IMG/VR virus record: IMGVR_UViG_3300044911_002386
Span: 103,812 to 167,811 of that record
Source of the DNA: a virus
Reading direction: 5' to 3' (one strand)
DNA length: 64,000 nt
The notes below the pieces were generated by a model. That model had not been told where the DNA came from. It did not search any database and saw only the letters and a list, made by a program, of their open reading frames with translations. Of this stretch, positions 1 through 64,000 are shown piece by piece (position 1 is the stretch's first letter; every line of letters begins with the position of its first letter). The translations under genes were made by a program, and so were the position numbers.

Positions 1-114
1 AATTGGCTCGATGCTCTGTGCACTCTGCAAAGCATTGTTAAAAATGCTTTGACGCAAAGCGGGAACATCGCCAAATTCGCGGGGCTGTTCTTGAGGCGCG
101 TTTAAGGGCAGCAC
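1..114 (-). CDS. 5' part of a CDS running off the left edge (MLPLNAPQEQPREFGDVPALRQSIFNNALQSAQSIEPI...)
   Basis: GTG at 112-114, 3 nt after the stop of the upstream ORF; frame open to the window edge; product not assignable from 38 aa. Confidence 0.55.
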   Translation of the reverse strand, partial: MLPLNAPQEQPREFGDVPALRQSIFNNALQSAQSIEPI

Positions 115-117
115 GGC

Positions 118-1140
118 TTACCTCCCTGAAAGGGCGGCGAGTGCGTCCGGATCTACGTACGGCGTTTGATTCAGTTCCTGCAGGCGGGCTTTCGAGTTGC
201 GTGCCCGCATTAAATTCTCCGCCTTGGTGCGTGACTTTGTCTGGTCATACATGTACTTTGCCCCGAGTGCGCCGGTGCCAAGTGCAGTTAACAAAGCGGC
301 GGTCCACGCATTGTTGCCAGTTTCTTGTACGGTACGTGCGGCGGCAATCCCTGCATTTTCAAGTGCTCCGGGCCCGCCTGGTTTGCTCAAACCCAACCCC
401 TGCGACATACGAGAGAAAAAGCCCGGAGGTGCCGGTGGTGCTTCGGCTTGCTTCATACAGGCGTAAACATTGTCAAGTTCCGCCGCTTCTTTGCCGGTTA
501 ACGCATTAAAGTAAGCACGGCGAGCCGTTTCGACTTCGTCTTCAATATCTTTTTTACGCTTATCAGCCGACATCGAGTTAACAAGTTGCATGCCGCCGTA
601 GCCACCGCCCATCGCCGCAATAATGTTCGCGGCTTGCCGCCAGCCGTGCTGTGCAGTATTTAGACTCGGTGGTGCATTTGGGTCAAAAGTCGGCCAGATG
701 GCAGAAGGGATAAATTGCGTCGGGATTAAATTTTTCGACAGCGATTCTTGAAAGTTCGCCATTAGTCCGCCGGCAGACGCATCCGCGGCTAACTTAAATG
801 ACGGCATCGTCATATTTTTCGGCAGCCAACTGGTCTCTTGTTTTTTGGCTACTTGTTTCCGTTTACTGATTTTTTGCTTTTTTTGCGGGGCCGCTTCGGG
901 AGACGGGTTGTGCAGCAGTCCTTGTAACTCAGACAACTGCGAAGAACCAGCACCATTAATAAGGTGATACAGTGCCGTACCACCAGCACCAAGCCCAAGC
1001 CCCCAGAGAGCGCTATTTATTAACTCTTTACCGTATTGCTGGTGATACGGCCGCGCGGCTTCCGAGTCGGCCGGCACGCCTACGTTAAATTTTGCACCTT
1101 CGGCGTACTCGGCCAAATTTTCAGCGTGTTTCGTAGTCAT
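118..1140 (-). CDS. Gly-zipper hydrophobic-helix protein with KxA junctions (putative virion/internal protein)
   Basis: 340-aa ORF; three GxxxG-rich helices (LWGLGLGAGGTALY, AAMGGGYGG, TALGTGALGA) separated by KLAA, KEAA, KQA. Confidence 0.75.
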   Translation of the reverse strand: MTTKHAENLAEYAEGAKFNVGVPADSEAARPYHQQYGKELINSALWGLGLGAGGTALYHLINGAGSSQLSELQGLLHNPSPEAAPQKKQKISKRKQVAKKQETSWLPKNMTMPSFKLAADASAGGLMANFQESLSKNLIPTQFIPSAIWPTFDPNAPPSLNTAQHGWRQAANIIAAMGGGYGGMQLVNSMSADKRKKDIEDEVETARRAYFNALTGKEAAELDNVYACMKQAEAPPAPPGFFSRMSQGLGLSKPGGPGALENAGIAAARTVQETGNNAWTAALLTALGTGALGAKYMYDQTKSRTKAENLMRARNSKARLQELNQTPYVDPDALAALSGR

Positions 1141-1143
1141 GCA

Positions 1144-1497
1144 TCAACTCTTTTTTGTTGGCAACATTCCGTATACCTGGAACCACTCTAACCAGACGCG
1201 GTAATGATTATTTTCCTCGTCCCAGTGGTCGCTGCGTTTAAGCAGCCTATACCAGCCGTTTACTATTTTATCGTTTATCTCGTCAAACTCTGCTTTTTGC
1301 TTTTCGTCCCACAAAACAAACATTTTTGACTTAAAGTCGTACTGCAGTTCAAGATTTTCAACCTCATCCTGCTTAAGATTTCCAAGTGCAGCATCACTAC
1401 CAATAACCGGAAAACCGTCCATCGTGCCCGGCCAATTCAGAGCATGCTGCCCGTGCTGGCCGCCACCAACTTCTGCGTGATATTTACGCGTGCTCAT
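1144..1497 (-). CDS. hypothetical protein
   Basis: 117-aa ORF, ATGA overlap with upstream gene, globular composition. Confidence 0.75.
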   Translation of the reverse strand: MSTRKYHAEVGGGQHGQHALNWPGTMDGFPVIGSDAALGNLKQDEVENLELQYDFKSKMFVLWDEKQKAEFDEINDKIVNGWYRLLKRSDHWDEENNHYRVWLEWFQVYGMLPTKKS

Positions 1498-1886
1498 ATG
1501 CTCCTGCTTTGTCGGTATTTCTGTGCTTTCCGGTTAGCTTTAGCCCGGGCAGCGTAGATCTTGTAGGTGTCCGCAAGTTCCATAGCTTTAATGTCATCGG
1601 CTGAGATGTCGGGTTCTGTAACCCGTGCCGCGCCGTAACCAAGGCCAGCACCTATGCCCAGCCCGGCGGCAGCTGGCAGACCAAGTGCTGTACCCGTCAC
1701 GCCAGGTGCCTGGCTCGCAAGCCCAATACCACCGCCAAGTAACAGCGTCGGTAAAATGTAGTTCATGTAGGCTTTTTTCTCAGCTGCCAGTTTAATGCGC
1801 TGCTGTAGTTGATCGCCGTTTAGACCCTCTTCGGCGCAGCGGGTAATGAACCCGAGCCGAAAAGCCTCGTTAGGGGTCATGTCCAT
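1494..1886 (-). CDS. Gly-zipper protein with AFxLG...KxA leader
   Basis: N-terminus EAFRLGFITRCAEEG...KLAAEKKA, followed by Gly-rich hydrophobic helices. Confidence 0.75.
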   Translation of the reverse strand: MDMTPNEAFRLGFITRCAEEGLNGDQLQQRIKLAAEKKAYMNYILPTLLLGGGIGLASQAPGVTGTALGLPAAAGLGIGAGLGYGAARVTEPDISADDIKAMELADTYKIYAARAKANRKAQKYRQSRSI

Positions 1887-1887
1887 A

Positions 1888-2382
1888 TTAAAAATCTCCC
1901 GGCAAAATCAGTTTCTTTGGTGCGGATTGCCCGGCAGTAAAGTCCGGGGTTACGTGCTTTCCAGTATCTTTCCCGATCGGTAAAACACCGGGCAGTGCCG
2001 TATTAAAATTAGCACCGCTGGCCAAAGATATCTTACTCTTTTTGCCGGGGCGATGTCGCCTAAACCACTCGTCGACTACAGGGTCATTTCGGTCTCCCTG
2101 CTCGCGGGCCTCCTGGGTGCAGGCCACCATATTATCAATAGCCTGCTGTAAATCCATGCGATCCGCGGAAAGCCAGGAAGCTTTACTCGGGTTTGTGGCG
2201 GCAATGTGCCGCAGTCGCTTGGCTTCGTCGCTCAGTGCCTGCGCTCGCAAAAGAAACTCTTTGCGGGTTAGCACAAAAAAATCGCCGGTGTCTTCGTCAT
2301 GAAGACAAACAAAGCCGTTCTGAGCGTAGAACTTTAACCCCCGGAAAGTGTAACACTTTCCAGTAATTTTCTGGACAGACAT
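1888..2382 (-). CDS. hypothetical protein
   Basis: 164-aa ORF, AAGGA RBS, tightly packed with neighbours. Confidence 0.75.
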   Translation of the reverse strand: MSVQKITGKCYTFRGLKFYAQNGFVCLHDEDTGDFFVLTRKEFLLRAQALSDEAKRLRHIAATNPSKASWLSADRMDLQQAIDNMVACTQEAREQGDRNDPVVDEWFRRHRPGKKSKISLASGANFNTALPGVLPIGKDTGKHVTPDFTAGQSAPKKLILPGDF

Positions 2383-2391
2383 GTAATTTCC

Positions 2392-2715
2392 TTACTGGGC
2401 GTCAGCCGAAACACTTCTAGCGGGCCAGCCTTTTCCGGGTGCCGTTAGTTTTTCCGCCGGGGCGTCAATAGCCCGCATGCCCGTGCGGTTTTCGCAGTCG
2501 GGGCATTTTGTCCAACCCTGGCCATCGCCAGATCGGACCCGGCCTGTGCCGTTACATGTCTTACAGTCTTTTGTGTCCGGCTTTGGTGCCGTATCCGGCG
2601 CGACGTGAATCAAAGACGCATAAGCGGCCTCGGCTGCCACTGCGGGAACAAAGTTTGGGTCGGCCGGCGCCGCCGCAGTAAAAAGGCTTAATAACCAAAA
2701 AAGCCAGTTAAACAT
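2392..2715 (-). CDS. signal-peptide protein with DnaJ-type zinc finger
   Basis: Start moved to MFNWLFWLL (GAGG RBS); CKTCNGTG...CPDC motif. Confidence 0.7.
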   Translation of the reverse strand: MFNWLFWLLSLFTAAAPADPNFVPAVAAEAAYASLIHVAPDTAPKPDTKDCKTCNGTGRVRSGDGQGWTKCPDCENRTGMRAIDAPAEKLTAPGKGWPARSVSADAQ

Positions 2716-2725
2716 AAAAACCTCG

Positions 2726-3751
2726 TTAAATGTTGCCGCGAGCGCCGTAGCTCTTGAGTTTCTTAGGCGGCCAACCGGCCGCACCAGACACCGCAATCAT
2801 GTCGCGATTCTTGATGTCCGACCATCGCGACCAAAATGAGCCGACGGGAATACTGATGTTTGTACCGTAAATAATTCTCGGACCATCGTTCCAATCACCC
2901 CAAGAATTTTGGACCAGCACCAGCGGTTCTTTGTAGAGTTTAATAATTTCCGGCCGGTCGTCTACAGCGATATACGCCATCGCGTGCGCCCATTGTTTTG
3001 TGCGGCGGCTGACGCCATTAGCGTCACGATTTGATTCAAAGCCCTCACTACCGCACGAGCTAATCCCATAACCGTTCGCCAGCATGTCGCGGAGTTCTTC
3101 ATATGTATGAAGCACTGTCGCTGTGCGGATAAGATGATCTTTGCCGATTTGCCGCCACGCTTCCGGCGGCGTTTTATTGCCATACAGCCCCGCGTTACGC
3201 GAACTGTAACGGGTCAGATCTACACCAATTTCGTCATACTTTTTTCGCAGCCACATGCCGCTGTCGTTCATCGCGACTTTAACAGCGTCAGAGCAGAACC
3301 AACCGTCGCCGGAGTGCCGGCGCCAATTATAAAATGCTTCCGTGCTCAACACGCCGTTTAAGCGTGCCTCGTCACTAACCTCGGGTGCACCCTCAAGCCG
3401 GCCTGAAACTTCGTCAGGCTGCCCACTTGTGATGTCTGTGCACATCGTGGTTAAGCACGCGTTACGCGTCGACCAACTTACGCAGTCGCCGCGCCCCTGT
3501 GCTCCGCCCGGCAAACAGTCCGGGTACAGTTTAAGAATTTCAAGAAACGTCAGGCTGAGTTTGTCTTTACCTGAGTCTTCCAGGCCAAAGGTAGAGCACG
3601 CCATGGCTCCGTCGGGAAGGCCGCCCGCAGCAGCAATTTCTGCCTGAAGCTGGGCTGTTTTTTCGGGATCGCATAATGCACCCAAAAAGCCCGCTTCATA
3701 TGCTGCCACAACGTCATAGACGTTTGCAAACAACTTCTCTTCGAAAGCCAT
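2726..3751 (-). CDS. papain-like (C1 family) cysteine peptidase
   Basis: QGRGDCVSW (oxyanion Gln + catalytic Cys), HAMAYI (His), VQNSWG (Asn). Confidence 0.85.
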   Translation of the reverse strand: MAFEEKLFANVYDVVAAYEAGFLGALCDPEKTAQLQAEIAAAGGLPDGAMACSTFGLEDSGKDKLSLTFLEILKLYPDCLPGGAQGRGDCVSWSTRNACLTTMCTDITSGQPDEVSGRLEGAPEVSDEARLNGVLSTEAFYNWRRHSGDGWFCSDAVKVAMNDSGMWLRKKYDEIGVDLTRYSSRNAGLYGNKTPPEAWRQIGKDHLIRTATVLHTYEELRDMLANGYGISSCGSEGFESNRDANGVSRRTKQWAHAMAYIAVDDRPEIIKLYKEPLVLVQNSWGDWNDGPRIIYGTNISIPVGSFWSRWSDIKNRDMIAVSGAAGWPPKKLKSYGARGNI

Positions 3752-3766
3752 GGCGTCTCTCCAAAA

Positions 3767-4279
3767 TCAAGCGTCAGCGTCAGGGGTGACTTCCGGTTCC
3801 GGCGTTACTTCCGGTTCCGGCGTTACTTCCGGTTCCGGCGTTACTTCCGGTGCTGCTTTTTCGCCAACCAGCGTGATCACAAAACCACCAGGCTGGCCCG
3901 GCGGCAGCGTGTCTACCGCTACGAAGCGGTGAAATGCCGGTACCGACGAGTTACCCGCATCGTCAACGTCGACGAGCGTTAAGACAACCTCAGCGTTCTG
4001 CGGAACAGTTACTGTGCCGAGATCAACCGAGTTGCCAGCAAAAGAAGTCGCACCCTTGTTTTCACCGTTAACGTCAACAGAGAAAACGCGTGTTACTACG
4101 TCAGAATCGGTCGGCGGTGCTACGACAACCGCATATGTTAAAAGATCTGCCATGTATTCTCTCCTTACTTGGATACAACGTAAATACTGCGGGGCCACGG
4201 GCGGTTCTTGTCCTCGCAGTATAAGGACAAGCCACGCAACTAAACATACTACAACAAAAAGTGTAAACAACGAAGGCAT
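3767..4279 (-). CDS. beta-rich protein with C-terminal PEVTPE repeats; possible N-terminal TM, alternative start at 4153
   Basis: First ATG couples to the upstream stop and gives a TM helix; internal ATG at 4153 has a strong AAGGAGAG RBS. Confidence 0.65.
   Translation of the reverse strand: MPSLFTLFVVVCLVAWLVLILRGQEPPVAPQYLRCIQVRREYMADLLTYAVVVAPPTDSDVVTRVFSVDVNGENKGATSFAGNSVDLGTVTVPQNAEVVLTLVDVDDAGNSSVPAFHRFVAVDTLPPGQPGGFVITLVGEKAAPEVTPEPEVTPEPEVTPEPEVTPDADA
3789..3851. repeat. 18-bp tandem repeat x3.5 (ACTTCCGGTTCCGGCGTT) encoding PEPEVT
   Basis: Exact copies at 3789, 3807, 3825 and a partial copy at 3843. Confidence 0.9.
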
Positions 4280-4716
4280 TATTTGGCCGAGTTAATGATG
4301 ACGTCGCACGCTTCAACAATCTTTGAGCGCGTCTGTTCGTTGCCCGGCAGCACGTCGTCTGTTCCGAGCGTGGTCAAAAATACTTGCTCAATTGCCTCAT
4401 CTAATCCTGGATACTTATTCACCTGTGTGATTGCGAGTTGCAGCGTGTTCTCCTGCAGATCGCTCCACTGCTCGGTCGTTACGACGCGCTTGCCGGCATC
4501 GCGATTAACGACAGCCCGTAATGCTTTGTATATGCCGCGAACGTCCGCCTTGTCAGCAGCTGCAGCGTCGGCAAGCAATTTTTGGATTGTCGGATCAGTC
4601 TTGTCAGTGCTGCTGTCTTCGACAACAACCGGCGCCTGCTGATATGTGCCGCGAATATACGGCTCAGCAAACGAGGCCAACAGTACTAGACCGGCCAACC
4701 AAACTAACCTTTTCAT
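4279..4716 (-). CDS. secreted or membrane-anchored helical protein
   Basis: MKRLVWLAGLVLLASFA signal-like N-terminus; ATGA overlap. Confidence 0.75.
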   Translation of the reverse strand: MKRLVWLAGLVLLASFAEPYIRGTYQQAPVVVEDSSTDKTDPTIQKLLADAAAADKADVRGIYKALRAVVNRDAGKRVVTTEQWSDLQENTLQLAITQVNKYPGLDEAIEQVFLTTLGTDDVLPGNEQTRSKIVEACDVIINSAK

Positions 4717-4991
4717 ACAACACCTTTCGACGGTTGCTTGTGCTCAACAATAACGCGAAGAAGATTCGTGCACGCCTCAACGCCTTCGGGGCAGTCTTCG
4801 GCAGAAAGTTTATCGCGCAGGTTTGTAACCGCAACGATATCGTTAACGAGCATAACGGCGATCGATTGCTGTACTTCCGGTGCCCTCTCTGCACCGACAG
4901 TTTTAGTCAGCAACGACGCAATCTGCTGTCGGTATGCCGCCAGCATTACAGCAACAAACACTACACTCGCTACTATTTGAAACGCAGTCAT
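4713..4991 (-). CDS. small membrane protein
   Basis: N-terminal TM helix, GGAGG RBS. Confidence 0.75.
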   Translation of the reverse strand: MTAFQIVASVVFVAVMLAAYRQQIASLLTKTVGAERAPEVQQSIAVMLVNDIVAVTNLRDKLSAEDCPEGVEACTNLLRVIVEHKQPSKGVV

Positions 4992-5017
4992 AGGTTACCT
5001 CCAAAACAGTTATTCTA

Positions 5018-5839
5018 TCAAGTTTGCGGCACGAGCACGTACGGCCGCCCATTAATGACTAATGTACCGTGAATATGCGGCGCAGCGTCTTTTGTAATTG
5101 CGTATTTTTCTTTACGCTTACCGTATAGTTTGACAATTTCTTTAATGTCGCCCTTTTGTGGGCCAGTTACATTTGGATCGTAATAAGGCGCCATTAAATT
5201 GCCAGAATTTAAATGTGGCAAACCAAGCGCGTGCCCAAGTTCGTGGCAGATCACCGCTACGGCCATATTAAATGACCACGGCTCGGCCTCGTCGAACATC
5301 TGATCTAATTGCACGTTTTCAGTTACGCCGCACGGTAATTCGCTCCAGGCCAGCGTGCCGCCCTTGTTATCTAATCCGCTAGCACGGCCAACGCCTGATC
5401 GAGCATAAATGTTTGCTTTATCTGAGCCGTCAACGCGGGTCGGCTCAATATCGCAAACTTCGGCCCACTGCGAAAAAGCAATGTCGTACGCTTCTTTAAC
5501 CTGCTCGTCTGTTACGCCTGGAAGCGTAATGTCGTGATAGTACGTAATCTTTTTATGCAGCCACTTGCACGGAGCACCGCCAGGCGCCGTCAGATTAAAA
5601 TCTGGTAGCCCGCATCGCGGCCTGTGAATGCGACTAGCAGTGCGTGGCTCAACGGCGCCGGTCGGCTCCAGGCCGTTAAACTCCTGATAGGCTTTTACAG
5701 CCCGCGATAAATCGGCCCCGCGAATTGTCTTAACCTTCGCCCACGGTGTTTCACCAAAGTAACCAAGGTCAAAGAGTTTTTTCAGTGTTTCATTAGCGGA
5801 GAGAATTTCGTTTTTTTGTTTTTTTGGCGTCCTTGCCAT
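5018..5839 (-). CDS. matrixin (M10/MMP-like) zinc metallopeptidase with PG-binding-like prodomain
   Basis: AVKAYQEFNGLEPTG (PG-binding-like), PRCGLPD cysteine switch, HELGHALGLPH, LMAPYY Met-turn. Confidence 0.9.
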   Translation of the reverse strand: MARTPKKQKNEILSANETLKKLFDLGYFGETPWAKVKTIRGADLSRAVKAYQEFNGLEPTGAVEPRTASRIHRPRCGLPDFNLTAPGGAPCKWLHKKITYYHDITLPGVTDEQVKEAYDIAFSQWAEVCDIEPTRVDGSDKANIYARSGVGRASGLDNKGGTLAWSELPCGVTENVQLDQMFDEAEPWSFNMAVAVICHELGHALGLPHLNSGNLMAPYYDPNVTGPQKGDIKEIVKLYGKRKEKYAITKDAAPHIHGTLVINGRPYVLVPQT

Positions 5840-5851
5840 ACTGTGTCACCT

Positions 5852-6256
5852 TTATTGTTCTTTCGCTAGTTCGATTAATTCGTCCAGCGTGGCGTCATCA
5901 GCCGACTCGCCCAGTTCGTAAAGTGCCGTCAAAATAGGGTTAGCGTCGTGCCGGCTGTCCTGTTTGTCCGCACAACAGTCGCGCCACAAAAGGTTTGCCC
6001 GGCGCCGCAAACGAATTAGTTTGCGGGCGGGCAACGATCGAATGTCTTTGATGTCTTGTTTAATCTCGTCGGGTTTTCGCAACTCTCGGCAGTAATAGAT
6101 AATCTGCAGCATCAACGAAATAATCGCGAGTACCAAAAGCGGGTCGAACTGAACTGAGTTGTCAGCCCGAAACACCAACTCGTTTGTAAGTCGATCCCGC
6201 AGTGCCGACAAACGCGGCGAAGCATCGACCCGCTTTTGGAGATCTCCGTTTGTCAT
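5852..6256 (-). CDS. membrane protein
   Basis: Single TM (LLVLAIISLMLQIIYY). Confidence 0.7.
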   Translation of the reverse strand: MTNGDLQKRVDASPRLSALRDRLTNELVFRADNSVQFDPLLVLAIISLMLQIIYYCRELRKPDEIKQDIKDIRSLPARKLIRLRRRANLLWRDCCADKQDSRHDANPILTALYELGESADDATLDELIELAKEQ

Positions 6257-6257
6257 G

Positions 6258-6632
6258 TTATTGCTGTGCGGTCATCCGCATTTTTTCAATGGTGGTCGCT
6301 TCCAAATAGTGGTAGCGATGGCTCAGGATAGTCGCCCGCAGTTGATTGCGGTTCGACAGATACTTCCACACCAATGCCGCGTTCACAACAATGACCTGCG
6401 TCGCACCCACGACGGCGGTCAACGCCTGCGTCAGCTCAGCAGCTGTTGTGTTGCTGACCCAGCCAATAAGCACAGCCACAGCCACAAGATTAGCCACAGC
6501 CGAACCAGCCATTGTCCAAAAATCAGACGACATCCAGTTTCCAACGCCCGTTTCGGCGGTGTTGTTGGCCGCCTCATTTAACATCCGCATTTCTTCGCGG
6601 ACAGTATCAACGCTTACTTTACGTGTCGACAT
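6258..6632 (-). CDS. two-TM protein, holin-like
   Basis: SSDFW followed by two TM helices and a charged C-tail; GGAGG RBS. Confidence 0.55.
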   Translation of the reverse strand: MSTRKVSVDTVREEMRMLNEAANNTAETGVGNWMSSDFWTMAGSAVANLVAVAVLIGWVSNTTAAELTQALTAVVGATQVIVVNAALVWKYLSNRNQLRATILSHRYHYLEATTIEKMRMTAQQ

Positions 6633-6697
6633 AGAGCCTCCTAGAGTAAAAGCACAACACTATATTGTGCCTTAACAGTTACAAATTCGCAAGCACG

Positions 6698-7693
6698 TCA
6701 GCGCATGCCTAACATAGATGGCACAATAGCGTGCATCATTCCGCCCCATAACCCCATGTCCTGGAGTTTCTCTTGGGCTAGCGGCGTTAAGCCGGCCATT
6801 GCAGACAACGCTTTGCCGGCCATCGTCGCGGTGGCTAGGCCAACGCCGGCGGACGCGATACCGTTAATAACATCAGACGGCCTGATAATCGGCGACTGTA
6901 GACCAGTGCCTAAACCAGTCATCATGCCGCTTGCCGCAGCGGCATAAGCCGGCGGTGTGTGATTTTCAAACCCGTTATAAAAACCTTTACGGGCGTCGTT
7001 CCAAACTGCGTTGTTAAATTGTTGGATATTAACCGACGGCGCCATGATGCCCGAGTCACCGGGAATAGCCGGATTCAATTCTGGCGCGTAAACGCCAAAC
7101 TGCGAGTTTTTAATTGTCCAGCCACGCAAAAAACTTGTATTTTTGGCTCGCGCATTCGCTGCCGCATTGTTCGCCCCAAGGCCAACGCCGCCCAAGCCGC
7201 CGATAAGCGCCAGCGTATTTCGCAGCTTACCGCGCTCTAAGTAGCGCTCCGGGAATAAGTTTTCAATCAGTGTGCCGGCACCATACCCAAGACCGCCAGC
7301 AGCCAAGCCCGTAACAATAGCGTTGGTCAGAGGGGTTGGCCCGCCAAGCGCGTTTTGTGCGGCATCAAATGTTGGCGCGATACCGGTAATGCCTGCTTTT
7401 TTTACAACAATCTCTTCGGCAATGTTCAGGGGCGCTAAACGCTGAAATACACACGACCATTGCGGCATAGCCGCTGCGTACTTTTGTTGGGTTTCGCTGC
7501 TCGGGTCGTGACTCGCGTACACAGTCAGTGTATTGGTCGCCGGACGCCACGTGACAAAACTGGTGCTCAGTAAGCCGGTGTCTTTTACGGCGTCAACGTG
7601 GGCGGCTTTAATGTGTGCCACAACAGGCAGCAACGCAGCCACCCTGTTGGGTACCTGTTCCCACGCGGAAATATCGTGCGACGGCTGCATCAC
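6698..7693 (-). CDS. Gly-zipper protein with KxA junctions
   Basis: IKAA and KKAG junctions, then GLAAGGLGYGAG and LIGGLGGVGLGA helices. Confidence 0.75.
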   Translation of the reverse strand: MMQPSHDISAWEQVPNRVAALLPVVAHIKAAHVDAVKDTGLLSTSFVTWRPATNTLTVYASHDPSSETQQKYAAAMPQWSCVFQRLAPLNIAEEIVVKKAGITGIAPTFDAAQNALGGPTPLTNAIVTGLAAGGLGYGAGTLIENLFPERYLERGKLRNTLALIGGLGGVGLGANNAAANARAKNTSFLRGWTIKNSQFGVYAPELNPAIPGDSGIMAPSVNIQQFNNAVWNDARKGFYNGFENHTPPAYAAAASGMMTGLGTGLQSPIIRPSDVINGIASAGVGLATATMAGKALSAMAGLTPLAQEKLQDMGLWGGMMHAIVPSMLGMR

Positions 7694-7935
7694 GTTAACA
7701 CTCGAAATAACTGCACGGCAAAAGCCAGAATTACGACAATCCAGGCAATCAGACCGCTGAGAGCTAAAAAAACAATAAACGACGTCAGAGTCAATGCCGG
7801 GAACAATTTCTGAATAGGTATTTTACGAAACAGCAGCAATGCACGCATCCATTGCGGCGACGGCTTGTCCGGCGTTACGTCTGGTGTCGGCGAAGGTTTC
7901 GGCTTTGGCTGCCAGGGCCAGTTTATTTTGCTCAT
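7690..7935 (-). CDS. small membrane protein with Pro-rich N-terminus
   Basis: PKPKPSPTP followed by a long hydrophobic segment; overlaps both neighbours by 4 nt. Confidence 0.7.
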   Translation of the reverse strand: MSKINWPWQPKPKPSPTPDVTPDKPSPQWMRALLLFRKIPIQKLFPALTLTSFIVFLALSGLIAWIVVILAFAVQLFRVLT

Positions 7936-9779
7936 CGCGGTGTTCCTAAAAAGTTGCCGCCAAACCGCTCGATTGTTTGATCTACGATTGATGGCTGCGG
8001 CATATTGCCGTGAAAAGCCTGCAGGGCTAATTGATGGCGATAAGCCGGGTTAATAAACGCCTGATACGACTGATTATTCCGCTGGGCTTGCAGCATCCAG
8101 TCGCCCCGTCTTTTAATTTCAGCCATGTGATTACGGATGTTCTCAAACACAGGCTTCTGCATGTCATACGCGAAAGGACCGCGGCCAAATACCGAGTTCC
8201 GCAGTTCATTTAAATACACGCTGTTCGCCGCGGCTTTTACGCCAGCCGGAATAACGGTCGGATCTATGTGGAGCCTGAAATTCGTGGGCCGGTGGGTAAT
8301 GCCTTTGTATTTCGGCTTAGCGTCGTCGATTACCCAGTCATCAGGCGATTGTGCCATCAAGCGCCGAATGATCGCGGCCTTGTGGTCGTAGCGCTTGTTA
8401 TCCGAATGTTCTTTTGCCGCTAAAAGGTCTTTGAGGATTTCGGGCTGCGCGGCTTTCTCTATTTTTTCTTGCTTGTCGTAGTAGGCCGCGTCTTCGGACA
8501 AGTGATCCTTGGCAATTTCTTTGGCGATTTGATCGTTGTCGGTGTGCTCGTGCTCATGCCGTGTTCCCCTAGTTAATTCTTTTTTCAAAAACTTATTATC
8601 GGCCTTGCCGTCGGCTTCGCCACCAGATAACAGATCCGCCTGTTTCTGCTGGCTTTGCAGTTTTTGCAGTAGGGCCGAAAGGTCTTGCCCTGGTTTGTAT
8701 TTCAGCGTGCCCGGAAGTTTGTCATACGCCGCAATCGTGGGCGTGTGAAACTTATAGACAAGATCGGCAATACGCTTTTTTTCTTGCTCGACGTCCGGCG
8801 TCCATTTTTTTGCGGGGTCTTTTTCGTACCGCTGTTTTGTGCGGCTAAGGCGTTGTTCGTACGCCTGCTCGACAGGCGGGTTTACATGCACCCTTTTGTA
8901 TTTGCTTAAAATCTCAGGCGGAAGATACGACAGCTGCACACCCTCGACCACGGCGGGCCCGTCGTTTTTCTCCAACGTTTGCATAGCCGTTTGCCGCATC
9001 AGTGCCCGAAAGTCTTGTTCTTTGGGCGAGCCGGCTGGCAAATGATTATCCGGCGTATTGTCGTCAAGAAACTTTTGAAAATTGGGATCTTGATCGACCG
9101 ATACGCGCGGCAGTTTTAATTTTTCGGCTAGGGCTTTTGACAGCGTAGATTTGCCGGCCCCAGAATGCCCGCTTACGAGCACAACCTGGCTCGGGTCCGC
9201 GGCAGCGGCTTTGCGTACCTCATTGTCGCCGAGCACGTTCTTTTTTCGTACTGCGACCGTGATGTGAAACGGATGGCCCTTCGGCAGCGGCGACAATCCG
9301 TAACTCTTGCGAATTGCGGTTAAGCCGGGGCTCGAGACTTGCACGGCCCAAACTTTGCTTACGCCGCTAATGCCTCGGACGGTTATTTCTTTTAACGGCC
9401 CAAGTGTGTAGCCAAAGTTGTGGCCACGCTCATTGATCTTATCGGCACCCACCGACTGCACTTCGTCGGCAGTCATCACAGAAATATGGGCGTTCAAAAG
9501 ATCTGCGTCAACGTTGGGCACATTCATCGCGCCGGCCAACGGCAGTTCTGCCCCGGGCGCCACCAAGGCGTCAAATAATCCACGGACTAACGCGTTTGGC
9601 ACAGATAGCAGAAGCCATCCGCTTTTTGCCAGATACAAGCGGCCAGATAATGAATGATTTGCAGCCGTCTTTGTTCCCGTGCGGCCAAGCCAGCCAATGG
9701 CGTTGCCAAGCTGGTACACGGTTTGATCTTCCAACGATGTTTCCCACAACAGCGGATCAAGACTGAATAAGCTGTTCAT
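7932..9779 (-). CDS. multi-domain protein: 2H phosphoesterase + P-loop kinase + DUF5661-like + two unknown modules
   Basis: HISV (aa 98) and HITV (aa 172); GHSGAGKST Walker A; GTRHEHEHT..AKEIAKDHLSED..YYDK; modules separated by KTAA, KAAA, KQA, KAA, KAAA. Confidence 0.8.
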   Translation of the reverse strand: MNSLFSLDPLLWETSLEDQTVYQLGNAIGWLGRTGTKTAANHSLSGRLYLAKSGWLLLSVPNALVRGLFDALVAPGAELPLAGAMNVPNVDADLLNAHISVMTADEVQSVGADKINERGHNFGYTLGPLKEITVRGISGVSKVWAVQVSSPGLTAIRKSYGLSPLPKGHPFHITVAVRKKNVLGDNEVRKAAAADPSQVVLVSGHSGAGKSTLSKALAEKLKLPRVSVDQDPNFQKFLDDNTPDNHLPAGSPKEQDFRALMRQTAMQTLEKNDGPAVVEGVQLSYLPPEILSKYKRVHVNPPVEQAYEQRLSRTKQRYEKDPAKKWTPDVEQEKKRIADLVYKFHTPTIAAYDKLPGTLKYKPGQDLSALLQKLQSQQKQADLLSGGEADGKADNKFLKKELTRGTRHEHEHTDNDQIAKEIAKDHLSEDAAYYDKQEKIEKAAQPEILKDLLAAKEHSDNKRYDHKAAIIRRLMAQSPDDWVIDDAKPKYKGITHRPTNFRLHIDPTVIPAGVKAAANSVYLNELRNSVFGRGPFAYDMQKPVFENIRNHMAEIKRRGDWMLQAQRNNQSYQAFINPAYRHQLALQAFHGNMPQPSIVDQTIERFGGNFLGTPR

Positions 9780-9795
9780 GGGTTTTCCTTGTACG

Positions 9796-9867
9796 CTGCT
9801 CGGCTAGGATTCGAACCTAGAACCATCGCATTAACAGTGCGCCGCGCTACCGTTGCGCCACCGAGCA
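9796..9867 (-). tRNA. trnN: tRNA-Asn(GTT)
   Basis: TGCTCGG/CCGAGCA acceptor stem, CTGTTAA anticodon loop, TTCGAAT T-loop; CCA not encoded. Confidence 0.92.
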
Positions 9868-9872
9868 ATAAT

Positions 9873-10037
9873 TCAACGCGAGCCGCCGATCGCTTCAGCA
9901 CTCGTGGCCGAAGACGCGTGGACAGCGGACACGCAATGGTTGACCATGGCCTGTGCGGACAGCAGCAGCAACACCGCACAGAACGCACTGGCGCCCCACG
10001 CGGCGACACTCAATTGTTTACGGACGTTCATTGTCAT
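9873..10037 (-). CDS. small hydrophobic protein
   Basis: MTMNVRKQLSVAAW..., GAGGAG RBS, overlaps the 3' end of the upstream membrane gene. Confidence 0.4.
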   Translation of the reverse strand: MTMNVRKQLSVAAWGASAFCAVLLLLSAQAMVNHCVSAVHASSATSAEAIGGSR

Positions 10038-10374
10038 GTTGATGCAACTCCTCATGATCACGTTCATGGTGGATGATGACTTTAATACCGGCACCAGATA
10101 ACAACGAAATCGCCAAATCGGTTAGCGTCGAGCCGCCCATGCCGGCCAGCACGCAAATCCCAATTAGGCCGTATACATTTTCTGTCCGGCAGTAATTTTG
10201 ATACCAAATCAGTGCGATGGCTAACCCCAGAAAACCGGCGTTAAGCATCGAGCTGATGACATTAAGTTTAGACAGTTTTTTGGCAAACCGCAAAAGAGTT
10301 GCCAAGCCTGCGAAGCCCGCGGCCCCGAAAGCACTGATAAATACGGCAATAGCGTGCAAATTTTCGTCAGACAT
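10018..10374 (-). CDS. three-TM protein, holin-like
   Basis: Three Gly-rich TM helices and a charged His-rich C-tail. Confidence 0.6.
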   Translation of the reverse strand: MSDENLHAIAVFISAFGAAGFAGLATLLRFAKKLSKLNVISSMLNAGFLGLAIALIWYQNYCRTENVYGLIGICVLAGMGGSTLTDLAISLLSGAGIKVIIHHERDHEELHQHDNERP

Positions 10375-10408
10375 GATGATAACCGCTTGATATTGCTTGC
10401 TTTATGTT

Positions 10409-10635
10409 AAATGCGTCAAAAGCCCTCGCGATCCCCTTCCGCGAGACCGACCCTGATTTAAACCAGGGTTTTACGACGACTTACAAAAGTAAAATTTACT
10501 TTGTGTGGCATTCGCCGTACCTCCAACCGCGCTCACGACTATATCTGACCGCGGAACCTGCCGAACTTTGCCGCATCCCTGCGGTAAAAAACGACCCTAA
10601 CCAGCCGGCCACCACGACTAACTTTTGACGCACTT
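10409..10635 (-). ncRNA. candidate ~225-nt structured RNA or leader
   Basis: Gap with no credible ORF; 11-bp perfect closing stem TGCGTCAAAAG (10412-22) / CTTTTGACGCA (10622-32), extended by G-U pairs on the minus strand; at least 4 internal hairpins. Confidence 0.55.
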
Positions 10636-10739
10636 CAATTTTAACAGTATTACCCTGGCCGCGATAATCGGGCTGGCAATAAAGATAGGTTGTCAAAGAT
10701 CGGTGGCTGGCAGTCTTTTACCGCCCGGCTGTCAGTACG

Positions 10740-11201
10740 TTAGATATATCGCATCGGCTCGTTGCTGCACAGGCCGGCTGGCTCGTAAAGTGCTAGCCAG
10801 TCTTCGCCGGCTGTCTCTGGAAATACAGCAATTGACCGAGATGTTAACTCGTGCCCCGGGAGCGTCCATACAAATTGTGCACTTGTTAACGCCAAGCCCT
10901 GCGTATCTAAAAACGAGTGGGCGCTGACGTTACATAAAGCGTCCAGGGTGGCCGGATCGTGAGCGCGGCACCAGACGCGCTGCTTGGATAGCAGGGCAGG
11001 TGGCGCGGGATTAAAGCCGCCGTCGTAGGGCAAGATAAAAGTGCCGCAGTGGAATACGACATCGACACAGACATGCCAGCCGGCTTTGAGGGCTTTTTGA
11101 ATATAGGCAAGTTTATTTTCATTGTCTGGCTGTCGCCCGTCGATGTTCCCGAGGTGCGAAATAATAATACCGTCAAACGGCGTCCTACTTCTTGCCGCCA
11201 T
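10740..11201 (-). CDS. GDPD/PLC-like phosphodiesterase-fold protein, short and with degenerate catalytic motif
   Basis: IISHLGN..EN..ALKAGWHVCVDV..GLCSN resembles HRG..EN..G.D.VE.DV..GI.SD; start moved to MAARSR. Confidence 0.6.
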   Translation of the reverse strand: MAARSRTPFDGIIISHLGNIDGRQPDNENKLAYIQKALKAGWHVCVDVVFHCGTFILPYDGGFNPAPPALLSKQRVWCRAHDPATLDALCNVSAHSFLDTQGLALTSAQFVWTLPGHELTSRSIAVFPETAGEDWLALYEPAGLCSNEPMRYI

Positions 11202-11278
11202 ATAACATCCTTGTAGCCAAAGCAGAAAACAACGGAGCCATCGTAGCGACCGACTTGCGGCCTGTCTACGGCCCTGCG

Positions 11279-12313
11279 TCAGAGAATCTTGGCTGCAATT
11301 AAGCAACCACGCGCGACGGCATGCAGGGGGTCATTGGCGTGCCGCACTTCTTTAATTGGTAATGGAAATCCGTTGTCGTCCAATTTTTTTGCGAACACGT
11401 CAATAAAGCCTTTGGCCTGGCTGGTCCCTCCGGCAATTACAACCGGCAACGGATCTTTAAATTTGGGTAACGCCTTGTGGCCAGCAATCGCGTGCGCCAG
11501 CATTTTGGTCGTGTAGTCAATCAACCGCTCGTAATACGCACTTACAGCAGCCAGCACCGGATTATCGTTCTGTTCGCCAATCGTGAAGTCACCCTGCTCT
11601 TTCTCGGCCTGTACCACCGAGTCTTTTTCACCAGTAGCGACGGCGGCCATACGGTCAATCCAGTCGCCGGATTTGGTGGTGCTAAACATGACTGTCGGCT
11701 CACCATTGAGCATGATGCAGCAGTTCACCATGCCAGCGCCGCATGACAGTGCCACGCCGGTGTAGTCATCTTTCTCGAGTTCGGAATAGCACAGCGCCTC
11801 GGCTTCGTTGATCGCCCGGGCCATGTACCCGCATTCGGCCAAAATGGTCATAACCACGTCTTCGTGATACCCAACGTCAAAGTCTTCGTCTTCTTGGTCG
11901 ACGGGCTGGGCCGGAACGCAAAACACAAGTTTTTCGTGGGGTTCGCTGGCCGTGCCGACGACTTCTTTCAGGATGTACGCCAGGATGCGCCGAGCGTCTT
12001 TTTCCTTGGCCGAAACAACGCCCCGGAACATGGGCCGTTTGGCTGACTCGTTGCGCTCGATGGCTTTTTCAATAGCGTCTTGCCCAAGAAGAATAAACGT
12101 GCCGTCAGCGTCTTTGACGAATAACTTGCCCTGCAGGCCTTTCTCAATCATCTTCGTGGCCACGGGGGTCGTCGGCTTGATGGCAAAGAACGCGTCACGC
12201 AGTTCCTTGTACTTCACGTAGTCGAACTTATCGTCGCTGGTGTAGCTAACGGGGGCTTCGGAGTCTGAAGCCAGGACAATGAATGAAGTACCAACGTCTA
12301 AACCTTTGGCCAT
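11279..12313 (-). CDS. actin-like ATPase (MreB/MamK/ParM superfamily)
   Basis: GLDVGTS (phosphate 1), NEAEAL (connect 1), SCGAG (phosphate 2), IAGGTS (adenosine), AVARG (connect 2). Confidence 0.85.
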   Translation of the reverse strand: MAKGLDVGTSFIVLASDSEAPVSYTSDDKFDYVKYKELRDAFFAIKPTTPVATKMIEKGLQGKLFVKDADGTFILLGQDAIEKAIERNESAKRPMFRGVVSAKEKDARRILAYILKEVVGTASEPHEKLVFCVPAQPVDQEDEDFDVGYHEDVVMTILAECGYMARAINEAEALCYSELEKDDYTGVALSCGAGMVNCCIMLNGEPTVMFSTTKSGDWIDRMAAVATGEKDSVVQAEKEQGDFTIGEQNDNPVLAAVSAYYERLIDYTTKMLAHAIAGHKALPKFKDPLPVVIAGGTSQAKGFIDVFAKKLDDNGFPLPIKEVRHANDPLHAVARGCLIAAKIL

Positions 12314-12314
12314 T

Positions 12315-12644
12315 TTATTTACCCTTTAATTGTGCCAGTTTGGAAACCGAGGCATTAATGGTGTCTTGTTTTGCCGTGGTTGTCCCGAGCTCCACGTCCG
12401 AGGCTTTCTGCAGCCCGTCTGTATTAATCTTTGTCACGACTTTTGTTTCATTGATGTCAATTGTACTGATGTCTGGCTGCAGCACGGGCGTGGGCCGTCC
12501 AGATCGCGATGGCTTCGCGAGCGGAGATTGATATACCGGCCCAGCCGGGCCCGTAAGCCGACTCGCAATAATATCGAGGCGCCCAAGAATATAGCCAAGT
12601 GCGAAAGCCAGCAAAATGGACACATGTATGATGTAACTATCCAT
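12315..12644 (-). CDS. membrane-anchored protein upstream of the actin-like gene
   Basis: N-terminal TM, Pro-rich linker, C-terminal [11 protein letters not shown] helix. Confidence 0.7.
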
Positions 12645-13074
12645 GAGACTCTGGTACCACAAGTTTCGGTTCCCAGACAGTATAAGGGTTTACGGCTTTA
12701 GGCATAAATAACGGCAGCGTTTCGCAGACGTCAAACTGATCTTCTAGTTTTTTAAACTCTCGCGGATCTGTGGCACCGACGCCCTCCGGCAGGTCGTCAA
12801 TCCAAATGTCGATTTTGTAGCCGCGTTGTAACGTCATTGCCCGCTTTGGACCGTGATTACAGAAAATACAGTCCTTTAAAAGTTTAAAAGTGTCTTCGCC
12901 AAATACGTGCAGAAGTTGCAGCCTATTAGCCGGCGAATCAGTACGCCCTGTCACGCAGATCACTGTGTGTCCGCGGCTCACAAACAACCGCAACATATAC
13001 CGCCACATTTCCACGTCGCTGGTGAACGTGCGGTCAAAATCAATAGCGATCGTGGTGAGCCTGTACGGCGTCAT
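12637..13074 (-). CDS. HAD-superfamily phosphatase
   Basis: DFDRT motif I, VTGR motif II, Lys motif III, WIDD motif IV; start at ATGA overlap. Confidence 0.8.
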
Positions 13075-13331
13075 GCGTGCCAGTTGCTCATGTATTTCAC
13101 GGCAATGTACGTGCCGATAAACGCCCCGCACGCTAGCGGAATGAGATACCACGGGTTGTGCAGATAGTTCATGACACCGTAAGCGCCCAAACTATACAAC
13201 ACGGCGCTAATTCCGCTGGCTTTCAAAGCCTGCTGACGACTGACGCAAATCACGTACAGGGCGTACAAAATGTCAAACAAAATGTAGACGACAAATACTG
13301 TTCCGGCGGTGGCCCAACTGAAGTTTTCCAT
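13071..13331 (-). CDS. small three-TM membrane protein
   Basis: 86 aa, three hydrophobic helices. Confidence 0.75.
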
Positions 13332-13350
13332 GGCAGTACTGTCTCGTGTG

Positions 13351-13827
13351 TTAAGGTCGCGAGTTGACCGCCCGGAAAGCGTGCGCCAGCGTATCGCCTA
13401 AAATCTGTCGAATACGCTCACAGTCTTCATAACTATCTTGCAACTGATCTTCATAAAAAATACGCAAGTACGTCGCCTCGATGGGGTTGTTGATCATCAG
13501 TGCGTCAAGTTGTGCAAGACGCGTGGCGTAGTTCTTGATGACTTCTTCTTCTAGCTTTAAAGCCTCAACCAGTGCCGACTCCGTATTACGACAAAGCGGA
13601 AACTGTTTGCCGCTGGAATTTGGCAGATTAAAGTGCAGCCCAAACAGCCGATCTAGAAACTGCTGGACATGCTGCATTTCCCCTTTGGCGGACTCCAAGA
13701 AAAACTCTCGGTATTCGGCCGCGTGGATGCCGATTACAGATGACGCGTGATAAAGATAAAACTGCAAATGCGTCCATTCGTTCTGTAAGTCCGCGTTCAT
13801 CAGGTCTAAAAACTGCGGGAGCGTCAT
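13351..13827 (-). CDS. ferritin-like (bacterioferritin-type) four-helix protein
   Basis: NE..Y..H, GEMQH, LEEE..Y di-iron pattern; GGAG RBS. Confidence 0.8.
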   Translation of the reverse strand: MTLPQFLDLMNADLQNEWTHLQFYLYHASSVIGIHAAEYREFFLESAKGEMQHVQQFLDRLFGLHFNLPNSSGKQFPLCRNTESALVEALKLEEEVIKNYATRLAQLDALMINNPIEATYLRIFYEDQLQDSYEDCERIRQILGDTLAHAFRAVNSRP

Positions 13828-13857
13828 GCTGGTCTCCTATTTAATAGCGTGTTAAAG

Positions 13858-14103
13858 TCAGTCAATGTCGGTGTCGTTATCCAATTCGCCGTTCGAGACG
13901 ACGTGCTCAAAGATGTCCATGGTTTTTTTGCAGCGCATCTCGTGCAGCAACTCGATGCCCATTACCGCGTTGGCAATTTTGTCCGTGTCCAGTGCGTCTT
14001 CTGTGACCATCTCAGATAAGAGCTGCAGGTCGTCTACCGTCTGCCAGCACGCCATGAGGGCCTGCTCTAAATCAAACCGGTCGTACGTTGCTTTAATTGA
14101 CAT
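13858..14103 (-). CDS. hypothetical phage protein
   Basis: DRFDLEQALMACW-type small acidic ORF with AAGGAG RBS. Confidence 0.7.
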   Translation of the reverse strand: MSIKATYDRFDLEQALMACWQTVDDLQLLSEMVTEDALDTDKIANAVMGIELLHEMRCKKTMDIFEHVVSNGELDNDTDID

Positions 14104-14593
14104 GATGTTCACGCTCCTTTTTTAAAACCCACCACGCATTTTGCCATTGCTGCCGCACACTATCGCTGAATGTCACTGATGTCTGGCCGGGCAAGATTTT
14201 ACTGGCCGGAAGAATATAAAACAGCCGTAGTTCCGTATGCACAAAAATAAATGCGTCTAGTTCGTTTTTGCGATAACTCGTCGTAACGCCGTTTGTACTT
14301 CGCCGCAGGTCGAATACGTAACTCTTGTCTGTGCGACGTTTCTTGGTTTCCTGCCCTTTAACCTGCACGCGTTTAATTACGTCGCCAAAGTACGTGATGC
14401 GGTCGACGCCGATATCAAACCGCGGCACGCAAGGCATAATGCCGTGGCGGAACATCTCGTTCTCCGCCATGTTTTCCGCAATTGCCGCGATCACATGCGC
14501 GTCTGGCAATTTAGAAAAGTTTGGCCCCAGCGTCTCGACGTCTGGCACCGGCGGCACGAGCACCTTCGACGTGAACCGGTTTTTTGCATCCAT
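14093..14593 (-). CDS. PD-(D/E)XK endonuclease (homing-type)
   Basis: E..RFDIGVD..RVQVK..YRKNELDAFI pattern. Confidence 0.7.
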   Translation of the reverse strand: MDAKNRFTSKVLVPPVPDVETLGPNFSKLPDAHVIAAIAENMAENEMFRHGIMPCVPRFDIGVDRITYFGDVIKRVQVKGQETKKRRTDKSYVFDLRRSTNGVTTSYRKNELDAFIFVHTELRLFYILPASKILPGQTSVTFSDSVRQQWQNAWWVLKKEREHHVN

Positions 14594-14609
14594 GCAAAAC
14601 GACCAGGGG

Positions 14610-14906
14610 TTATTTGTAGGTGTAACGTTTCGTTGGATCGCGGGGCGGTGGATCTGTGAAACAAACCGTCAGTAAATCAAACACGGCCGACGTAAGGATC
14701 GGGGCCAGGCAAAACAACATCACACCGCCGCAAATAAAAGCACCGATGTCGCCGAAGAATAACACCAACGGAAAAAACGTTAGTACGCAAAGCAGCATGC
14801 AACCAAATGCCCGTCGGTGCAGCCGTTCTCGCTGTGCCCACCTTTTGTTTTTTTTGACGGTCGCATGTTCGTCGAGCAAGCGGTCGAGTTCAGGTACGGC
14901 GCTCAT
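14610..14906 (-). CDS. two-TM membrane protein
   Basis: Two hydrophobic helices. Confidence 0.65.
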   Translation of the reverse strand: MSAVPELDRLLDEHATVKKNKRWAQRERLHRRAFGCMLLCVLTFFPLVLFFGDIGAFICGGVMLFCLAPILTSAVFDLLTVCFTDPPPRDPTKRYTYK

Positions 14907-14909
14907 GAG

Positions 14910-15479
14910 TCATCTGCGTGCAAATACTAAGGCTGACCGCGCAATGTGGTGGGCACTATCAAGTGCCGAGTACTGCCGCACACGCGCACTGTCTTCGGGA
15001 AGCATATTAAACCCGGCAACGTTAAATTGGTCAACCCAATATTTATCGTCTTTACAGTTTACATGGTGGTAACCGCCCTGCTCCGGAACGGCGTGCGAAA
15101 GCATGACAAACTTCGCCCCCTGAAACGTCGCCATTAAGTTCGGCACGTACGGCTCAGCAATGTGCTCGACGACTTCGACGCAGTAAATTAAATCTACAGC
15201 ACAGTACAGCGGGGCATGCGTTATGTCATGTAAAATTGTTGGAAAACTTGACATTTCGACGTTCTTTTTTAACCCGTCGACGGCTACGACTAGCGGCCCA
15301 AGTTTGGAGAAAAAATGGGCACTGTAGCCCAGTCCGGAGCCTAAATCCAACAGCGTCCGCACAGCAAACCGGTCTACGAGATACCGCCACGTCGTCGGAG
15401 AATATGTAAACGGATCGCCTTCGTTGATATTGCCGCCCAGGTGCGGATTAGCGTCGTCTGTAACGAACGTGTAGGTCAT
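14910..15479 (-). CDS. class I SAM-dependent methyltransferase
   Basis: LLDLGSGLG, AVDG, CVEVVEHI, QGGYHHVN. Confidence 0.85.
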   Translation of the reverse strand: MTYTFVTDDANPHLGGNINEGDPFTYSPTTWRYLVDRFAVRTLLDLGSGLGYSAHFFSKLGPLVVAVDGLKKNVEMSSFPTILHDITHAPLYCAVDLIYCVEVVEHIAEPYVPNLMATFQGAKFVMLSHAVPEQGGYHHVNCKDDKYWVDQFNVAGFNMLPEDSARVRQYSALDSAHHIARSALVFARR

Positions 15480-16075
15480 GCCTGCTCCGGCCGGCTAAAG
15501 ACGCCGACATAAAACTCGCCGTTGAGGCCATCGGCATCGGCGACACCTTGAAAATGGAAGTCTGTGTGCCAGCCTGCTTCTTTGAACGGTGCCATAAGCA
15601 TGGGCGCCGTGAGCGTGTGCAAATGCCCTGTGTATGGCGGCAAATTAATCCACTCAAATAGCCGTACTCGTTTGGCTACTCGGATTGACTGCTGAAGGAC
15701 GGCAGTCGGATCTTCGACGTGCTGCAAGCAGTTGTAGATCCATGCCTCGTCAAACTTGGCACCAGGAAGTATGTCGCTGAGTTCTTCCCCGCGGCAGAAC
15801 ACACGCGAAATAGCTGCCGCCGTATAGCCCAGCTCCAAAGAGCCGTAATTAATCGGGTCAACCGCACAGCCAAACCCGACCTGGACGCGCTGCAGAATAG
15901 AGAAGGGCCCGCAGCCAATATCGACCACAGCCAGGTCGGGAGAATCTTTGATACCCAGCCAGCCGGCAACCGTGTCGCCCTTTTTAATTTCTACACTGTA
16001 CTGCTGCGGTGTGTTCAACCACCAGTCGCGCTCCCATTTCTGCGCCTTCTCCCACTCAACCTGATTGGGTCGCAT
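15476..16075 (-). CDS. class I SAM-dependent methyltransferase
   Basis: VVDIGCGP, AVDP, NCLQHVEDP. Confidence 0.85.
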   Translation of the reverse strand: MRPNQVEWEKAQKWERDWWLNTPQQYSVEIKKGDTVAGWLGIKDSPDLAVVDIGCGPFSILQRVQVGFGCAVDPINYGSLELGYTAAAISRVFCRGEELSDILPGAKFDEAWIYNCLQHVEDPTAVLQQSIRVAKRVRLFEWINLPPYTGHLHTLTAPMLMAPFKEAGWHTDFHFQGVADADGLNGEFYVGVFSRPEQA

Positions 16076-16138
16076 GTGTACTCCGTTGCGGGGTGTGCCG
16101 TAATCTACAGCGGTCCACCCAAACTAGTCAACGGGGCA

Positions 16139-16852
16139 TTACAACTTTTTCAAGATAGCGGCTACAAGCGGATGGCGCACCACGTCATTTGTTGTGAATT
16201 TAATCGTGCTAATGCCGGCCACATCCTGAAGTCTAGCCACGACGTCGACCAGCGGCGGCGGGCTATACGGCAGGTCACTTTGAAACGGGTCACCGGTAAC
16301 AATGACCTGGGTATTCTGCCCAAAGCGCGAAAGAAATAACTTGAGTTGCTGGTAGCTCGCGTTCTGCGCTTCGTCAAAAATGCAAATAGCGTTATTGAAT
16401 GTTCGCCCGCGCATGTAGCACAGCGGCGCTAGCATAATGCTCTTATTGATGATTTCCCGTTTGGGGCCGCACTTACCAATCAAAGCGTCCATCGTGTCAT
16501 ACAACGGAGCCATGTACGGATTAACTTTCTCGCCGAACGTGCCGGGAAGATAACCCAGCCGCTCGCCCGCTTCAACGATGGGCCGCGTTAACACGATGAA
16601 TTCGCGGCGCTTGTTTAATACTTCGTTGAGCGCATACGCCATAGCCAAGAACGTTTTGCCAGAGCCAGCCGACCCTAGCAAAAACGTCATGGGGCTTTTG
16701 CTCATCGTATTCCAGGCATGCTTCTGACTGGCGTTGCGCCACTCAATAATCAGCGATGCGCTTTTGTCTTGTTTCTCCAGTTGTTCTACTGCTTTGACTT
16801 TCCTCTTTGCTTTTCGCTCAGCCTTTCGAACCGACTTGTTGTTTGTTCGCAT
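16139..16852 (-). CDS. phoH: PhoH-family ATPase
   Basis: GSAGSGKT, LTRPIVEAGERLGYLPG, YMRGRTF, DEAQN, TGDPFQSDL, VVRHPLV. Confidence 0.95.
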   Translation of the reverse strand: MRTNNKSVRKAERKAKRKVKAVEQLEKQDKSASLIIEWRNASQKHAWNTMSKSPMTFLLGSAGSGKTFLAMAYALNEVLNKRREFIVLTRPIVEAGERLGYLPGTFGEKVNPYMAPLYDTMDALIGKCGPKREIINKSIMLAPLCYMRGRTFNNAICIFDEAQNASYQQLKLFLSRFGQNTQVIVTGDPFQSDLPYSPPPLVDVVARLQDVAGISTIKFTTNDVVRHPLVAAILKKL

Positions 16853-16899
16853 TGCGGCGTTCCTTGCCTATTTTTTATCGCGGCTGGTTGTGCAATAAG

Positions 16900-18726
16900 T
16901 TACCTTACCGGTGTGGGTACTTTTGTTTTTACCGGCGTGACGCTTGCTACGCTGTTCGCCGGGGCCGTTGATTGCACAGGTTGTGGCTTAATGTTTGGCT
17001 GCAGCGGCGCAGGTGGCAAATAACCGTGATGCGCCCCAACCATAGATTGAAACGGGTTCATTTTTTGCCCCGGCCGCACTGTACCTTTTCGGGTGTACAG
17101 GTTGTACAACTGCTGATCAGTGCTTTTTGGATTAAAGTGAATTCCGTGCTGCTTAAACGCGGCTTCGGCGTACGGGCGATCGAACGCCGTTTGGCTGAAT
17201 TGTGATACTGGTTGTGCCGCCTTCTTCTCAGTCTTTTTTTTCTTGCTCTTACTTCCAGCCGGGCGGCACGAATTATTGCTATACGGCTTCTTCCCTGGAA
17301 CCGGCTCGTAACCTTCCCAACACCGTGCGGCTTTTAAAGCAGCGTGTTTCAGTACAATTTTTTGTGCGATGTTCATAGAGGCACGTGTTTCCTTCCCTTC
17401 TGTTGGCGCGAAAAATCCTCGTTCAGCCAGTTCAGCGTGCATGGCTGCGTCAGCGGCGGCATCAGTGTCGACGCCGAAAGCATTGCCCAGTGCCATGCCC
17501 CAGCTACCTTTGCCGCCGCTTCTCGCTTCTTGCAGTCGTGCGTCGCGTTCTTTTTGTGCGGCTTGCAATGCTTGGTTGTACAAATAGCCTTGCTGCCCCG
17601 TCTCGTCATACTGTTGCTGAAGGCGTGCGAATAACGCCGCGGCTTCTTCTCGGGTCTTGGGCGCGTATTCGCCGTGCATGCCCATTAAATAACTATTGGC
17701 AAGTTCTGGGTTGGTAGCGTGCAGTTGCCGCAACTGCTCAAACTTCGCCCGTTCAGCGTCGAGCATCCGTTGACCAACAGCCGCACCCTGGCCTTGTGGT
17801 GCCGCCTTAATAGCATCTTGAATTTTTTGCTTTACAGCCGCGTCCGCACCGGGGGCAAACATACTTGAGTCCCGGGCTTCTTCAGGAATAGCGCCGAAAA
17901 AATTAGCAGCGTCGCCCAGCATGCGGCCCATACCAGCCTGTGTGTTTTCACCAAGCATGCCCATGGCACCGGCACCGACACCAAGAGCGCCGATGCCAAG
18001 ACCGCCTAAGATCCCCATCAGCCCGTCACCCGATAAAAGACTGATTAATGCCGCAGGCACGCCGACCATAAACGCGGCCTGACCTGTCGGACCTAACCCG
18101 TCCCACATTCCCATGGCCTGGCCGTACCATGTCGGGTCTTGTGTTTTCGTAGGATCTCCGCCGGCCTGATCTGTAATAAAGTTATCGCGGGCAGGTGCGG
18201 CGGCTTCGGTGTCGCCTTGCATGACACGGCTCGCCGCATCTAACGTCTCGGGTGTGGCGGTTGCTTTAACTTGTGCTGTCACATTCGGTACTAATTGTTT
18301 TTCAATTTCCGCTTTGGCTTCTGGTGTTTTAGCCGCAGAAAGCGTCGCCTGAGCGTGCTCGATTAACTTCGGCATCTTGTCATTAGCCGGAGACGTTTGC
18401 GGGGCTTGATTAGCCGGCTGTGTCGGGGCAGGCGTTGGTGGTGCCTGCGGCGGCTTCATAACGTTCGGTACGGGTGCCGCGGGCGCTGGTGCAGGTGCTG
18501 GTGCTGGGGCAGGCACAGGCGGCATTGGTGCTGGTGCTGGGGCAGGCACAGGCGGCATTGGTGCTGGTGCCGGCGCGGGTGCCGCGGGAGGTAAACTCGC
18601 GGCGTTATTTCCAGCACCTGCCGGCGGGGCACCTAATGGTTTGATCGGTTGTGTACCGGCAGTCGGTTGAACTACCGGCTCGGCATACTTCTCAAGACCG
18701 CGACTAAGAATCTGCTTAATCTTCAT
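16900..18726 (-). CDS. Pro-rich/Gly-zipper modular protein with KxA junctions
   Basis: EKYA leader, PAPAPMPPV repeats, GILGGLGIGALGVGAG zipper, KAA-RCWEGYEPVPGKKPYSNNSCRP module, KKAA. Confidence 0.8.
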   Translation of the reverse strand: MKIKQILSRGLEKYAEPVVQPTAGTQPIKPLGAPPAGAGNNAASLPPAAPAPAPAPMPPVPAPAPAPMPPVPAPAPAPAPAPAAPVPNVMKPPQAPPTPAPTQPANQAPQTSPANDKMPKLIEHAQATLSAAKTPEAKAEIEKQLVPNVTAQVKATATPETLDAASRVMQGDTEAAAPARDNFITDQAGGDPTKTQDPTWYGQAMGMWDGLGPTGQAAFMVGVPAALISLLSGDGLMGILGGLGIGALGVGAGAMGMLGENTQAGMGRMLGDAANFFGAIPEEARDSSMFAPGADAAVKQKIQDAIKAAPQGQGAAVGQRMLDAERAKFEQLRQLHATNPELANSYLMGMHGEYAPKTREEAAALFARLQQQYDETGQQGYLYNQALQAAQKERDARLQEARSGGKGSWGMALGNAFGVDTDAAADAAMHAELAERGFFAPTEGKETRASMNIAQKIVLKHAALKAARCWEGYEPVPGKKPYSNNSCRPAGSKSKKKKTEKKAAQPVSQFSQTAFDRPYAEAAFKQHGIHFNPKSTDQQLYNLYTRKGTVRPGQKMNPFQSMVGAHHGYLPPAPLQPNIKPQPVQSTAPANSVASVTPVKTKVPTPVR

Positions 18727-19189
18727 CGCTATCCTCAGCCGCGGGGTCGCCGTTGGAGTAGACGTCTTTGTCGTTATGGTGCGTGCTCAACTCAAGCAGC
18801 CGCGCCTCACTTGTTGCCTTAATGCTGTGATACATTCCAGGCGGAACGTGAAACGCAGCATCCGGCCCAAGTGTTAAATTTGACGCCGTTGCAGTGTTTT
18901 CGTCATAGCCATATGTTAACACAACGTTCCCAGATTCGACGTACAGGACTTTGTCTTTAACGCGGTGATACGACCATGGCGTCGTTTTGCCCGCTTTAAT
19001 GAGCAACTTTTTCCCGCAATACCGTCCGTTCCAAATCCAATCCTCGTGGCCCCAATCTTCTGCGACATAAACACGCTGCTCGGCGTTGAGAATAAACTTC
19101 TTGGCAGATTCAGCCACGAGTGCACTCCTCTTGGGTGTTCTGGACTTTTGACATATACGCTTGTCGTGCCGGGGCCGTCTCTTCGACAA
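18716..19189 (-). CDS. cupin-domain protein (sugar isomerase-like)
   Basis: WGHEDW..YCGK..SYH..YVESG..FHVPPGMYH..ELST. Confidence 0.75.
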   Translation of the reverse strand: MSKRRPRHDKRICQKSRTPKRSALVAESAKKFILNAEQRVYVAEDWGHEDWIWNGRYCGKKLLIKAGKTTPWSYHRVKDKVLYVESGNVVLTYGYDENTATASNLTLGPDAAFHVPPGMYHSIKATSEARLLELSTHHNDKDVYSNGDPAAEDSDED

Positions 19190-19325
19190 GTTTTTTCCAG
19201 CCTGCTACCGCCGGCCGACATTCACCGCCGTCGCAGCACGTCTCGACGATGATGTGGCAAAACGGACAGACGTGTTTTGAGCGAATCTCGACTAATGCGG
19301 ATTCACATGCGGGGCAAAGTGCCAT
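19110..19325 (-). CDS. small zinc-ribbon protein
   Basis: CPAC...CPFC...CCDG; TAATG coupling to the upstream gene. Confidence 0.6.
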   Translation of the reverse strand: MALCPACESALVEIRSKHVCPFCHIIVETCCDGGECRPAVAGWKKLVEETAPARQAYMSKVQNTQEECTRG

Positions 19326-19951
19326 TACAGTTTAGCCTGTGCAAGAACTGAAGATGCCGGGACAGCCGACGCTATGTTTTTAACAACCTCTGTCGGTCGC
19401 GGCAATGTCGGATACAAGCCAGACGTCCATCCGCTCGGGGCGCCCGTGACTGCGTTCATAGACGGCGGTTTCATACCAACCGCGCCCCAGTTCGGGCCTT
19501 TAATTCTGTCAAAGTTTCCCGTGCCCGCCGCATATAAATCATGGGCTGCGTCTCCCGGGCCGTAACCAACTCGCCGCAGAGCCGGCTCGACGCGCGACGA
19601 GTATGTGTGTGCGGCGTTTTGAGCCATGGCCGGCAAACGTTGCATTAGGTTTTGCCCCGCGGGTGTTTGCGAGGCTATGACGCCGCCAGTACCCGCAGTC
19701 GCCGCCGTACCGGTGCCCATGCCAGCAATCGTCGGGGCCGCAGCAACACCACCGGCCGCAGCACCTGCTGCCGCTCCAATTCCCATCGCGGCTTGGCCGG
19801 CCCGCATTAAACCCTTTTCACCGCGTTCGTAATTGCGCTGTTTTGTAAACGGGTTATACCAGCGGTCTAAGACATTACCGTAAGACCGCAAAAAACTCGG
19901 CTCGGCAGCCAGTTTTTCGCCGAGGGCACGGCCAAAAGAAAAAGCCTGCAT
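19325..19951 (-). CDS. Gly-zipper protein with AFSFG...KLAA leader (paralogue of 20001-20816)
   Basis: Shares SYGNVLDRWYNPFTKQRNYERGEKGLMRAGQAAMGIGAAAGAAAGGVAAA with the neighbour. Confidence 0.8.
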   Translation of the reverse strand: MQAFSFGRALGEKLAAEPSFLRSYGNVLDRWYNPFTKQRNYERGEKGLMRAGQAAMGIGAAAGAAAGGVAAAPTIAGMGTGTAATAGTGGVIASQTPAGQNLMQRLPAMAQNAAHTYSSRVEPALRRVGYGPGDAAHDLYAAGTGNFDRIKGPNWGAVGMKPPSMNAVTGAPSGWTSGLYPTLPRPTEVVKNIASAVPASSVLAQAKL

Positions 19952-20000
19952 GTTATTTCTGCCCAGCGATTAATTTAAATGTATTGACTGTATTCACAAC

Positions 20001-20816
20001 CTAGTGCACACCCGCATGCTCAACGCCACCGTGCCCGTGTCCGCCGCCTACAAAGTTATGCAGTGTGTGGTGTAAGCCGTGCGCCCCTTCATGCATACCT
20101 TCGTACGGCAGCGTAACGGAGTGCGGCAACAGCCCCATTAAATTACCAGACGTGTTCACCGGGTTCATGTGTTTTGCGATACCCGTGTTGGGGTCCAAGG
20201 CTTGAGCAAAAGGATGGTGCTCTATCGTCTCATGAAACTCGCGTGCCGAGTGCGGCAATTTTTTCCATAGTGTGTTCTTCAGATCATTGACCCGCATCGC
20301 CCCGTCAGTCGCAAATCGGTTAAAAGAGTTTGCCGCACTTGAAGCCGCGTTCGCCATCGTCGGGAACATTCGCTGTGCCGTGGGACTTTGTGTCGCAGCA
20401 GCACCGCCGGCCCCTGCACCGGCTACGGTGCCTGCCGCAGCGGCATTACCGGCAAAATACGCCGGCAGGCTGCTAACTGGCGTGGCGGCCAACGTGGGCG
20501 CGGCGGCAGCGACACCACCGGCCGCAGCCCCAGCTGCAGCACCAATACCCATAGCAGCCTGACCGGCCCGCATTAAACCTTTTTCGCCGCGCTCGTAATT
20601 ACGCTGTTTTGTAAACGGGTTGTACCAGCGGTCTAAAACATTGCCGTAGGACTGCATAAAACTAGGGTTCGTGCTAGCCGACGGTTTAGAACCCATTGGC
20701 TTGGGGCTCATTGGATTAGGGCCTTGAAGAGGCTTAGAGCCGCTGGTAATTAATCCGCCGGCTGGGCCAGCGGCTACTTTTTCTGCTACAAACCGCCCAA
20801 ACGAAAATGCATTCAT
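20001..20816 (-). CDS. Gly-zipper protein with AFSFG...KVAA leader and His-rich C-terminus
   Basis: Same shared core; start at MNAFSFG. Confidence 0.8.
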   Translation of the reverse strand: MNAFSFGRFVAEKVAAGPAGGLITSGSKPLQGPNPMSPKPMGSKPSASTNPSFMQSYGNVLDRWYNPFTKQRNYERGEKGLMRAGQAAMGIGAAAGAAAGGVAAAAPTLAATPVSSLPAYFAGNAAAAGTVAGAGAGGAAATQSPTAQRMFPTMANAASSAANSFNRFATDGAMRVNDLKNTLWKKLPHSAREFHETIEHHPFAQALDPNTGIAKHMNPVNTSGNLMGLLPHSVTLPYEGMHEGAHGLHHTLHNFVGGGHGHGGVEHAGVH

Positions 20817-20942
20817 GGTGTTGTTCCGCAATTGTATTACAGTTTGTATATCAGGTTGACACGCAACGGCACGAAGTTACGCGGGGGCAAAGTCACAGTA
20901 TAGCATTCCGCGCCCCGCCAAGGGACCGTATCAGCAGCCGGA

Positions 20943-21323
20943 TTACTTAGCATAACCCGTGTCCGTTTTGTACAGGCAAAATTTGCGGTGCTTGGCCCGA
21001 CGATACTCAGCCACCATCTTGCGTACTTGTAAATTACAGCAATGATAGTCCATGTAATGACCGAATACAATGTGGCAAGGATCTTTGCACAGCGTCAGTA
21101 AATTGTCTGGGTCCAGTTCACGCTTCGGATCAAAACTCACCGGGATCACATGGTGCACGATTAAATTTTTCGTTCTCCCGCAGGCTTGGCAGCACGGCTC
21201 TTTCGCTAGATGTGCTTTCCGCACAGTAAGCCACTCACCAGCCCGTTGTCGCTGAGCAAGGATGTACCGCGGACGCCAAGACATCGGTATCCGCTGCCAC
21301 AACCATGCCAGGACGTTTTTCAT
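20943..21323 (-). CDS. HNH endonuclease
   Basis: CQACG..VHHVIP..NLLTLC..CH..H. Confidence 0.85.
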   Translation of the reverse strand: MKNVLAWLWQRIPMSWRPRYILAQRQRAGEWLTVRKAHLAKEPCCQACGRTKNLIVHHVIPVSFDPKRELDPDNLLTLCKDPCHIVFGHYMDYHCCNLQVRKMVAEYRRAKHRKFCLYKTDTGYAK

Positions 21324-21445
21324 GGCGGAACCTTTGTGCTGCCTTTTACATGCTTCGGCTCATAAGGACAATTAACGCATCGGCGACCACAACAGGATTT
21401 CTTGGCCAATAAAACTTCGCGGGGCAATGGCTTGTATTTTCCCAT
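21320..21445 (-). CDS. 41-aa Cys-rich protein (DUF5522-like), absent from the ORF track
   Basis: MGKYKPLPREVLLAKKSCCGRRCVNCPYEPKHVKGSTKVPP; coupled by TAATG upstream and ATGA downstream. Confidence 0.75.
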   Translation of the reverse strand: MGKYKPLPREVLLAKKSCCGRRCVNCPYEPKHVKGSTKVPP

Positions 21446-21795
21446 TATTTCAAGGCTTGCGTAAAGTGCTGCTCGTAGGCTGAATAAATTTCAGCGTACG
21501 CCACACCCCACGCCGCATCATGAGATAACTTGTTGAACTGCTCGTCAGTCGTGGCGGAATCCAGCCGATGATTCCAAGCCCGTGCGTGGGCCCATTCGTG
21601 AACCAGCACGTCCATGGCTTTGTTTTCATCCAATCGAGAGTCGATCTGGATATGAAACTGTTTGCCCGTCTTCCAGCACCGACCCTCAAGCCGCGACGGA
21701 ATTCGCAGGCGCCGGACTGAGACAGGGAAGCCGGCCGCAAACTTGGTCTTGAGCAGCCGCAACAATGCGTGATAATTCTTGTACCGTGCCGCCAT
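21445..21795 (-). CDS. small HEXXH zincin (SprT-like)
   Basis: LEGRC..IQID..LVHEWAH..HDAAWG; start at MAARY with GGAGG RBS. Confidence 0.75.
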   Translation of the reverse strand: MAARYKNYHALLRLLKTKFAAGFPVSVRRLRIPSRLEGRCWKTGKQFHIQIDSRLDENKAMDVLVHEWAHARAWNHRLDSATTDEQFNKLSHDAAWGVAYAEIYSAYEQHFTQALK

Positions 21796-21851
21796 ACCGC
21801 AGTCCTCCCTGACTGACGCTGTAGGCGACATCCATGCCGCCGGAGCGTTAA

Positions 21852-24800
21852 TTATAACTGGGAGGGCGTCGCTTGTCGGCCTGCCTTTTGGGCGGCGGCT
21901 TTTTGCTGTAAAAATGGGATGTTAATTTTGCTCAAATCTGGCTGAAGGTCTTTTAATGCTGGCAACGACCAGGACTCTTCATCCTCCGTGCCGCCCGACT
22001 CATTGTTTTCTGGCTTTGTCACTGGTTTACGGGTCGCCCGGCGGAGCACGCGCTTTTTCGTCTTTTTGACCTTCCCTGCCGCCGGTTTCCGTTTTCGACG
22101 GACCACCTTCTTCACGGCTTCTTCCTCGGCGGTCTGGTTGTTCATGGCACCGAGCACCCGCTGATACAGTTTTTTACCCAGTGCATTGCCGCCGTAAATA
22201 CCCAAGGCGGGCAAGCCAGCATGTAAAAGCAAGTTGGCAAGACCCGGATCTTCAATTCTGTTATCGAACTTAGATATCAATTTACGTGCGTGGCCGGCCG
22301 CGGTGTTGCCGCCAAAAAATCCAAGGCCGGCGCCGGTGCCCGCCGCGAAGTTTTCTGGATTCTTGGTCAAACCGCCATAAGCAGCCCCAAGCAGGGCCGA
22401 CGCGCCGAGTGCCCGAGAACCCTGCACAAGTGGATTCTTCGTGACAGCGGCTTGGTCTTTAATATTGCTGAATGTGGGTACGCCGCCGATGACGCTGTTG
22501 TGAATATAGTTGATATACCCAGGCACGCCTTCATACACGACGTGCGGCAACGAGTCTTGAAAAAACGTTTTAGTTTGAAAACGCAATTTATCGGCCGTCG
22601 TAGCGTTGGGGTGTTCTTTCGCATACCGGGCTACCTGCATGCTTAGGCTCGGCCAGTTGTCCTCGTGAAAAATCCAGTTCTTGCCGTGCCGATGAAAGTG
22701 CATGCCGGTATACGGATGCCGTAACGTGCGGAATTGCGTCTGCCCGCGCTCTGGCACGGCGACATACGACGGCAAAAACCCAAGTGCTTTCAAATCTTTT
22801 TCAGCAAAAGACGACGCTGGTAAAAAACTTCGCGGCAACGAGCCGATCATGTCAGAGGAAATATCTGGTGTTTTGCGGTGCTTCATTAAGGAGTTTAATA
22901 GCGTTCGGCGCGTGGCCTCTATCTGTGCAGCACGTACTGGAGGCCGCGGGACTTCTGTCGCATACGCCTTAAACACGCTATCTAAATCACTTCGGGACGG
23001 TTTAATATCTCGGCTATTCAGTCGTTGCGGTAATTTTGATAGCCAGCCTGCAGCGCCTCGGGCAGCAGTTGCTGTTCCCCGGGCGGCGTCGCCCATTGTG
23101 TTCTTTGCGTCGCCGAACGCCTCCATGGCGTCAGCCGCTTTCTCGGCAAACCACGTAGCAACGCCGGCAACGGGATCAATGTAATTTGAGTTTTTCACGC
23201 TACCCTCTTCGCGCAGGATCTTGCGGAAGACTTCGTTCAGGCGTTCTTTATCAGCAGTTAAATGCTCTAACACTTCATCACCTGTGCGTTCGCGTTGGTA
23301 ACCCATCAGTTTACCCAACCACGACGGATCTTCAGAACTAGAGATATACCGCTGCACGGCGACGTTCTTCAGTTCTTCGGGCAAGTCTTGATGGCTGTCA
23401 AATCGTAAACCCCGGCCCTTGGCTTGTTGGCTGCGAGACTCGTGCCAGTGCGGGTCTAACAGCTGTATTAAACTCGTGCCCTTGGTGGAGATACCCTCGG
23501 CTGCGGCTGGGCCTAACAGCAATGCCCGCAGTTTGCCCTCGTTGTAATCTTTGAGGGCCTGCTGGCGTTGCTTTACCGGAATGCTACCGTGGAAAATACC
23601 GTGCGGAATCTTGGCTTTCTCTAACGCCGAACTGTATGGCTTCAGGCCAGAGTCAATAAAGTTGGAATAAATGATGGCTTTTTTACGGGGGTCTGAGTCC
23701 AGCACGCCTTGCAGGTTTTTCATGGCCGTCTGTAACTTGGACGATTGCCCGAACGCGCGGCCTGGATCTTTGTCATATCGAAATGGCTGCGTAGACAACG
23801 AGACTTGGCGAAGGCCCGTGAGAAAACTATTTAACTTGGCCAATTCATCGCGGGACATGGGAAACTCTTTGTCGAGTTTCCAGAGAAAGCCCGGCGGGAT
23901 CTTCGTACGAATGGCTTTCTGAATCTTTTGCTGGTCGGGCGACAGGGGCACGCGAATGACTTCTTCATTCACGTTGACGCCTTCTGGAGTCTTACTGGGC
24001 TGATAATCAATCTTGCCCCGTAGCAAACCCCGTAACTGGTCTTCGTTCTTGACAACTCCTCGCTCACCAGGCGCCACACCGCGAAACCAATTGACCACGC
24101 CGGGGTTCACACTCTCGTAGTCAATAAAACGCTTCTCAAAGTCTTCGGGCGTAATGTTCTTGTTGTGCAGCATGCCCAGCAAGTTAGCCAGGTCACTCGG
24201 CGAATTCGTGACGGGCGAGCCAGTCAGTAGCAGCAAGTTTTTGGCATTCCGGGCTACGCGCTTTGCCGCCTGACCACTAGCCGACCCAGGATTCCGCAAC
24301 CGGTGGGCTTCGTCCATGATGACCGTGTCGGGCTGCTCAGCGAAGTTCTTGCCTAACGCCAGCCCCGTATACGACATGATCTCTGGGCTTGAGTTCGTAG
24401 TGAACTTGCCTACTTCTTTTTCGAAGTTGCCCTTGAGTGCCGCCGGGACCACGATGCCGTAATCGTCTTTGTATTTCTTCTTGGCCGCCTCAGCAGCAGC
24501 AATCGCCGAGAGCGACTTGCCAGAACCCAGCCCGTGATACACCAGCAAGCGCGACTCGTCGTTCGTTACGCGGTCTGCAATGCGTTGCTGATGGTCCTGC
24601 AGTTTTATGTCAGGATTAAGATCGGCTGTTTTGAGAATTGACGGTGATGGCGCGAGAGACGGATAGCCCGCTGTTTCGCGAAACTTTTTGAGCCGGGCTG
24701 CCAGCAACTCTTTTTGTTTTTGACTCCGCAACCACGCCTGCGAGATCAACGCTAAGTCCGTCATCTCTTTGTCGATATTACCTTGCGTCGACAATGCCGT

Positions 24801-25307
24801 TTGCGTGTCGGTCAGGTGCTGCGGCAATGCAGCTAAAAGGTGGGCCCGGTCACTCCACTTAGGGGCAAATTTAGTCAGGTCATTGGCTTGCTTTTGTGCC
24901 ACGTACTTTTGCATCGCCTTGGCCTTGTAGGCGTCCAGCATCTCAGTCGTGGCTTGGCTCTGATCGGGTGCTACTAACTTAGCTGGATCGACGCCCCAAT
25001 TCCGTAAGGCCCAGCCGCGGCGGGGTGTGGGGCTTTTTTTAAACGGGCCGCCGTGGCGAGCTTTAAAACTCAGCCAGCGTTTGATCTGCCTGTCGTCCTC
25101 GCCTTGAATCCTGCGCCCAGACGAATAACGCTTGTACCACTGAGCCCAGCCCTTGGGGTCGTGCTCGCTGATCCATTCGGGCTTCCAGGCCCCAAGACTG
25201 GCTAACCGCGGACCTTGGCCCCGGTAGAGCGAGTCGTACACGCCGAGGTTCTCTAATTGCTCGGGTGTGTAATCAGGTTGGAATTGGGCGTGCAGGTCGT
25301 CGGACAT
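21852..25307 (-). CDS. multi-domain protein containing an SNF2/SF2 helicase
   Basis: N-terminal DPKGWAQWYKRY..GRR..DDRQIKRW module; KQA; KTA; helicase motifs YHGLGSGKS, DEAH, LTGSP, EGIS, QAKGRGLR; EKAA; His-rich module; Gly zipper; Lys-rich tail. Start moved to MSDDL (TGATG coupling). Confidence 0.85.
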   Translation of the reverse strand: MSDDLHAQFQPDYTPEQLENLGVYDSLYRGQGPRLASLGAWKPEWISEHDPKGWAQWYKRYSSGRRIQGEDDRQIKRWLSFKARHGGPFKKSPTPRRGWALRNWGVDPAKLVAPDQSQATTEMLDAYKAKAMQKYVAQKQANDLTKFAPKWSDRAHLLAALPQHLTDTQTALSTQGNIDKEMTDLALISQAWLRSQKQKELLAARLKKFRETAGYPSLAPSPSILKTADLNPDIKLQDHQQRIADRVTNDESRLLVYHGLGSGKSLSAIAAAEAAKKKYKDDYGIVVPAALKGNFEKEVGKFTTNSSPEIMSYTGLALGKNFAEQPDTVIMDEAHRLRNPGSASGQAAKRVARNAKNLLLLTGSPVTNSPSDLANLLGMLHNKNITPEDFEKRFIDYESVNPGVVNWFRGVAPGERGVVKNEDQLRGLLRGKIDYQPSKTPEGVNVNEEVIRVPLSPDQQKIQKAIRTKIPPGFLWKLDKEFPMSRDELAKLNSFLTGLRQVSLSTQPFRYDKDPGRAFGQSSKLQTAMKNLQGVLDSDPRKKAIIYSNFIDSGLKPYSSALEKAKIPHGIFHGSIPVKQRQQALKDYNEGKLRALLLGPAAAEGISTKGTSLIQLLDPHWHESRSQQAKGRGLRFDSHQDLPEELKNVAVQRYISSSEDPSWLGKLMGYQRERTGDEVLEHLTADKERLNEVFRKILREEGSVKNSNYIDPVAGVATWFAEKAADAMEAFGDAKNTMGDAARGTATAARGAAGWLSKLPQRLNSRDIKPSRSDLDSVFKAYATEVPRPPVRAAQIEATRRTLLNSLMKHRKTPDISSDMIGSLPRSFLPASSFAEKDLKALGFLPSYVAVPERGQTQFRTLRHPYTGMHFHRHGKNWIFHEDNWPSLSMQVARYAKEHPNATTADKLRFQTKTFFQDSLPHVVYEGVPGYINYIHNSVIGGVPTFSNIKDQAAVTKNPLVQGSRALGASALLGAAYGGLTKNPENFAAGTGAGLGFFGGNTAAGHARKLISKFDNRIEDPGLANLLLHAGLPALGIYGGNALGKKLYQRVLGAMNNQTAEEEAVKKVVRRKRKPAAGKVKKTKKRVLRRATRKPVTKPENNESGGTEDEESWSLPALKDLQPDLSKINIPFLQQKAAAQKAGRQATPSQL

Positions 25308-25561
25308 CAGGCGGCCTTTTTCACGGATAATACGACGGCACACAGGCCACAGGCGGCTGACGCCAACCCGAGGAATCTCGCCCATGTGTACACGTCAATA
25401 TACCATGAAAAGCCCAGCACGACTGCCATCGACCCTACAATAAACGCCAAGATGTAGCGTTTAAAGTAATACAGAGTTAACGCCACGGGGCCGCACAAAA
25501 AAATCGAGCAAAATACGCCCACCATGAGTGTGACCATCACAAGCGTGGTTAAACTTTCCAT
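25307..25561 (-). CDS. three-TM membrane protein
   Basis: 84 aa, hydrophobic, coupled on both sides. Confidence 0.7.
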   Translation of the reverse strand: MESLTTLVMVTLMVGVFCSIFLCGPVALTLYYFKRYILAFIVGSMAVVLGFSWYIDVYTWARFLGLASAACGLCAVVLSVKKAA

Positions 25562-26443
25562 TTATTTCTCCGCCACGTCAGGCCCTAGGGTTGTCTGACC
25601 AAGAATAAACCGCTCGTGCTTTTCAATCTGCTCGGCAATCCAGTCTGTGTACAGGCTTACGCGTGTAAACGCTGCTTCGTCGCCGTAGGTGCCGTCTGGC
25701 TTTTTATCTACGGCCATTAAGAACGAATTAATACCGGCTAATTTGTTGCCAATGAACATGCCGCCCCCAGAGTCCCCAGGTGCAATCATGAACTCCAGCG
25801 GGAACCTGTCATGTGTCACGCTCGGAGTGCAAATCAGAATCGTGCGTTCGCTGGAATCAATGCGGTTGTGGCCGGCTCGTTTCTTATTGTCGTCAAAGAC
25901 ATGGCCGGTGTGAAACGTACCGCGGCGGCCATAACCAGCAATTGTGGCGGCCTTGCCTGTCTCATCTAAGTCTTCATATAGCGGTATGTAAAAGGGCAAC
26001 TCAAATGGCTTCGCCGAGTAGCACAGCGCAATATCGTGAAAGCCAAACTTCTCGTCTTCAAACAAGTGATGAATAATGACCTTGTCGACGGGGTATTTAA
26101 TTTTGTCGTCTGTTTCGGCGACGGTAAGCGTAGCCCCGTGCACAACATGGGCCGCCGTTAGCATCCAGTGCGGCTTGATGACGACCGCAGAACCCACCTG
26201 GAATTCAACGTCAGGTGATATGTCGCTGTCTGGTTTCGGAACCAACGAGAGCGTTTCAATCTGCTCAGGATCTTTGTCGAGAACTAGGGTGCGAAGGCGG
26301 ACGACAGTAGGAAAACTTTTACCGAACTCGAGATATTTTTCGTCAGGTGTGTTGGGATCGATCGTGCCCGCTAGCGCTCTATGCAACGTTAGTGACAAAA
26401 TCAAAAACGTAATAAGTCGTCGAAATAGTTCGTATCCGTCCAT
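25562..26443 (-). CDS. trypsin-fold (S1) serine protease with signal peptide
   Basis: LTAAH, HDIAL, GDSGG catalytic triad. Confidence 0.9.
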   Translation of the reverse strand: MDGYELFRRLITFLILSLTLHRALAGTIDPNTPDEKYLEFGKSFPTVVRLRTLVLDKDPEQIETLSLVPKPDSDISPDVEFQVGSAVVIKPHWMLTAAHVVHGATLTVAETDDKIKYPVDKVIIHHLFEDEKFGFHDIALCYSAKPFELPFYIPLYEDLDETGKAATIAGYGRRGTFHTGHVFDDNKKRAGHNRIDSSERTILICTPSVTHDRFPLEFMIAPGDSGGGMFIGNKLAGINSFLMAVDKKPDGTYGDEAAFTRVSLYTDWIAEQIEKHERFILGQTTLGPDVAEK

Positions 26444-26566
26444 GGGATGTTTCTCCTGCTATACATATAGCCCCCGAAGTAACCCGTCGGATTTATTTTA
26501 CACCACGCTGTTATTCACAACACTACGCCCAGGTTCTCGTCACTTGGGCGGATAGCCCATCCTGCA

Positions 26567-27244
26567 TCAGTAAAATTTCTTGTTTTTGTCGAAGTAAACT
26601 TTCTTAAAACGCGCCCATTCTTCTTTTACCGGGTCCCATTTGAAACCGCGGGCGAGTTCTTCTTTTGCCACCGCAGGGTCAACGGCTTGACCAGCACGGA
26701 CCCCGACGGTAGGCGGACTAGCAATCCACTTGCCGCTATCGTCTTTCATTTGATTCATGTACTCGTAAAAATCGTCATTTCTGGGGCCGGCAATCAAAGT
26801 TTTTTCTTCAAAGGTTTCATCGAGTGTACGCGGATGTATTTTATTGATCGTGCTATACACCGGATTTTTTATGCCTTTCTGGGGCATGCGCCGTGCGTAA
26901 CGTTCAATTTCTTTAAACCGAGCAAAGTCTCGTTTCGTGTGGGTCGGTGCTTGACCAATAATCGCGTCACGCCAGTCTAAAGAACGATAGTCTGGCATAA
27001 GTGCGTCTTCTAATTTGTATTTAAGCGCTAATCCCAGCCCGGGAGTTTTGTACTCAGCAAGTCCGCCGGTTAAACCGCCGGCGCCAGCACCAATCAACGC
27101 GTTACGCAGCCGATGCTTTTTAGATGTCAAAGCCCCGGCACCCGCGCCGACCGCGGTACCTGCTAACGGCAATAGCAAATTTGGTGCGACCATAGGAGCA
27201 CGCAAACTTGAAGCGATTTTCTGCCCAAAAGAATATGGTGTCAT
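26567..27244 (-). CDS. Gly-zipper protein with PYSFG.KIA leader
   Basis: MTPYSFGQKIAS; GTAVGAGAGAL..RLRNALIGAGAGGLTGG. Confidence 0.75.
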   Translation of the reverse strand: MTPYSFGQKIASSLRAPMVAPNLLLPLAGTAVGAGAGALTSKKHRLRNALIGAGAGGLTGGLAEYKTPGLGLALKYKLEDALMPDYRSLDWRDAIIGQAPTHTKRDFARFKEIERYARRMPQKGIKNPVYSTINKIHPRTLDETFEEKTLIAGPRNDDFYEYMNQMKDDSGKWIASPPTVGVRAGQAVDPAVAKEELARGFKWDPVKEEWARFKKVYFDKNKKFY

Positions 27245-27253
27245 GTTTTTACT

Positions 27254-27811
27254 TCACGCGTGGGGATCACCGGGGCCCATCGGTCCGTCGTTGGACGACG
27301 CATCAAAATCAGACGCGTTAGGGAAGCGAATATCAATCGGCCTGTCGGGTCCGAACTGCGGCTTCGGCGGCGGCATCCGCAAGGCCGGCGCTTTAATACG
27401 CTGGCCAATCGTCCTAGCCTGCCGGTCAACGCTTTGACCCATCGGTGTTAACTTAGCCACATTGTCGCCACGAGTCAGTTCAGCCTTTGATTTGCCGGTA
27501 AACAATCCGCGGGCAAAGTTGTAGGCGTCATTCGTAGCGTTCGGTGCATACTGATCGGCTGCGACGCCGCCAGCACCGCCCAAAAGACCGCCGCCTAATG
27601 CACCACGCAGCATAGCCGCCAAACGGCTTCGGGGCTGCTTGCTCATCAGCCGGCCCTCATCGTCATACTCTTCTTCAGAGCCAGGGGCAGCGAAACCATA
27701 CAGGCCGCCCAGTGCAGCACCTAAGCCAGCACCCGGAAGAACGTTCGAGCCAAACTTATAAGCAGCGGTCTTTTCTTTTTCTTTCACGGCTTTCTCCTTT
27801 GATGTATTCAC
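27254..27811 (-). CDS. Gly-zipper protein with KTAAYKFG leader
   Basis: GAGLGAALGGLYG..RLAAMLRGALGGGLLGGAGG. Confidence 0.75.
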   Translation of the reverse strand: MNTSKEKAVKEKEKTAAYKFGSNVLPGAGLGAALGGLYGFAAPGSEEEYDDEGRLMSKQPRSRLAAMLRGALGGGLLGGAGGVAADQYAPNATNDAYNFARGLFTGKSKAELTRGDNVAKLTPMGQSVDRQARTIGQRIKAPALRMPPPKPQFGPDRPIDIRFPNASDFDASSNDGPMGPGDPHA

Positions 27812-27820
27812 TCAACTAGT

Positions 27821-30800
27821 TTACACGTTCGTTGGCTCTGTACCGTCTAAATACAGCGTGCCGATGATATTTGCCGATACGCAGCAACCCCCCACGTCGC
27901 CGTTTTCTTGCGGGGCTAATATTTCTTGAGGCGTTTCATTTGGCACCCAGACCGGAGCACTTTGCATAGACATGGCATTAGCGGCTGGGCGCTCTGCTGT
28001 TTCCATAAAATGTGCCTTAAATGTTTCGTTTGTCTGGCACAGCCGATAACCCATGTCAAGCAAAGCGCCAACCGATACATTTGTTCGCACATTATTATTG
28101 CGATCATATGACATGAGTTCGCCAGGCACGCCGGGTAGCCAAGATTGGCAGTTTGTAGACGCGTGCTCCCAGTGCAAACCAACAGCCCCCGACAGGCTGT
28201 AAGGCCATACCGAAAGTAACGGGATGTGAGTAAAAACGCGCCTATCAAGCGAGTTGCGTAATCGCACGTGTTCTTGATAGCCGATGAGTGCGTTTTTAAA
28301 AATTGTGCCAGAAAGAAGATATTTGCTAGGGCACCACGTCGGCTGTGTTACGCCGGTATTCCACGTAGACGATGAGCCAATACCCAGCGCATGCCCCAAC
28401 TCATGCGCCAGTACCGCAGTACTTTGGGTGTACGCTAAATTTCGAGTAATCATACACGAGACAGGCACAACATAACCGCCACTTGCCGTAACAATTAGGG
28501 CGAAGCTGGCCGCGCAGTTTGCTGCCCAGTACTGGCCCGGCTCATTCGTATCTTGGCTGCTGATAACAACGCCAGAAAAACTAAGATAACCCGCTAACGC
28601 GGTATACACGGCAGCCGGTAACGCTACTACGGTATTCCAGTAGCCGCCGGCACTTATGTAATCCCGTTTAAGTTGCGCCGCGCTGGAAGGCATCGCGTTA
28701 ATGTTTACAAAATTCCAAAGTGGTCGTGGCACGATGTTCGTAAACGTCTGCAGCGGTTGCCCGTAACCAGAGAATTTACCTGCGTTCACGCCCAGGCCTA
28801 AAAACGACGGAACAATTCGGAAGTCATACGATCTGTTATTTTCCAGCGGTGCCCCGGCATGTGACGTTACATCAATCCAGGTTGTCTGCGGCGGCACAGT
28901 TCTAAGGCGAGTGTAAATCGCAGCCTGATCATTTGCCGCAGGTGATATTCGCGAAAAAATGTCATAGCCACTAAAGTTGGACGGCATCGGGGCATTCGGC
29001 GCTTCCCACGCGAGCAGAACGCGCTTATCCCCGTGATGCCAACGTGCGTTTCTAGGTCGGCTAGAGAACGACATAGATTTACCCTGCGAGACAAACAAAC
29101 CAGCGCCGGTATCTTGATATGGGCCGATGTGCAAGTGCCCGGGAGCCGCACCGACGTTGACATTATTTAATTGCATTCCACTGGGGTAATTGAAGTATTG
29201 CAGGCCTACTTCAAGTGAAATCGAATTTAAATTGAAAGCCCGCATACGGCCAGGAGTTCGCCAGCCAGAGTTGTAGTACGCATTTTCAAGGCAGTAGATT
29301 AAGCCGTTCTCGTCAAGGCCGACGCCGGTCACATTGCCGTTAAAATTTTTCTTCCCTACGATATCGTTTGACGTGCAGTTAATTACAAACAACGAGCCAT
29401 TTTTCATGGTACGAATTGGTGTGCCGGACGAATCATTTGCAATAATCTCTTCAGGGTTATTGCGTCCGCCAGCAATCAGAAGATTTCTCGCCTCGGCCAG
29501 GCTCAGATACAGCCCGCGTGTTTTGCCGTAGCCATACACGCCGTCTGAGGGCAGCACAATTGTCGATACGCCTGTGCCGGCCGCGCCTCCGCTAAACGCC
29601 GTTGCTAAGTTAATGACTTTAATGCCGGCGTCTTCGGTTGCTACATAAAGCCGATTCAATGCTTTATGCACGCACACGTCGTACAGAGCTACGCCCAGAT
29701 CAATTGAACCTACGATCTGTTTCGTTGCCACATTAATGGCTTTGATTGTGCCGTAATTTCTTTCTGTGACATACAATATGCCTGTCGCTGTGTTGTACGA
29801 CACACCGCTATACAACTCAGTGCGGCCGGCTGTTTTAACGTCAATTGTGTCGGTTACAGCCGAAGTGGCTACGTCAACGATAGAAACAGTCCCGTCTCCG
29901 CTATTGACGACAAAGACTTTTTGATTGGGCTGATTTACCCCGTCGGCGCCAATGACGCCTTCCAGTGTTGTCGTCATGCCGCGAAACGGCGGATACGCAT
30001 CAGAGCCACGGCCAACAGTGATGGTCGTGCCGCCGGTCCAACTCAAAGTTGTTCCGCCGCGCCGAACAACCAACGTGTTCCCGGTTAAAGGAAGTTGGTA
30101 CAGCCGGTGCGGCAACTGGTCGATTGTCGTACCGGCAGGCAACGAAGGCCGCGTGATGTGCTTGGTCGTAACAATAGGGAGCACAGTATTTATCGGCGGG
30201 TTCGGCAGTTGCGCCGAGTACATTGGATAGTGCCAGACAACATTGCTACTGAGCGTGTATCGGGTTGTAAATCCGGCACTGGTTGGTGGTTCTTCACCGA
30301 CGTTGGTGCCTACCATCACCCACGGCCCCATTATTGTCGGTTGCGTGGGCTCGCTGAACGCCGCAAGTAATTCACCTGGCCGAGGATTCGTGCTTGTTAC
30401 CGGCGGCGTGTATTTACGCTGTACAGCAAAAATGTAATTTGTGAAGTTCTGCAGTCCGCTGACCAAAGTACCCTCGTTGGAGACTATAGCGTTGCGGACA
30501 GCCAGCCGCCATGGCTTTGACAGCGCTGTGGTGTAGTAAATATCTGCAAGCGTCACAGGCGTCCGGGCTGAATAATAACCGTCGCCGCCCGTAGGGCCTG
30601 AAACCCAGCGAACGCGTATGCCGCCAGGGGCAGGCGTAGCCGTTACGTTTGTAGCCGGTGAAAGGCTCGCCGCTAGCGGGGCCACTTCAATCGGGTCGCT
30701 ATAGTTGTTGCCGCACTCGCTGTTACGGGAGACGCGCACTCTGTACGTCGCCGGTTTGCCATTGATGGTTTTCGCCCAAAGTCGTAATCGCACGCCAAGA

Positions 30801-31561
30801 CCCGGCGTTATGAAGGTGCCGCCTATGTTCGGCGGATTTGGAATTACATTGCCGCCAATGACCTCCGCGTCTAACCACGTATTGGGCAGCGCCGGATCTT
30901 CGTACCAAACGCGATATGACTTGATGTCTTCAGCAATAGGCTGGTCAGGCGGTAACCACGTGAGGTCAACAGCGTTCAATAACGAAAAAGTGTTCGACCA
31001 GCGCGGCTTCGAGGGGGGAACACTGCACGGCGGCGGCGGAAGTGAACTTACGGGAGTCAACGGTACAGTCCAAACTGGCACTTCGGGAGACAATGCGCTT
31101 TCAATTTGCACGTCTTCGTTGTCGATCACAGCGCTCACGGCAGCGTACTGCAGCAGCCGCTCGGGCCAGCCTTGGCTAGACGTGCGTTCTGCCATCAGCG
31201 TCCAGCCAGCCGGATATGCCGCCGGATTAAAACTGGCGGTTGAACTGCAGTCTGCTAATGTTGGCGCGTAAAAACCGTTGCACTCAACATTAAAATTGAC
31301 GGCTGCGATATAGCTGCTTCCGGCATACTGCACGATGTCATTCACGCTGTAAGATGTCTCTGCGTCCCATTCGCCACGAGCGGGGTACAGCAATCCCATG
31401 TCGATAAGGTCGGCTTCCGCGACAGTATCGTGCAGGGTGTACGCAGTCGTTGACGGTAAACGCTTATAGACTTTGTAATGCGTGGCACCAGGCACAGCCG
31501 TCCACGTGGTACCCAAGAACTCAACAGACGTAATTGTCGGGGCAGCAATAAAGTCAGACAT
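27821..31561 (-). CDS. large adhesin-like protein: CBM-like + FN3 + YVTN-type beta-propeller + C-terminal zinc metallopeptidase
   Basis: WDAETSYSVNDIVQY; FN3 motifs LTWLPP, VRW, LAWEAP; VFVVNSGDGTVSIVD; HELGHALGI..HWE..ELM (leishmanolysin-like). Confidence 0.75.
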   Translation of the reverse strand: MSDFIAAPTITSVEFLGTTWTAVPGATHYKVYKRLPSTTAYTLHDTVAEADLIDMGLLYPARGEWDAETSYSVNDIVQYAGSSYIAAVNFNVECNGFYAPTLADCSSTASFNPAAYPAGWTLMAERTSSQGWPERLLQYAAVSAVIDNEDVQIESALSPEVPVWTVPLTPVSSLPPPPCSVPPSKPRWSNTFSLLNAVDLTWLPPDQPIAEDIKSYRVWYEDPALPNTWLDAEVIGGNVIPNPPNIGGTFITPGLGVRLRLWAKTINGKPATYRVRVSRNSECGNNYSDPIEVAPLAASLSPATNVTATPAPGGIRVRWVSGPTGGDGYYSARTPVTLADIYYTTALSKPWRLAVRNAIVSNEGTLVSGLQNFTNYIFAVQRKYTPPVTSTNPRPGELLAAFSEPTQPTIMGPWVMVGTNVGEEPPTSAGFTTRYTLSSNVVWHYPMYSAQLPNPPINTVLPIVTTKHITRPSLPAGTTIDQLPHRLYQLPLTGNTLVVRRGGTTLSWTGGTTITVGRGSDAYPPFRGMTTTLEGVIGADGVNQPNQKVFVVNSGDGTVSIVDVATSAVTDTIDVKTAGRTELYSGVSYNTATGILYVTERNYGTIKAINVATKQIVGSIDLGVALYDVCVHKALNRLYVATEDAGIKVINLATAFSGGAAGTGVSTIVLPSDGVYGYGKTRGLYLSLAEARNLLIAGGRNNPEEIIANDSSGTPIRTMKNGSLFVINCTSNDIVGKKNFNGNVTGVGLDENGLIYCLENAYYNSGWRTPGRMRAFNLNSISLEVGLQYFNYPSGMQLNNVNVGAAPGHLHIGPYQDTGAGLFVSQGKSMSFSSRPRNARWHHGDKRVLLAWEAPNAPMPSNFSGYDIFSRISPAANDQAAIYTRLRTVPPQTTWIDVTSHAGAPLENNRSYDFRIVPSFLGLGVNAGKFSGYGQPLQTFTNIVPRPLWNFVNINAMPSSAAQLKRDYISAGGYWNTVVALPAAVYTALAGYLSFSGVVISSQDTNEPGQYWAANCAASFALIVTASGGYVVPVSCMITRNLAYTQSTAVLAHELGHALGIGSSSTWNTGVTQPTWCPSKYLLSGTIFKNALIGYQEHVRLRNSLDRRVFTHIPLLSVWPYSLSGAVGLHWEHASTNCQSWLPGVPGELMSYDRNNNVRTNVSVGALLDMGYRLCQTNETFKAHFMETAERPAANAMSMQSAPVWVPNETPQEILAPQENGDVGGCCVSANIIGTLYLDGTEPTNV

Positions 31562-31591
31562 AAGCCATCCTTGCTAAAGATTGGGTTTCAA

Positions 31592-32200
31592 TTAGTTGCG
31601 GGCTTGGGCAACTAACTGCCCAAAGGCAAACGCGCTGAGTTTCTTCATCATGGGCTGCGGAACTGCCTTCATCGGCGGATTCTTTTGCTCAGCCGGTGCG
31701 GTCGCCGAATCTGGTTTCCGCGGCGTGCCCTGCGAACCCTGCCAGTTCTTAGCCGTCGCATCAGACTTCGGCAACGTACGGGAACCAATCAAGCCACCCG
31801 GACCAGTCTTTGAGTAATCAAAGCCTTTCCAGTTTTCGTTTCCCGCGCCCATCTTATTGAAGATGCCTTTGTTTACAGGGGCTGGTACGGGTTTCGGGGC
31901 AGCTGCTCCAGGTTGCGGCACGCCAACTGGAGACGTTGCAGGCTTGGGCTGGAACATGCTACTGAAAATGCTGGGTTGCTGGTTCTTCGGTGCCTGGCCC
32001 GCTTGTGCCGCTGCGGCTGCACCCAGAGCTAACGGCGCCCGGCGGCCAGCAAAATTACCGCCTTCTTTGTTCATGCCAAATTCGCCCGGCGTGCATTGCT
32101 TGTGCGACTCATACACTTCCTTGGGCTTTCCGCCTTCAACGCTTTCAGCGGCTTCGTAAACTTTGGCGGCTTTGGTTAACAGTTTGGGATCGATGGGCAT
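31592..32200 (-). CDS. low-complexity protein with KAA near the N-terminus and C-terminal KLSAFAFGQLVA motif
   Basis: 202-aa ORF, AAGGA RBS. Confidence 0.7.
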   Translation of the reverse strand: MPIDPKLLTKAAKVYEAAESVEGGKPKEVYESHKQCTPGEFGMNKEGGNFAGRRAPLALGAAAAAQAGQAPKNQQPSIFSSMFQPKPATSPVGVPQPGAAAPKPVPAPVNKGIFNKMGAGNENWKGFDYSKTGPGGLIGSRTLPKSDATAKNWQGSQGTPRKPDSATAPAEQKNPPMKAVPQPMMKKLSAFAFGQLVAQARN

Positions 32201-32230
32201 GGTAGTTCCTTTTTTTAGATGTCAGACGTT

Positions 32231-33823
32231 TCAGTGTACTAAATATTGCAGATACTTTGCGACAGATTCTGGCTCCGGCTTTGGTTCTTTCTTCGGCGGC
32301 TCAACATACTTGTCATGTAAGTTGTTATAAATCCCGGCCGTTACGGCACCAGCTAAGGCGATCGGTGCCTTGCCCGCGATAAAGTTTACAAACTCATGGT
32401 TGCCGGCATTTTCGCTGGCTGTTTGCAGTTTCCAGCCGGGATAGCCCCCCAAAAGCAACCCACCGCCCGTCGAGGCCAGGGCAGTACCGAGCAGACGGCC
32501 CATAGACGCGCCAGCTTGTTTCTGTGCATACGTTGCCAGGCTTGCTTTAAACAGGGTGGCCGCACTGCATTTGCAATTCCATTTCCGCAGTGATTTGTTA
32601 ATCCGCGAATCAGGATCTTTCTTGGTTTTAGCACCAGTGTTTACGCGCTTCATGCCGCACATGCGTGAGCAGAACGAGTTTTGCCGCTTGTCTCGTTCGC
32701 CTTTAGGATTGGACTCTGTGACCGGGGCTTTGAGATTGCCACCGGTAGCGTTGTTGTAACTCGCCCGGCCCTTGGCGTTCAGGCCGCCTTCTTCGTTCTT
32801 GCCAGCACTGCGTTGCCAGGCTGGAGTGCCAGCACTCTTCATCCGCTCGTCATAGTCTAGGTCTTCAGGATCAGGGATGTTGGAATTATCAAGACTCATC
32901 AGCCACGCCAGCACCTCGTTATTGTTAGCCTGTTTCTTGAGGCCGTAGCATGAGCCATTCTTTTGTCGGCACGAGCACGACGCAGGGCAGGTGCATTCGT
33001 TTACTTTTTGGCCACAGCCGCAGGAGCACTTCTGGGCGGCCATCTTCGCGCCCGGAGCATTGGCTGTTCCTAAAGACGCATTGCCATTGAATGCACCGGA
33101 CATCGAGATCCCGCCAAAAGAGTTGATGGGATTCGACTGGGGAGAGCCGCCCTTACCATTCACAGAAGGCAGCCCGTTTTGCTGGGGCTGTGGCGGCTGG
33201 GCTTGCTGTGGTGCTGCAGGCTGGGCTGGGGCAGGAGCCTGTGCCATACCAATAGGGGGAGGAATATTCGCCGAGGGCATAGCGTATCGCTTGACGTTAA
33301 CATTTTGCGGCACACGGACGGCATCTCGGGCCGCTTCTCTTGCCCGAGCATCTTCAATCATCTGTTGAATTCTCGGCGCCAAGACAGCCGCCAACTTATT
33401 TACAAGCGGTGTTTCTTGCATACTTGGCGGAGTGGCTGTGGCGTTCTCCGTGCGGGACTGCCCAATACTGCCCTCATCTTCCGCCTCTGGTTTTGGCGCT
33501 TTCTCAATATGTTTTTCACCTGCAGAAGACGGTTCATGACCCGTTGGCATCACGATATGTTCCATCTTTGAGTTAGCTAACTTCGTGCCGAGGATACTTT
33601 CAGATGTATAAACCTGGTTTTGGGCATTTGTTAAATTATTTCCGATTGCAGCCCGAAGAACTGCGAAAACATCGGCTTTTTTCATGGTTTCATCCTCGGA
33701 ATTAACTTTAGCGTACATGGGCAGGTTTTTATTTGATTCTGGATAGTCCTTGGCCCACTTCTTAGCGAGTTCGGGATGCGTAGCCCAGAGGTAACGGCGC
33801 TGCTTTTCAGACCTAAACGGCAT
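32231..33823 (-). CDS. modular protein: MPFRSEKQRRY module + Pro/Gln linker + metallothionein-like Cys cluster + DUF6321-like module + Gly zipper
   Basis: Junctions KKA, KLA, KMAA, KQA, KSA, KQA; AWQRSAGKNEEGGLNAKGRASYN..SFCSRM..DPDSRINKSLRKWNC. Confidence 0.8.
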   Translation of the reverse strand: MPFRSEKQRRYLWATHPELAKKWAKDYPESNKNLPMYAKVNSEDETMKKADVFAVLRAAIGNNLTNAQNQVYTSESILGTKLANSKMEHIVMPTGHEPSSAGEKHIEKAPKPEAEDEGSIGQSRTENATATPPSMQETPLVNKLAAVLAPRIQQMIEDARAREAARDAVRVPQNVNVKRYAMPSANIPPPIGMAQAPAPAQPAAPQQAQPPQPQQNGLPSVNGKGGSPQSNPINSFGGISMSGAFNGNASLGTANAPGAKMAAQKCSCGCGQKVNECTCPASCSCRQKNGSCYGLKKQANNNEVLAWLMSLDNSNIPDPEDLDYDERMKSAGTPAWQRSAGKNEEGGLNAKGRASYNNATGGNLKAPVTESNPKGERDKRQNSFCSRMCGMKRVNTGAKTKKDPDSRINKSLRKWNCKCSAATLFKASLATYAQKQAGASMGRLLGTALASTGGGLLLGGYPGWKLQTASENAGNHEFVNFIAGKAPIALAGAVTAGIYNNLHDKYVEPPKKEPKPEPESVAKYLQYLVH

Positions 33824-33915
33824 GACTGTATTTCCCAAGCTAGAGTGCCGCCATTTTCGCAAATACAGCGGGAAAAGAAAAGGGAGATGTTATAGTTAGT
33901 TAAAAGGAGTTACCA

Positions 33916-34251
33916 ATGAAAGTGCTTAGAATGTTATTGGTGGCCCTGATAGCGAATGTCTGTGGGGGCGGGGAATCGCTGGTTGTGTTCAGTGCCTCGT
34001 GGTGCGGTCCTTGCCAGCAATTTAAACAAGACCTCGTTGAAGATCCCGAACTAATAGCCGGCTACGAAATAGACGTTATTGACGTAGATCTGCTCCCCGA
34101 TATGGCTGCAGACTTTACTGTTAAATCCTATCCCACGTTTATTGTTGTCAAAGTAGACGACGACATATTAAAGCCAGAGAATGAAATCCGGCGCGAAATC
34201 GGGTACACAGGGCCAGGGAAGTTTAAACGCTGGCTGCTGCGAAACCGCTGA
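33916..34251 (+). CDS. thioredoxin-like protein with signal peptide
   Basis: FSASWCGPC, SYPTF cis-Pro loop; AAGGAG RBS. Confidence 0.9.
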   Translation: MKVLRMLLVALIANVCGGGESLVVFSASWCGPCQQFKQDLVEDPELIAGYEIDVIDVDLLPDMAADFTVKSYPTFIVVKVDDDILKPENEIRREIGYTGPGKFKRWLLRNR

Positions 34252-34287
34252 TAGCTAAAAAAAACCGCCCAAGTGTTAGTTGGGCGG
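34249..34287 (-). terminator. intrinsic terminator followed by TAGCTATCA
   Basis: CCGCCCA/TGGGCGG hairpin, T8 tract, then AGCTATCA on the minus strand. Confidence 0.8.
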
Positions 34288-34311
34288 CGGTGGTTAGTGG
34301 TGCCGTAGTGC

Positions 34312-34515
34312 TTACTTCGCCACCACGGTTTTTCTCAGATCGACAATTTGCTGCTGGAGGTGACCGATCTCCAGAAACAACTTGTCAATTAACTGCCGGT
34401 CACGTTCACTCCGATCAATCAACTGAAGGATAGCCCTAGTAGCCGTCATCGGTGTGTGCCGAGTGTGGCCCGTAATCACGTCCACACCGCACCACTCAAT
34501 CATATTGTTAGACAT
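34312..34515 (-). CDS. small hypothetical protein (cassette 1)
   Basis: AGGAG RBS; lies between promoter motif and terminator. Confidence 0.7.
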   Translation of the reverse strand: MSNNMIEWCGVDVITGHTRHTPMTATRAILQLIDRSERDRQLIDKLFLEIGHLQQQIVDLRKTVVAK

Positions 34516-34552
34516 GCATATGTCTCCTGTGATGGTTAAGGGGCCTCATAAC

Positions 34553-34579
34553 ATATGCCAGGTTTTTACCCGTTATTTA
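34553..34579 (-). promoter_or_regulatory. putative phage promoter TAAATAA-N13-GGCATAT
   Basis: One of four copies with an identical 13-nt spacer length, each upstream of a transcription unit. Confidence 0.75.
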
Positions 34580-34588
34580 ACTAATCGT

Positions 34589-34630
34589 TGATAGCTAAAA
34601 AAAGGGGTGAGCACACGTGACGCCCACCCC
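34589..34630 (-). terminator. intrinsic terminator followed by TAGCTATCA
   Basis: GGGGTG/CACCCC hairpin, T7 tract, AGCTATCA. Confidence 0.8.
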
Positions 34631-34662
34631 AATCGAAGTTTAACCGCTTCGACGGCTGCCGC

Positions 34663-35043
34663 TTACGCGGACGGGATCTGCTCCAGGGCAGCTTCCACCC
34701 GGCGAAGATGCCGAAGCATCTCTTCCTTGCGGATCTCTGCCCGCCGCTCGGCGGCTGCGAGTTCGTTGGCAAGGATTTCGTGGTTCCGGCTGAGATTGAC
34801 GATATCCCGTTTGAGCTCGTCCATCTCGGCTGCGACGGCGTCACTGCCGAAAAGAATGGCCGCGCATCGTGCGAGGCGATGCACCGCGACTTCCGCCAGA
34901 TTGACGAAGTCGTGGCTACGCCGCCTTACGAATCCGATCGTCTCCTCGCGGCCGAAGACGTACGTTGCGACCCATATGGTCGCGAGCACCCACCACGCCA
35001 GGCACGCCATCGGGATCAGCGTATCGACAATCGACTCGACCAT
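34663..35043 (-). CDS. TM + coiled-coil protein immediately downstream of the large RNA
   Basis: Start MVESIV with GGAGG RBS; GC-rich codons. Confidence 0.7.
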   Translation of the reverse strand: MVESIVDTLIPMACLAWWVLATIWVATYVFGREETIGFVRRRSHDFVNLAEVAVHRLARCAAILFGSDAVAAEMDELKRDIVNLSRNHEILANELAAAERRAEIRKEEMLRHLRRVEAALEQIPSA

Positions 35044-35057
35044 GGGATCGTCCTCCA

Positions 35058-35765
35058 CAAGGCACCGAGCTAATCTGTTGTTAACGCACAACAGAGTCCG
35101 CTTTTGGGATTCGAACCCATAGCCCCACAGGTTGCCCTGCTGGCTCGCGGAAAGTTCCTGTACGGCAGACTTACGTCCACCGCGTCGAGTTTCAAAACTT
35201 CGCTGGCGTGTAGGAATCCACGCTGCGCAAGTCCGTCCCTCGACTCCGATGTGAACAAGGTCTTACCCTTGCCGTGCGTTCCGCTAAAATTGATCGATTC
35301 AGCGTTCCGTGGGAACGACTTATGAACCGGCCACTTTAAACGGTGAATTCTGCGGAAGTACAGAATCCAGCACAATTTGCCAATGAGCACTCTTCGGTTC
35401 GACACCCCGTGGGAGTGACTTACGAACCTAGCTCACCAACAAACTCACGTTGCTCGTCACCGCATATAAGAAGCGGCAGCGGCTTCTGCCCGGCTTGTGA
35501 CCGGATACAGAACACCGCAGCGACGAACCGCCTACTAACTAACTTGCGTTAGCGTTCGGTACACAGGCGCTCTAGAACAGCACGCCCATGTCGGGAAAAA
35601 CGCTCTTGGCGTTTTCGCGGTGGTGATTCCTCACACACCCCATACACGAATTGTGCTTTAAGCCGCACAGCCTTGTATGACAGGCTAGGCCGTTGAGAGT
35701 TTCACTCAACCCCTCCCTTTTTAACGTGGCTAGGTCCCCCACGGATGACACCTAGGGTGCCCTCA
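35058..35765 (-). ncRNA. candidate ~700-nt large structured ncRNA
   Basis: Own promoter motif; no credible ORF; more than 12 hairpins including GCAA/GTAA loops; duplicated covarying 33-nt module; TTCGAAT T-arm; 5'/3' closing stem. Confidence 0.75.
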
Positions 35766-35769
35766 TTAG

Positions 35770-35796
35770 ATATGCCGTGATTTATGCTGTTATTTA
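35770..35796 (-). promoter_or_regulatory. putative phage promoter TAAATAA-N13-GGCATAT
   Basis: Near-identical to the copy at 36444. Confidence 0.8.
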
Positions 35797-35805
35797 GATA
35801 CCCGC

Positions 35806-35860
35806 TGATAGCTAAGAAAAACCGCAAGCGCGGGGCTTTCGCCCTGCAACTTTTGGTTTC
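35806..35860 (-). terminator. intrinsic terminator followed by TAGCTATCA
   Basis: GCAGGGC-GAAA-GCCCCGC hairpin in an extended stem, T-rich tract, TAGCTATCA. Confidence 0.75.
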
Positions 35861-35876
35861 TCCCGCAGCGGGCGGA

Positions 35877-36350
35877 TTAACGACCGAACTTGTCGATCGC
35901 CGCCGCCTTGGTGATCCGGTCCGCCATGATCACCGTGCCGACCTTGGTGAACATGGGCCAACCGCCCACAACCTCGTCGAGCACGTGGGCCTCGCGGAGC
36001 GCCTGCAGCAGCGGGAACGGAATCAAGATCAGATCCACGTCCCACGACTCCTGCAGGTCGGCGAGTGCCCGCATCACCACGTAGGTGAGCACGAACACCG
36101 GCTTCACCGCCATGACCGTACCGGCGACGTTGTGGAGAGGCCCAGCCCACGGCGTCTCCGCGTCTTTGCGGTCCATCGACAGCACCTTGCTCCGCTCCTC
36201 GTCGCAGGCCGGCAGAACCGACCCGTCGACGAAGTTGAAGGGGTGCGGCGAACTGAAGTTCGCCACCCTGAGCCCGTTGCTCAGGTTGATGACCGGGGCC
36301 TCGATCAGGGTGCCCAGAACGCCATCGGAAGAAAGGATGGTCGCGTTCAT
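35877..36350 (-). CDS. hypothetical protein (GC-rich cassette gene)
   Basis: AAGGAGG RBS; VANFSSPHPFNFVDGSVLPAC. Confidence 0.8.
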   Translation of the reverse strand: MNATILSSDGVLGTLIEAPVINLSNGLRVANFSSPHPFNFVDGSVLPACDEERSKVLSMDRKDAETPWAGPLHNVAGTVMAVKPVFVLTYVVMRALADLQESWDVDLILIPFPLLQALREAHVLDEVVGGWPMFTKVGTVIMADRITKAAAIDKFGR

Positions 36351-36443
36351 ACTCTGCCCTCCTTAAGGCAAAGGCCGGATTCTGCCGGCACAGGATGTCA
36401 CCGCGTGTCAGTACACACCAACAGCTAACGGCTCCATCATTAG

Positions 36444-36470
36444 ATATGCCGTAATTTATGCTGTTATTTA
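36444..36470 (-). promoter_or_regulatory. putative phage promoter TAAATAA-N13-GGCATAT
   Basis: Third copy of the motif. Confidence 0.8.
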
Positions 36471-36478
36471 GCACTGCC

Positions 36479-36511
36479 TGATAGCTAAAAAAGGGGCCCA
36501 AGGGCGGCCCC
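36479..36511 (-). terminator. intrinsic terminator followed by TAGCTATCA
   Basis: GGGGCC/GGCCCC hairpin, T6 tract, AGCTATCA. Confidence 0.8.
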
Positions 36512-36519
36512 GAAGTCAT

Positions 36520-36807
36520 TTACTTTTTAGCTTTGGCCGCACCCTTAGCGGGTACTGGCGGCAACGCAGATACGCGGGCTATGACCTCGACTACGTCACC
36601 GAAGTCGAGGCGACCTAGAACATCGCGCGTGAGCGGCGTGTCGTACACAATTTTGTCATCACGCAGAATGGCAATTTCAAACAAACCTTTTTCATTGCCA
36701 TACGAGAATTCATGCCAGACGATGGACACGCCATAACCGTTGGCAAATTGCAGTGTGCGATGATACGCATTGCGATCGTGTCGTTCGAACTTGTCTTCAA
36801 CGATCAT
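36520..36807 (-). CDS. conserved small phage protein
   Basis: FANGYGVSIV..SYG..GLFEIAIL..YDTP..DVLG pattern; ATGA overlap. Confidence 0.75.
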   Translation of the reverse strand: MIVEDKFERHDRNAYHRTLQFANGYGVSIVWHEFSYGNEKGLFEIAILRDDKIVYDTPLTRDVLGRLDFGDVVEVIARVSALPPVPAKGAAKAKK

Positions 36808-37250
36808 GTTTTCTTAAACCTGTGCCACTTGTGCTTGCAGTCGGGGCATTCCCAATAAGCCACCCCGTCATAGTACCCGCGAATCTCAACGCCAACGATG
36901 CGCGAGAAAGACTTTGGCTTTTCTTTCGTCCAGCCATAGTTATTCGCGTGCTGCTCGATTTCTTCGTCTGTCTTGTCTTTCCAGAAAGCGTCGCCATTAG
37001 CACGCATATCTTTAAAGACTTCGAAAATATCGCCGTCGCTCCAGTTAGCGTCGCACTCGGGGCATGTGCCTTGGAAATCAGGAAGGTCTGTGTTTGGCTC
37101 AAGCGTAGCGCGGGCCATAAGTTCTTTCCTTGTCGTACGTAGGTCGAACAGCAGGCGAATAAGTTCCGACGGGCAAAGGTTTATACCTGTGTCTGTCGGC
37201 TGCTGCTGAAGAATATCGATCCATGGTTCGAGTTTGTCAACGACTGCCAT
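36804..37250 (-). CDS. zinc-finger protein
   Basis: CPEC...YDGVAYWECPDC; GGAGG RBS. Confidence 0.75.
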   Translation of the reverse strand: MAVVDKLEPWIDILQQQPTDTGINLCPSELIRLLFDLRTTRKELMARATLEPNTDLPDFQGTCPECDANWSDGDIFEVFKDMRANGDAFWKDKTDEEIEQHANNYGWTKEKPKSFSRIVGVEIRGYYDGVAYWECPDCKHKWHRFKKT

Positions 37251-37271
37251 AAACCTCCGAGAAAAAGAAAA

Positions 37272-37403
37272 GCGCGGCCCGAGAATTGCACCCGAGTGGT
37301 TTAGGTATCACTATCCAACGTATAACCCCGTTGGCAACCGCACCATTCTTTCAGGCAGCGGTTTATCGTAATAGGTTATCCCTTCCAGTCACTAGACGCG
37401 CGC
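37272..37403 (-). ncRNA. tRNA-like ~130-nt RNA downstream of tmRNA
   Basis: GCGCG/CGCGC terminal stem, TCGGG-TGCAATT-CTCGG T-arm-like hairpin, two internal hairpins. Confidence 0.45.
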
Positions 37404-37412
37404 ATAAACAAG

Positions 37413-37766
37413 TGGACCCGGCGGGAGTCGAACCCGCGTCCGGAGAAGTGCCCAGTTAAAACATCTACGTGTGTATGCCATTATCTTTCACCAACGGCCA
37501 ATGCTATCCGCACACTTAGCGGAGTCACGTGGACTACCACGATCTCGTCCGATTACTTTGCCGGACCGACGCAAGTGACTTATCACTATCAGCCTGATTG
37601 GGCGATGAGGTCCAGGCAACCCCACAAGCCACCTAACCGAGGTCAGGCAGCGAGGGCCGGAGCATAAGCGCCAGCTAGAAACTTAATCGAGTTTTAACGC
37701 GGCCTCTCGATCAACCGCGACACGCAGTCAGAACCTTCTTCCTCCCGTCGATACCAGTACGGGCCC
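37413..37766 (-). ncRNA. ssrA: tmRNA; predicted tag (A)GAYAPALAA* at 37643-37672
   Basis: 5' GGGCCCGTACTGGTATCGAC, 3' GCGGGTTCGACTCCCGCCGGGTCCA with G3-U70; PK1 CGCGG..ATCGAG..CCGCG-TTAAAA-CTCGAT; tag ends in LAA. Confidence 0.93.
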
Positions 37767-37841
37767 GTTTTAAGTGGCTGGTTGAGCAGGCAACCATTTA
37801 ACCAAGCCCAACACCTAGCGAATGCGTTGGCACCACTTAAT

Positions 37842-37913
37842 TGACCCCACGGGGACTCGAACCCCGGTTACAGCCGTGAAAGGGCCGTGTCCTAACCGCT
37901 AGACGATGGGGCC
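37842..37913 (-). tRNA. trnE: tRNA-Glu(TTC)
   Basis: GGCCCCA/TGGGGTC acceptor, CTTTCAC loop, TTCGAGT T-loop. Confidence 0.95.
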
Positions 37914-38025
37914 GTCGAAAGGGCGGGTGCCGCAGCCTTGGGCCAACTGCAGCACCCGCCCAGAACGACCTGTGAAAGTGTGCGCGACCGAGTTCCCCGA
38001 TCCTTACGCTTCACAGGTTTGCTAT

Positions 38026-38337
38026 TCAATGATAGCGTACACAAGCAAACCAGCCACGTCGACCTCGGGCAATCCCGATGTCACGAGCCGGCCGTGTTCC
38101 CCAGTAGCAGCAGTTCCGTTTGGCTGCTTCGGGAGAACTGGAGGAGTAGCCCACGCCTTCATACCCTCCGGTAGGATTGCCGTAATGGCGACACTGTCCG
38201 TCGGCCGCCATTCGCTCGGCAACGCCTTGGGCGGTGGTCGTCGTGTAAGCAGAACACTTACCGTTCGAACACACCGGGCTTTGTGCCTGCACGCTCACAC
38301 TGCACAGACAAAGAATCGTAAACAGAACGGAACGCAT
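38026..38337 (-). CDS. small secreted Cys-rich protein (minimal CAP/SCP-like, planctomycete type)
   Basis: Signal peptide; AQGVAE..H..YEGVG..NCCYWG..GWFACVRY; AAGGAGG RBS. Confidence 0.75.
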   Translation of the reverse strand: MRSVLFTILCLCSVSVQAQSPVCSNGKCSAYTTTTAQGVAERMAADGQCRHYGNPTGGYEGVGYSSSSPEAAKRNCCYWGTRPARDIGIARGRRGWFACVRYH

Positions 38338-38407
38338 ACAACCTCCTTGTTGCCCATCAGGGATGCGCCTGATGTCAGAAAAATGAAACCCCGCACCGGG
38401 CAGCAGA

Positions 38408-38695
38408 TTACCGGCGGTAGCCAGTAACCTTCTCTACCTCTGCCTTGTTTTCAATTAACAGCCAAGTCTTTGGCCGATCATCGTCAACACGGCTGAATTG
38501 TTGAAACTCCTCTTGTCTGTAGCAGTACGCTGCAGCCTCAAAGAGCCCATTATCAACGACACAGACGACGGCACAGTCTTGGCACGCGGTCAGAGCCTTT
38601 TCAGCTTCAGACTGCGTGACAACAATGCCACCGAGTCGTTCCAGGATTAAATTAGCCTTGTCCCTGGACGTGCCCGTTTCAATGTAATAACCCAT
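38408..38695 (-). CDS. hypothetical phage protein
   Basis: MGYYIE..VCVVDNGLFEAA..D.RPKTWL. Confidence 0.75.
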   Translation of the reverse strand: MGYYIETGTSRDKANLILERLGGIVVTQSEAEKALTACQDCAVVCVVDNGLFEAAAYCYRQEEFQQFSRVDDDRPKTWLLIENKAEVEKVTGYRR

Positions 38696-38704
38696 GGTCG
38701 CCCT

Positions 38705-39013
38705 TTATGTAGCGTAGTGTCGGGCCCAGTATTTCTTGCACTTCTGCACACAGGCGTCGATATTCTTGCGCCCTACCGGGTTAGCAGAGTGCACAAGAAT
38801 TTCCATCGGTGGGATTGTGCCGCGGTAGGCTCCCTCTTCAATGACACAAGCTACGTCATAACCAGTCTTGGCATCCGGATCGCCAAGATCGTGGTCAAGA
38901 GAAATGACCGTCACGCCACCCGTGCGGATTACATTAATCGCTGTAGCGGCATTTGTAATCCAGATGTCAAATTCGTCCGGCTTGGGTCGAACATCATCGA
39001 GCCACACTTTCAT
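38705..39013 (-). CDS. cyclic-phosphate-processing receiver-domain protein
   Basis: KVWLDDVR..ISLDHDLG..TGYDV..VHSANPVG. Confidence 0.8.
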   Translation of the reverse strand: MKVWLDDVRPKPDEFDIWITNAATAINVIRTGGVTVISLDHDLGDPDAKTGYDVACVIEEGAYRGTIPPMEILVHSANPVGRKNIDACVQKCKKYWARHYAT

Positions 39014-39188
39014 TCTTGTCTCGCTTTCGTGCCAGCGCCTGCTCGACCTCTTCCTTCGGGTAGAACCGCGTGAAGTCGCCCTTGATCGTTAGCACACCTC
39101 GACTCTGAATGCCCACTACCTTCCCGCCGCCGAACTCACTGCCCATCCGTATGACCGGCGTGACTGTATTGCTCGTTTCAGTCGTCAT
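38994..39188 (-). CDS. small hypothetical protein
   Basis: Start moved to MTTETS, overlapping the upstream stop. Confidence 0.55.
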   Translation of the reverse strand: MTTETSNTVTPVIRMGSEFGGGKVVGIQSRGVLTIKGDFTRFYPKEEVEQALARKRDKNESVAR

Positions 39189-39420
39189 CTGTGTTTTCTC
39201 GCTGTGCAAGGATCTGACGTGCATTTGTATAAATACTGTAGAGCACGTCCCTACTGATGGTTGGATCGTTTGCCTTAATTGTGATTTTAAAGACAGCATT
39301 ACCGTCTTTGATGTCCAGCACGCAAGGCAAGTTTTTTTCTTCCAACTGCTTTGCGATACGGACCAGATCTTTTTCTTCCAGGCTTTCGCCGATGCCGACG
39401 ACAATTTCAACGCTATCCAT
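39178..39420 (-). CDS. hypothetical protein
   Basis: GAGG RBS directly after the atypical tRNA. Confidence 0.65.
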   Translation of the reverse strand: MDSVEIVVGIGESLEEKDLVRIAKQLEEKNLPCVLDIKDGNAVFKITIKANDPTISRDVLYSIYTNARQILAQRENTDDD

Positions 39421-39433
39421 AAAGCCTCTCTAG

Positions 39434-39504
39434 TAGCCCGCCGAGGAGTCGAACCCCGCGTTGCGAGTTAATAAGACTCGCTTGCCAACCGGTTTCCGCG
39501 GGCC
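39434..39504 (-). tRNA. atypical tRNA, anticodon TAT (Ile), with U37 and degenerate D-arm
   Basis: GGCCCGC/GCGGGCT acceptor, GCGAGT-CTTATTA-ACTCGC arm, CGGGG-TTCGACT-CCTCG T-arm. Confidence 0.65.
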
Positions 39505-39508
39505 GTAA

Positions 39509-39582
39509 TAGCCGCAGAGGGACTCGAACCCCCAACCCCCTGCGTGTAAAGCAGGTGCTCTAACCAATTGAGCTATGCGGCC
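39509..39582 (-). tRNA. trnV: tRNA-Val(TAC)
   Basis: Canonical cloverleaf, TTTACAC loop. Confidence 0.95.
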
Positions 39583-39591
39583 GACTGCGTG

Positions 39592-39939
39592 TTATGCGTT
39601 GTAACCCGTACGCAGGTGACGAGTTGTATACCAGTTGTACCAGTCGATACAGCGCTGGACCCGTTTTCGGCACGAGCGTTGTATCCGGAGCCAGGGCGTG
39701 TTTAAACCGTTTTCTTTCAAGTACCTGTTGTACGACCACACAACGGCCTCGTCACTACCGCCGTCGGTTACGGCGATGTTACAAGTTTCGCAGCGGTGGC
39801 AGGGGACGTGCTTGACGGGAACCTGGTGTATTTGCCCGTCAATTCGCATACTCCATATGTCGTTAAACCAATACGCCCGCATTGTCTCACCGCATTGATA
39901 GCACGCCACAGGGCGATACTGTGCAGTATCATTCGGCAT
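39592..39939 (-). CDS. YgiT/MqsA-type zinc-finger protein lacking an HTH
   Basis: CYQCG..VPVKHVPCHRCETC; start MPNDT with GAGGAGG RBS. Confidence 0.65.
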   Translation of the reverse strand: MPNDTAQYRPVACYQCGETMRAYWFNDIWSMRIDGQIHQVPVKHVPCHRCETCNIAVTDGGSDEAVVWSYNRYLKENGLNTPWLRIQRSCRKRVQRCIDWYNWYTTRHLRTGYNA

Positions 39940-40216
39940 CGCTGTCCTCCTCATCAGGAAACATTTCGTTCCAGCATTTACCGCAAATACCGGAAATAAG
40001 GAACTCCCGTTGATCGGCTGACAACGTTGGGAAACAGTCCTGGGCAAAACCGCCTTCACGAAATTTAATAGCGGCCTCAGCGTCTAGCCGGATGGATTGC
40101 TCGGTGCCACAGTAAATACAAGGACCGGTTACGCGCAGTGTTTGTCGTTCACCAACGGCACCCCATGTTAGTGAGCAGCAACCGTCGCGAAATGCGTATT
40201 TTTTGATTAGCGACAC
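39929..40216 (-). CDS. zinc-binding phage protein
   Basis: CIYCG..QDCFPTLSADQREFLISGICGKCW. Confidence 0.7.
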   Translation of the reverse strand: MSLIKKYAFRDGCCSLTWGAVGERQTLRVTGPCIYCGTEQSIRLDAEAAIKFREGGFAQDCFPTLSADQREFLISGICGKCWNEMFPDEEDSDAE

Positions 40217-40220
40217 GCGG

Positions 40221-40403
40221 TCACTCCGTTACCTGAAAAATGTGTTTGCCGCATGTGATGCGTACCGGCGGCGCCACTCTAGCTGCCGGATCGTCAACGA
40301 CGTCGCCGTCAACGCGCACGCGGCCCTCGACAATGACCCGCCGGGCTTCGGACGTGTCGAGCACCGTGAGGTTCGATAGAATATCTACGAGAGGCATCAT
40401 CAT
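40221..40403 (-). CDS. stand-alone S4-like RNA-binding domain
   Basis: SEARRVIVEGRVRVDG..V.DP..I.CGK, resembling the TyrRS C-terminal S4 domain. Confidence 0.7.
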   Translation of the reverse strand: MMMPLVDILSNLTVLDTSEARRVIVEGRVRVDGDVVDDPAARVAPPVRITCGKHIFQVTE

Positions 40404-40434
40404 TAAGTACTCCGAAAAAAAGTAAAAAACCAAA

Positions 40435-40507
40435 TAGGAGCGGCGGGACTCGAACCCGCACTTGAAGGATTTTAAGTCCTTTGTCTCTGCCGTTGGACTA
40501 CGCTCCC
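40435..40507 (-). tRNA. trnL: tRNA-Leu(TAA) with a short variable arm
   Basis: AAGGA-CTTAAAA-TCCTT arm; 73 nt; variable region CAAGT. Confidence 0.9.
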
Positions 40508-40564
40508 AAAGAGCATTTGACGCAAGTTGTCATGGCGTAACATTTCACGTCAAATGCCTTGTTT

Positions 40565-40846
40565 TTACTCGCCGGCTAGCCAAGCCTTGTAGTTCTCCGG
40601 GCTGCCCCAGCATCCGCCCGGGGCGACGTTATAGAACCACTTCACGTAGGTTGGCAGCAGTTGCAGGTTATCAGCGTCTGCGCGTCCGCAAGCGTCGCGT
40701 AGGTCGTTGCTGATGACTGCCTGCAAGAAGTTACCGGGCGCCACGCGGTCTACAACGTACCGCGTGAGGGCTTCCTGCATGTGGAGCGGAATCTTGTCAT
40801 ACTCGCCCGTGAAGTATAGGTCGAAAAGAGGTGTTTTAGTTGGCAC
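40565..40846 (-). CDS. conserved hypothetical phage protein
   Basis: PGNFLQAVISNDL..AD..N..WFYN.AP..CWGS. Confidence 0.75.
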   Translation of the reverse strand: MPTKTPLFDLYFTGEYDKIPLHMQEALTRYVVDRVAPGNFLQAVISNDLRDACGRADADNLQLLPTYVKWFYNVAPGGCWGSPENYKAWLAGE

Positions 40847-41036
40847 TATTGTTCTCCTGCCAGACGTACCACTGCCCGTGCTCTAACTTCCACCATCGGC
40901 CCTCGTGGTACGTAATGTAGGGCTGTGGTTGGGCCTGTTGATGAATTTTAGCCGACATGCGCTGCACTCCATTTTGCAGCACAGGTTGGACGACAGGCAT
41001 AAATATTGAAACCAGAACCATAACTAACCAGTTCAT
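40836..41036 (-). CDS. small membrane protein
   Basis: MNWLVMVLV with GGAGGAG RBS; Trp/Tyr-rich C-terminus. Confidence 0.65.
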   Translation of the reverse strand: MNWLVMVLVSIFMPVVQPVLQNGVQRMSAKIHQQAQPQPYITYHEGRWWKLEHGQWYVWQENNSAN

Positions 41037-41069
41037 GTTCTCCTCCGTGAAAATGAACAATCGACATAG

Positions 41070-41143
41070 TGGACCCCCTGGGATTCGAACCCAGGACCAA
41101 CGGATTAAAAGTCCGATGCTCTAACCAACTGAGCTAGGGGTCC
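41070..41143 (-). tRNA. trnK: tRNA-Lys(TTT)
   Basis: Canonical cloverleaf, CTTTTAA loop. Confidence 0.95.
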
Positions 41144-41271
41144 AGCGTGTCACCGAGAGGCTACTCTGGGTGACAAGAGTTTTGCAAGCCCTCAAGCAGC
41201 GGCACCAAAAAGTGCCTTTGCGAGGTAGCACGCCAGCAGTACGCCAACTGCCCAGGCGCAAATTTTTTGAA

Positions 41272-41448
41272 TCATTGGCGATCACTATGAAGACAATGGT
41301 GCACAAAGCCGCCGCCAGCAGCCATGCCCGCAAACGAAAACAATAGTTGTACGTCTTGGGGGCATGACATCCCTGCGGCGTACCCAACAAGCGTGCCACC
41401 CACGACGCCAACGAACATCGCGAGTTGTCTGAAGAATCTGAGAGGCAT
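41272..41448 (-). CDS. small two-TM protein
   Basis: MPLRFFRQ with AAGGA RBS; first gene after the promoter motif. Confidence 0.6.
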   Translation of the reverse strand: MPLRFFRQLAMFVGVVGGTLVGYAAGMSCPQDVQLLFSFAGMAAGGGFVHHCLHSDRQ

Positions 41449-41499
41449 AGATTCCTTTCTGTGCTTCAGCGTTAAATGCACGCAAGAGGCGTACATAAA

Positions 41500-41526
41500 A
41501 TATGCCCGGCTAATAGAAATTATTTA
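41500..41526 (-). promoter_or_regulatory. putative phage promoter TAAATAA-N13-GGCATAT heading the tRNA/tmRNA region
   Basis: Fourth copy, same spacing. Confidence 0.7.
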
Positions 41527-41540
41527 GACGGATTTTACGA

Positions 41541-42656
41541 CTAACTTTTTTCTTTTTTCAGCCGTTTAAAGCGCTCGGGCAGCGTGTACCAGCCATCGCC
41601 ATGCAGTTCGGACAGCGTGGTGAACGCTTGATCGTATAACTTGCCGCACGCCTGCAGACTGTACTTAGCCCTGGCCTGTTCCGCAATAACTTTTCTATCT
41701 AAGGCTGATACTTTTTCAAGTGCCTCTAGCCAGTCACGCAAGGTCTTACATCGGAAACCATTTACCCCGTGCTGCACTGTTTCCGAGAACGCCCCATAAT
41801 CCGCGGCAACCAATGGCGTGCCGCACAATAAGCCCTCGACACCAGAGCCGCCAAACGGCTCAACAAAGCGCGTGGGCATTAACGAACAAATTGCGTTTTG
41901 CATAAACATGCTACGACTTGTTCCGCTAATCGGGCCCCAGTACTCAATGTTTGGATGCTCCCAGCGTTTGTGATCGCCTTGGCCGCAAAGCACAATCTTT
42001 TTGTCGCCGATGTACTTGGCGATCTCGTAAATTGTGTCTAGCCCTTTGCACTCTGAAATACGACCCAAGAAAGCGTAATACTGTCCGGGTTCGTATTTGG
42101 GCTGCCAGTCGTCAATTTCAAAATAGTTTGGAATTACCCACTCATACGTCGTACCGTTTTGGTTAGCTTTGCCGGCGTGATAATGCCGCCAAGCGTAGCT
42201 CTCAAAGATCCTGAAACTACCGTCCATCAACGTCGGATAGCCGATGCCAGTCTCGACATGGATATTTGATGGAAATAAGCGGCAGACTTCCGTGTGTGCG
42301 TGACCAAATGGGTGGCAAATGATGTCAGTTTTTTTGACCCTCTTTTGCATCTCAGGCAAAAGTTTGGCCTCAAAAGCACTATGCCACGGCGTACCCATTG
42401 TTGCCAGGTTTGCGTAGAACTCGGTCTTTTCGCGTTTGCCCGTGAGTGCGTCAAGCGCTTTGCGAGAAAGAATCTGCACTTTCTCAACGGCGTCGCTTTC
42501 GCTGCCTTCGTTGGCGTACTCTACAACGTTGTAGCCGTACATCTGCAGCATCTTGGAAAACCGCAGGGCTTTTCCAGTGAACGCACAGTGTGAGTAATCT
42601 TGGCTATGAACAGTATGGAAAATTCCAATAAGGTGCAGCGTAGGCTTATCGTTCAT
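41541..42656 (-). CDS. GT-B glycosyltransferase (GT4-like)
   Basis: FLGRISECKG, EPFGGSGVEGLLCGTPLV..GAFSETVQHG.NGF. Confidence 0.9.
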   Translation of the reverse strand: MNDKPTLHLIGIFHTVHSQDYSHCAFTGKALRFSKMLQMYGYNVVEYANEGSESDAVEKVQILSRKALDALTGKREKTEFYANLATMGTPWHSAFEAKLLPEMQKRVKKTDIICHPFGHAHTEVCRLFPSNIHVETGIGYPTLMDGSFRIFESYAWRHYHAGKANQNGTTYEWVIPNYFEIDDWQPKYEPGQYYAFLGRISECKGLDTIYEIAKYIGDKKIVLCGQGDHKRWEHPNIEYWGPISGTSRSMFMQNAICSLMPTRFVEPFGGSGVEGLLCGTPLVAADYGAFSETVQHGVNGFRCKTLRDWLEALEKVSALDRKVIAEQARAKYSLQACGKLYDQAFTTLSELHGDGWYTLPERFKRLKKEKS

Positions 42657-42678
42657 GGCCACTCCCTTGGCGCAAAAA

Positions 42679-43107
42679 TTATTTGACAACCTCAACAAAC
42701 TGAAACTGCATCTGCTGCGGAACTGTATAGGTTATAGCCGCAGCACCAGACAATTGATCCGCAGCTGTTCTGAATTGCTGGCTTAAAATTGCACGTTGCT
42801 CGCCGGTGACGGCCGGCAGGGTTAACGCATATACATTGTCTGGGCCAAATTTGATAAGCACGTCTGTGTGCGTAACAGTAACTGTGGGATCTGTTTTCTT
42901 TGCCACTTTCTTAAACAGATTTAAGTCCGCTGCGAGTTTGATAATTGTCGTGGCCAGTTCGCGTACAGTCGCGTCTGTCGAAATGAGGCGGCTGAGATCA
43001 CCTGTCCTGGCGATTTCAATAAGTTGTGCAATGACGTCCAGACTAGGGCCAATTGAGAGTTCTTCTTTTTTGTTGTCGCAGGGTGTGTTTTTGTTGCAGC
43101 ACGACAC
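42679..43107 (-). CDS. hypothetical protein
   Basis: GTG start with AAGGAG RBS. Confidence 0.65.
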   Translation of the reverse strand: MSCCNKNTPCDNKKEELSIGPSLDVIAQLIEIARTGDLSRLISTDATVRELATTIIKLAADLNLFKKVAKKTDPTVTVTHTDVLIKFGPDNVYALTLPAVTGEQRAILSQQFRTAADQLSGAAAITYTVPQQMQFQFVEVVK

Positions 43108-43121
43108 GGCAGCACTCCTTG

Positions 43122-43715
43122 TTACTTTGCGGCGTTTAATTGTTGCGAATAACAGTCAGCACACGCGGGTAAATACTTTTCTTCGCAGCCAAGTTCAACA
43201 GACGGCCCCAGCACAGTAGCCCGCCCGTCGAGCAGTTTAAGGTTGAACACAGCCTTCTGCAAGCAGTAGTAGCAGATCGTTTTGATTTCTTCAATAGTGT
43301 CCGCCAGCTCAAGTAGCCGCTGTGCTGCGGGAAACAAATGCGTGCGAAAGTCCGTCCGTAAACCGTAACAGATAACTGGAATACCTTTTGGGCTTGCTGG
43401 CGCCACAGCGGAGTGGGCAATGTGATGCAACTGATCAATCGCCGGCACAGATAAGAACTGCGCCTCGTCTACCAGCACGCAAGCCACGTTATCAAGTGCC
43501 GGTATGGTCATTGGCCCTGTCGGCGGTGCAAGCACGTCGGCGTCCATTTGCAGGCCCGCACGTGTTTTAATTACGCCTGAACCAAAGCGAGTGTCGAGTT
43601 CAGGTTTAATGAGCAAAACTTCTTTGCCCTGCTGTCGGTAGTTGTGTGCGACAGCAAGCAGATTTAACGTCTTGGCACTACCGACAGTACCGTGACGAAA
43701 ATAGAGTTTAGCCAT
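43122..43715 (-). CDS. tdk: thymidine kinase
   Basis: AKLYFRHG.VGSAKT, VDEAQF, CYGLRTDF, C..C Zn sites. Confidence 0.93.
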   Translation of the reverse strand: MAKLYFRHGTVGSAKTLNLLAVAHNYRQQGKEVLLIKPELDTRFGSGVIKTRAGLQMDADVLAPPTGPMTIPALDNVACVLVDEAQFLSVPAIDQLHHIAHSAVAPASPKGIPVICYGLRTDFRTHLFPAAQRLLELADTIEEIKTICYYCLQKAVFNLKLLDGRATVLGPSVELGCEEKYLPACADCYSQQLNAAK

Positions 43716-43755
43716 TACGTTACTTAGAGAAGCCGGCACTAACGAAAATTACACT

Positions 43756-44301
43756 TCAAATGGGAATCGGATCAGTATCAGGATCGTCAGGGCAGATGTC
43801 AATCCCGACGGGCGACTCACCGCAAACGCCGTTGAACAACTCTTTCCCGTCACTGTTGCGTGAAACACGCAGTGCCGCCACGTCGCTATGGCAGCCGCTG
43901 TCTAATTCGCATTTAAGCCGCACATAAAGCGTACAGCAGTTTGTTTTATTTTCGCGTTTTTTAATGATGCGATTAATAAGCGCTTCGTTTATGTACGTTG
44001 CTGGAGCATATGTGCAGGGAGGTGGAGTTGCCAGACTTGTATTTAAATTAACGCGGCCAATGCGCGTCCATTTAGACGTATCTGGAAATGGATCAAAAGA
44101 CACGAGAACACCGAACACAGCGCGTTCGCAGCCGTGGCACGCCGAGTACTCTAAAGTCATTTCTTCAAATGTATCTTCTTCGCATTCGCTGCAGCAGCAG
44201 TCTTTATCGCTGCCAGTTTTTGGCGACATAATAGCCGGACCGCCGCAGTAATCAACGCGTATTTTGTTTCTAACAAGCGTAAATTTAACAGCGTCTGGCA
44301 T
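43756..44301 (-). CDS. Cys-rich hypothetical protein
   Basis: 181 aa with DCCCSEC and multiple Cys. Confidence 0.65.
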   Translation of the reverse strand: MPDAVKFTLVRNKIRVDYCGGPAIMSPKTGSDKDCCCSECEEDTFEEMTLEYSACHGCERAVFGVLVSFDPFPDTSKWTRIGRVNLNTSLATPPPCTYAPATYINEALINRIIKKRENKTNCCTLYVRLKCELDSGCHSDVAALRVSRNSDGKELFNGVCGESPVGIDICPDDPDTDPIPI

Positions 44302-44315
44302 GTTTTTACGCGCTA

Positions 44316-46052
44316 CTAAGTTGGTACAGTATTTGTAATGATTACGCGACTTGTGGAAGAAATATCATTACAACGTACAACAACACGCCAACCCTGTACG
44401 TCAGACTCAGCCGCAGTCTGTAACACAAACGTATTGCTAAAAACTAACTCGGCTACGGATAGAGGTGATTGACCTGAGCTCATATTATTTACTTCGCCGT
44501 TGGCTCCGGGGATGTCTTGCCAAAATTCTTCATCTGGTTGCGTGATAGGGTTAGCGTTAGTTTGCCACTGATAAGAGAACACGCCGCCCAAGAAGTTACT
44601 GATGTAAGCCCGTGCTTTGACTGTATAAAGCCCTGGCGTAATTGTGTAGTAATGCGCGGGAGCGTAAGTAGTCGTGTCTGTGGCCAAAATAAACGGCCCC
44701 GAAAAAGTGCCAAGGTTCTCCCACGCAAATTGTGCGATCGTAATAGTAATAGTAGCCGGATCGCTGTACTGTGCTCTAAGTGCGCCGAGTTGTACGTATA
44801 CACGGTATTTCGTTCCGTTGTCTGCAGTCGTTAAGCCGGTCAAATTAAGACTTGCACCTTGGGATGTGATCTCGTCGCGAAGTATCCCGCCGACATAAAG
44901 ACGCCATGTATTAAATTGTTTTGATACCGCAATGTGGTAATAAACAGTGTTTGTAATTGGACCGTATTTGAGGATTTTGGTTGTGTTGGGAATTTTTACA
45001 TTTACAAAACCAATTGCCTCATTTTGCGGTGTAAAATAAATGCAGATACCGTCTGTGGCGTCTTTGTTTGTGCGTGTGTCTATGAAAATTGATTCTGAGC
45101 CGGCGCTATCGTTGTATGAATGCAGAAACCGCCGTACGCGCACATACCCTTCGTAACAGCAATCATCAAGATAGACTGCGAAGTCGTACGGTACGGTCAA
45201 ACTGCTATTTGTAATACGAAGATAGTTGAAGTGTGTCCCCAACCCCCCGGCTACGCTACCAGCGGCGGGCGGCGGGTCGACGTAATTTTTTGTACTCGTT
45301 ACAAACTGCACTGCAGATGTGTTGCTGCCGTAGCCAAAAAATGCTGCGCTTTGTGTGACAGGAAAAAGGTTGTCCCACGTGCTGTTAATGCCCGGCGTAG
45401 TAGTGACACGAATATTTTGCGAATTACCAGCACTACCAATACTAGGCGTCCAAACGTTAATTACGGGACTGAATACTGTTCTTGTGCCTGGGCTGCCAAG
45501 GTTTACACCTAATTTTGTGTAATTATCGGCTAGGTCAGCCGTTGCAGTCGCCGGGTTATAGCCCGAAATAACGCCCGCCGTGTAGCGCGGTATTCCCTTT
45601 GTTACACGCACAGAGTCGACATATCCGTAAAACTGGTTTGCTGCGTTTACTGTCCCGTCACTAGCCTCAGCGTTGCCGATTGTTATTTTTTTGCTTGTTA
45701 AATTGTAGGCGCTTTTTGTAACAGGCTGCCATGTGTTGCCACCGTCTGTTGACACTTCCCAAAAATACAGCGGCGTATAATTAAAAAAATTGCTGTTGTT
45801 GCATGGCTGGCTCACCTGACTTTCTAACGTTACAGAATTCACGCAGCGTAGTTCAACATTGGGCAGCGGCGAAACCGTAAAATATGATGACGGCCAACGT
45901 CCTTCGGCTATGTAGTTCGCTGCTTCCGCCAGCGTCCACAGCCCAGTCGACTGGTTGCATGCCGACGGCGGTACGTAGTTAGCCCCGTGTGCGCTCACCA
46001 GGGAGTCGTACTGATTGATGAAAAGTAGGCGGCCCGGACCTGATGAACGCAT
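44316..46052 (-). CDS. tail-fibre/adhesin with LamG-like and Ig-like domains
   Basis: N-terminal TGLWTL..GRWP motif, YYHIAVSK..LYVGG, LTTADNGTKYRV, YQWQ. Confidence 0.75.
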   Translation of the reverse strand: MRSSGPGRLLFINQYDSLVSAHGANYVPPSACNQSTGLWTLAEAANYIAEGRWPSSYFTVSPLPNVELRCVNSVTLESQVSQPCNNSNFFNYTPLYFWEVSTDGGNTWQPVTKSAYNLTSKKITIGNAEASDGTVNAANQFYGYVDSVRVTKGIPRYTAGVISGYNPATATADLADNYTKLGVNLGSPGTRTVFSPVINVWTPSIGSAGNSQNIRVTTTPGINSTWDNLFPVTQSAAFFGYGSNTSAVQFVTSTKNYVDPPPAAGSVAGGLGTHFNYLRITNSSLTVPYDFAVYLDDCCYEGYVRVRRFLHSYNDSAGSESIFIDTRTNKDATDGICIYFTPQNEAIGFVNVKIPNTTKILKYGPITNTVYYHIAVSKQFNTWRLYVGGILRDEITSQGASLNLTGLTTADNGTKYRVYVQLGALRAQYSDPATITITIAQFAWENLGTFSGPFILATDTTTYAPAHYYTITPGLYTVKARAYISNFLGGVFSYQWQTNANPITQPDEEFWQDIPGANGEVNNMSSGQSPLSVAELVFSNTFVLQTAAESDVQGWRVVVRCNDISSTSRVIITNTVPT

Positions 46053-48088
46053 TATAAGACTCCGTCACCCGTCGCTGTCGCGGTAACCGCACTCGGCGGC
46101 GTGTTTGAGCGTGTAGCGTACTCCCAGTAACCAGCCTGCGTGCCGCCGCCTTTGTAAAACGCGGCTTTAAACCATTCGTGCGTTGTCGGCAGAACGTATT
46201 TCGCACCGGTTTTACGCACTAACGTAAGATCAGAGTCAGAGCCGTCGTTTTCGGGCGTGGCAGCGTAGTTTGTAAAATCACCCGCCGGCGTATCGTCGCC
46301 AGTTGGGAATGCAGACGAGAATTGATACGAGCCGTTTTCTGTGGTACCCGGACCAGTCCGTCCGTTGTGCAGCCAGTTAGCGTAACGTATCGCAGAGTAC
46401 CATGAAACAAAATTAACAGGCTTCGCCGCCATGTTTTGTCTTATTTCGTACCGTGCCCCCGCTGATCCGGCCGCGTTATACACAATACCGCCGTGCACAT
46501 TACTTGCCATGTTAGCGTCGTAAAGCCCTAAAGTATTTGCACCGGTTGGATCTACGTTGTTTAAAAAATCAACATACTCCGCATTTGAGACTTCGTATTT
46601 CTGTATTTTGTAGGCATACGCGACGGCACCAAAACTACGGAAAAGAAATCCGTTTGAAGCCGCGTTTGAATTACCTATGTCGCCAACATCCATAAAGATA
46701 TTGCTATGCAAAATAACGGGGCTAGTCTCAAAACTTACCAGTCTAAAGCCGCATGTCGGCGTCTTTGCCGTGACGGATAAATACTGTTGAGTGTTTAAGC
46801 CAGAACCACTAGATATAAATCCTGTGCTGGCGAGTTTATCGAGGAGCACGTCGGTAAACGCGCCGCCTGGCGTATAAGCGTCAGCACTTGAACTTGCCTC
46901 AACCGAGCGCGTTTCTAACCATTCATTTACGTTGCCGTTCATGTCATATAACCCGTACGCGCTAGTACTGCCCGACGTGCCTACAGACAACAAATTACCG
47001 TTAGTCGTGGCGTTCCAGTTTGCCGCACCCGCATAATTTGCAGAATTAATCGGAGCAGGAGGCGAACTGCTTAACGGGATTACTTGTGTAGACGGTATGC
47101 TCCAAATACCCGCAGTATTTGCCGCTATGCCGCGTACACTAAATACATACGGTATGTTGTTCTGCAAATTTAAAATTGTTTTTGCAGTAGTAACGCTGCC
47201 AGTCAAAATACCATTACGACTGGGCAACCATGTTTGACCGTCGTCTATAGACCAACGTACAGCATACTGTGTAATTACCACGCCGCTCGGAATGCTGCCT
47301 GGCGTGCTCCAGTTTATAAGTGCAGACGCGTTATAAGCCGTGGCAGTCAGATTGCTTGGAGCAGCAAAACTTGTTGGCGTGACGATATCGGTCACGTTGC
47401 TCCACGCACCAACACCTAAACCATTTAACGCCCCGACCCGAAACCTATACTCGTGCCCGTTTGTTGCTGCTAACGAAAACGATCGTGCCGCAGATTCTGG
47501 TTTAGTTAAGGTAGTGAATACAGGCCACGCCGTAGACGAGTCAGGCCGCGAAGAAACTTGAATAACGTAATCAAAAACTGGTGTACCGCCGTTTGCAGCT
47601 GGTTCGCTCCAGTACAACGAAATAGTCGCGTTACCTGGTTCTGCCGTTAGATTAAGCGGCGCTGACGGCACTGTAAGCGTTGGCGGGACAACTACGGTGT
47701 CGGCAATAAACTCATACGAAACGGTGGCGTCTGCTCGAGCATCTATACCGGCTCTAACTTGAACCATATCTCCTGATTCAAGATAAATTGGGTTGTCGCG
47801 GCACACGGCAATAAGCGTTGCGTCGCGCGGTACCGTAATGGATTTGGCTAGATAAAAAGACTTTACTTCCGCGTACGCACCCGAGCCGACAATACGCACA
47901 ATACGAACATCAATGTCGACTGCGTAGTTTTCGTCTTTATTCGCGATAAATAGCGAGTTAATTTTGTATATGACGCCGGACTCGGGAGGATTCGCGACTA
48001 AAATTTGGTTGTAGTCTGTGACGTTTAAATAGTTCGTACGCCCATAAAGCGTCGTTGTATTTGCAATATTTGACTCGGCCATTTTCAA
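46052..48088 (-). CDS. fibre protein: adaptor domain + 2 FN3 + circularly permuted FGE-sulfatase/CLec domain
   Basis: PSAPLNL..W..P.NGG FN3; [16 protein letters not shown] lies before KYEVSN..PVNFVSW..LPT..EW. Confidence 0.8.
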
Positions 48089-49770
48089 CCTCCAAAGATA
48101 AATGACGGCCAGATTACTCTAGGCCCTGTAGCGCCCGTAACGCCTGACTCGCCGCCTGGTGTGCCCGGTGGACCTGACGGGCCTGTGCCCCCTGTATCGC
48201 CTTTAGGGCCAGTCGGACCTGACGGGCCTGTTTGCCCGACAGCGGCAATGACGCGTACGCCATTAATGAATACCGCTGAAGGATCTGTCGGATCGATAAC
48301 AACAGTCGGGCCAGGGCCTGTAACCCCAGTTACACCAGTCATACCGGTGACGCCGACACCAGTAGCGCCTGTAACGCCAGCGCCGGCTGGGCCTGTAACC
48401 CCAGTTACACCAGTCATACCGGTGACGCCGACACCAGAAACACCGGTTACGCCTGTTTCGCCGGGCATCCCTGGCACGCCTGACGGGCCGTCAAGACCTG
48501 TGACGCCAGTAGGCCCTTCAACACCGCTAAAACCTTGTAAACCAGATACGCCGGTTGCACCAATGTCACCGCTAGGACCTGTAGGCCCCGTGGGGCCAGT
48601 TAAACCAGGGCCACCTGTTGCACCTGTTGCACCCGTTACACCCGTTAAGCCGGTTACACCAGACGCACCAGTTGCACCCGTTTCGCCCGCTGGCCCGGTT
48701 AGGCCTGTAACACCAGTAAAACCGGCTGGCCCTGTAATGCCCGTAGACCCCTCCGGACCAGTAATGCCCGTGGCACCTGTGATGCCAGTAACCCCAGTGA
48801 CGCCTTTTGCACCAGAAGCGCCCGTTATACCGACGCCCGTAACACCTGTAACGCCAGTGATTCCGGTGATGCCCGTGACGCCAGTTAAGCCCGTAACGCC
48901 TGTGGGCCCGCGTGTGCCAGATATACCGGATATGCCTGTCGCACCTGTTAAGCCAGTAGCGCCCATCTGCCCGATACCGGTTGGGCCTGTAATGCCGGTG
49001 GGTCCAGCCGGACCAGTAACGCCTGAAAGCCCCTGAAAGCCTGACACGCCAGTAGGGCCCGTCATACCAGTTACACCGCTCGGACCCGCAGGGCCCGTTG
49101 GTCCAGTAACACCAGTGAACCCAGTAGCACCACTAGAGCCCTGGTCGCCTTTTCTGCCATCAAAACCAGTGGCACCGATGCTACCCGCAGGGCCGGTGAC
49201 GCCGGTAACGCCCGTTAAACCAGTAGCACCTGTCTGACCGGTTACACCAGAAATGCCAGTGACACCAGTTAAACCAGTTGCGCCGGCAGACCCAGTTACA
49301 CCAGTGACACCTGTAACACCCGTGACACCTTTTGTGCCTGTGACGCCGGTTACACCGGTCGTGCCGCCTGGGCCAGTAGAGCCTGTTACGCCAGTAATAC
49401 CGGCGGGCCCTGACAGGCCAGAAGCGCCTGTAACACCAGTGACACCTTTTGTGCCTGTGGGGCCAGTAACGCCCGTCATGCCACGACCACCGCCCGGACC
49501 CGTAGGCCCTGGTGGCCCGCTAGGGCCGGTAGCGCCAGCTAACTCTGCTGGCAGTTGCGTTGCCGGAACTTTGCCAGACGAATCTAATCCGGCTACACCG
49601 CCCGGCTGCCCTATTAAGGAAGTCGTAATTGCACTTACAAGATCCAGGATCGCGCCGAGCGTTGTCTTTTTTGTTGTCGGCGGCGAGACCTGCTGGTCAA
49701 CAATCGCAACTAAGTCGTCACGACTAGGGTTCGCCTTGCCGGGCAAATCCGATATGCGTTTTTGTGCCAT
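48085..49770 (-). CDS. collagen-like (Gly-X-Thr) fibre protein
   Basis: About 400 aa of G-X-T/S triplets; N-terminal KRISDLP..TKKTT and [12 protein letters not shown] fibre motifs. Confidence 0.9.
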
Positions 49771-49851
49771 GGGCGATCTCGCAGCAAACGAAGGAGCAGC
49801 CTATAAAATAGCATAATTTTGCCGGTTTACATACCGCGGGCAAGTATTACG

Positions 49852-50493
49852 CTAGTGGTGCATAAACCACTCGTCTGACGAGACAAAGGAATGAAACACG
49901 TTGTGCACCGGATAGCCAGTCACAATATTTTTATGCCCCTGCAGCGCGTAATTAAATGCGTGCATATCGTTTAAACCCGTGCACACGCTATTTAAACTAC
50001 CGAGCCGCAGCATAAATTTTACGATGTCTATGCCGCCTACGATGCCGCAATTGTAAAGATTTTTTGGTTTTTCCATATGCCCCCAAAAAGGGCACCCGTG
50101 AGCAAACTGTGCCAGCCAATTCCAATGATTAAATTCAAGCGACTCTGAGCCGGCATATAAAAAACCCGGAGCTGGTTTTGGTTTATTTAACATGACGACA
50201 TCACGTACGTCTGTGCACCATAGTTCTCCGTTAATCGGATGCCGCTTTAAATACGCTGCAATAACCACAAAACGATAAGTATGCGGTAGGCCTCGGCACA
50301 CAACCGGCACCTGAGTTACAGGTAAAAAACTACAGTCGGCATCTGTGAAGAGAACAGGCTGGTAGCCGTGATCGTTTACGGATTCTGCCCACGCACGCCC
50401 CATCTCCGGCGTCATTCGTTTATCGTGACTACCAGAATTTGGAATTTCACCCTTAGTGAACAGCGCCCCGAGAACATAACCAGTAGGCGGCAT
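49852..50493 (-). CDS. putative GT-A glycosyltransferase
   Basis: YRF..YL, CTDVRDV, NCGIVGG, DMHAFNY. Confidence 0.6.
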   Translation of the reverse strand: MPPTGYVLGALFTKGEIPNSGSHDKRMTPEMGRAWAESVNDHGYQPVLFTDADCSFLPVTQVPVVCRGLPHTYRFVVIAAYLKRHPINGELWCTDVRDVVMLNKPKPAPGFLYAGSESLEFNHWNWLAQFAHGCPFWGHMEKPKNLYNCGIVGGIDIVKFMLRLGSLNSVCTGLNDMHAFNYALQGHKNIVTGYPVHNVFHSFVSSDEWFMHH

Positions 50494-50575
50494 TTGGAAG
50501 CTCCCGGCGGCGTATTGCAGATTTTTACGGCATACATAGACTAGTGTTAGTTTAACAGACAGGCCCGCGCTAACT

Positions 50576-51442
50576 ATGCCGCACTACTTAGCCGTACTAG
50601 CCGTTTTTAGGAATGAGGCTAGTTTTATGTCCGCCTGGTTAGAGCATTATTTTATGCGCGGCGTAGAGCACATATACCTATTAGACGACGGCAGCACAGA
50701 TGATTTCTACACGCCTACATTTAACAAGTATTTAAACGCTGGCCAGATCACGCTACGGCATGTCGCGCCAGAGGACTATGACAACAAAAAAATGGAGCGC
50801 CAGCGGTACCTGTACAACAAGTACTTTGGTGACGTCGTAAGCCAGACTTTTTGGCTGGGAATCCTAGACTTAGACGAATTTTACTACTCGCCCGTGGAGA
50901 AGAGTTTAGCCACGCTGCTGAGCCAATATGAAACTAGTTCGTACCAGGAAATTCTTGCAGATTGGTACTGGTTCGGATCTGCGGGGTACATACAGCAGCC
51001 AACTGATACTGTGGGTTCTTTTTTATATCGGTCGGCTGGCCTGTCTCGCACGTACAATTACCACGCCGAGGGCTACCACCACGAATGGTGTTGCAAGTCA
51101 TTCAGCAAAACAAAAACAATCGCACAACTTAGTCATCATTTCAACTATTATCGCAGGCACCGCACGGCAAATTTTTGCACGCAAGGTAAAGCTGGCAACG
51201 AAGATTTTAGTTTTAATCTATCACGCCACGGCCTAGGTTTTATCAACCACTACATTGGTGCACGAGATTATTACGCAACTAAAAAAACACGGGGTTCTTG
51301 CAACAACAGCGCTATCGTGCGAGACGAAACGCTATACGACAAACTTAATAAAAACGACATCTTCGATCCACGTTTAGCAGAGCAAACTAATGCCAGACCG
51401 TTTACCGATTCTCGTGATCCAAAACACGTGGTATCACTTTGA
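50576..51442 (+). CDS. GT2/GT92-like glycosyltransferase
   Basis: FRNEA..WLEHY..GVEHIYLLDDGSTD, LDLDEF, INHY. Confidence 0.85.
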   Translation: MPHYLAVLAVFRNEASFMSAWLEHYFMRGVEHIYLLDDGSTDDFYTPTFNKYLNAGQITLRHVAPEDYDNKKMERQRYLYNKYFGDVVSQTFWLGILDLDEFYYSPVEKSLATLLSQYETSSYQEILADWYWFGSAGYIQQPTDTVGSFLYRSAGLSRTYNYHAEGYHHEWCCKSFSKTKTIAQLSHHFNYYRRHRTANFCTQGKAGNEDFSFNLSRHGLGFINHYIGARDYYATKKTRGSCNNSAIVRDETLYDKLNKNDIFDPRLAEQTNARPFTDSRDPKHVVSL

Positions 51443-52406
51443 AACTACCATCGCCATATACCAGTTACTTGAAGACGCAGGCTACAAACCTTACGTTTAT
51501 CGGTGCGCCCCCGGCGAAGATGTTTTTAACCAGGCTATATTTTTAAAAGAGAAAAACATTGCCGTAGCCAATAATGACGTAATTAAAAAAGCCGCCGCTG
51601 GTATAGTTATCTCGGCGTATCCGAACCCGCATGTTGATAAAAAAGAAGCGATTCCTAACGCGGCGCATCTTTGCCTGCCGCCTGAGTTGCGAAACAAACT
51701 GCTGTTTATTTCGCATCGGTTTCGTCGCTTAGATGATTACGTAAATAACTTGTTTGGAATTACGGCCAAAAACACGTTCTGCCTGTCGCCCAATTCGGAG
51801 CGCATAGGAATTGATTACTTGTTTTTAGTCGCCAGTCCCGTAACACCGGAGACTGTGCCGTATACGCGGCCGTTAAAATTGGCCGTGCAGGGGCACCTAG
51901 AACTTGAGAACAGGCGTATCGAGTGGCTATCTGCGGCCCTCAAAAAAAGAACATGCGCCGAGTTTGCGTTACAAATTATCGGCACACATGCGGGCACGAT
52001 AGCCGGACCTCATTTTGAAAACTGCAACGACGTAACGTTTGTTCACGGGCCGAGCGAACAAGAATTTTATTCTCGCTTATCGCGCGACACTCATTTTTTG
52101 CTGCCGCTAATAGACGGCGAAATGAAACGAAAAACTTATGTTATCGAGCGGTACAGCAGCAATTTTATGCTGGCATGGGCGCTGGAAAAACCAGTGTTCT
52201 GCCATGAGGTATTCAAAGACATTTACAATACGCCAGGTATTTACTACAACTACGGCAACGTAGCTGAACAGTTTGACGAGTTGCTGGCCACAAGTGAGAC
52301 GACTTACGGCTTATTATTAAAGCGTATGCGTGACCAAAAAAAAATACACCAACAAAGTAACACAATAAAATTGCGTGAAAAATTAACGCAAATTATTCAG
52401 GGTTAA
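51390..52406 (+). CDS. putative GT-B-fold protein
   Basis: 338-aa ORF paired with the GT; weak GT-B-like C-terminal motifs. Confidence 0.55.
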   Translation: MPDRLPILVIQNTWYHFETTIAIYQLLEDAGYKPYVYRCAPGEDVFNQAIFLKEKNIAVANNDVIKKAAAGIVISAYPNPHVDKKEAIPNAAHLCLPPELRNKLLFISHRFRRLDDYVNNLFGITAKNTFCLSPNSERIGIDYLFLVASPVTPETVPYTRPLKLAVQGHLELENRRIEWLSAALKKRTCAEFALQIIGTHAGTIAGPHFENCNDVTFVHGPSEQEFYSRLSRDTHFLLPLIDGEMKRKTYVIERYSSNFMLAWALEKPVFCHEVFKDIYNTPGIYYNYGNVAEQFDELLATSETTYGLLLKRMRDQKKIHQQSNTIKLREKLTQIIQG

Positions 52407-52731
52407 CGGGCGGCGAGATATTCAGCGACCCGTCTTCGTTGTATGTAAACTCGCCTACAACGGAGAGCCCCGGGATTACAGATTCAGGCTTAATCTCTGC
52501 CAGCAGAGCCCCGATCTTGGCATGGAGTTGGAAGAGTTCTACGCCGTCTGTGCCTAGCGCCGCGGCAATCTCTTGCGGAGTTGCCTGCGGATTCTGCCAA
52601 AACAGTTTGGAGTTTTGCGAGAAAGCCCCCGTAAGATTTCGGAATATATTGCGGGCGTTTTGTTTAAGTTGGTTGGCAATGCGCGTAGCTGGGTCAATGG
52701 CCGGAGATGTTTCTGGGTCGAGAACGCTCAT
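52393..52731 (-). CDS. hypothetical fibre-associated protein
   Basis: AAGGA RBS; lies at the end of the fibre operon. Confidence 0.7.
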   Translation of the reverse strand: MSVLDPETSPAIDPATRIANQLKQNARNIFRNLTGAFSQNSKLFWQNPQATPQEIAAALGTDGVELFQLHAKIGALLAEIKPESVIPGLSVVGEFTYNEDGSLNISPPVNPE

Positions 52732-52761
52732 GGTTAGTCCTTTGTTTAAAAATAGCGTAAA

Positions 52762-53508
52762 TCAAAGATTCGCCGTTGTCGCTAGTACCGGTGCCGGCGT
52801 CGTGTCCGGAGTAAACACATAACCCGGCTCAGTAATATTATCAAATAATTGCTGGTCTGCCGAGTAATACAGCCGCACAGCAGTTTCTTGTTCTTCTGTT
52901 AACACGGCTTTTTTTCGCTTTGCCTTGTTTGCTTCCGGTATTGGCGCCGCGATCTCAAGAAACTCCCAAGCGGCTTTCATGTCGCGGGGGAACTTAAAGC
53001 AGGTGGTCGGCCCTACGGCGTATTCGTGCTGATGGAGAAAGTGTACGTTGTCGCGCAAGAACCCAAAGCGAGGCGGTTTTTTTCCTCGGGCTATCATCTG
53101 GTTCGCTGTGCGGGTATTTTGCCGCGTTCGGTAATCCAGTTGTTTTTGCCACTGCGCGGCGGGTAAATTGCTTGGTTTGGGGCGGAGACACTGCACGTCA
53201 GCGATGATCGAGTCTATGGCGTTTTGGATATTGCCGGGTTTAATGTTTATCTGCTGGCACGCGGACACAAAACGATCAACCGGGTCACGGACAAGTAGCA
53301 CCACAGGCTTTGTCGGCGTCGGCGATCCGCTACACATCCAATGCCACAATTCAGTTTCAGGTGATTTGCCTTCTGGATACGCTGCAGTACGTATCAGCCA
53401 ATCTTGCCGCGGATAAAACTGCTGGATAATAGCCCGCGCCATGCTGCTCGAACCAACTTTGGCGTTAAGCGCAACAGAGTATTTTGGCGTGCCGTAATAG
53501 AAAATCAT
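52762..53508 (-). CDS. sulfotransferase-family protein (Sulfotransfer_2-like)
   Basis: NAKVGSSS (5'-PSB), VRDPVDRFVSA (3'-PB), HFLHQ, YYSADQQLF. Confidence 0.75.
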   Translation of the reverse strand: MIFYYGTPKYSVALNAKVGSSSMARAIIQQFYPRQDWLIRTAAYPEGKSPETELWHWMCSGSPTPTKPVVLLVRDPVDRFVSACQQINIKPGNIQNAIDSIIADVQCLRPKPSNLPAAQWQKQLDYRTRQNTRTANQMIARGKKPPRFGFLRDNVHFLHQHEYAVGPTTCFKFPRDMKAAWEFLEIAAPIPEANKAKRKKAVLTEEQETAVRLYYSADQQLFDNITEPGYVFTPDTTPAPVLATTANL

Positions 53509-55472
53509 TATAGTGCCGTAAGTTGCGCAGTCGGTGGCGTGAAGGTAGCCGTGTAAAGAGCGGTACCGCGAGTCAGCCGGATGTCGTCAAGATAACTATT
53601 GGCGGTCATACGTGTTGCGGTGTTGTTGGCCTGCGCACCGATCGATATCTGACCATTCGAGCCGATTACCGTGTTTGCGGGCAGGGTGACAGAGAGCCGC
53701 TGCACTCCGCCAGCGTATACGCGCACATTATCGTTCTCTCTAACGAGCGCTACGTGCGTCCACGTCGATAACGGAACATGCGTCGCCGGCGACCAATTGT
53801 ATGAGCCGCCTGCGATGAAAAGACTAGTTGAGTCGCTCCCCACGCGCCACAAAATTTGGCCGTCGAGATCAAAAATAGGCGTCGCTGCCCCACGGGACGC
53901 CAAGTAAACCCACATTTCTATCGTAAAGTTTTCGGTGCCCAAAACATTGGCAGAATTGCCGCTGGAGTTGTCGAGCCAATTGCTGCCGTTGAAAAGAATC
54001 GAAGCCGAACCATACTTAAACTGCGTTGTGCTTGTAACGGGCCCGGAACTGCTTTGATGAACGCGGCGGATAGTTTGTGCTGTTACGCTAGAGTCTGTAA
54101 TCGTGATTCCGTTATTGTCCCCGTTGCCGTTTAACAAGAGTGTCGTGGCCGGAGGCACGCTACCAAATACCGTATAGCCCTTCGCGGTGGCTATAGAGGG
54201 CGTGTCGGATGATATGCCGGGGTTGCCCTGCACGCTCAAAATACCGTCGTCGCAAGCGCCGAGATCTGTATAGAACTGATTCAAATCAGCGGCCGCGAGA
54301 TCGTTGTTCTTTAAACTTGCAAATTCTGGCGGGCCGGGAACCCACTGTGGAGTATACCGATTGTAATAATACGGATATCCGACATACGTGTATATCCAGT
54401 TGTTAGTGCCGGGGCCGCGATCGATTGTGAGGCTTTCTCCCCGCAACTTGGTAATGTTGTTAGACGACACGTCGAAGCCGTCAAACTGACCGATTGGTGT
54501 AAATACGAAGTCTGTATTGAAGTTGTACAGGAGTGCCGTGTTGGCGATTGCGGTGAGGGGTGCCGTAGGCGGCGTAAAGTTGGCTGTGTACACAGCAGCC
54601 TGCGTCTGCCGGAAATCGTCAATGAAACCTTCGATATAAGCATCGTAGTTCGGGGCGCCTCCGATTGAGATAATGTTATTCGTTACGGTCGCCGAGTAGT
54701 CTTGCGTGCTCGTTCCAACGCTGGTGCCGTCAATGTACAGCGTGTTCGTGCCACTGTTCCGCACTAAGGCAATATGAACCCATGTGTTTAACGCCGGAAC
54801 TGATCCGCCAGCGATGCCCGAGGAGATTCCGTTGCTAACCTGCATCTGACCGCTTAAATAATACATATGCAGGCCGCCCTGCCCGCTCTGGATATCGCCG
54901 GCTTCGTAAAAGGTAGGAAAACTGTTACCGCCATCGCCGGAACGCCGAAACCAAAATTCTATCGTGAAGTTTGACGAGTAGTTAAACGCAATAGATGTCC
55001 TGAGATAGTCGCCGTTGCCGTCAAAATAAGCGCTCGCCCCGCCATGCTTGCTTTGTGCGGTGCTGATAGCGACGTCGCCGTGTTTGTATGCCAACGCCGC
55101 ACTGCTAGACGAATCGGTAATCGCCAGCCGCACCGGGTAAATCTCAAACGCGCGATAGCCACCCGCGGCGGCTTTGCTGAACGTGTCACCTGAAAGATAG
55201 TTTGAAATAGTGTTGTCCCACCATTTCACGTTATAGCGCCCGGTGTCAGTTGCAGCCGTGCCCGTGACTAGCCCAGAAGACTTTGTCGTTAAGCCCCACA
55301 AGCGCGTATAGCCAACAGTCGAGAACGCTGGCGTAGCCGTGCCTTCGACCGGCCACGTACCGGCGGCCCGATTGGCGTATACATCGCGAGGCGTCCATAT
55401 CCCCGCAGCCGCATTAGCACTTGGTACGGGCGTTACGAAACCAGCCGCGTAACCACCTGACGGGCGGGGCAT
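53508..55472 (-). CDS. tail-fibre protein with two LamG/ConA-like domains
   Basis: FDGNGDYL..FTIEFW..WVHIALVR..GFIDDFR, repeated; N-terminal AGIWT..GTWP. Confidence 0.85.
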   Translation of the reverse strand: MPRPSGGYAAGFVTPVPSANAAAGIWTPRDVYANRAAGTWPVEGTATPAFSTVGYTRLWGLTTKSSGLVTGTAATDTGRYNVKWWDNTISNYLSGDTFSKAAAGGYRAFEIYPVRLAITDSSSSAALAYKHGDVAISTAQSKHGGASAYFDGNGDYLRTSIAFNYSSNFTIEFWFRRSGDGGNSFPTFYEAGDIQSGQGGLHMYYLSGQMQVSNGISSGIAGGSVPALNTWVHIALVRNSGTNTLYIDGTSVGTSTQDYSATVTNNIISIGGAPNYDAYIEGFIDDFRQTQAAVYTANFTPPTAPLTAIANTALLYNFNTDFVFTPIGQFDGFDVSSNNITKLRGESLTIDRGPGTNNWIYTYVGYPYYYNRYTPQWVPGPPEFASLKNNDLAAADLNQFYTDLGACDDGILSVQGNPGISSDTPSIATAKGYTVFGSVPPATTLLLNGNGDNNGITITDSSVTAQTIRRVHQSSSGPVTSTTQFKYGSASILFNGSNWLDNSSGNSANVLGTENFTIEMWVYLASRGAATPIFDLDGQILWRVGSDSTSLFIAGGSYNWSPATHVPLSTWTHVALVRENDNVRVYAGGVQRLSVTLPANTVIGSNGQISIGAQANNTATRMTANSYLDDIRLTRGTALYTATFTPPTAQLTAL

Positions 55473-55843
55473 TAGGCAACCTCTTCATACGAGCAAACAA
55501 CGTCAAGAATACTTGCTGTGCCAGCTGTAACTGTGATGCGCTTGTTTTCTTCCAGCCACACCGGATTTTCTTTGCCAACTAAAATAACAACAGCGCCTAC
55601 GGGTACAGTTACCGTAGCGGCAAGGGCGTAACCCGTACCAGCGCTCGCGGCCGTATAGATTTTTGCGGCAATAGACGCGCTGGTGGTAGCAGAAGTGTTC
55701 GCTACGGTTATGTTAGCAATACGTAGTGCTTTATTGCTAGACGCAGCGTTTGACAGCAGCGTCGTTTCGCTCGTTGAAGACAAGGACACGTACGTCGTCT
55801 TGCCAGTGACTGTTGTCGGAGCCTGTAGATTTGGTGCAGCCAT
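55472..55843 (-). CDS. small fibre adaptor, paralogous to the N-terminus of 46052-48088
   Basis: PN..TT.TGKT.Y..I.VAN..LA..VTVP..ENPVWLE..SYE. Confidence 0.8.
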   Translation of the reverse strand: MAAPNLQAPTTVTGKTTYVSLSSTSETTLLSNAASSNKALRIANITVANTSATTSASIAAKIYTAASAGTGYALAATVTVPVGAVVILVGKENPVWLEENKRITVTAGTASILDVVCSYEEVA

Positions 55844-55846
55844 TGT

Positions 55847-56569
55847 TTATCCAAAAAAGATTCCAGCACAATACCCAGAAAGCCTGTTGCCGGTAGGTAG
55901 TCTCTCGTTCGCGACAGTACCTGTTGTGATGTCGGCGGCAGAATGTGTGTGCACGTCGACCGGTAACTTATACCAGCCGCCACCAAGGCCGGAAACGTAC
56001 TGATACGTAACTTTTTGCCCGGCCGCTGAAAGAACGTCTGTCCCGGTTTGGGCGCCGGATACCGTCAAAGAACCGGAAGCATACGTTCCAACTAAAATGC
56101 ACACAATATCGCCATTTAATAGACTTGCCGTCGGTAGCGTTATTGTGACAGGCGAAATAACAGTGTATCTATAAAACGCGTCACGGGCAGCAGTCAATGT
56201 AACTGTGTTCGCATTGATGGCGGTAAATGACTGCGCTGCGGCAAAGGCACTCGCGTGCTGGCCGTCTACGGTATCAGCATTTAAGTTCGTGCAGACAGTG
56301 GTAGAGGTAACCGCAAGCGGCGCGGTACCCACGGCCACGCTCGACGTGAGTGTAGAACCTGCGACATTACCGGTAGCCCCGACAGACGCCGGCGTAATAG
56401 CCTGCCCGCTGATGCTGGTAACGGGAAGATTAACGACAGTCCCGGCAGAGTTCTTGGCGAACAACCTGCCGTCGGCTGTATTGATAGCCAGTTCGCCCGC
56501 AGAGAGTTGCCCGGCGGTAGGCTGAGCAGCAGCGGTACTGCTTTTCTTGATAAGAATCGTGTTAGACAT
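55847..56569 (-). CDS. tail-fibre protein
   Basis: ILIKKSS..P..L..GELAINTADGRLF N-terminus; NLNADTVDGQHAS; HTHSAADIT. Confidence 0.8.
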   Translation of the reverse strand: MSNTILIKKSSTAAAQPTAGQLSAGELAINTADGRLFAKNSAGTVVNLPVTSISGQAITPASVGATGNVAGSTLTSSVAVGTAPLAVTSTTVCTNLNADTVDGQHASAFAAAQSFTAINANTVTLTAARDAFYRYTVISPVTITLPTASLLNGDIVCILVGTYASGSLTVSGAQTGTDVLSAAGQKVTYQYVSGLGGGWYKLPVDVHTHSAADITTGTVANERLPTGNRLSGYCAGIFFG

Positions 56570-56648
56570 ACAGCTCTTTTACCTCCGCTTTTCCGAATAT
56601 TAACCGGAATAAGCAAAAGCATCAAGGGCTATTTTTAAGGTCTAAAAC

Positions 56649-59600
56649 TTAGAAAGTTCCGCCGTCAATAGTGCAATCGGCGTTAGCAAAAGCCGTGCAA
56701 AAATTGGTAGTAGACGCTGTTGTAAGGACAGTGCCGGTCTCGTCAGGCAGCGTTAATGTTCTCGCCGTCGTTAACGTCGTCGGCTGCATGGTTACGCGAA
56801 GCGTTCCCGAGCCGCCGGCTCGTCCGGCAATGATTACGCCGTCCTGTGCAGCCGTCGCGGTGCCAAATGTTTGCCCAGTCGCGTTGTAGAAGGTGTTCGC
56901 GCCGGTAAACGCGTTGTTTGACGCTACGGCGGCGGCACCAGACACCGCAGCTACCCCAATAGCGATCGCTGTTGTGGACGCAGCCGTTAAACGACCCTTA
57001 ACGTCGACCGTAAAAGTAGCAACGCTGGAAGCACTACCATAAGATGCGGCCGTAACACCACTGTTGGCCAACGTCAGGGCAGACGAACCAGCAGTGCTGG
57101 TGGCGTCGCCACTAAACGCCGGGAGTCGAAGTGCATTAAGAGTGCCGCTGGAGATATTAGAGGCATTCGTGGTGTCGGTCGTGGCCGAGGCGGCTAAACC
57201 GGATACAGCGCTAGAGGCGATGGCGATCGTAGTCGAAGCAGCGGCGGTTAACTGCCCCTGCGAGTTGACGGTGAACGTAGCAACCTGCGACGCAGAACCG
57301 TATGCTGCACCGGTGACCGTCGTGTTGGCGATGCTGAGCGTATTACCAGACTTTGAAAGCCCCGTACCGGCCGTAATTTGCCCAGCACCGCTAAACTGCG
57401 AGAACGTAATAGCATTAGACCCTACTGTACCGCCTGCGTCAGCAGTGCATACCCAACCGCTGTCAGCATTTGTTGTTCCCTGCTCGACAAACGTAAACGC
57501 GCCTGGAACTTCTGTCCATACGTCAAAGTCGGTGGCGCGTGTCCACGCACCGGCTGCTACGACGTAAATACCGTTTTGATTTGTTGTTGTCTGGTCTTTA
57601 ACAAGCACACGGTCGCCGGCAACGAGAGAAACGCCGTCGACAGTTTGTGCGCCTGACAACGACGCGATGTTAGCAGTCGTTGATGCCTTCACAGACGCTT
57701 TTACATCCAGACCCTGTACGAGCGCGTCAACTTGAGCAGCCGTGTAAGCATCCGTAATACCGTAACCCGAAAGCGTTGTCGGGTTTGTACCGGCGGTGAC
57801 ACGACCCTTAGCGTCTACCGTTACAGATCGATAAGTACCGGCTGTGGCACCAGAATTAGAAAGCGTGGCTGCAAAGCTACCCGTACCGCTACCTGTTACG
57901 TCACCAGTCAGTGTAATAGTCTGGTCGCCGGTATTTGTTCCCGCCACAGAAGCAGTTGAAGAAACAGTAAAATCGCCGCTGAGCGATATTGTGCGGTTAG
58001 CGTCGTTGACGTTTACGCTTAACGACCGAGCAGCCGTTAGGTTTGCCGAATTTGTAACCTGCAGGTAATGCGACGGCGAACTGTCGTCATAAAGGTAAAT
58101 GTCGCCGAAGTAACCGTTTTGAACCGAAGTGGTGCTGTTAGACAACGCGTCCGTAATACCATAACCCGAAAGCGTTGTCGGGTTTGTGCCAGCGGTAACG
58201 CGACCCTTAGCGTCTACCGTTACAGAGCGGTAGGTGCCGCCCGTGACGCCACTGTTAGCAAGCGTGACGGTAATACTTGTTGTTCCGGAACCGGTAGCAT
58301 CGCCAGTCAGCGTAATATTTTGATTTGCAGTTAAATAGCCGGCGGTATCGAGTGTCCACGTATCCGCAGCTGTCTTTTTAAGAAAGCCGCTCGTTCCGGT
58401 TAAACCAGCAATAGCCGTCAGGTCACCGTCCAGCGGTTGTGCGTCCGTAATGCCATAGCCAGCAAGTGTCGACGGATTCGTACCGCTCGTGACTCGGCCT
58501 TTAACGTCTATAGTTACCGACTTGTAAGTGCCGGCAGAGGCAACTGTAGCTAAAGTTAAGGCAGATGAACCAGCAGTGCTGGTAGCGTCCCCAGAGAAAG
58601 CCGGGAGTCGAAGTGCGTTGAGCGTACCACTGGAGATATTAGAGGCGTTGGTTGTATCAGTGGTAGCCGATGCAGCAAGCCCCGATACAGCGCCAGCGGA
58701 GATAGCGATCGCTGTTGTGGCAGCAGCCGTTAAACGACCCTTAACGTCGACCGTAAAAGTAGCAACGCTAGAAGCACTACCATAAGCCGCGGCCGTGACA
58801 CCACTGTTGGCCAACGTCAGGGCAGACGAACCAGCAGTGCTGGTGGCGTCGCCACTAAACGCTGGGAGCCGAAGTGCGTTAAGCGTGCCACTAGAAATGT
58901 TACTAGCATTCGTGGTGTCAGTAGTGGCCGAGGCCGCTAAACCGGATACAGCACCAGACGCAATAGCGATCGCGACGTTAGCAGCGGCTGTTAACTGCCC
59001 CTGCGAGTTGACGGTGAACGTAGCAACCTGCGACGCAGAACCGTATGCTGCACCGGTGACCGTCGTGTTGGAAATGTTAAGAGTGTTGCCAGACTTTGAA
59101 AGCCCCGTACCGGCCGTAATTTGCCCAGCACCGCTGAACTGCGAAAATGTAACGGCGGTAGAACCTAGTGTGCCGTTTGCGTCGGCCGTGCATACCCAGC
59201 CATTGTCGCCGTTTACTGTACCTTGCTCGACGAAGAAGAACGCACCCGGAATTTCTGTCCAAGCATCAAAATCAGTAGCCCGTGTCCACGCGCCAGCCGC
59301 TACCGAATAAATACCGTTCTGGTTTGTTGTTGTCTGGTCTTTAACAAGCACACGGTCGCCGGCAACGAGAGAAACGCCGTCGACAGTTTGTGCGCCTGAC
59401 AACGTCAGATTACCGGTAGACGCCGCTTTGACAGACGCCTTGACGTCTAGACCCTGTACGAGCGAGTCGACCTGGGCAGACGTGTAAGCGTCCGTAATGC
59501 CGTAACCCGAAAGTGTTGTCGGGTTTGTGCCAGCGGTGACACGACCCTTAGCGTCTACCGTTACAGAGCGGTAGGTGCCGGCTGTGGCACCAGAGGCAGA

Positions 59601-62201
59601 AAGCGTGGTTACAAAACTACCTGTGCCACTACCCGTTACGTCGCCAGTCAGCGTAATAGTTTGATCGCCGGTATTTGTTCCCGAAACCGTGGCGTCAGCC
59701 GAGGCGGTGAGATTGCCGCTGAGCGACAACGTGCGACTACCATCATTGACATTAATGCTGAACGTACGGGCGGCTGTTAAATTAGCCGAATTTGTAACCT
59801 GCAGGTAATGCGACGGCGAACTGTCGTCATAAAGGTAAATGTCGCCGAAGTAACCGCTTTGCGTCGACGTAGCACTGTTCGATAACGCATCTGTAATGCC
59901 ATAGCCAGAAAGAGTTGTCGGGTTTGTGCCGGCAGTGACGCGACCGTAGGTGTCCACAGTTACGCTTCTGTACGTGCCGACGGTCGCAATGACGCTGCCA
60001 GTAAGGTTTATAGAGTTTGCACTTACCGTTAACGAGCCGTTGCCGGTAGAAGCAACGTCAATTGTGCCCGGAGTAGTTTGCGTTAAACCATTGCCCGCAG
60101 TGACTGTGGCAGCGGATGCCGCCGCATCGACATAAGCGGTGGTCGCAATTGCTGTGCTATTGTTATTTGCCGACTGGGTCGGCGCTGTGGGCGTGCCAGT
60201 CAACGCCGGGCTTTCAGAGAACACAAGATTGACGGTACCGGTGGTGTCGCCGGTAATGCCGTCTCCTACTACTGCATTGCGCAGGTCAGTAGCAGTAATA
60301 GTGTCTTTGCTCTCGGCAGTTACGCGACCGTACTTATCAGCGTGCACCAGTATGTAGGCCGTGCTGATATTCGCGGGATCTGTTGCGACAGTGATGTCGT
60401 TGAAAACGCCACCGTTAGGCATTTGTGCTAGATCGACACCAGTCTCATTGACAACGATACGATCCGAGCCGGCTGTCTTCACATAAAAAGTACGGTCGTT
60501 ACGGCCGAGACCGAGACCGGCACGGAAGTCAAGCAAGGCCTGCGGAGACTCAAAAACAAGCGCGTCACCGCTTGCTGAATCAATTACTAGCGGGTCAATG
60601 TTTGTGACCTGAACAAACCCGCTATTTTTATTTACGTTGCCGAACTTTACGCGAATATAAGTACCGTAAACAAGTTCACCGGTTGCATCAGCCGTAGAGT
60701 GACGAATCCAGGTAACATTTGCGGCGGTCTCAGGCGCCGTTGGTTTTGGAATGTAGTAGAGCCCGTTTGTTTTCGGCTCCACTTCATTTTTTACGAGAAT
60801 AACGCTGCCAAGACGTGTAATGTTGTTGCTACCATCGCGCTGCTCTTCGACAGTTTGGTAGCCGTCAATAATCGGAACACCGGCAAACGAACCAGTCGTG
60901 GCATTAAACGCGGTGGCGTTGTCAAACGTCGCAACATTTGAATCCATCACAAAAGACGGACCCGTCGTAATTGTGAATATGGTGTTCTTGTTTACCGCGC
61001 CCTCGCGAACCAGCACTTTGGTGTTGTGTGCTAACTGCAGTTCTTCGCTTGTGTTTAAATCACGTGCACGCACTATCACGTTGTACGGGTCACCGCCGGT
61101 CGACCTAGAGTAATTGACGCGATAAATACCCGCGCGAGCATTGTCGTATTCGCCGCCTTCGTCCCCGCTGCCTGCGCCGACGTAACCATATGCGGTCAGA
61201 TTGTGCCCGCCCGGATTATTGTTTTTTGGCGTCCAGATGAAATGATCATTTTGATTGAGCGTTACGCCGTCTACAACAACTTTACCGTTAATAATTTGAT
61301 AGTAATCGCTTTTTGCACGCGCAATACGCTTAAACAAAACTGCACCGCCGGCAGGCACACTACTCGGGGCGGTTGTTTTGTTTGCATTGAAATTAAGATT
61401 CGTAAAACCAAAAGGTACAGTGGCCGTCGGCTCCACGGGGCTCTGCGCTACTTCAAAAGTGTAATTAGCGTAAGTACCGTTTGTGACGAAAACACGTGCG
61501 CCGACCGCAAAGTTTGAAGCTTCTGTCTCGCCTGTCTCACGCGTCCAATCGCCGGTTGTTGCTGTCGCGCCGGCAGGTATTTTCCAAATACCTTTTTTCA
61601 GGGGATCTAAGTGCCCCATGATCAGTACGCGATCGCCTGCCACCAACGTTACCGATTGATTTGGGATTGTCGGCAGGCCGCGTAATTCGTACAGCGCTAG
61701 CCCGTCAGCCATAGACCCTGGTTGCGGTACCGCCACTTTTACGTTTGAGAAACCTTGCAGGTTGTCATACGGACTGCCCGCGATAAGCGGCACTGTCGTC
61801 GCACAGTCTGCGGCCACAGGGTGCAACGACATACCCGCACCGGCACTACGTGCAACAGCGTCATCGACATACTCTGTAGTCGACAACAGTTTTCCACCTT
61901 GTGCGCCCGTAGTGGCAGGCGGATATGTGTTCGTGTAGGCGTACGCCTCGTCGCCAACTGATAACTTACCAGTCGTATTTACTGCACCGAAGGTGGCCGT
62001 GCCCGTCCATACGGCGCCGTCGCCCGTGATGGCTAACGGTATTGCGTTAGCGTTAGTCCCAGTAGCGTCGCCGCCGCGGCCGTAGTACAGCGTGTTAGAC
62101 GCCTCGTTAAAGGCAAGTTCAGCATTACGTAAAACGTTGTTGCCAGGGGCCGCTGCTGACTGGTTTGACGCGCGACGCTTAATACGTAATACGTTAGACA
62201 T
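56649..62201 (-). CDS. long tail-fibre protein (1850 aa) with internal repeats
   Basis: GTYRSVTVDAKGRVTAG..TTLSGYGITDA repeats; GDRVLVKDQ..NGIY modules; C-terminal DGGTF. Confidence 0.9.
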   Translation of the reverse strand: MSNVLRIKRRASNQSAAAPGNNVLRNAELAFNEASNTLYYGRGGDATGTNANAIPLAITGDGAVWTGTATFGAVNTTGKLSVGDEAYAYTNTYPPATTGAQGGKLLSTTEYVDDAVARSAGAGMSLHPVAADCATTVPLIAGSPYDNLQGFSNVKVAVPQPGSMADGLALYELRGLPTIPNQSVTLVAGDRVLIMGHLDPLKKGIWKIPAGATATTGDWTRETGETEASNFAVGARVFVTNGTYANYTFEVAQSPVEPTATVPFGFTNLNFNANKTTAPSSVPAGGAVLFKRIARAKSDYYQIINGKVVVDGVTLNQNDHFIWTPKNNNPGGHNLTAYGYVGAGSGDEGGEYDNARAGIYRVNYSRSTGGDPYNVIVRARDLNTSEELQLAHNTKVLVREGAVNKNTIFTITTGPSFVMDSNVATFDNATAFNATTGSFAGVPIIDGYQTVEEQRDGSNNITRLGSVILVKNEVEPKTNGLYYIPKPTAPETAANVTWIRHSTADATGELVYGTYIRVKFGNVNKNSGFVQVTNIDPLVIDSASGDALVFESPQALLDFRAGLGLGRNDRTFYVKTAGSDRIVVNETGVDLAQMPNGGVFNDITVATDPANISTAYILVHADKYGRVTAESKDTITATDLRNAVVGDGITGDTTGTVNLVFSESPALTGTPTAPTQSANNNSTAIATTAYVDAAASAATVTAGNGLTQTTPGTIDVASTGNGSLTVSANSINLTGSVIATVGTYRSVTVDTYGRVTAGTNPTTLSGYGITDALSNSATSTQSGYFGDIYLYDDSSPSHYLQVTNSANLTAARTFSINVNDGSRTLSLSGNLTASADATVSGTNTGDQTITLTGDVTGSGTGSFVTTLSASGATAGTYRSVTVDAKGRVTAGTNPTTLSGYGITDAYTSAQVDSLVQGLDVKASVKAASTGNLTLSGAQTVDGVSLVAGDRVLVKDQTTTNQNGIYSVAAGAWTRATDFDAWTEIPGAFFFVEQGTVNGDNGWVCTADANGTLGSTAVTFSQFSGAGQITAGTGLSKSGNTLNISNTTVTGAAYGSASQVATFTVNSQGQLTAAANVAIAIASGAVSGLAASATTDTTNASNISSGTLNALRLPAFSGDATSTAGSSALTLANSGVTAAAYGSASSVATFTVDVKGRLTAAATTAIAISAGAVSGLAASATTDTTNASNISSGTLNALRLPAFSGDATSTAGSSALTLATVASAGTYKSVTIDVKGRVTSGTNPSTLAGYGITDAQPLDGDLTAIAGLTGTSGFLKKTAADTWTLDTAGYLTANQNITLTGDATGSGTTSITVTLANSGVTGGTYRSVTVDAKGRVTAGTNPTTLSGYGITDALSNSTTSVQNGYFGDIYLYDDSSPSHYLQVTNSANLTAARSLSVNVNDANRTISLSGDFTVSSTASVAGTNTGDQTITLTGDVTGSGTGSFAATLSNSGATAGTYRSVTVDAKGRVTAGTNPTTLSGYGITDAYTAAQVDALVQGLDVKASVKASTTANIASLSGAQTVDGVSLVAGDRVLVKDQTTTNQNGIYVVAAGAWTRATDFDVWTEVPGAFTFVEQGTTNADSGWVCTADAGGTVGSNAITFSQFSGAGQITAGTGLSKSGNTLSIANTTVTGAAYGSASQVATFTVNSQGQLTAAASTTIAIASSAVSGLAASATTDTTNASNISSGTLNALRLPAFSGDATSTAGSSALTLANSGVTAASYGSASSVATFTVDVKGRLTAASTTAIAIGVAAVSGAAAVASNNAFTGANTFYNATGQTFGTATAAQDGVIIAGRAGGSGTLRVTMQPTTLTTARTLTLPDETGTVLTTASTTNFCTAFANADCTIDGGTF
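57060..59970. repeat. internal ~1.17-kb duplication in the long fibre gene (offset ~1740 bp)
   Basis: TTTGTAACCTGCAGGTAATGCGACGGCGAACTGTCG at 58051 and 59791; ACTGCCCCTGCGAGTTGACGG at 57251 and 58994; boundaries approximate. Confidence 0.85.
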
Positions 62202-62248
62202 TGAAATACCTTTTTGTTGGGGTTACACACTACTAGCAGTATAGCAAA

Positions 62249-62529
62249 TTAGAACGTGCCGCCGTCTGTTTGTTCGGCTTCCCACTGGGGCGTATCTTGT
62301 CCAGCTATATTTAAAATTGCCGTGACGATCCAGTTCGTGCCCGTATCCATAGTTTTAACAATTGACCCAACCGCAAGCCGTGCAACCGGAATGGCATCAC
62401 GGGCGGCAACACTGGGTACGGCCCGATAACCACCTTTACCGTATTGCGCATCATGCGTGGGAAAAATATCCTCTTCGGTAGCAGGCAAAATGGGCGCACC
62501 CAAATTGATGCCGCCAGAAATTGTCCCCA

Positions 62530-62530
<1 letters not shown>
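62249..62530 (-). CDS. small fibre-associated protein
   Basis: FPTHDAQYGKGGYRAV..RDAIP..R; C-terminal DGGTF. Confidence 0.75.

Positions 62531-64000
<1,470 letters not shown>

What the first reader, a model, noticed from the sequence alone, without database searches (positions are those of the whole stretch)
35058..35765. ~700-nt ornate non-coding RNA with its own promoter, not matching a family I recognise
Seen on the minus strand: it begins right after the promoter motif. 5' AGGGCACC can pair with GGTGCCTT (35059-35066), closing the domain just before the SD of the next gene. A 5' pseudoknot is possible (CTAGGT/ACCTAG with CGTGG/CCACG). Hairpins are nearly continuous: GTTGAG/CTCAAC, AGCCT/AGGCT, TGTGC/GCACA, AAAACGC/GCGTTTT, CTAAC-GCAA-GTTAG, ATTCTG/CAGAAT, CAAGG-GTAAGA-CCTTG, GCGTG/CACGC, GTGGAC-GTAA-GTCTGC, GCAGG-GCAA-CCTGT, TGGG-TTCGAAT-CCCA, TCTGTTG/CAACAGA. 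GNRA loops and G-U pairs favour the minus strand. Knowledge: GOLLD and ROOL are giant phage-associated ncRNAs found near tRNA clusters, and OLE RNA binds a membrane protein encoded downstream. Inference: a GOLLD/ROOL-scale RNA, possibly a new class, possibly partnered with the co-transcribed TM/coiled-coil protein.
Basis: partly seen in the sequence, partly recalled or inferred. Interest (0 to 1): 0.9.

Follow-up and report, generated by a model that had tools for sequence, protein, structure and literature searches.

The report
Modular large RNA of lake phages
This gene-free stretch of an uncultured lake phage encodes a folded non-coding RNA of an uncatalogued family: a roughly 590-base core shared with distant phages, plus swappable end modules (one shaped like a tRNA arm); its function is untested.

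Summary
Real non-coding structured RNA, not in Rfam. 35058-35765(-) follows a clade-specific phage promoter motif, 1.6 kb from tmRNA, in a ~200-kb lake phage. Against a sister phage it is 95% identical, more than tmRNA (92%) or neighbouring ORFs (79-91%), and its only long ORF is frameshifted there. Two distant phages carry homologues (~470 and ~1000 nt) that share, in order, a 5' pseudoknot, hairpin B, hairpin C (duplicated here) and block D; B and C show compensatory changes. So the conserved core is about 35743-35156, not the 708-nt unit. The 3' part is exchangeable: a T-loop three-way junction and a fixed-loop hairpin recur in other RNAs of this clade, and the sister phage has 352 extra nt at 35095. 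The 5'-3' closing stem, one pseudoknot stem and the membrane-protein partnership are not conserved. GOLLD, ROOL and pistol models do not match. Best guess (0.4): an abundant trans-acting scaffold or decoy with a tRNA-like 3' punctuation; an RNA-only cage is the main rival. Only four distinct sequences were found, and expression evidence is very weak. The scan noted mosaic phage RNA arrays before on other DNA, but no look-alike of this sequence.

The parts
35770..35796 (-). Clade-specific promoter motif (TAAATA, ~15 nt, GGCATAT), preceded by a hairpin/T-tract and the TAGCTATCA junction at 35806-35815
   Evidence: 6 copies in genome, 0 in 20 shuffles; found in related phages and never for the reversed-pattern control. 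Promoter function is inferred.
35058..35765 (-). Whole non-coding structured leader of the cassette (708 nt here, ~1060 nt in L002)
   Evidence: z -6.5; 95.2% identity to L002 over 671 nt; no Rfam match
35692..35743 (-). Module A: H-type pseudoknot with A-rich linker, then a hairpin with a TGAAACT loop
   Evidence: Also in G050, G051, the L002 insertion, L124 and twice in L137; pseudoknot enumerable in 5 of 7 copies; A-U to G-C change in the hairpin in L002. Second stem is weak in this copy.
35561..35591 (-). Module B: hairpin with an invariant upper part ending TAGAGC
   Evidence: 3 lineages; 5 of 11 pairs change on both sides, 97% of cells paired; found by a model trained without the window, E 7e-6
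35374..35445 (-). Module C, copy 1, at the tip of a long stem
   Evidence: Internal repeat D2; covaries with copy 2
35295..35329 (-). Module C, copy 2: TAAG, bulge, 6-bp stem, CAC/CAA triloop
   Evidence: 3 of 8 pairs change on both sides; IMG/VR pattern scan gave 6 hits, all true cassettes; leave-one-out rank 1 in all three lineages; E 3e-6
35156..35253 (-). Block D: conserved opener, two stems, CAGGA tail; the G050 homologue ends here at a terminator
   Evidence: Two collinear blocks in the window-G050 chain. Weak by leave-one-out; similarity to G051 by eye only.
35097..35151 (-). Module E: tRNA-like three-way junction with a T-arm (35105-35119); no D-arm, anticodon arm or CCA
   Evidence: Similar module in the otherwise unlike L118/L142 RNA and at the 3' end of the G051 RNA; 2 of 5 T-stem pairs covary; not called by ARAGORN
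35094..35096 (-). Site of a 352-nt structured insertion in the sister phage (holds another module A and another module F)
   Evidence: a third relative has a 1170-nt gap against 833 here
35074..35095 (-). Module F: 7-bp hairpin with a TGCGTTAA loop
   Evidence: 4 of the 7 such hairpins among 106 occurrences in 3.8 Mb lie in these RNA cassettes, with three different stems
35059..35066 (-). 3' strand of the proposed closing stem; not conserved
   Evidence: Pairing probability 0.97 here; C-A and A-A mismatches in L002
34663..35043 (-). 126-aa ORF (hydrophobic N-terminus, helical C-terminus), probably co-transcribed; not a conserved partner
   Evidence: first strong terminator at 34604-34630
35877..36350 (-). 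157-aa ORF in the previous, separate cassette (own promoter at 36470)
   Evidence: 84 homologues; followed by other cassettes in L006, L124, L439

Best explanation
A phage gene for a non-coding RNA, transcribed from a phage-type promoter in an array of swappable cassettes beside tmRNA and tRNAs. SHOWN: non-coding, under purifying selection, structured; an ordered A-B-C-D core shared with two distant phages; 3' modules that are gained, lost and repeated. INFERRED: it is made in bulk early in infection and acts in trans as a multivalent scaffold or decoy. Its small motifs of fixed sequence (C twice; A and F twice in the long form) sit on variable stems and would bind or titrate host RNA-binding, nuclease or defence proteins. 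The T-arm junction would be read by tRNA-processing enzymes, or simply block 3' decay, and so set the RNA's 3' end apart from the downstream message. The RNA call itself is about 0.9; the confidence given is for this mechanism.
For: Identity above tmRNA and ORFs, ORF frameshifted. Window and G050 are reciprocal top hits with 4-5 collinear blocks, 23.5 and 22.5 against a next-best 17.5 and 13. Covariation in B, C and the T-arm. A model trained on G050+G051 ranks B and C of the window first. Motifs repeat within one RNA and move between different RNAs, as expected of independent binding sites. The T-arm junction ends the G051 RNA just before a U-tract, and the L002 insertion starts right behind it. 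Phage K makes abundant lncRNAs near tRNA genes, one from its own early promoter (PMC9241854).
Against: No target or partner was identified. Only four distinct sequences. The conserved order A-B-C-D and a possible long-range pairing from just before B to the start of D (4, 6 and 8 pairs in three lineages) also fit one integrated fold. GGA motifs are not enriched, so it is not a CsrB-type sponge. Module E has no CCA and processing is untested. Expression is not demonstrated.
Confidence: 0.4

Rival explanations
1. A GOLLD/ROOL-like RNA-only assembly: the A-D core folds as one unit and oligomerises through kissing loops and A-minor contacts, and the variable helices and tRNA-like module are tolerated decorations.
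For: Same context as GOLLD and ROOL: phage, near tRNAs, 500-1000 nt, few highly conserved bases (PMC5737381; bioRxiv 2024.12.08.627333). Some GOLLDs embed a tRNA (PMC12990946). Conserved block order and a possible long-range stem. Several loops are self- or cross-complementary over 4-6 nt.
Against: No GOLLD or ROOL model match (the ROOL search had no positive control). The loop-loop matches are short, many would arise by chance, and none was shown to covary. Duplication of C and reuse of A, E and F in unrelated RNAs fit a fixed cage poorly.
Confidence: 0.27
2. A loose string of independent small RNAs on one precursor, with no integrated core; the cassette is an accretion hotspot and part of it may be near-neutral cargo.
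For: Different non-coding cargo follows the same promoter in relatives (L118, L124, L137, L439). The B-C model finds no other copy in 33 related records, 11 of them at least 90% complete. Modules are shared across RNAs.
Against: A, B, C and D keep their order in the window and G050, and B, C co-occur in all three lineages and nowhere else. Near-uniform 95% conservation across the whole core.
Confidence: 0.15
3. A ribozyme or self-processing RNA (pistol-like, HDV/theta-like, or an intron whose removal gives the short form).
For: Module A recalls the pistol P1 stem and A-rich linker (from memory); the clade does carry a true pistol (G051, 58 bits). The L002 insertion is precise and can be read as ending in G.
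Against: No pistol match in the window's genome. In module A the loop pairs directly after the linker, with no P2/P3 (definition in PMC4604425). No Rfam ribozyme, intron or RNase P match in L002 or L005. By inspection, no internal guide sequence or group II ends in the insertion.
Confidence: 0.08
4. A cis-regulatory leader or OLE-like RNA partnered with the downstream membrane protein.
For: No strong terminator between the RNA and the ORF; the closing stem ends a few bases before the ribosome-binding site; the same ORF follows in L002 and a third close relative.
Against: G050's homologue lies 3' of an ORF and ends at a terminator. G051's is followed by an unrelated protein. The closing stem is not conserved.
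Confidence: 0.07

Closest known systems
GOLLD RNA (RF02032)
   Same: Large, helix-rich, lake-phage RNA near tRNA genes; variable regions; can embed a tRNA
   Different: No match to the 416-position model in this genome or five relatives. GOLLD's 3' region is the conserved one; here the 5' 600 nt are conserved and the 3' end varies.
ROOL RNA (RF03087)
   Same: About 580 nt, phage/prophage, near tRNAs, few invariant bases
   Different: No match. [quoted passage not shown]
Phage K lnc001/lnc002 (PMC9241854)
   Same: 0.6-1.2-kb intergenic phage RNAs beside tRNA genes, one with its own early promoter
   Different: No sequence match in the phage collection; those RNAs are shown to be expressed, this one is not.
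OLE RNA (RF01071)
   Same: Size about 600 nt; followed by a membrane-protein gene
   Different: No match; the protein neighbour is not conserved.
Pistol ribozyme (RF02679)
   Same: 5-bp first stem, loop pseudoknot and A-rich linker resemble module A
   Different: No P2/P3 or cleavage junction; no model match.

Membership tests
GOLLD | Match to the conserved 3' domain (RF02032) | tested here: not met
GOLLD | Phage location near a tRNA cluster | tested here: met
   tmRNA at 37410-37766, tRNAs 37842-41143
GOLLD | Conserved 3' region, variable 5' region | tested here: not met
   The reverse pattern
GOLLD/ROOL | RNA-only homo-oligomeric cage | not testable with these tools
   Needs cryo-EM or mass photometry
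GOLLD/ROOL | High expression during infection | tested here: inconclusive
   Two 151-nt contigs at depth 2 in one metatranscriptome
ROOL | Match to RF03087 | tested here: not met
   (no positive control rang)
OLE | Match to RF01071 and a conserved downstream membrane-protein partner | tested here: not met
Pistol ribozyme | [quoted passage not shown] | tested here: not met
Group I/II intron, RNase P, HEARO, tmRNA | Match to their Rfam models | tested here: not met
tRNA (module E) | Cloverleaf with D-arm, anticodon arm and CCA or discriminator end | tested here: not met
   T-arm and a 5-bp closing stem only
CsrB/RsmZ-type sponge | Many GGA loop motifs | tested here: not met
   13 GGA against 14.7 expected

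The most novel reading that the evidence does not exclude
This phage clade assembles kilobase-scale RNAs combinatorially from a shared kit of folded modules (pseudoknot A, hairpins B, C and F, T-arm junction E) behind a standard promoter, and swaps them like accessory genes. The A-D core would be a new class of ornate RNA whose add-on modules each neutralise a different host RNA-sensing or anti-phage protein: an RNA-level counterpart of anti-defence gene arrays.
Probability: 0.15. Interest if true: 0.85.

Novelty: new variant of a known kind. Interest (0 to 1): 0.55.

Why it matters
Large phage RNAs such as GOLLD and ROOL have structures but no known function. This family is unrelated to them by model and comes as a natural deletion series: 470, 708, 1000 and 1060 nt with a common core and interchangeable ends. 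That makes core versus accessory function testable in vitro, and it shows how long phage RNAs can grow by module accretion. The limits are four distinct sequences, an unknown uncultured host and almost no expression data.

Tried and rejected
Rfam, gathering and E-value modes, on the window and on homologous cassettes: nothing in the RNA. blastn against GenBank phages: nothing for the window RNA, only chance or tRNA T-arm hits for G051. Exact-pattern scans with window-specific motifs: none in IMG/VR; the one metagenome scan gave a single chance hit in a coding region. Relaxed module C in GTDB genomes gave 18 new hits with no other module nearby, treated as chance; the only true hit is a phage contig binned in a MAG. 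blastn of 49 related phage records: nothing. Coding explanation rejected: the 111-aa ORF at 35070-35405 is frameshifted in L002. CsrA sponge rejected, although G051 and G006 encode CsrA. Expression: run X23 has two 151-nt contigs inside the RNA (35390-35539 and 35593-35744, 97-98% identical, depth 2) and none on the flanking ORFs; strand unknown, DNA carry-over possible, and one variant breaks a pair, so I do not count it as evidence. Leave-one-out profiles did not recover block D in any lineage, and recovered B well in only one of three; the G051-window chain score is at background level. The partner of the D tail cannot be assigned: many alternative 5-9-bp pairings. No cultured relative; host not determined. 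Literature searches found no description of this RNA.

Full report
Setting. The window is the last 64 kb of a 167.8-kb, 82%-complete IMG/VR record found in many lake-water metagenomes. It has tmRNA at 37410-37766 and four tRNAs at 37842-41143. No cultured relative exists in the phage collection. Between tmRNA and a thioredoxin gene lies a row of cassettes, each made of a hairpin and T-tract, a TAGCTATCA junction, a promoter-like motif and a cargo. The motif occurs six times in the genome, all on one strand, and never in 20 shuffles. It recurs in related phages and not in the reversed-pattern control. That it is a phage promoter is inference.

Observation. The 708 nt fold with z = -6.5 on the minus strand and -2.95 on the plus strand, and most listed hairpins are well supported. 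Energy alone is not decisive: neighbouring cassettes score -7.4 and -6.5 in the same test. No Rfam family matches the RNA at E<=10, and targeted GOLLD, ROOL and pistol searches are negative.

It is non-coding and selected. Homologues of the flanking proteins led to a sister phage, L002. Over 671 nt the RNA is 95.2% identical, against 91.6% for tmRNA, 79-91% for four flanking ORFs and 70-83% at third codon positions. The only long ORF in the region is frameshifted in L002. In the joint fold, no predicted pair is broken, about a dozen change on one side and one changes on both.

Distant homologues define a core. A promoter-pattern scan of IMG/VR returned G050 as the top non-self hit of the RNA, and G050 led to G051. 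In an unbiased chaining test over 1 Mb of clade DNA, the window and G050 are reciprocal best hits through collinear blocks A, B, C and D (23.5 and 22.5; next best 17.5 and 13); G051 scores at background in this test. A covariance model trained only on G050 and G051 ranks modules C (E 3e-6) and B (E 7e-6) of the window first in 64 kb, with the next hit at 0.03 (E-values rough, and the training segments were chosen for their similarity). Hairpin B has 5 of 11 pairs changed on both sides and hairpin C 3 of 8, with slid controls far lower. A module C pattern gave six hits in all of IMG/VR, every one a true cassette of G050 or G051 type. G050's RNA stops at the end of block D, directly before a terminator; that point is window 35156. 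The core is therefore about 35743-35156. It is patchy: the B-C model finds nothing in 33 other related records. In all, four distinct sequences were found.

The rest is exchangeable. Behind the core lies a three-way junction with a tRNA-type T-arm (35151-35097). A similar junction ends the G051 RNA before a U-tract and sits in the middle of the otherwise unlike 1066-nt RNA of L118/L142. L002 has 352 extra nt immediately after it, holding a second module A and a second module F; a third relative has a gap of the same long size. Module F, a hairpin with a TGCGTTAA loop on three different stems, accounts for 4 of 7 such hairpins in 3.8 Mb. Module A also appears in L124 and twice in L137, which lack B and C. 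Module C is duplicated within the window's RNA.

The 5'-3' stem is favoured in this sequence but has two mismatches in L002 and was not seen in the distant homologues. In the pseudoknot, the CGTGG/CCACG stem is conserved, but its loop pairs downstream of the A-rich linker in the homologues; the CTAGGT strand has no counterpart in G050. The 126-aa protein has three homologues, all from the closest relatives; G051 has an unrelated ORF there and G050 none.

Mechanism. Shown: non-coding, selected, structured, modular. Inferred: abundant early transcription, action in trans, and short invariant motifs on variable stems acting as binding sites, with the T-arm junction as a processing or stability signal. 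I give this scaffold/decoy reading 0.4, an RNA-only cage like GOLLD/ROOL 0.27, a loose mosaic 0.15, a ribozyme 0.08 and a cis leader or OLE-like partner 0.07. The one metatranscriptome holds two low-depth contigs inside the RNA and none on the flanking ORFs; this is too weak to count.

Comparison. It shares context and scale with GOLLD and ROOL (PMC5737381; bioRxiv 2024.12.08.627333; PMC12990946) and with phage K lncRNAs (PMC9241854), but fails the model tests and has the opposite conservation polarity to GOLLD. It may work like them; it is not a member. Earlier scan notes on other phages describe mosaic RNA arrays and a T5 RNA with a tRNA-like piece; they prompted my module tests but are not evidence, and none matches this sequence.

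Verdict. A genuine, uncatalogued family of large modular phage RNA; new variant of a known kind; interest 0.55.

Noticed in passing
L118:5850-6915 (= L142:11549-12614): A different 1066-nt non-coding, helix-rich cassette behind the same promoter; shares the T-arm junction with the window and another ~45-nt block with G051; no Rfam match.
   Followed up: partly
L137:8590-9055 (-): 455-nt non-coding cassette with two copies of module A and one module F; no convincing Rfam match.
   Followed up: partly
L124:780-1090: ~290-nt non-coding cassette occupying the same slot after the 157-aa gene; has module A and a possible 5' pseudoknot of its own.
   Followed up: partly
L439:10530-11065: Another ~530-nt promoter-driven, apparently non-coding cassette after a homologue of the 157-aa gene; a CsrA gene lies 3.3 kb downstream.
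   Followed up: no
G051:5273-5343 (L370:274-344): A true pistol ribozyme, 58 bits, just upstream of the tRNA cluster.
   Followed up: partly
G051:113604-113759; G006:156287-156445: Phage-encoded CsrA homologues in both complete genomes tested.
   Followed up: no
L127:3120-3200 (-): Degenerate tRNA-like element between two cassette ORFs, with acceptor and T-arm but no D-arm, missed by Rfam at the gathering score.
   Followed up: no
L369:11112-11230 and similar in L137, L373, L002, L129, L370, L127: A ~100-120-nt imperfect inverted-repeat element right after terminators in many relatives; perhaps a small mobile or recombination element.
   Followed up: no
window 34350-36500: The cassette region, coding parts included, folds far better than shuffles (z -6.5 to -7.4), unlike the rest of the window; each cassette starts with a short structured leader.
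   Followed up: partly
window 11279-12313 (-): Volactin-family actin-like gene (Pfam E 2e-61), with 226 relatives found in IMG/VR.
   Followed up: partly

What the first reader, a model, noticed from the sequence alone, without database searches (positions are those of the whole stretch)
35296..35428. Duplicated 33-nt module inside the large RNA with compensatory changes
Seen: GGTTCG-TAAGT-CACTCC-CAC-GGGGTG-T-CGAACC (35428-35396) and GGTTCA-TAAGT-CGTTCC-CAC-GGAACG-C-TGAATC (35328-35296), 100 nt apart. The stems differ but keep pairing (G-C to A-U, A-U to G-C, C-G to U-A), while the TAAGT bulge and CCCACGG apex are invariant. CCCACGG is complementary to CCGTGGG in the 5' pseudoknot. Inference: repeated protein-binding or RNA-RNA docking sites.
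Basis: seen in the sequence. Interest (0 to 1): 0.75.

Follow-up and report, generated by a model that had tools for sequence, protein, structure and literature searches.

The report
Duplicated docking arm in phage RNA

Summary
The repeat is real. The copies match at 24 of 33 bases (0/300 shuffles reach this). All nine differences fall in paired positions and keep the pairing (P about 0.003). The fold is better read as 6 bp, UAA bulge, G:Y pair, Y bulge, 6 bp, CA(C/A) triloop. Each copy caps a separate arm of 22-28 bp in a roughly 610-nt phage RNA (folding z -7.3) with no Rfam match. A model built from the two copies found homologous RNAs in two related phage lineages. These carry one copy each, keep the 5' pseudoknot and T-loop, and show covarying helices. 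Only 1 of 21 near-complete relatives has the RNA. The proposed apex-to-5' pairing is not supported: four of its seven bases are locked in the stem, both partners change in homologues without compensation, and the 5' strand has a conserved local partner. Most likely the module is a sequence-specific, non-Watson-Crick docking surface of a ROOL/GOLLD-like architectural RNA (about 0.5); a protein site is the main rival (about 0.3). It is not a ROOL, GOLLD, raiA or HEARO member. This scan already reported a relative's RNA (e1-5390947); the conserved, duplicated module and the link between the two are added here.

The parts
35396..35428 (-). Module copy 1: 6-bp stem, UAA bulge (35422-35420), G:U pair (35419/35402), U bulge, 6-bp stem, CAC triloop (35411-35409)
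   Evidence: a close strain turns the G:U into G:C and keeps the lower stem through two G-U pairs
35296..35328 (-). Module copy 2, same architecture; its upper stem is identical to the single copy of the distant homologues
35374..35445 (-). Arm 1, long helix capped by copy 1; its base and internal loop resemble the single arm of G013/G031
   Evidence: folding; orthology judged by eye
35281..35343 (-). Arm 2, irregular helix capped by copy 2
35155..35762 (-). Core of the large non-coding RNA (about 610 nt), colinear with homologues of about 480 nt (G031) and about 610 nt (G013); ends are inferred
   Evidence: z -7.25 for 35070-35765; homology; no Rfam match
35725..35755 (-).
   Evidence: both stems can form in all four RNAs; the second stem hardly varies, so it is not proven by covariation
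35692..35710 (-). Hairpin with invariant UGAAACU loop (T-loop-like, my inference from the sequence)
   Evidence: 5/5 pairs change on both sides across lineages; A-U to G-C at 35706/35696 in runs X21 and X23 and in L222
35157..35684 (-). Proposed long-range closing helix, 35684-35680 with 35161-35157 (CCUGU/ACAGG here, CCUGC/GCAGG in G013 and G031)
   Evidence: one compensatory change, hand-anchored, 5 bp only
35097..35151 (-). 3' tail with a GCAA hairpin and a tRNA-like T-loop hairpin; absent from G013/G031, possibly a separate small RNA
   Evidence: in L222 and run X21 it is followed by a further 352-nt folded domain missing from this window
35763..35815 (-). Recurrent phage promoter-like motif directly upstream (also at about 36487 and 34597)
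   Evidence: (D1-D4); not a sigma-70 match; promoter function inferred

Best explanation
The module is the conserved functional tip of a long arm of a new large architectural phage RNA. Shown: the hairpin folds under selection, sits at the end of a 22-28-bp arm, and occurs once in two lineages and twice in this one. Inferred: the arm carries the tip away from the core to make a sequence-specific contact with RNA that does not use Watson-Crick pairing. The bulged adenosines (AA over a G:Y pair, as in an adenosine platform) and the invariant tandem C-G pairs under the triloop would act as A-minor donor and helical receptor, within one chain or between chains, as in the bridges of ROOL and GOLLD cages. 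An old duplication gave this lineage a second arm and a second contact. Both copies remain under selection.
For: Pairing kept in 35/35 cells of the upper stem over five versions, with 2 pairs changed on both sides. U-A-A-G, C, U-C-C-C-A and G-G are invariant beyond what pairing needs. The same arm-tip position holds in all lineages. The parent RNA has features of protein-free ornate RNAs: pseudoknot, T-loop-like hairpins, and a GNRA loop that stays GNRA (GGAA here, GCAA in G013/G031). No dedicated protein travels with it: the upstream 157-aa gene is absent from the complete G013 genome and occurs without the RNA in L225/L226; the downstream 126-aa gene has only 4 close homologues. ROOL and GOLLD cages are held by A-minor and loop contacts, and variants differ by added peripheral stems that add bridges (PMC12286853, PMC12990946). 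AA platform on a G:U pair and helical A-minor receptors are described in PMC2275092.
Against: No partner site was identified and no structure or binding was measured. Only three lineages were found, so covariation counts are weak and related sequences inflate them. The bulge lacks the opposite-strand A and U of the 11-nt receptor, and the closing pair is G:C in four of five versions, which in that receptor costs 4.3 kcal/mol. Sequence-invariant bulge-plus-loop hairpins are just as typical of protein sites. Expression rests on a weak hint from contigs.
Confidence: 0.5

Rival explanations
1. Each module is a binding site for a protein (host or phage core protein); the duplication raises valency, so the RNA works as a scaffold or sponge.
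For: Bulge plus short loop with invariant sequence, exposed on an arm; independent, identical architecture in two copies; OLE and HEARO are precedents for large RNAs that bind proteins (PMC12286853).
Against: No neighbouring gene co-occurs with the RNA. This does not exclude a host protein or a protein common to all these phages.
Confidence: 0.3
2. The module's C-rich strand and apex pair with the 5' G-rich segment, as a switch or an intermolecular contact.
For: Perfect 7-nt complement, extendable to 9 bp, and the best partner within the window RNA (-16 to -17 kcal/mol). G031 could still form 7 pairs with its own 5' segment.
Against: It must melt a stem with pair probability above 0.9 and the local pseudoknot. 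It is not significant against shuffles. It is broken in G013, and no compensatory change accompanies the C-to-A apex change. A CCGTGGG occurs by chance in 6.5% of shuffled RNAs.
Confidence: 0.08
3. The second copy is a tolerated leftover of a duplication. It is kept folded only so that it does not disturb the rest, and the window's RNA locus is a reduced form.
For: One copy is enough in two lineages; the window lacks a 352-nt domain present in close strains; the RNA is dispensable in most relatives.
Against: The flanking arms have diverged beyond recognition while bulge and apex stayed identical in both copies; a merely folded hairpin would not keep loop sequence.
Confidence: 0.1

Closest known systems
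ROOL RNA (Rfam RF03087)
   Same: Similar size (ROOL averages 581 nt, PMC5737381), phage-borne, near tRNA genes (tmRNA/tRNA cluster starts 1.6 kb away), multibranch with pseudoknots, optional
   Different: No covariance-model match while the positive control scores 130 bits; no sequence similarity to L. salivarius ROOL (z about 0); the module pattern was not found in that ROOL
GOLLD RNA (Rfam RF02032)
   Same: Lake-phage origin, tRNA neighbourhood, T-loops, variable domains that are gained and lost; the full locus in close strains reaches about 1,020 nt
   Different: The defining conserved 3' domain is not detected in the window, G013, G031 or the extra domain of L222
raiA motif RNA (RF03072) and HEARO/omega RNA (RF02033)
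   Same: Short recalled look-alike words only (a UAAGUC word, a CACGU-like word)
   Different: No model match at the RNA; raiA is about 200 nt with a long terminal stem (PMC12968392); no HNH/IscB-like ORF lies in or beside the RNA
11-nt GAAA tetraloop receptor / adenosine platform
   Same: UAAG strand with AA stacked over a G:Y pair
   Different: The opposite strand has only the pairing pyrimidine; no UA-handle; closing pair mostly G:C; flanking pairs vary
Earlier scan finding e1-5390947 (about 640-nt RNA of a 205-kb freshwater phage)
   Same: Probably the G013 RNA, shown here to be homologous to the window RNA
   Different: One module copy and a 130-nt insertion in the 5' pseudoknot loop; an unchecked AI note, not a publication

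Membership tests
ROOL (RF03087) | Match to the ROOL covariance model | tested here: not met
   no match at E<=10 in G000, G013, G031; control plasmid pMP118 130 bits
ROOL (RF03087) | Sequence similarity to a known member | tested here: not met
   local alignment scores equal the shuffled mean
ROOL (RF03087) | Phage location near tRNA genes, 500-650 nt, non-coding | tested here: met
GOLLD (RF02032) | Conserved 3' domain (P14-P27) matching the model | tested here: not met
   no genome with a true GOLLD was run as positive control
GOLLD (RF02032) | Variable 5' domain topology (P1-P13) | not testable with these tools
   the Rfam model has 416 positions and appears to cover only the 3' part
ROOL/GOLLD-like nanocage RNAs | Protein-free homo-oligomer formation | not testable with these tools
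   needs mass photometry or cryo-EM
ROOL/GOLLD-like nanocage RNAs | Abundant expression as a discrete RNA | tested here: inconclusive
   two metatranscriptomes have contigs only inside 35390-35756 and none on flanking genes, but contigs give neither strand, ends nor level, and the runs were found with this stretch
raiA (RF03072) | Model match; about 200-nt core closed by long P1 | tested here: not met
   (only a 14-bit hit in a coding region elsewhere)
HEARO/omega RNA (RF02033) | Model match and linked IscB/IsrB ORF | tested here: not met
11-nt GAAA tetraloop receptor | AA platform on G:U plus UA-handle and C:G receptor pair | tested here: not met
   opposite strand lacks the A and U; G:C in 4 of 5 versions (PMC2275092)

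The most novel reading that the evidence does not exclude
The RNA founds a further, independently evolved class of protein-free RNA assemblies in phages. The UAA-bulge/CAM-triloop tip is a new recurrent docking motif, and natural one-arm and two-arm variants assemble with different contacts or stoichiometry.
Probability: 0.25. Interest if true: 0.85.

Novelty: new member of a known kind. Interest (0 to 1): 0.58.

Why it matters
Large ornate RNAs of phages are few and none has a known function. This family offers a natural experiment: a compact 480-nt form with one arm, a form with a 5' insertion, and a form with the arm doubled. That makes it directly testable how such RNAs grow by module duplication and whether an added arm adds a contact. 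The invariant tip is also a precise target for finding the partner.

Tried and rejected
Rfam scans of the window RNA, G013, G031 and the L222 locus gave only chance hits. BLAST of two family members against GenBank phages found nothing. Pattern scans for the module in viral and metagenome contigs returned chance matches without the hairpin context; L210, L215 and L216 match the upper stem only and lack the lower stem. The pattern for the 3' tail returned tRNAs and unrelated loci. One search used a spacer one base too long, and a mis-indexed structure; both were disregarded. A second model of the 5' pseudoknot and T-loop (built with two hand-trimmed rows) found no further homologue in 74 records. 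The 352-nt extra domain has no BLAST match in 71 records, including this genome. A coding explanation was rejected: the ORFs crossing the region are not kept in homologues, and the close strain has an indel at about 35331. Resemblances to raiA, HEARO, cobalamin riboswitch and group II intron came from memory and found no model support. The review describing MISL RNA could not be retrieved, so that comparison rests on the negative Rfam scan alone. Literature searches found no description of this family. Three contigs with promising gene gaps had no DNA available.

Full report
Observation. They share 24 of 33 bases; no shuffle of the surrounding RNA gives so good a self-match (0/300). All nine differences are transitions in paired positions and all 13 pairs survive in both copies. 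Random placement does that with P about 0.003. Three pairs change on both sides and three on one side. There is no third copy in the 168-kb genome. The fold needs one correction: the G of UAAGU pairs with the lone pyrimidine opposite, so the motif is 6 bp, UAA bulge, G:Y, Y bulge, 6 bp, triloop.

Context. The window belongs to a 167.8-kb virus record (82% complete) found in lake metagenomes, which encodes an RNA polymerase subunit. The module lies in a gene-free stretch that starts right after a recurrent promoter-like motif and folds far better than shuffles (z -7.25). A tmRNA and tRNA genes begin 1.6 kb away. Rfam has no match even at E<=10. Each copy caps its own long arm. Outside the 33-mer I see no similarity between the two arms, so the duplication looks old.

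Homologues. A covariance model built from the two copies alone found one hit each in two related phage records, G013 (E 0.003) and G031 (E 0.008). Both hits sit in ORF-free, heavily folded stretches of about 610 and 480 nt. These are homologous to the window RNA over their length. Conserved words occur in the same order from the 5' pseudoknot to the 3' end. Local alignment scores exceed shuffles by about 5.5 and 3.9 SD. A profile built only from G013 and G031 ranks copy 2 first in the whole window genome (E 0.008). The G031 type recurs unchanged in several samples. A close strain, L222, keeps both copies. Of 31 substitutions against the window, 21 are unpaired, 9 keep or compensate a pair and 1 breaks one in the predicted fold, where 56% of bases are paired. 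In run X21 the RNA differs at 24/713 bases while the upstream gene region differs at 91/687. The RNA is optional: 1 of 21 near-complete relatives has it, and L218, L270 and L271 have the same upstream gene followed directly by a terminator.

Structure of the parent RNA. Across four sequences the 5' pseudoknot can form in all. The UGAAACU hairpin changes on both sides at 5/5 pairs (on an alignment with two hand-trimmed rows). A 5-bp helix that would close about 520 nt shows one compensatory change. These support one RNA rather than a string of small ones. With three lineages and hand anchoring this is suggestive, not proof. The 3' tail (35151-35097) is missing from G013/G031 and may be separate. 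Close strains carry another 352 folded bases after it (z -3.95), which the window lacks. Two metatranscriptomes have contigs only within 35390-35756, a weak hint of expression.

The module across five versions. The upper stem pairs in 35/35 cells, with slid controls at 26-51%. A 6-bp lower stem can be drawn in each. UAAG, the first C-G pair, the last two C-G pairs and CA of the loop are invariant; the third loop base is C here and A in G013/G031. So the sequence, not just the shape, is under selection, and one copy is enough in two lineages.

The complement exists but does not survive testing. Four of the seven apex bases are stem bases with pair probability above 0.9. The apex becomes CCCAAGG while the 5' segment becomes CUGUGGG or CCGUGCC, with no compensation. 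The 5' segment keeps its local partner throughout. The best duplex of the module strand within its own RNA is matched by 8-52% of shuffles.

Mechanism. Shown: a selected hairpin at an arm tip, single or doubled. Inferred: it makes a specific contact. A triloop leaves little to pair, so I favour a non-Watson-Crick RNA contact through the bulged adenosines and the tandem C-G pairs (0.5). ROOL and GOLLD use such bridges, and their variants add stems that add bridges (PMC12286853, PMC12990946). No neighbouring protein follows the RNA. A host or core-phage protein site remains a strong rival (0.3). The motif resembles half of the 11-nt receptor but fails its definition (PMC2275092).

Comparison and novelty. 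It may work like ROOL or GOLLD but fails their membership tests; the ROOL control worked. raiA and HEARO also fail. I found no paper describing it. An earlier agent of this scan reported what appears to be the G013 RNA as a new large phage RNA. New here: the window RNA belongs to that family, the module is one of its best conserved elements, and it was duplicated in this lineage. Verdict: real, a new family of a known kind, function unknown, interest 0.58.

Noticed in passing
L222:3756-4107 (between window 35095 and 35094): A 352-nt hairpin-dense domain (z -3.95, no Rfam match) follows the RNA in close strains and is cleanly missing from this window's strain.
   Followed up: partly
L234:1325-1670, L236:1325-1670, L228:1820-2175, L253 around 1500: A different RNA-like element of about 340 nt, closed by a long terminal stem and varying between copies while keeping stems; no Rfam match.
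   Followed up: partly
L234:2260-2360, L221:2760-2855, L236:2245-2360: Small tRNA-elbow-like element (closing stem, variable long stem, T-loop-like hairpin) at the same site where G013/G031 carry the large RNA; the window tail 35151-35097 has a similar layout. No Rfam match.
   Followed up: partly
L234:1815-1885, L228:2320-2385, L217:2325-2390: A conserved folded element of about 70-100 nt directly behind the phage promoter motif.
   Followed up: no
L241 (G039:16560-16780) and L226:770-1090: Further ORF-free structured stretches ending in a T-loop-like hairpin and terminator; not homologous by my tests.
   Followed up: no
window 37410-37766: Phage-encoded tmRNA with tag peptide GAYAPALAA, next to tRNA-Glu, -Val, -Leu and -Lys genes.
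   Followed up: no
window 36487, 35814, 34597, 34257: Terminator U-tract fused to a recurring motif that runs into a promoter-like sequence; also seen in related phages, which fits a phage-encoded RNA polymerase.
   Followed up: partly
L217:2805-2940 (G013): A structured insertion of about 130 nt inside the loop of the 5' pseudoknot, with a GGAA-capped hairpin like one in the window RNA.
   Followed up: partly
L219:3203-3240 versus L218 and L270 empty sites: The 3' terminal hairpin of the G013/G031 RNA resembles the terminator found at the empty site, so gain or loss of the RNA happened just upstream of it.
   Followed up: partly
window 7932-9779: 615-aa protein with a 2H phosphoesterase domain and an AAA/kinase-like domain, next to tRNA-Asn; widespread in related phages.
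   Followed up: no
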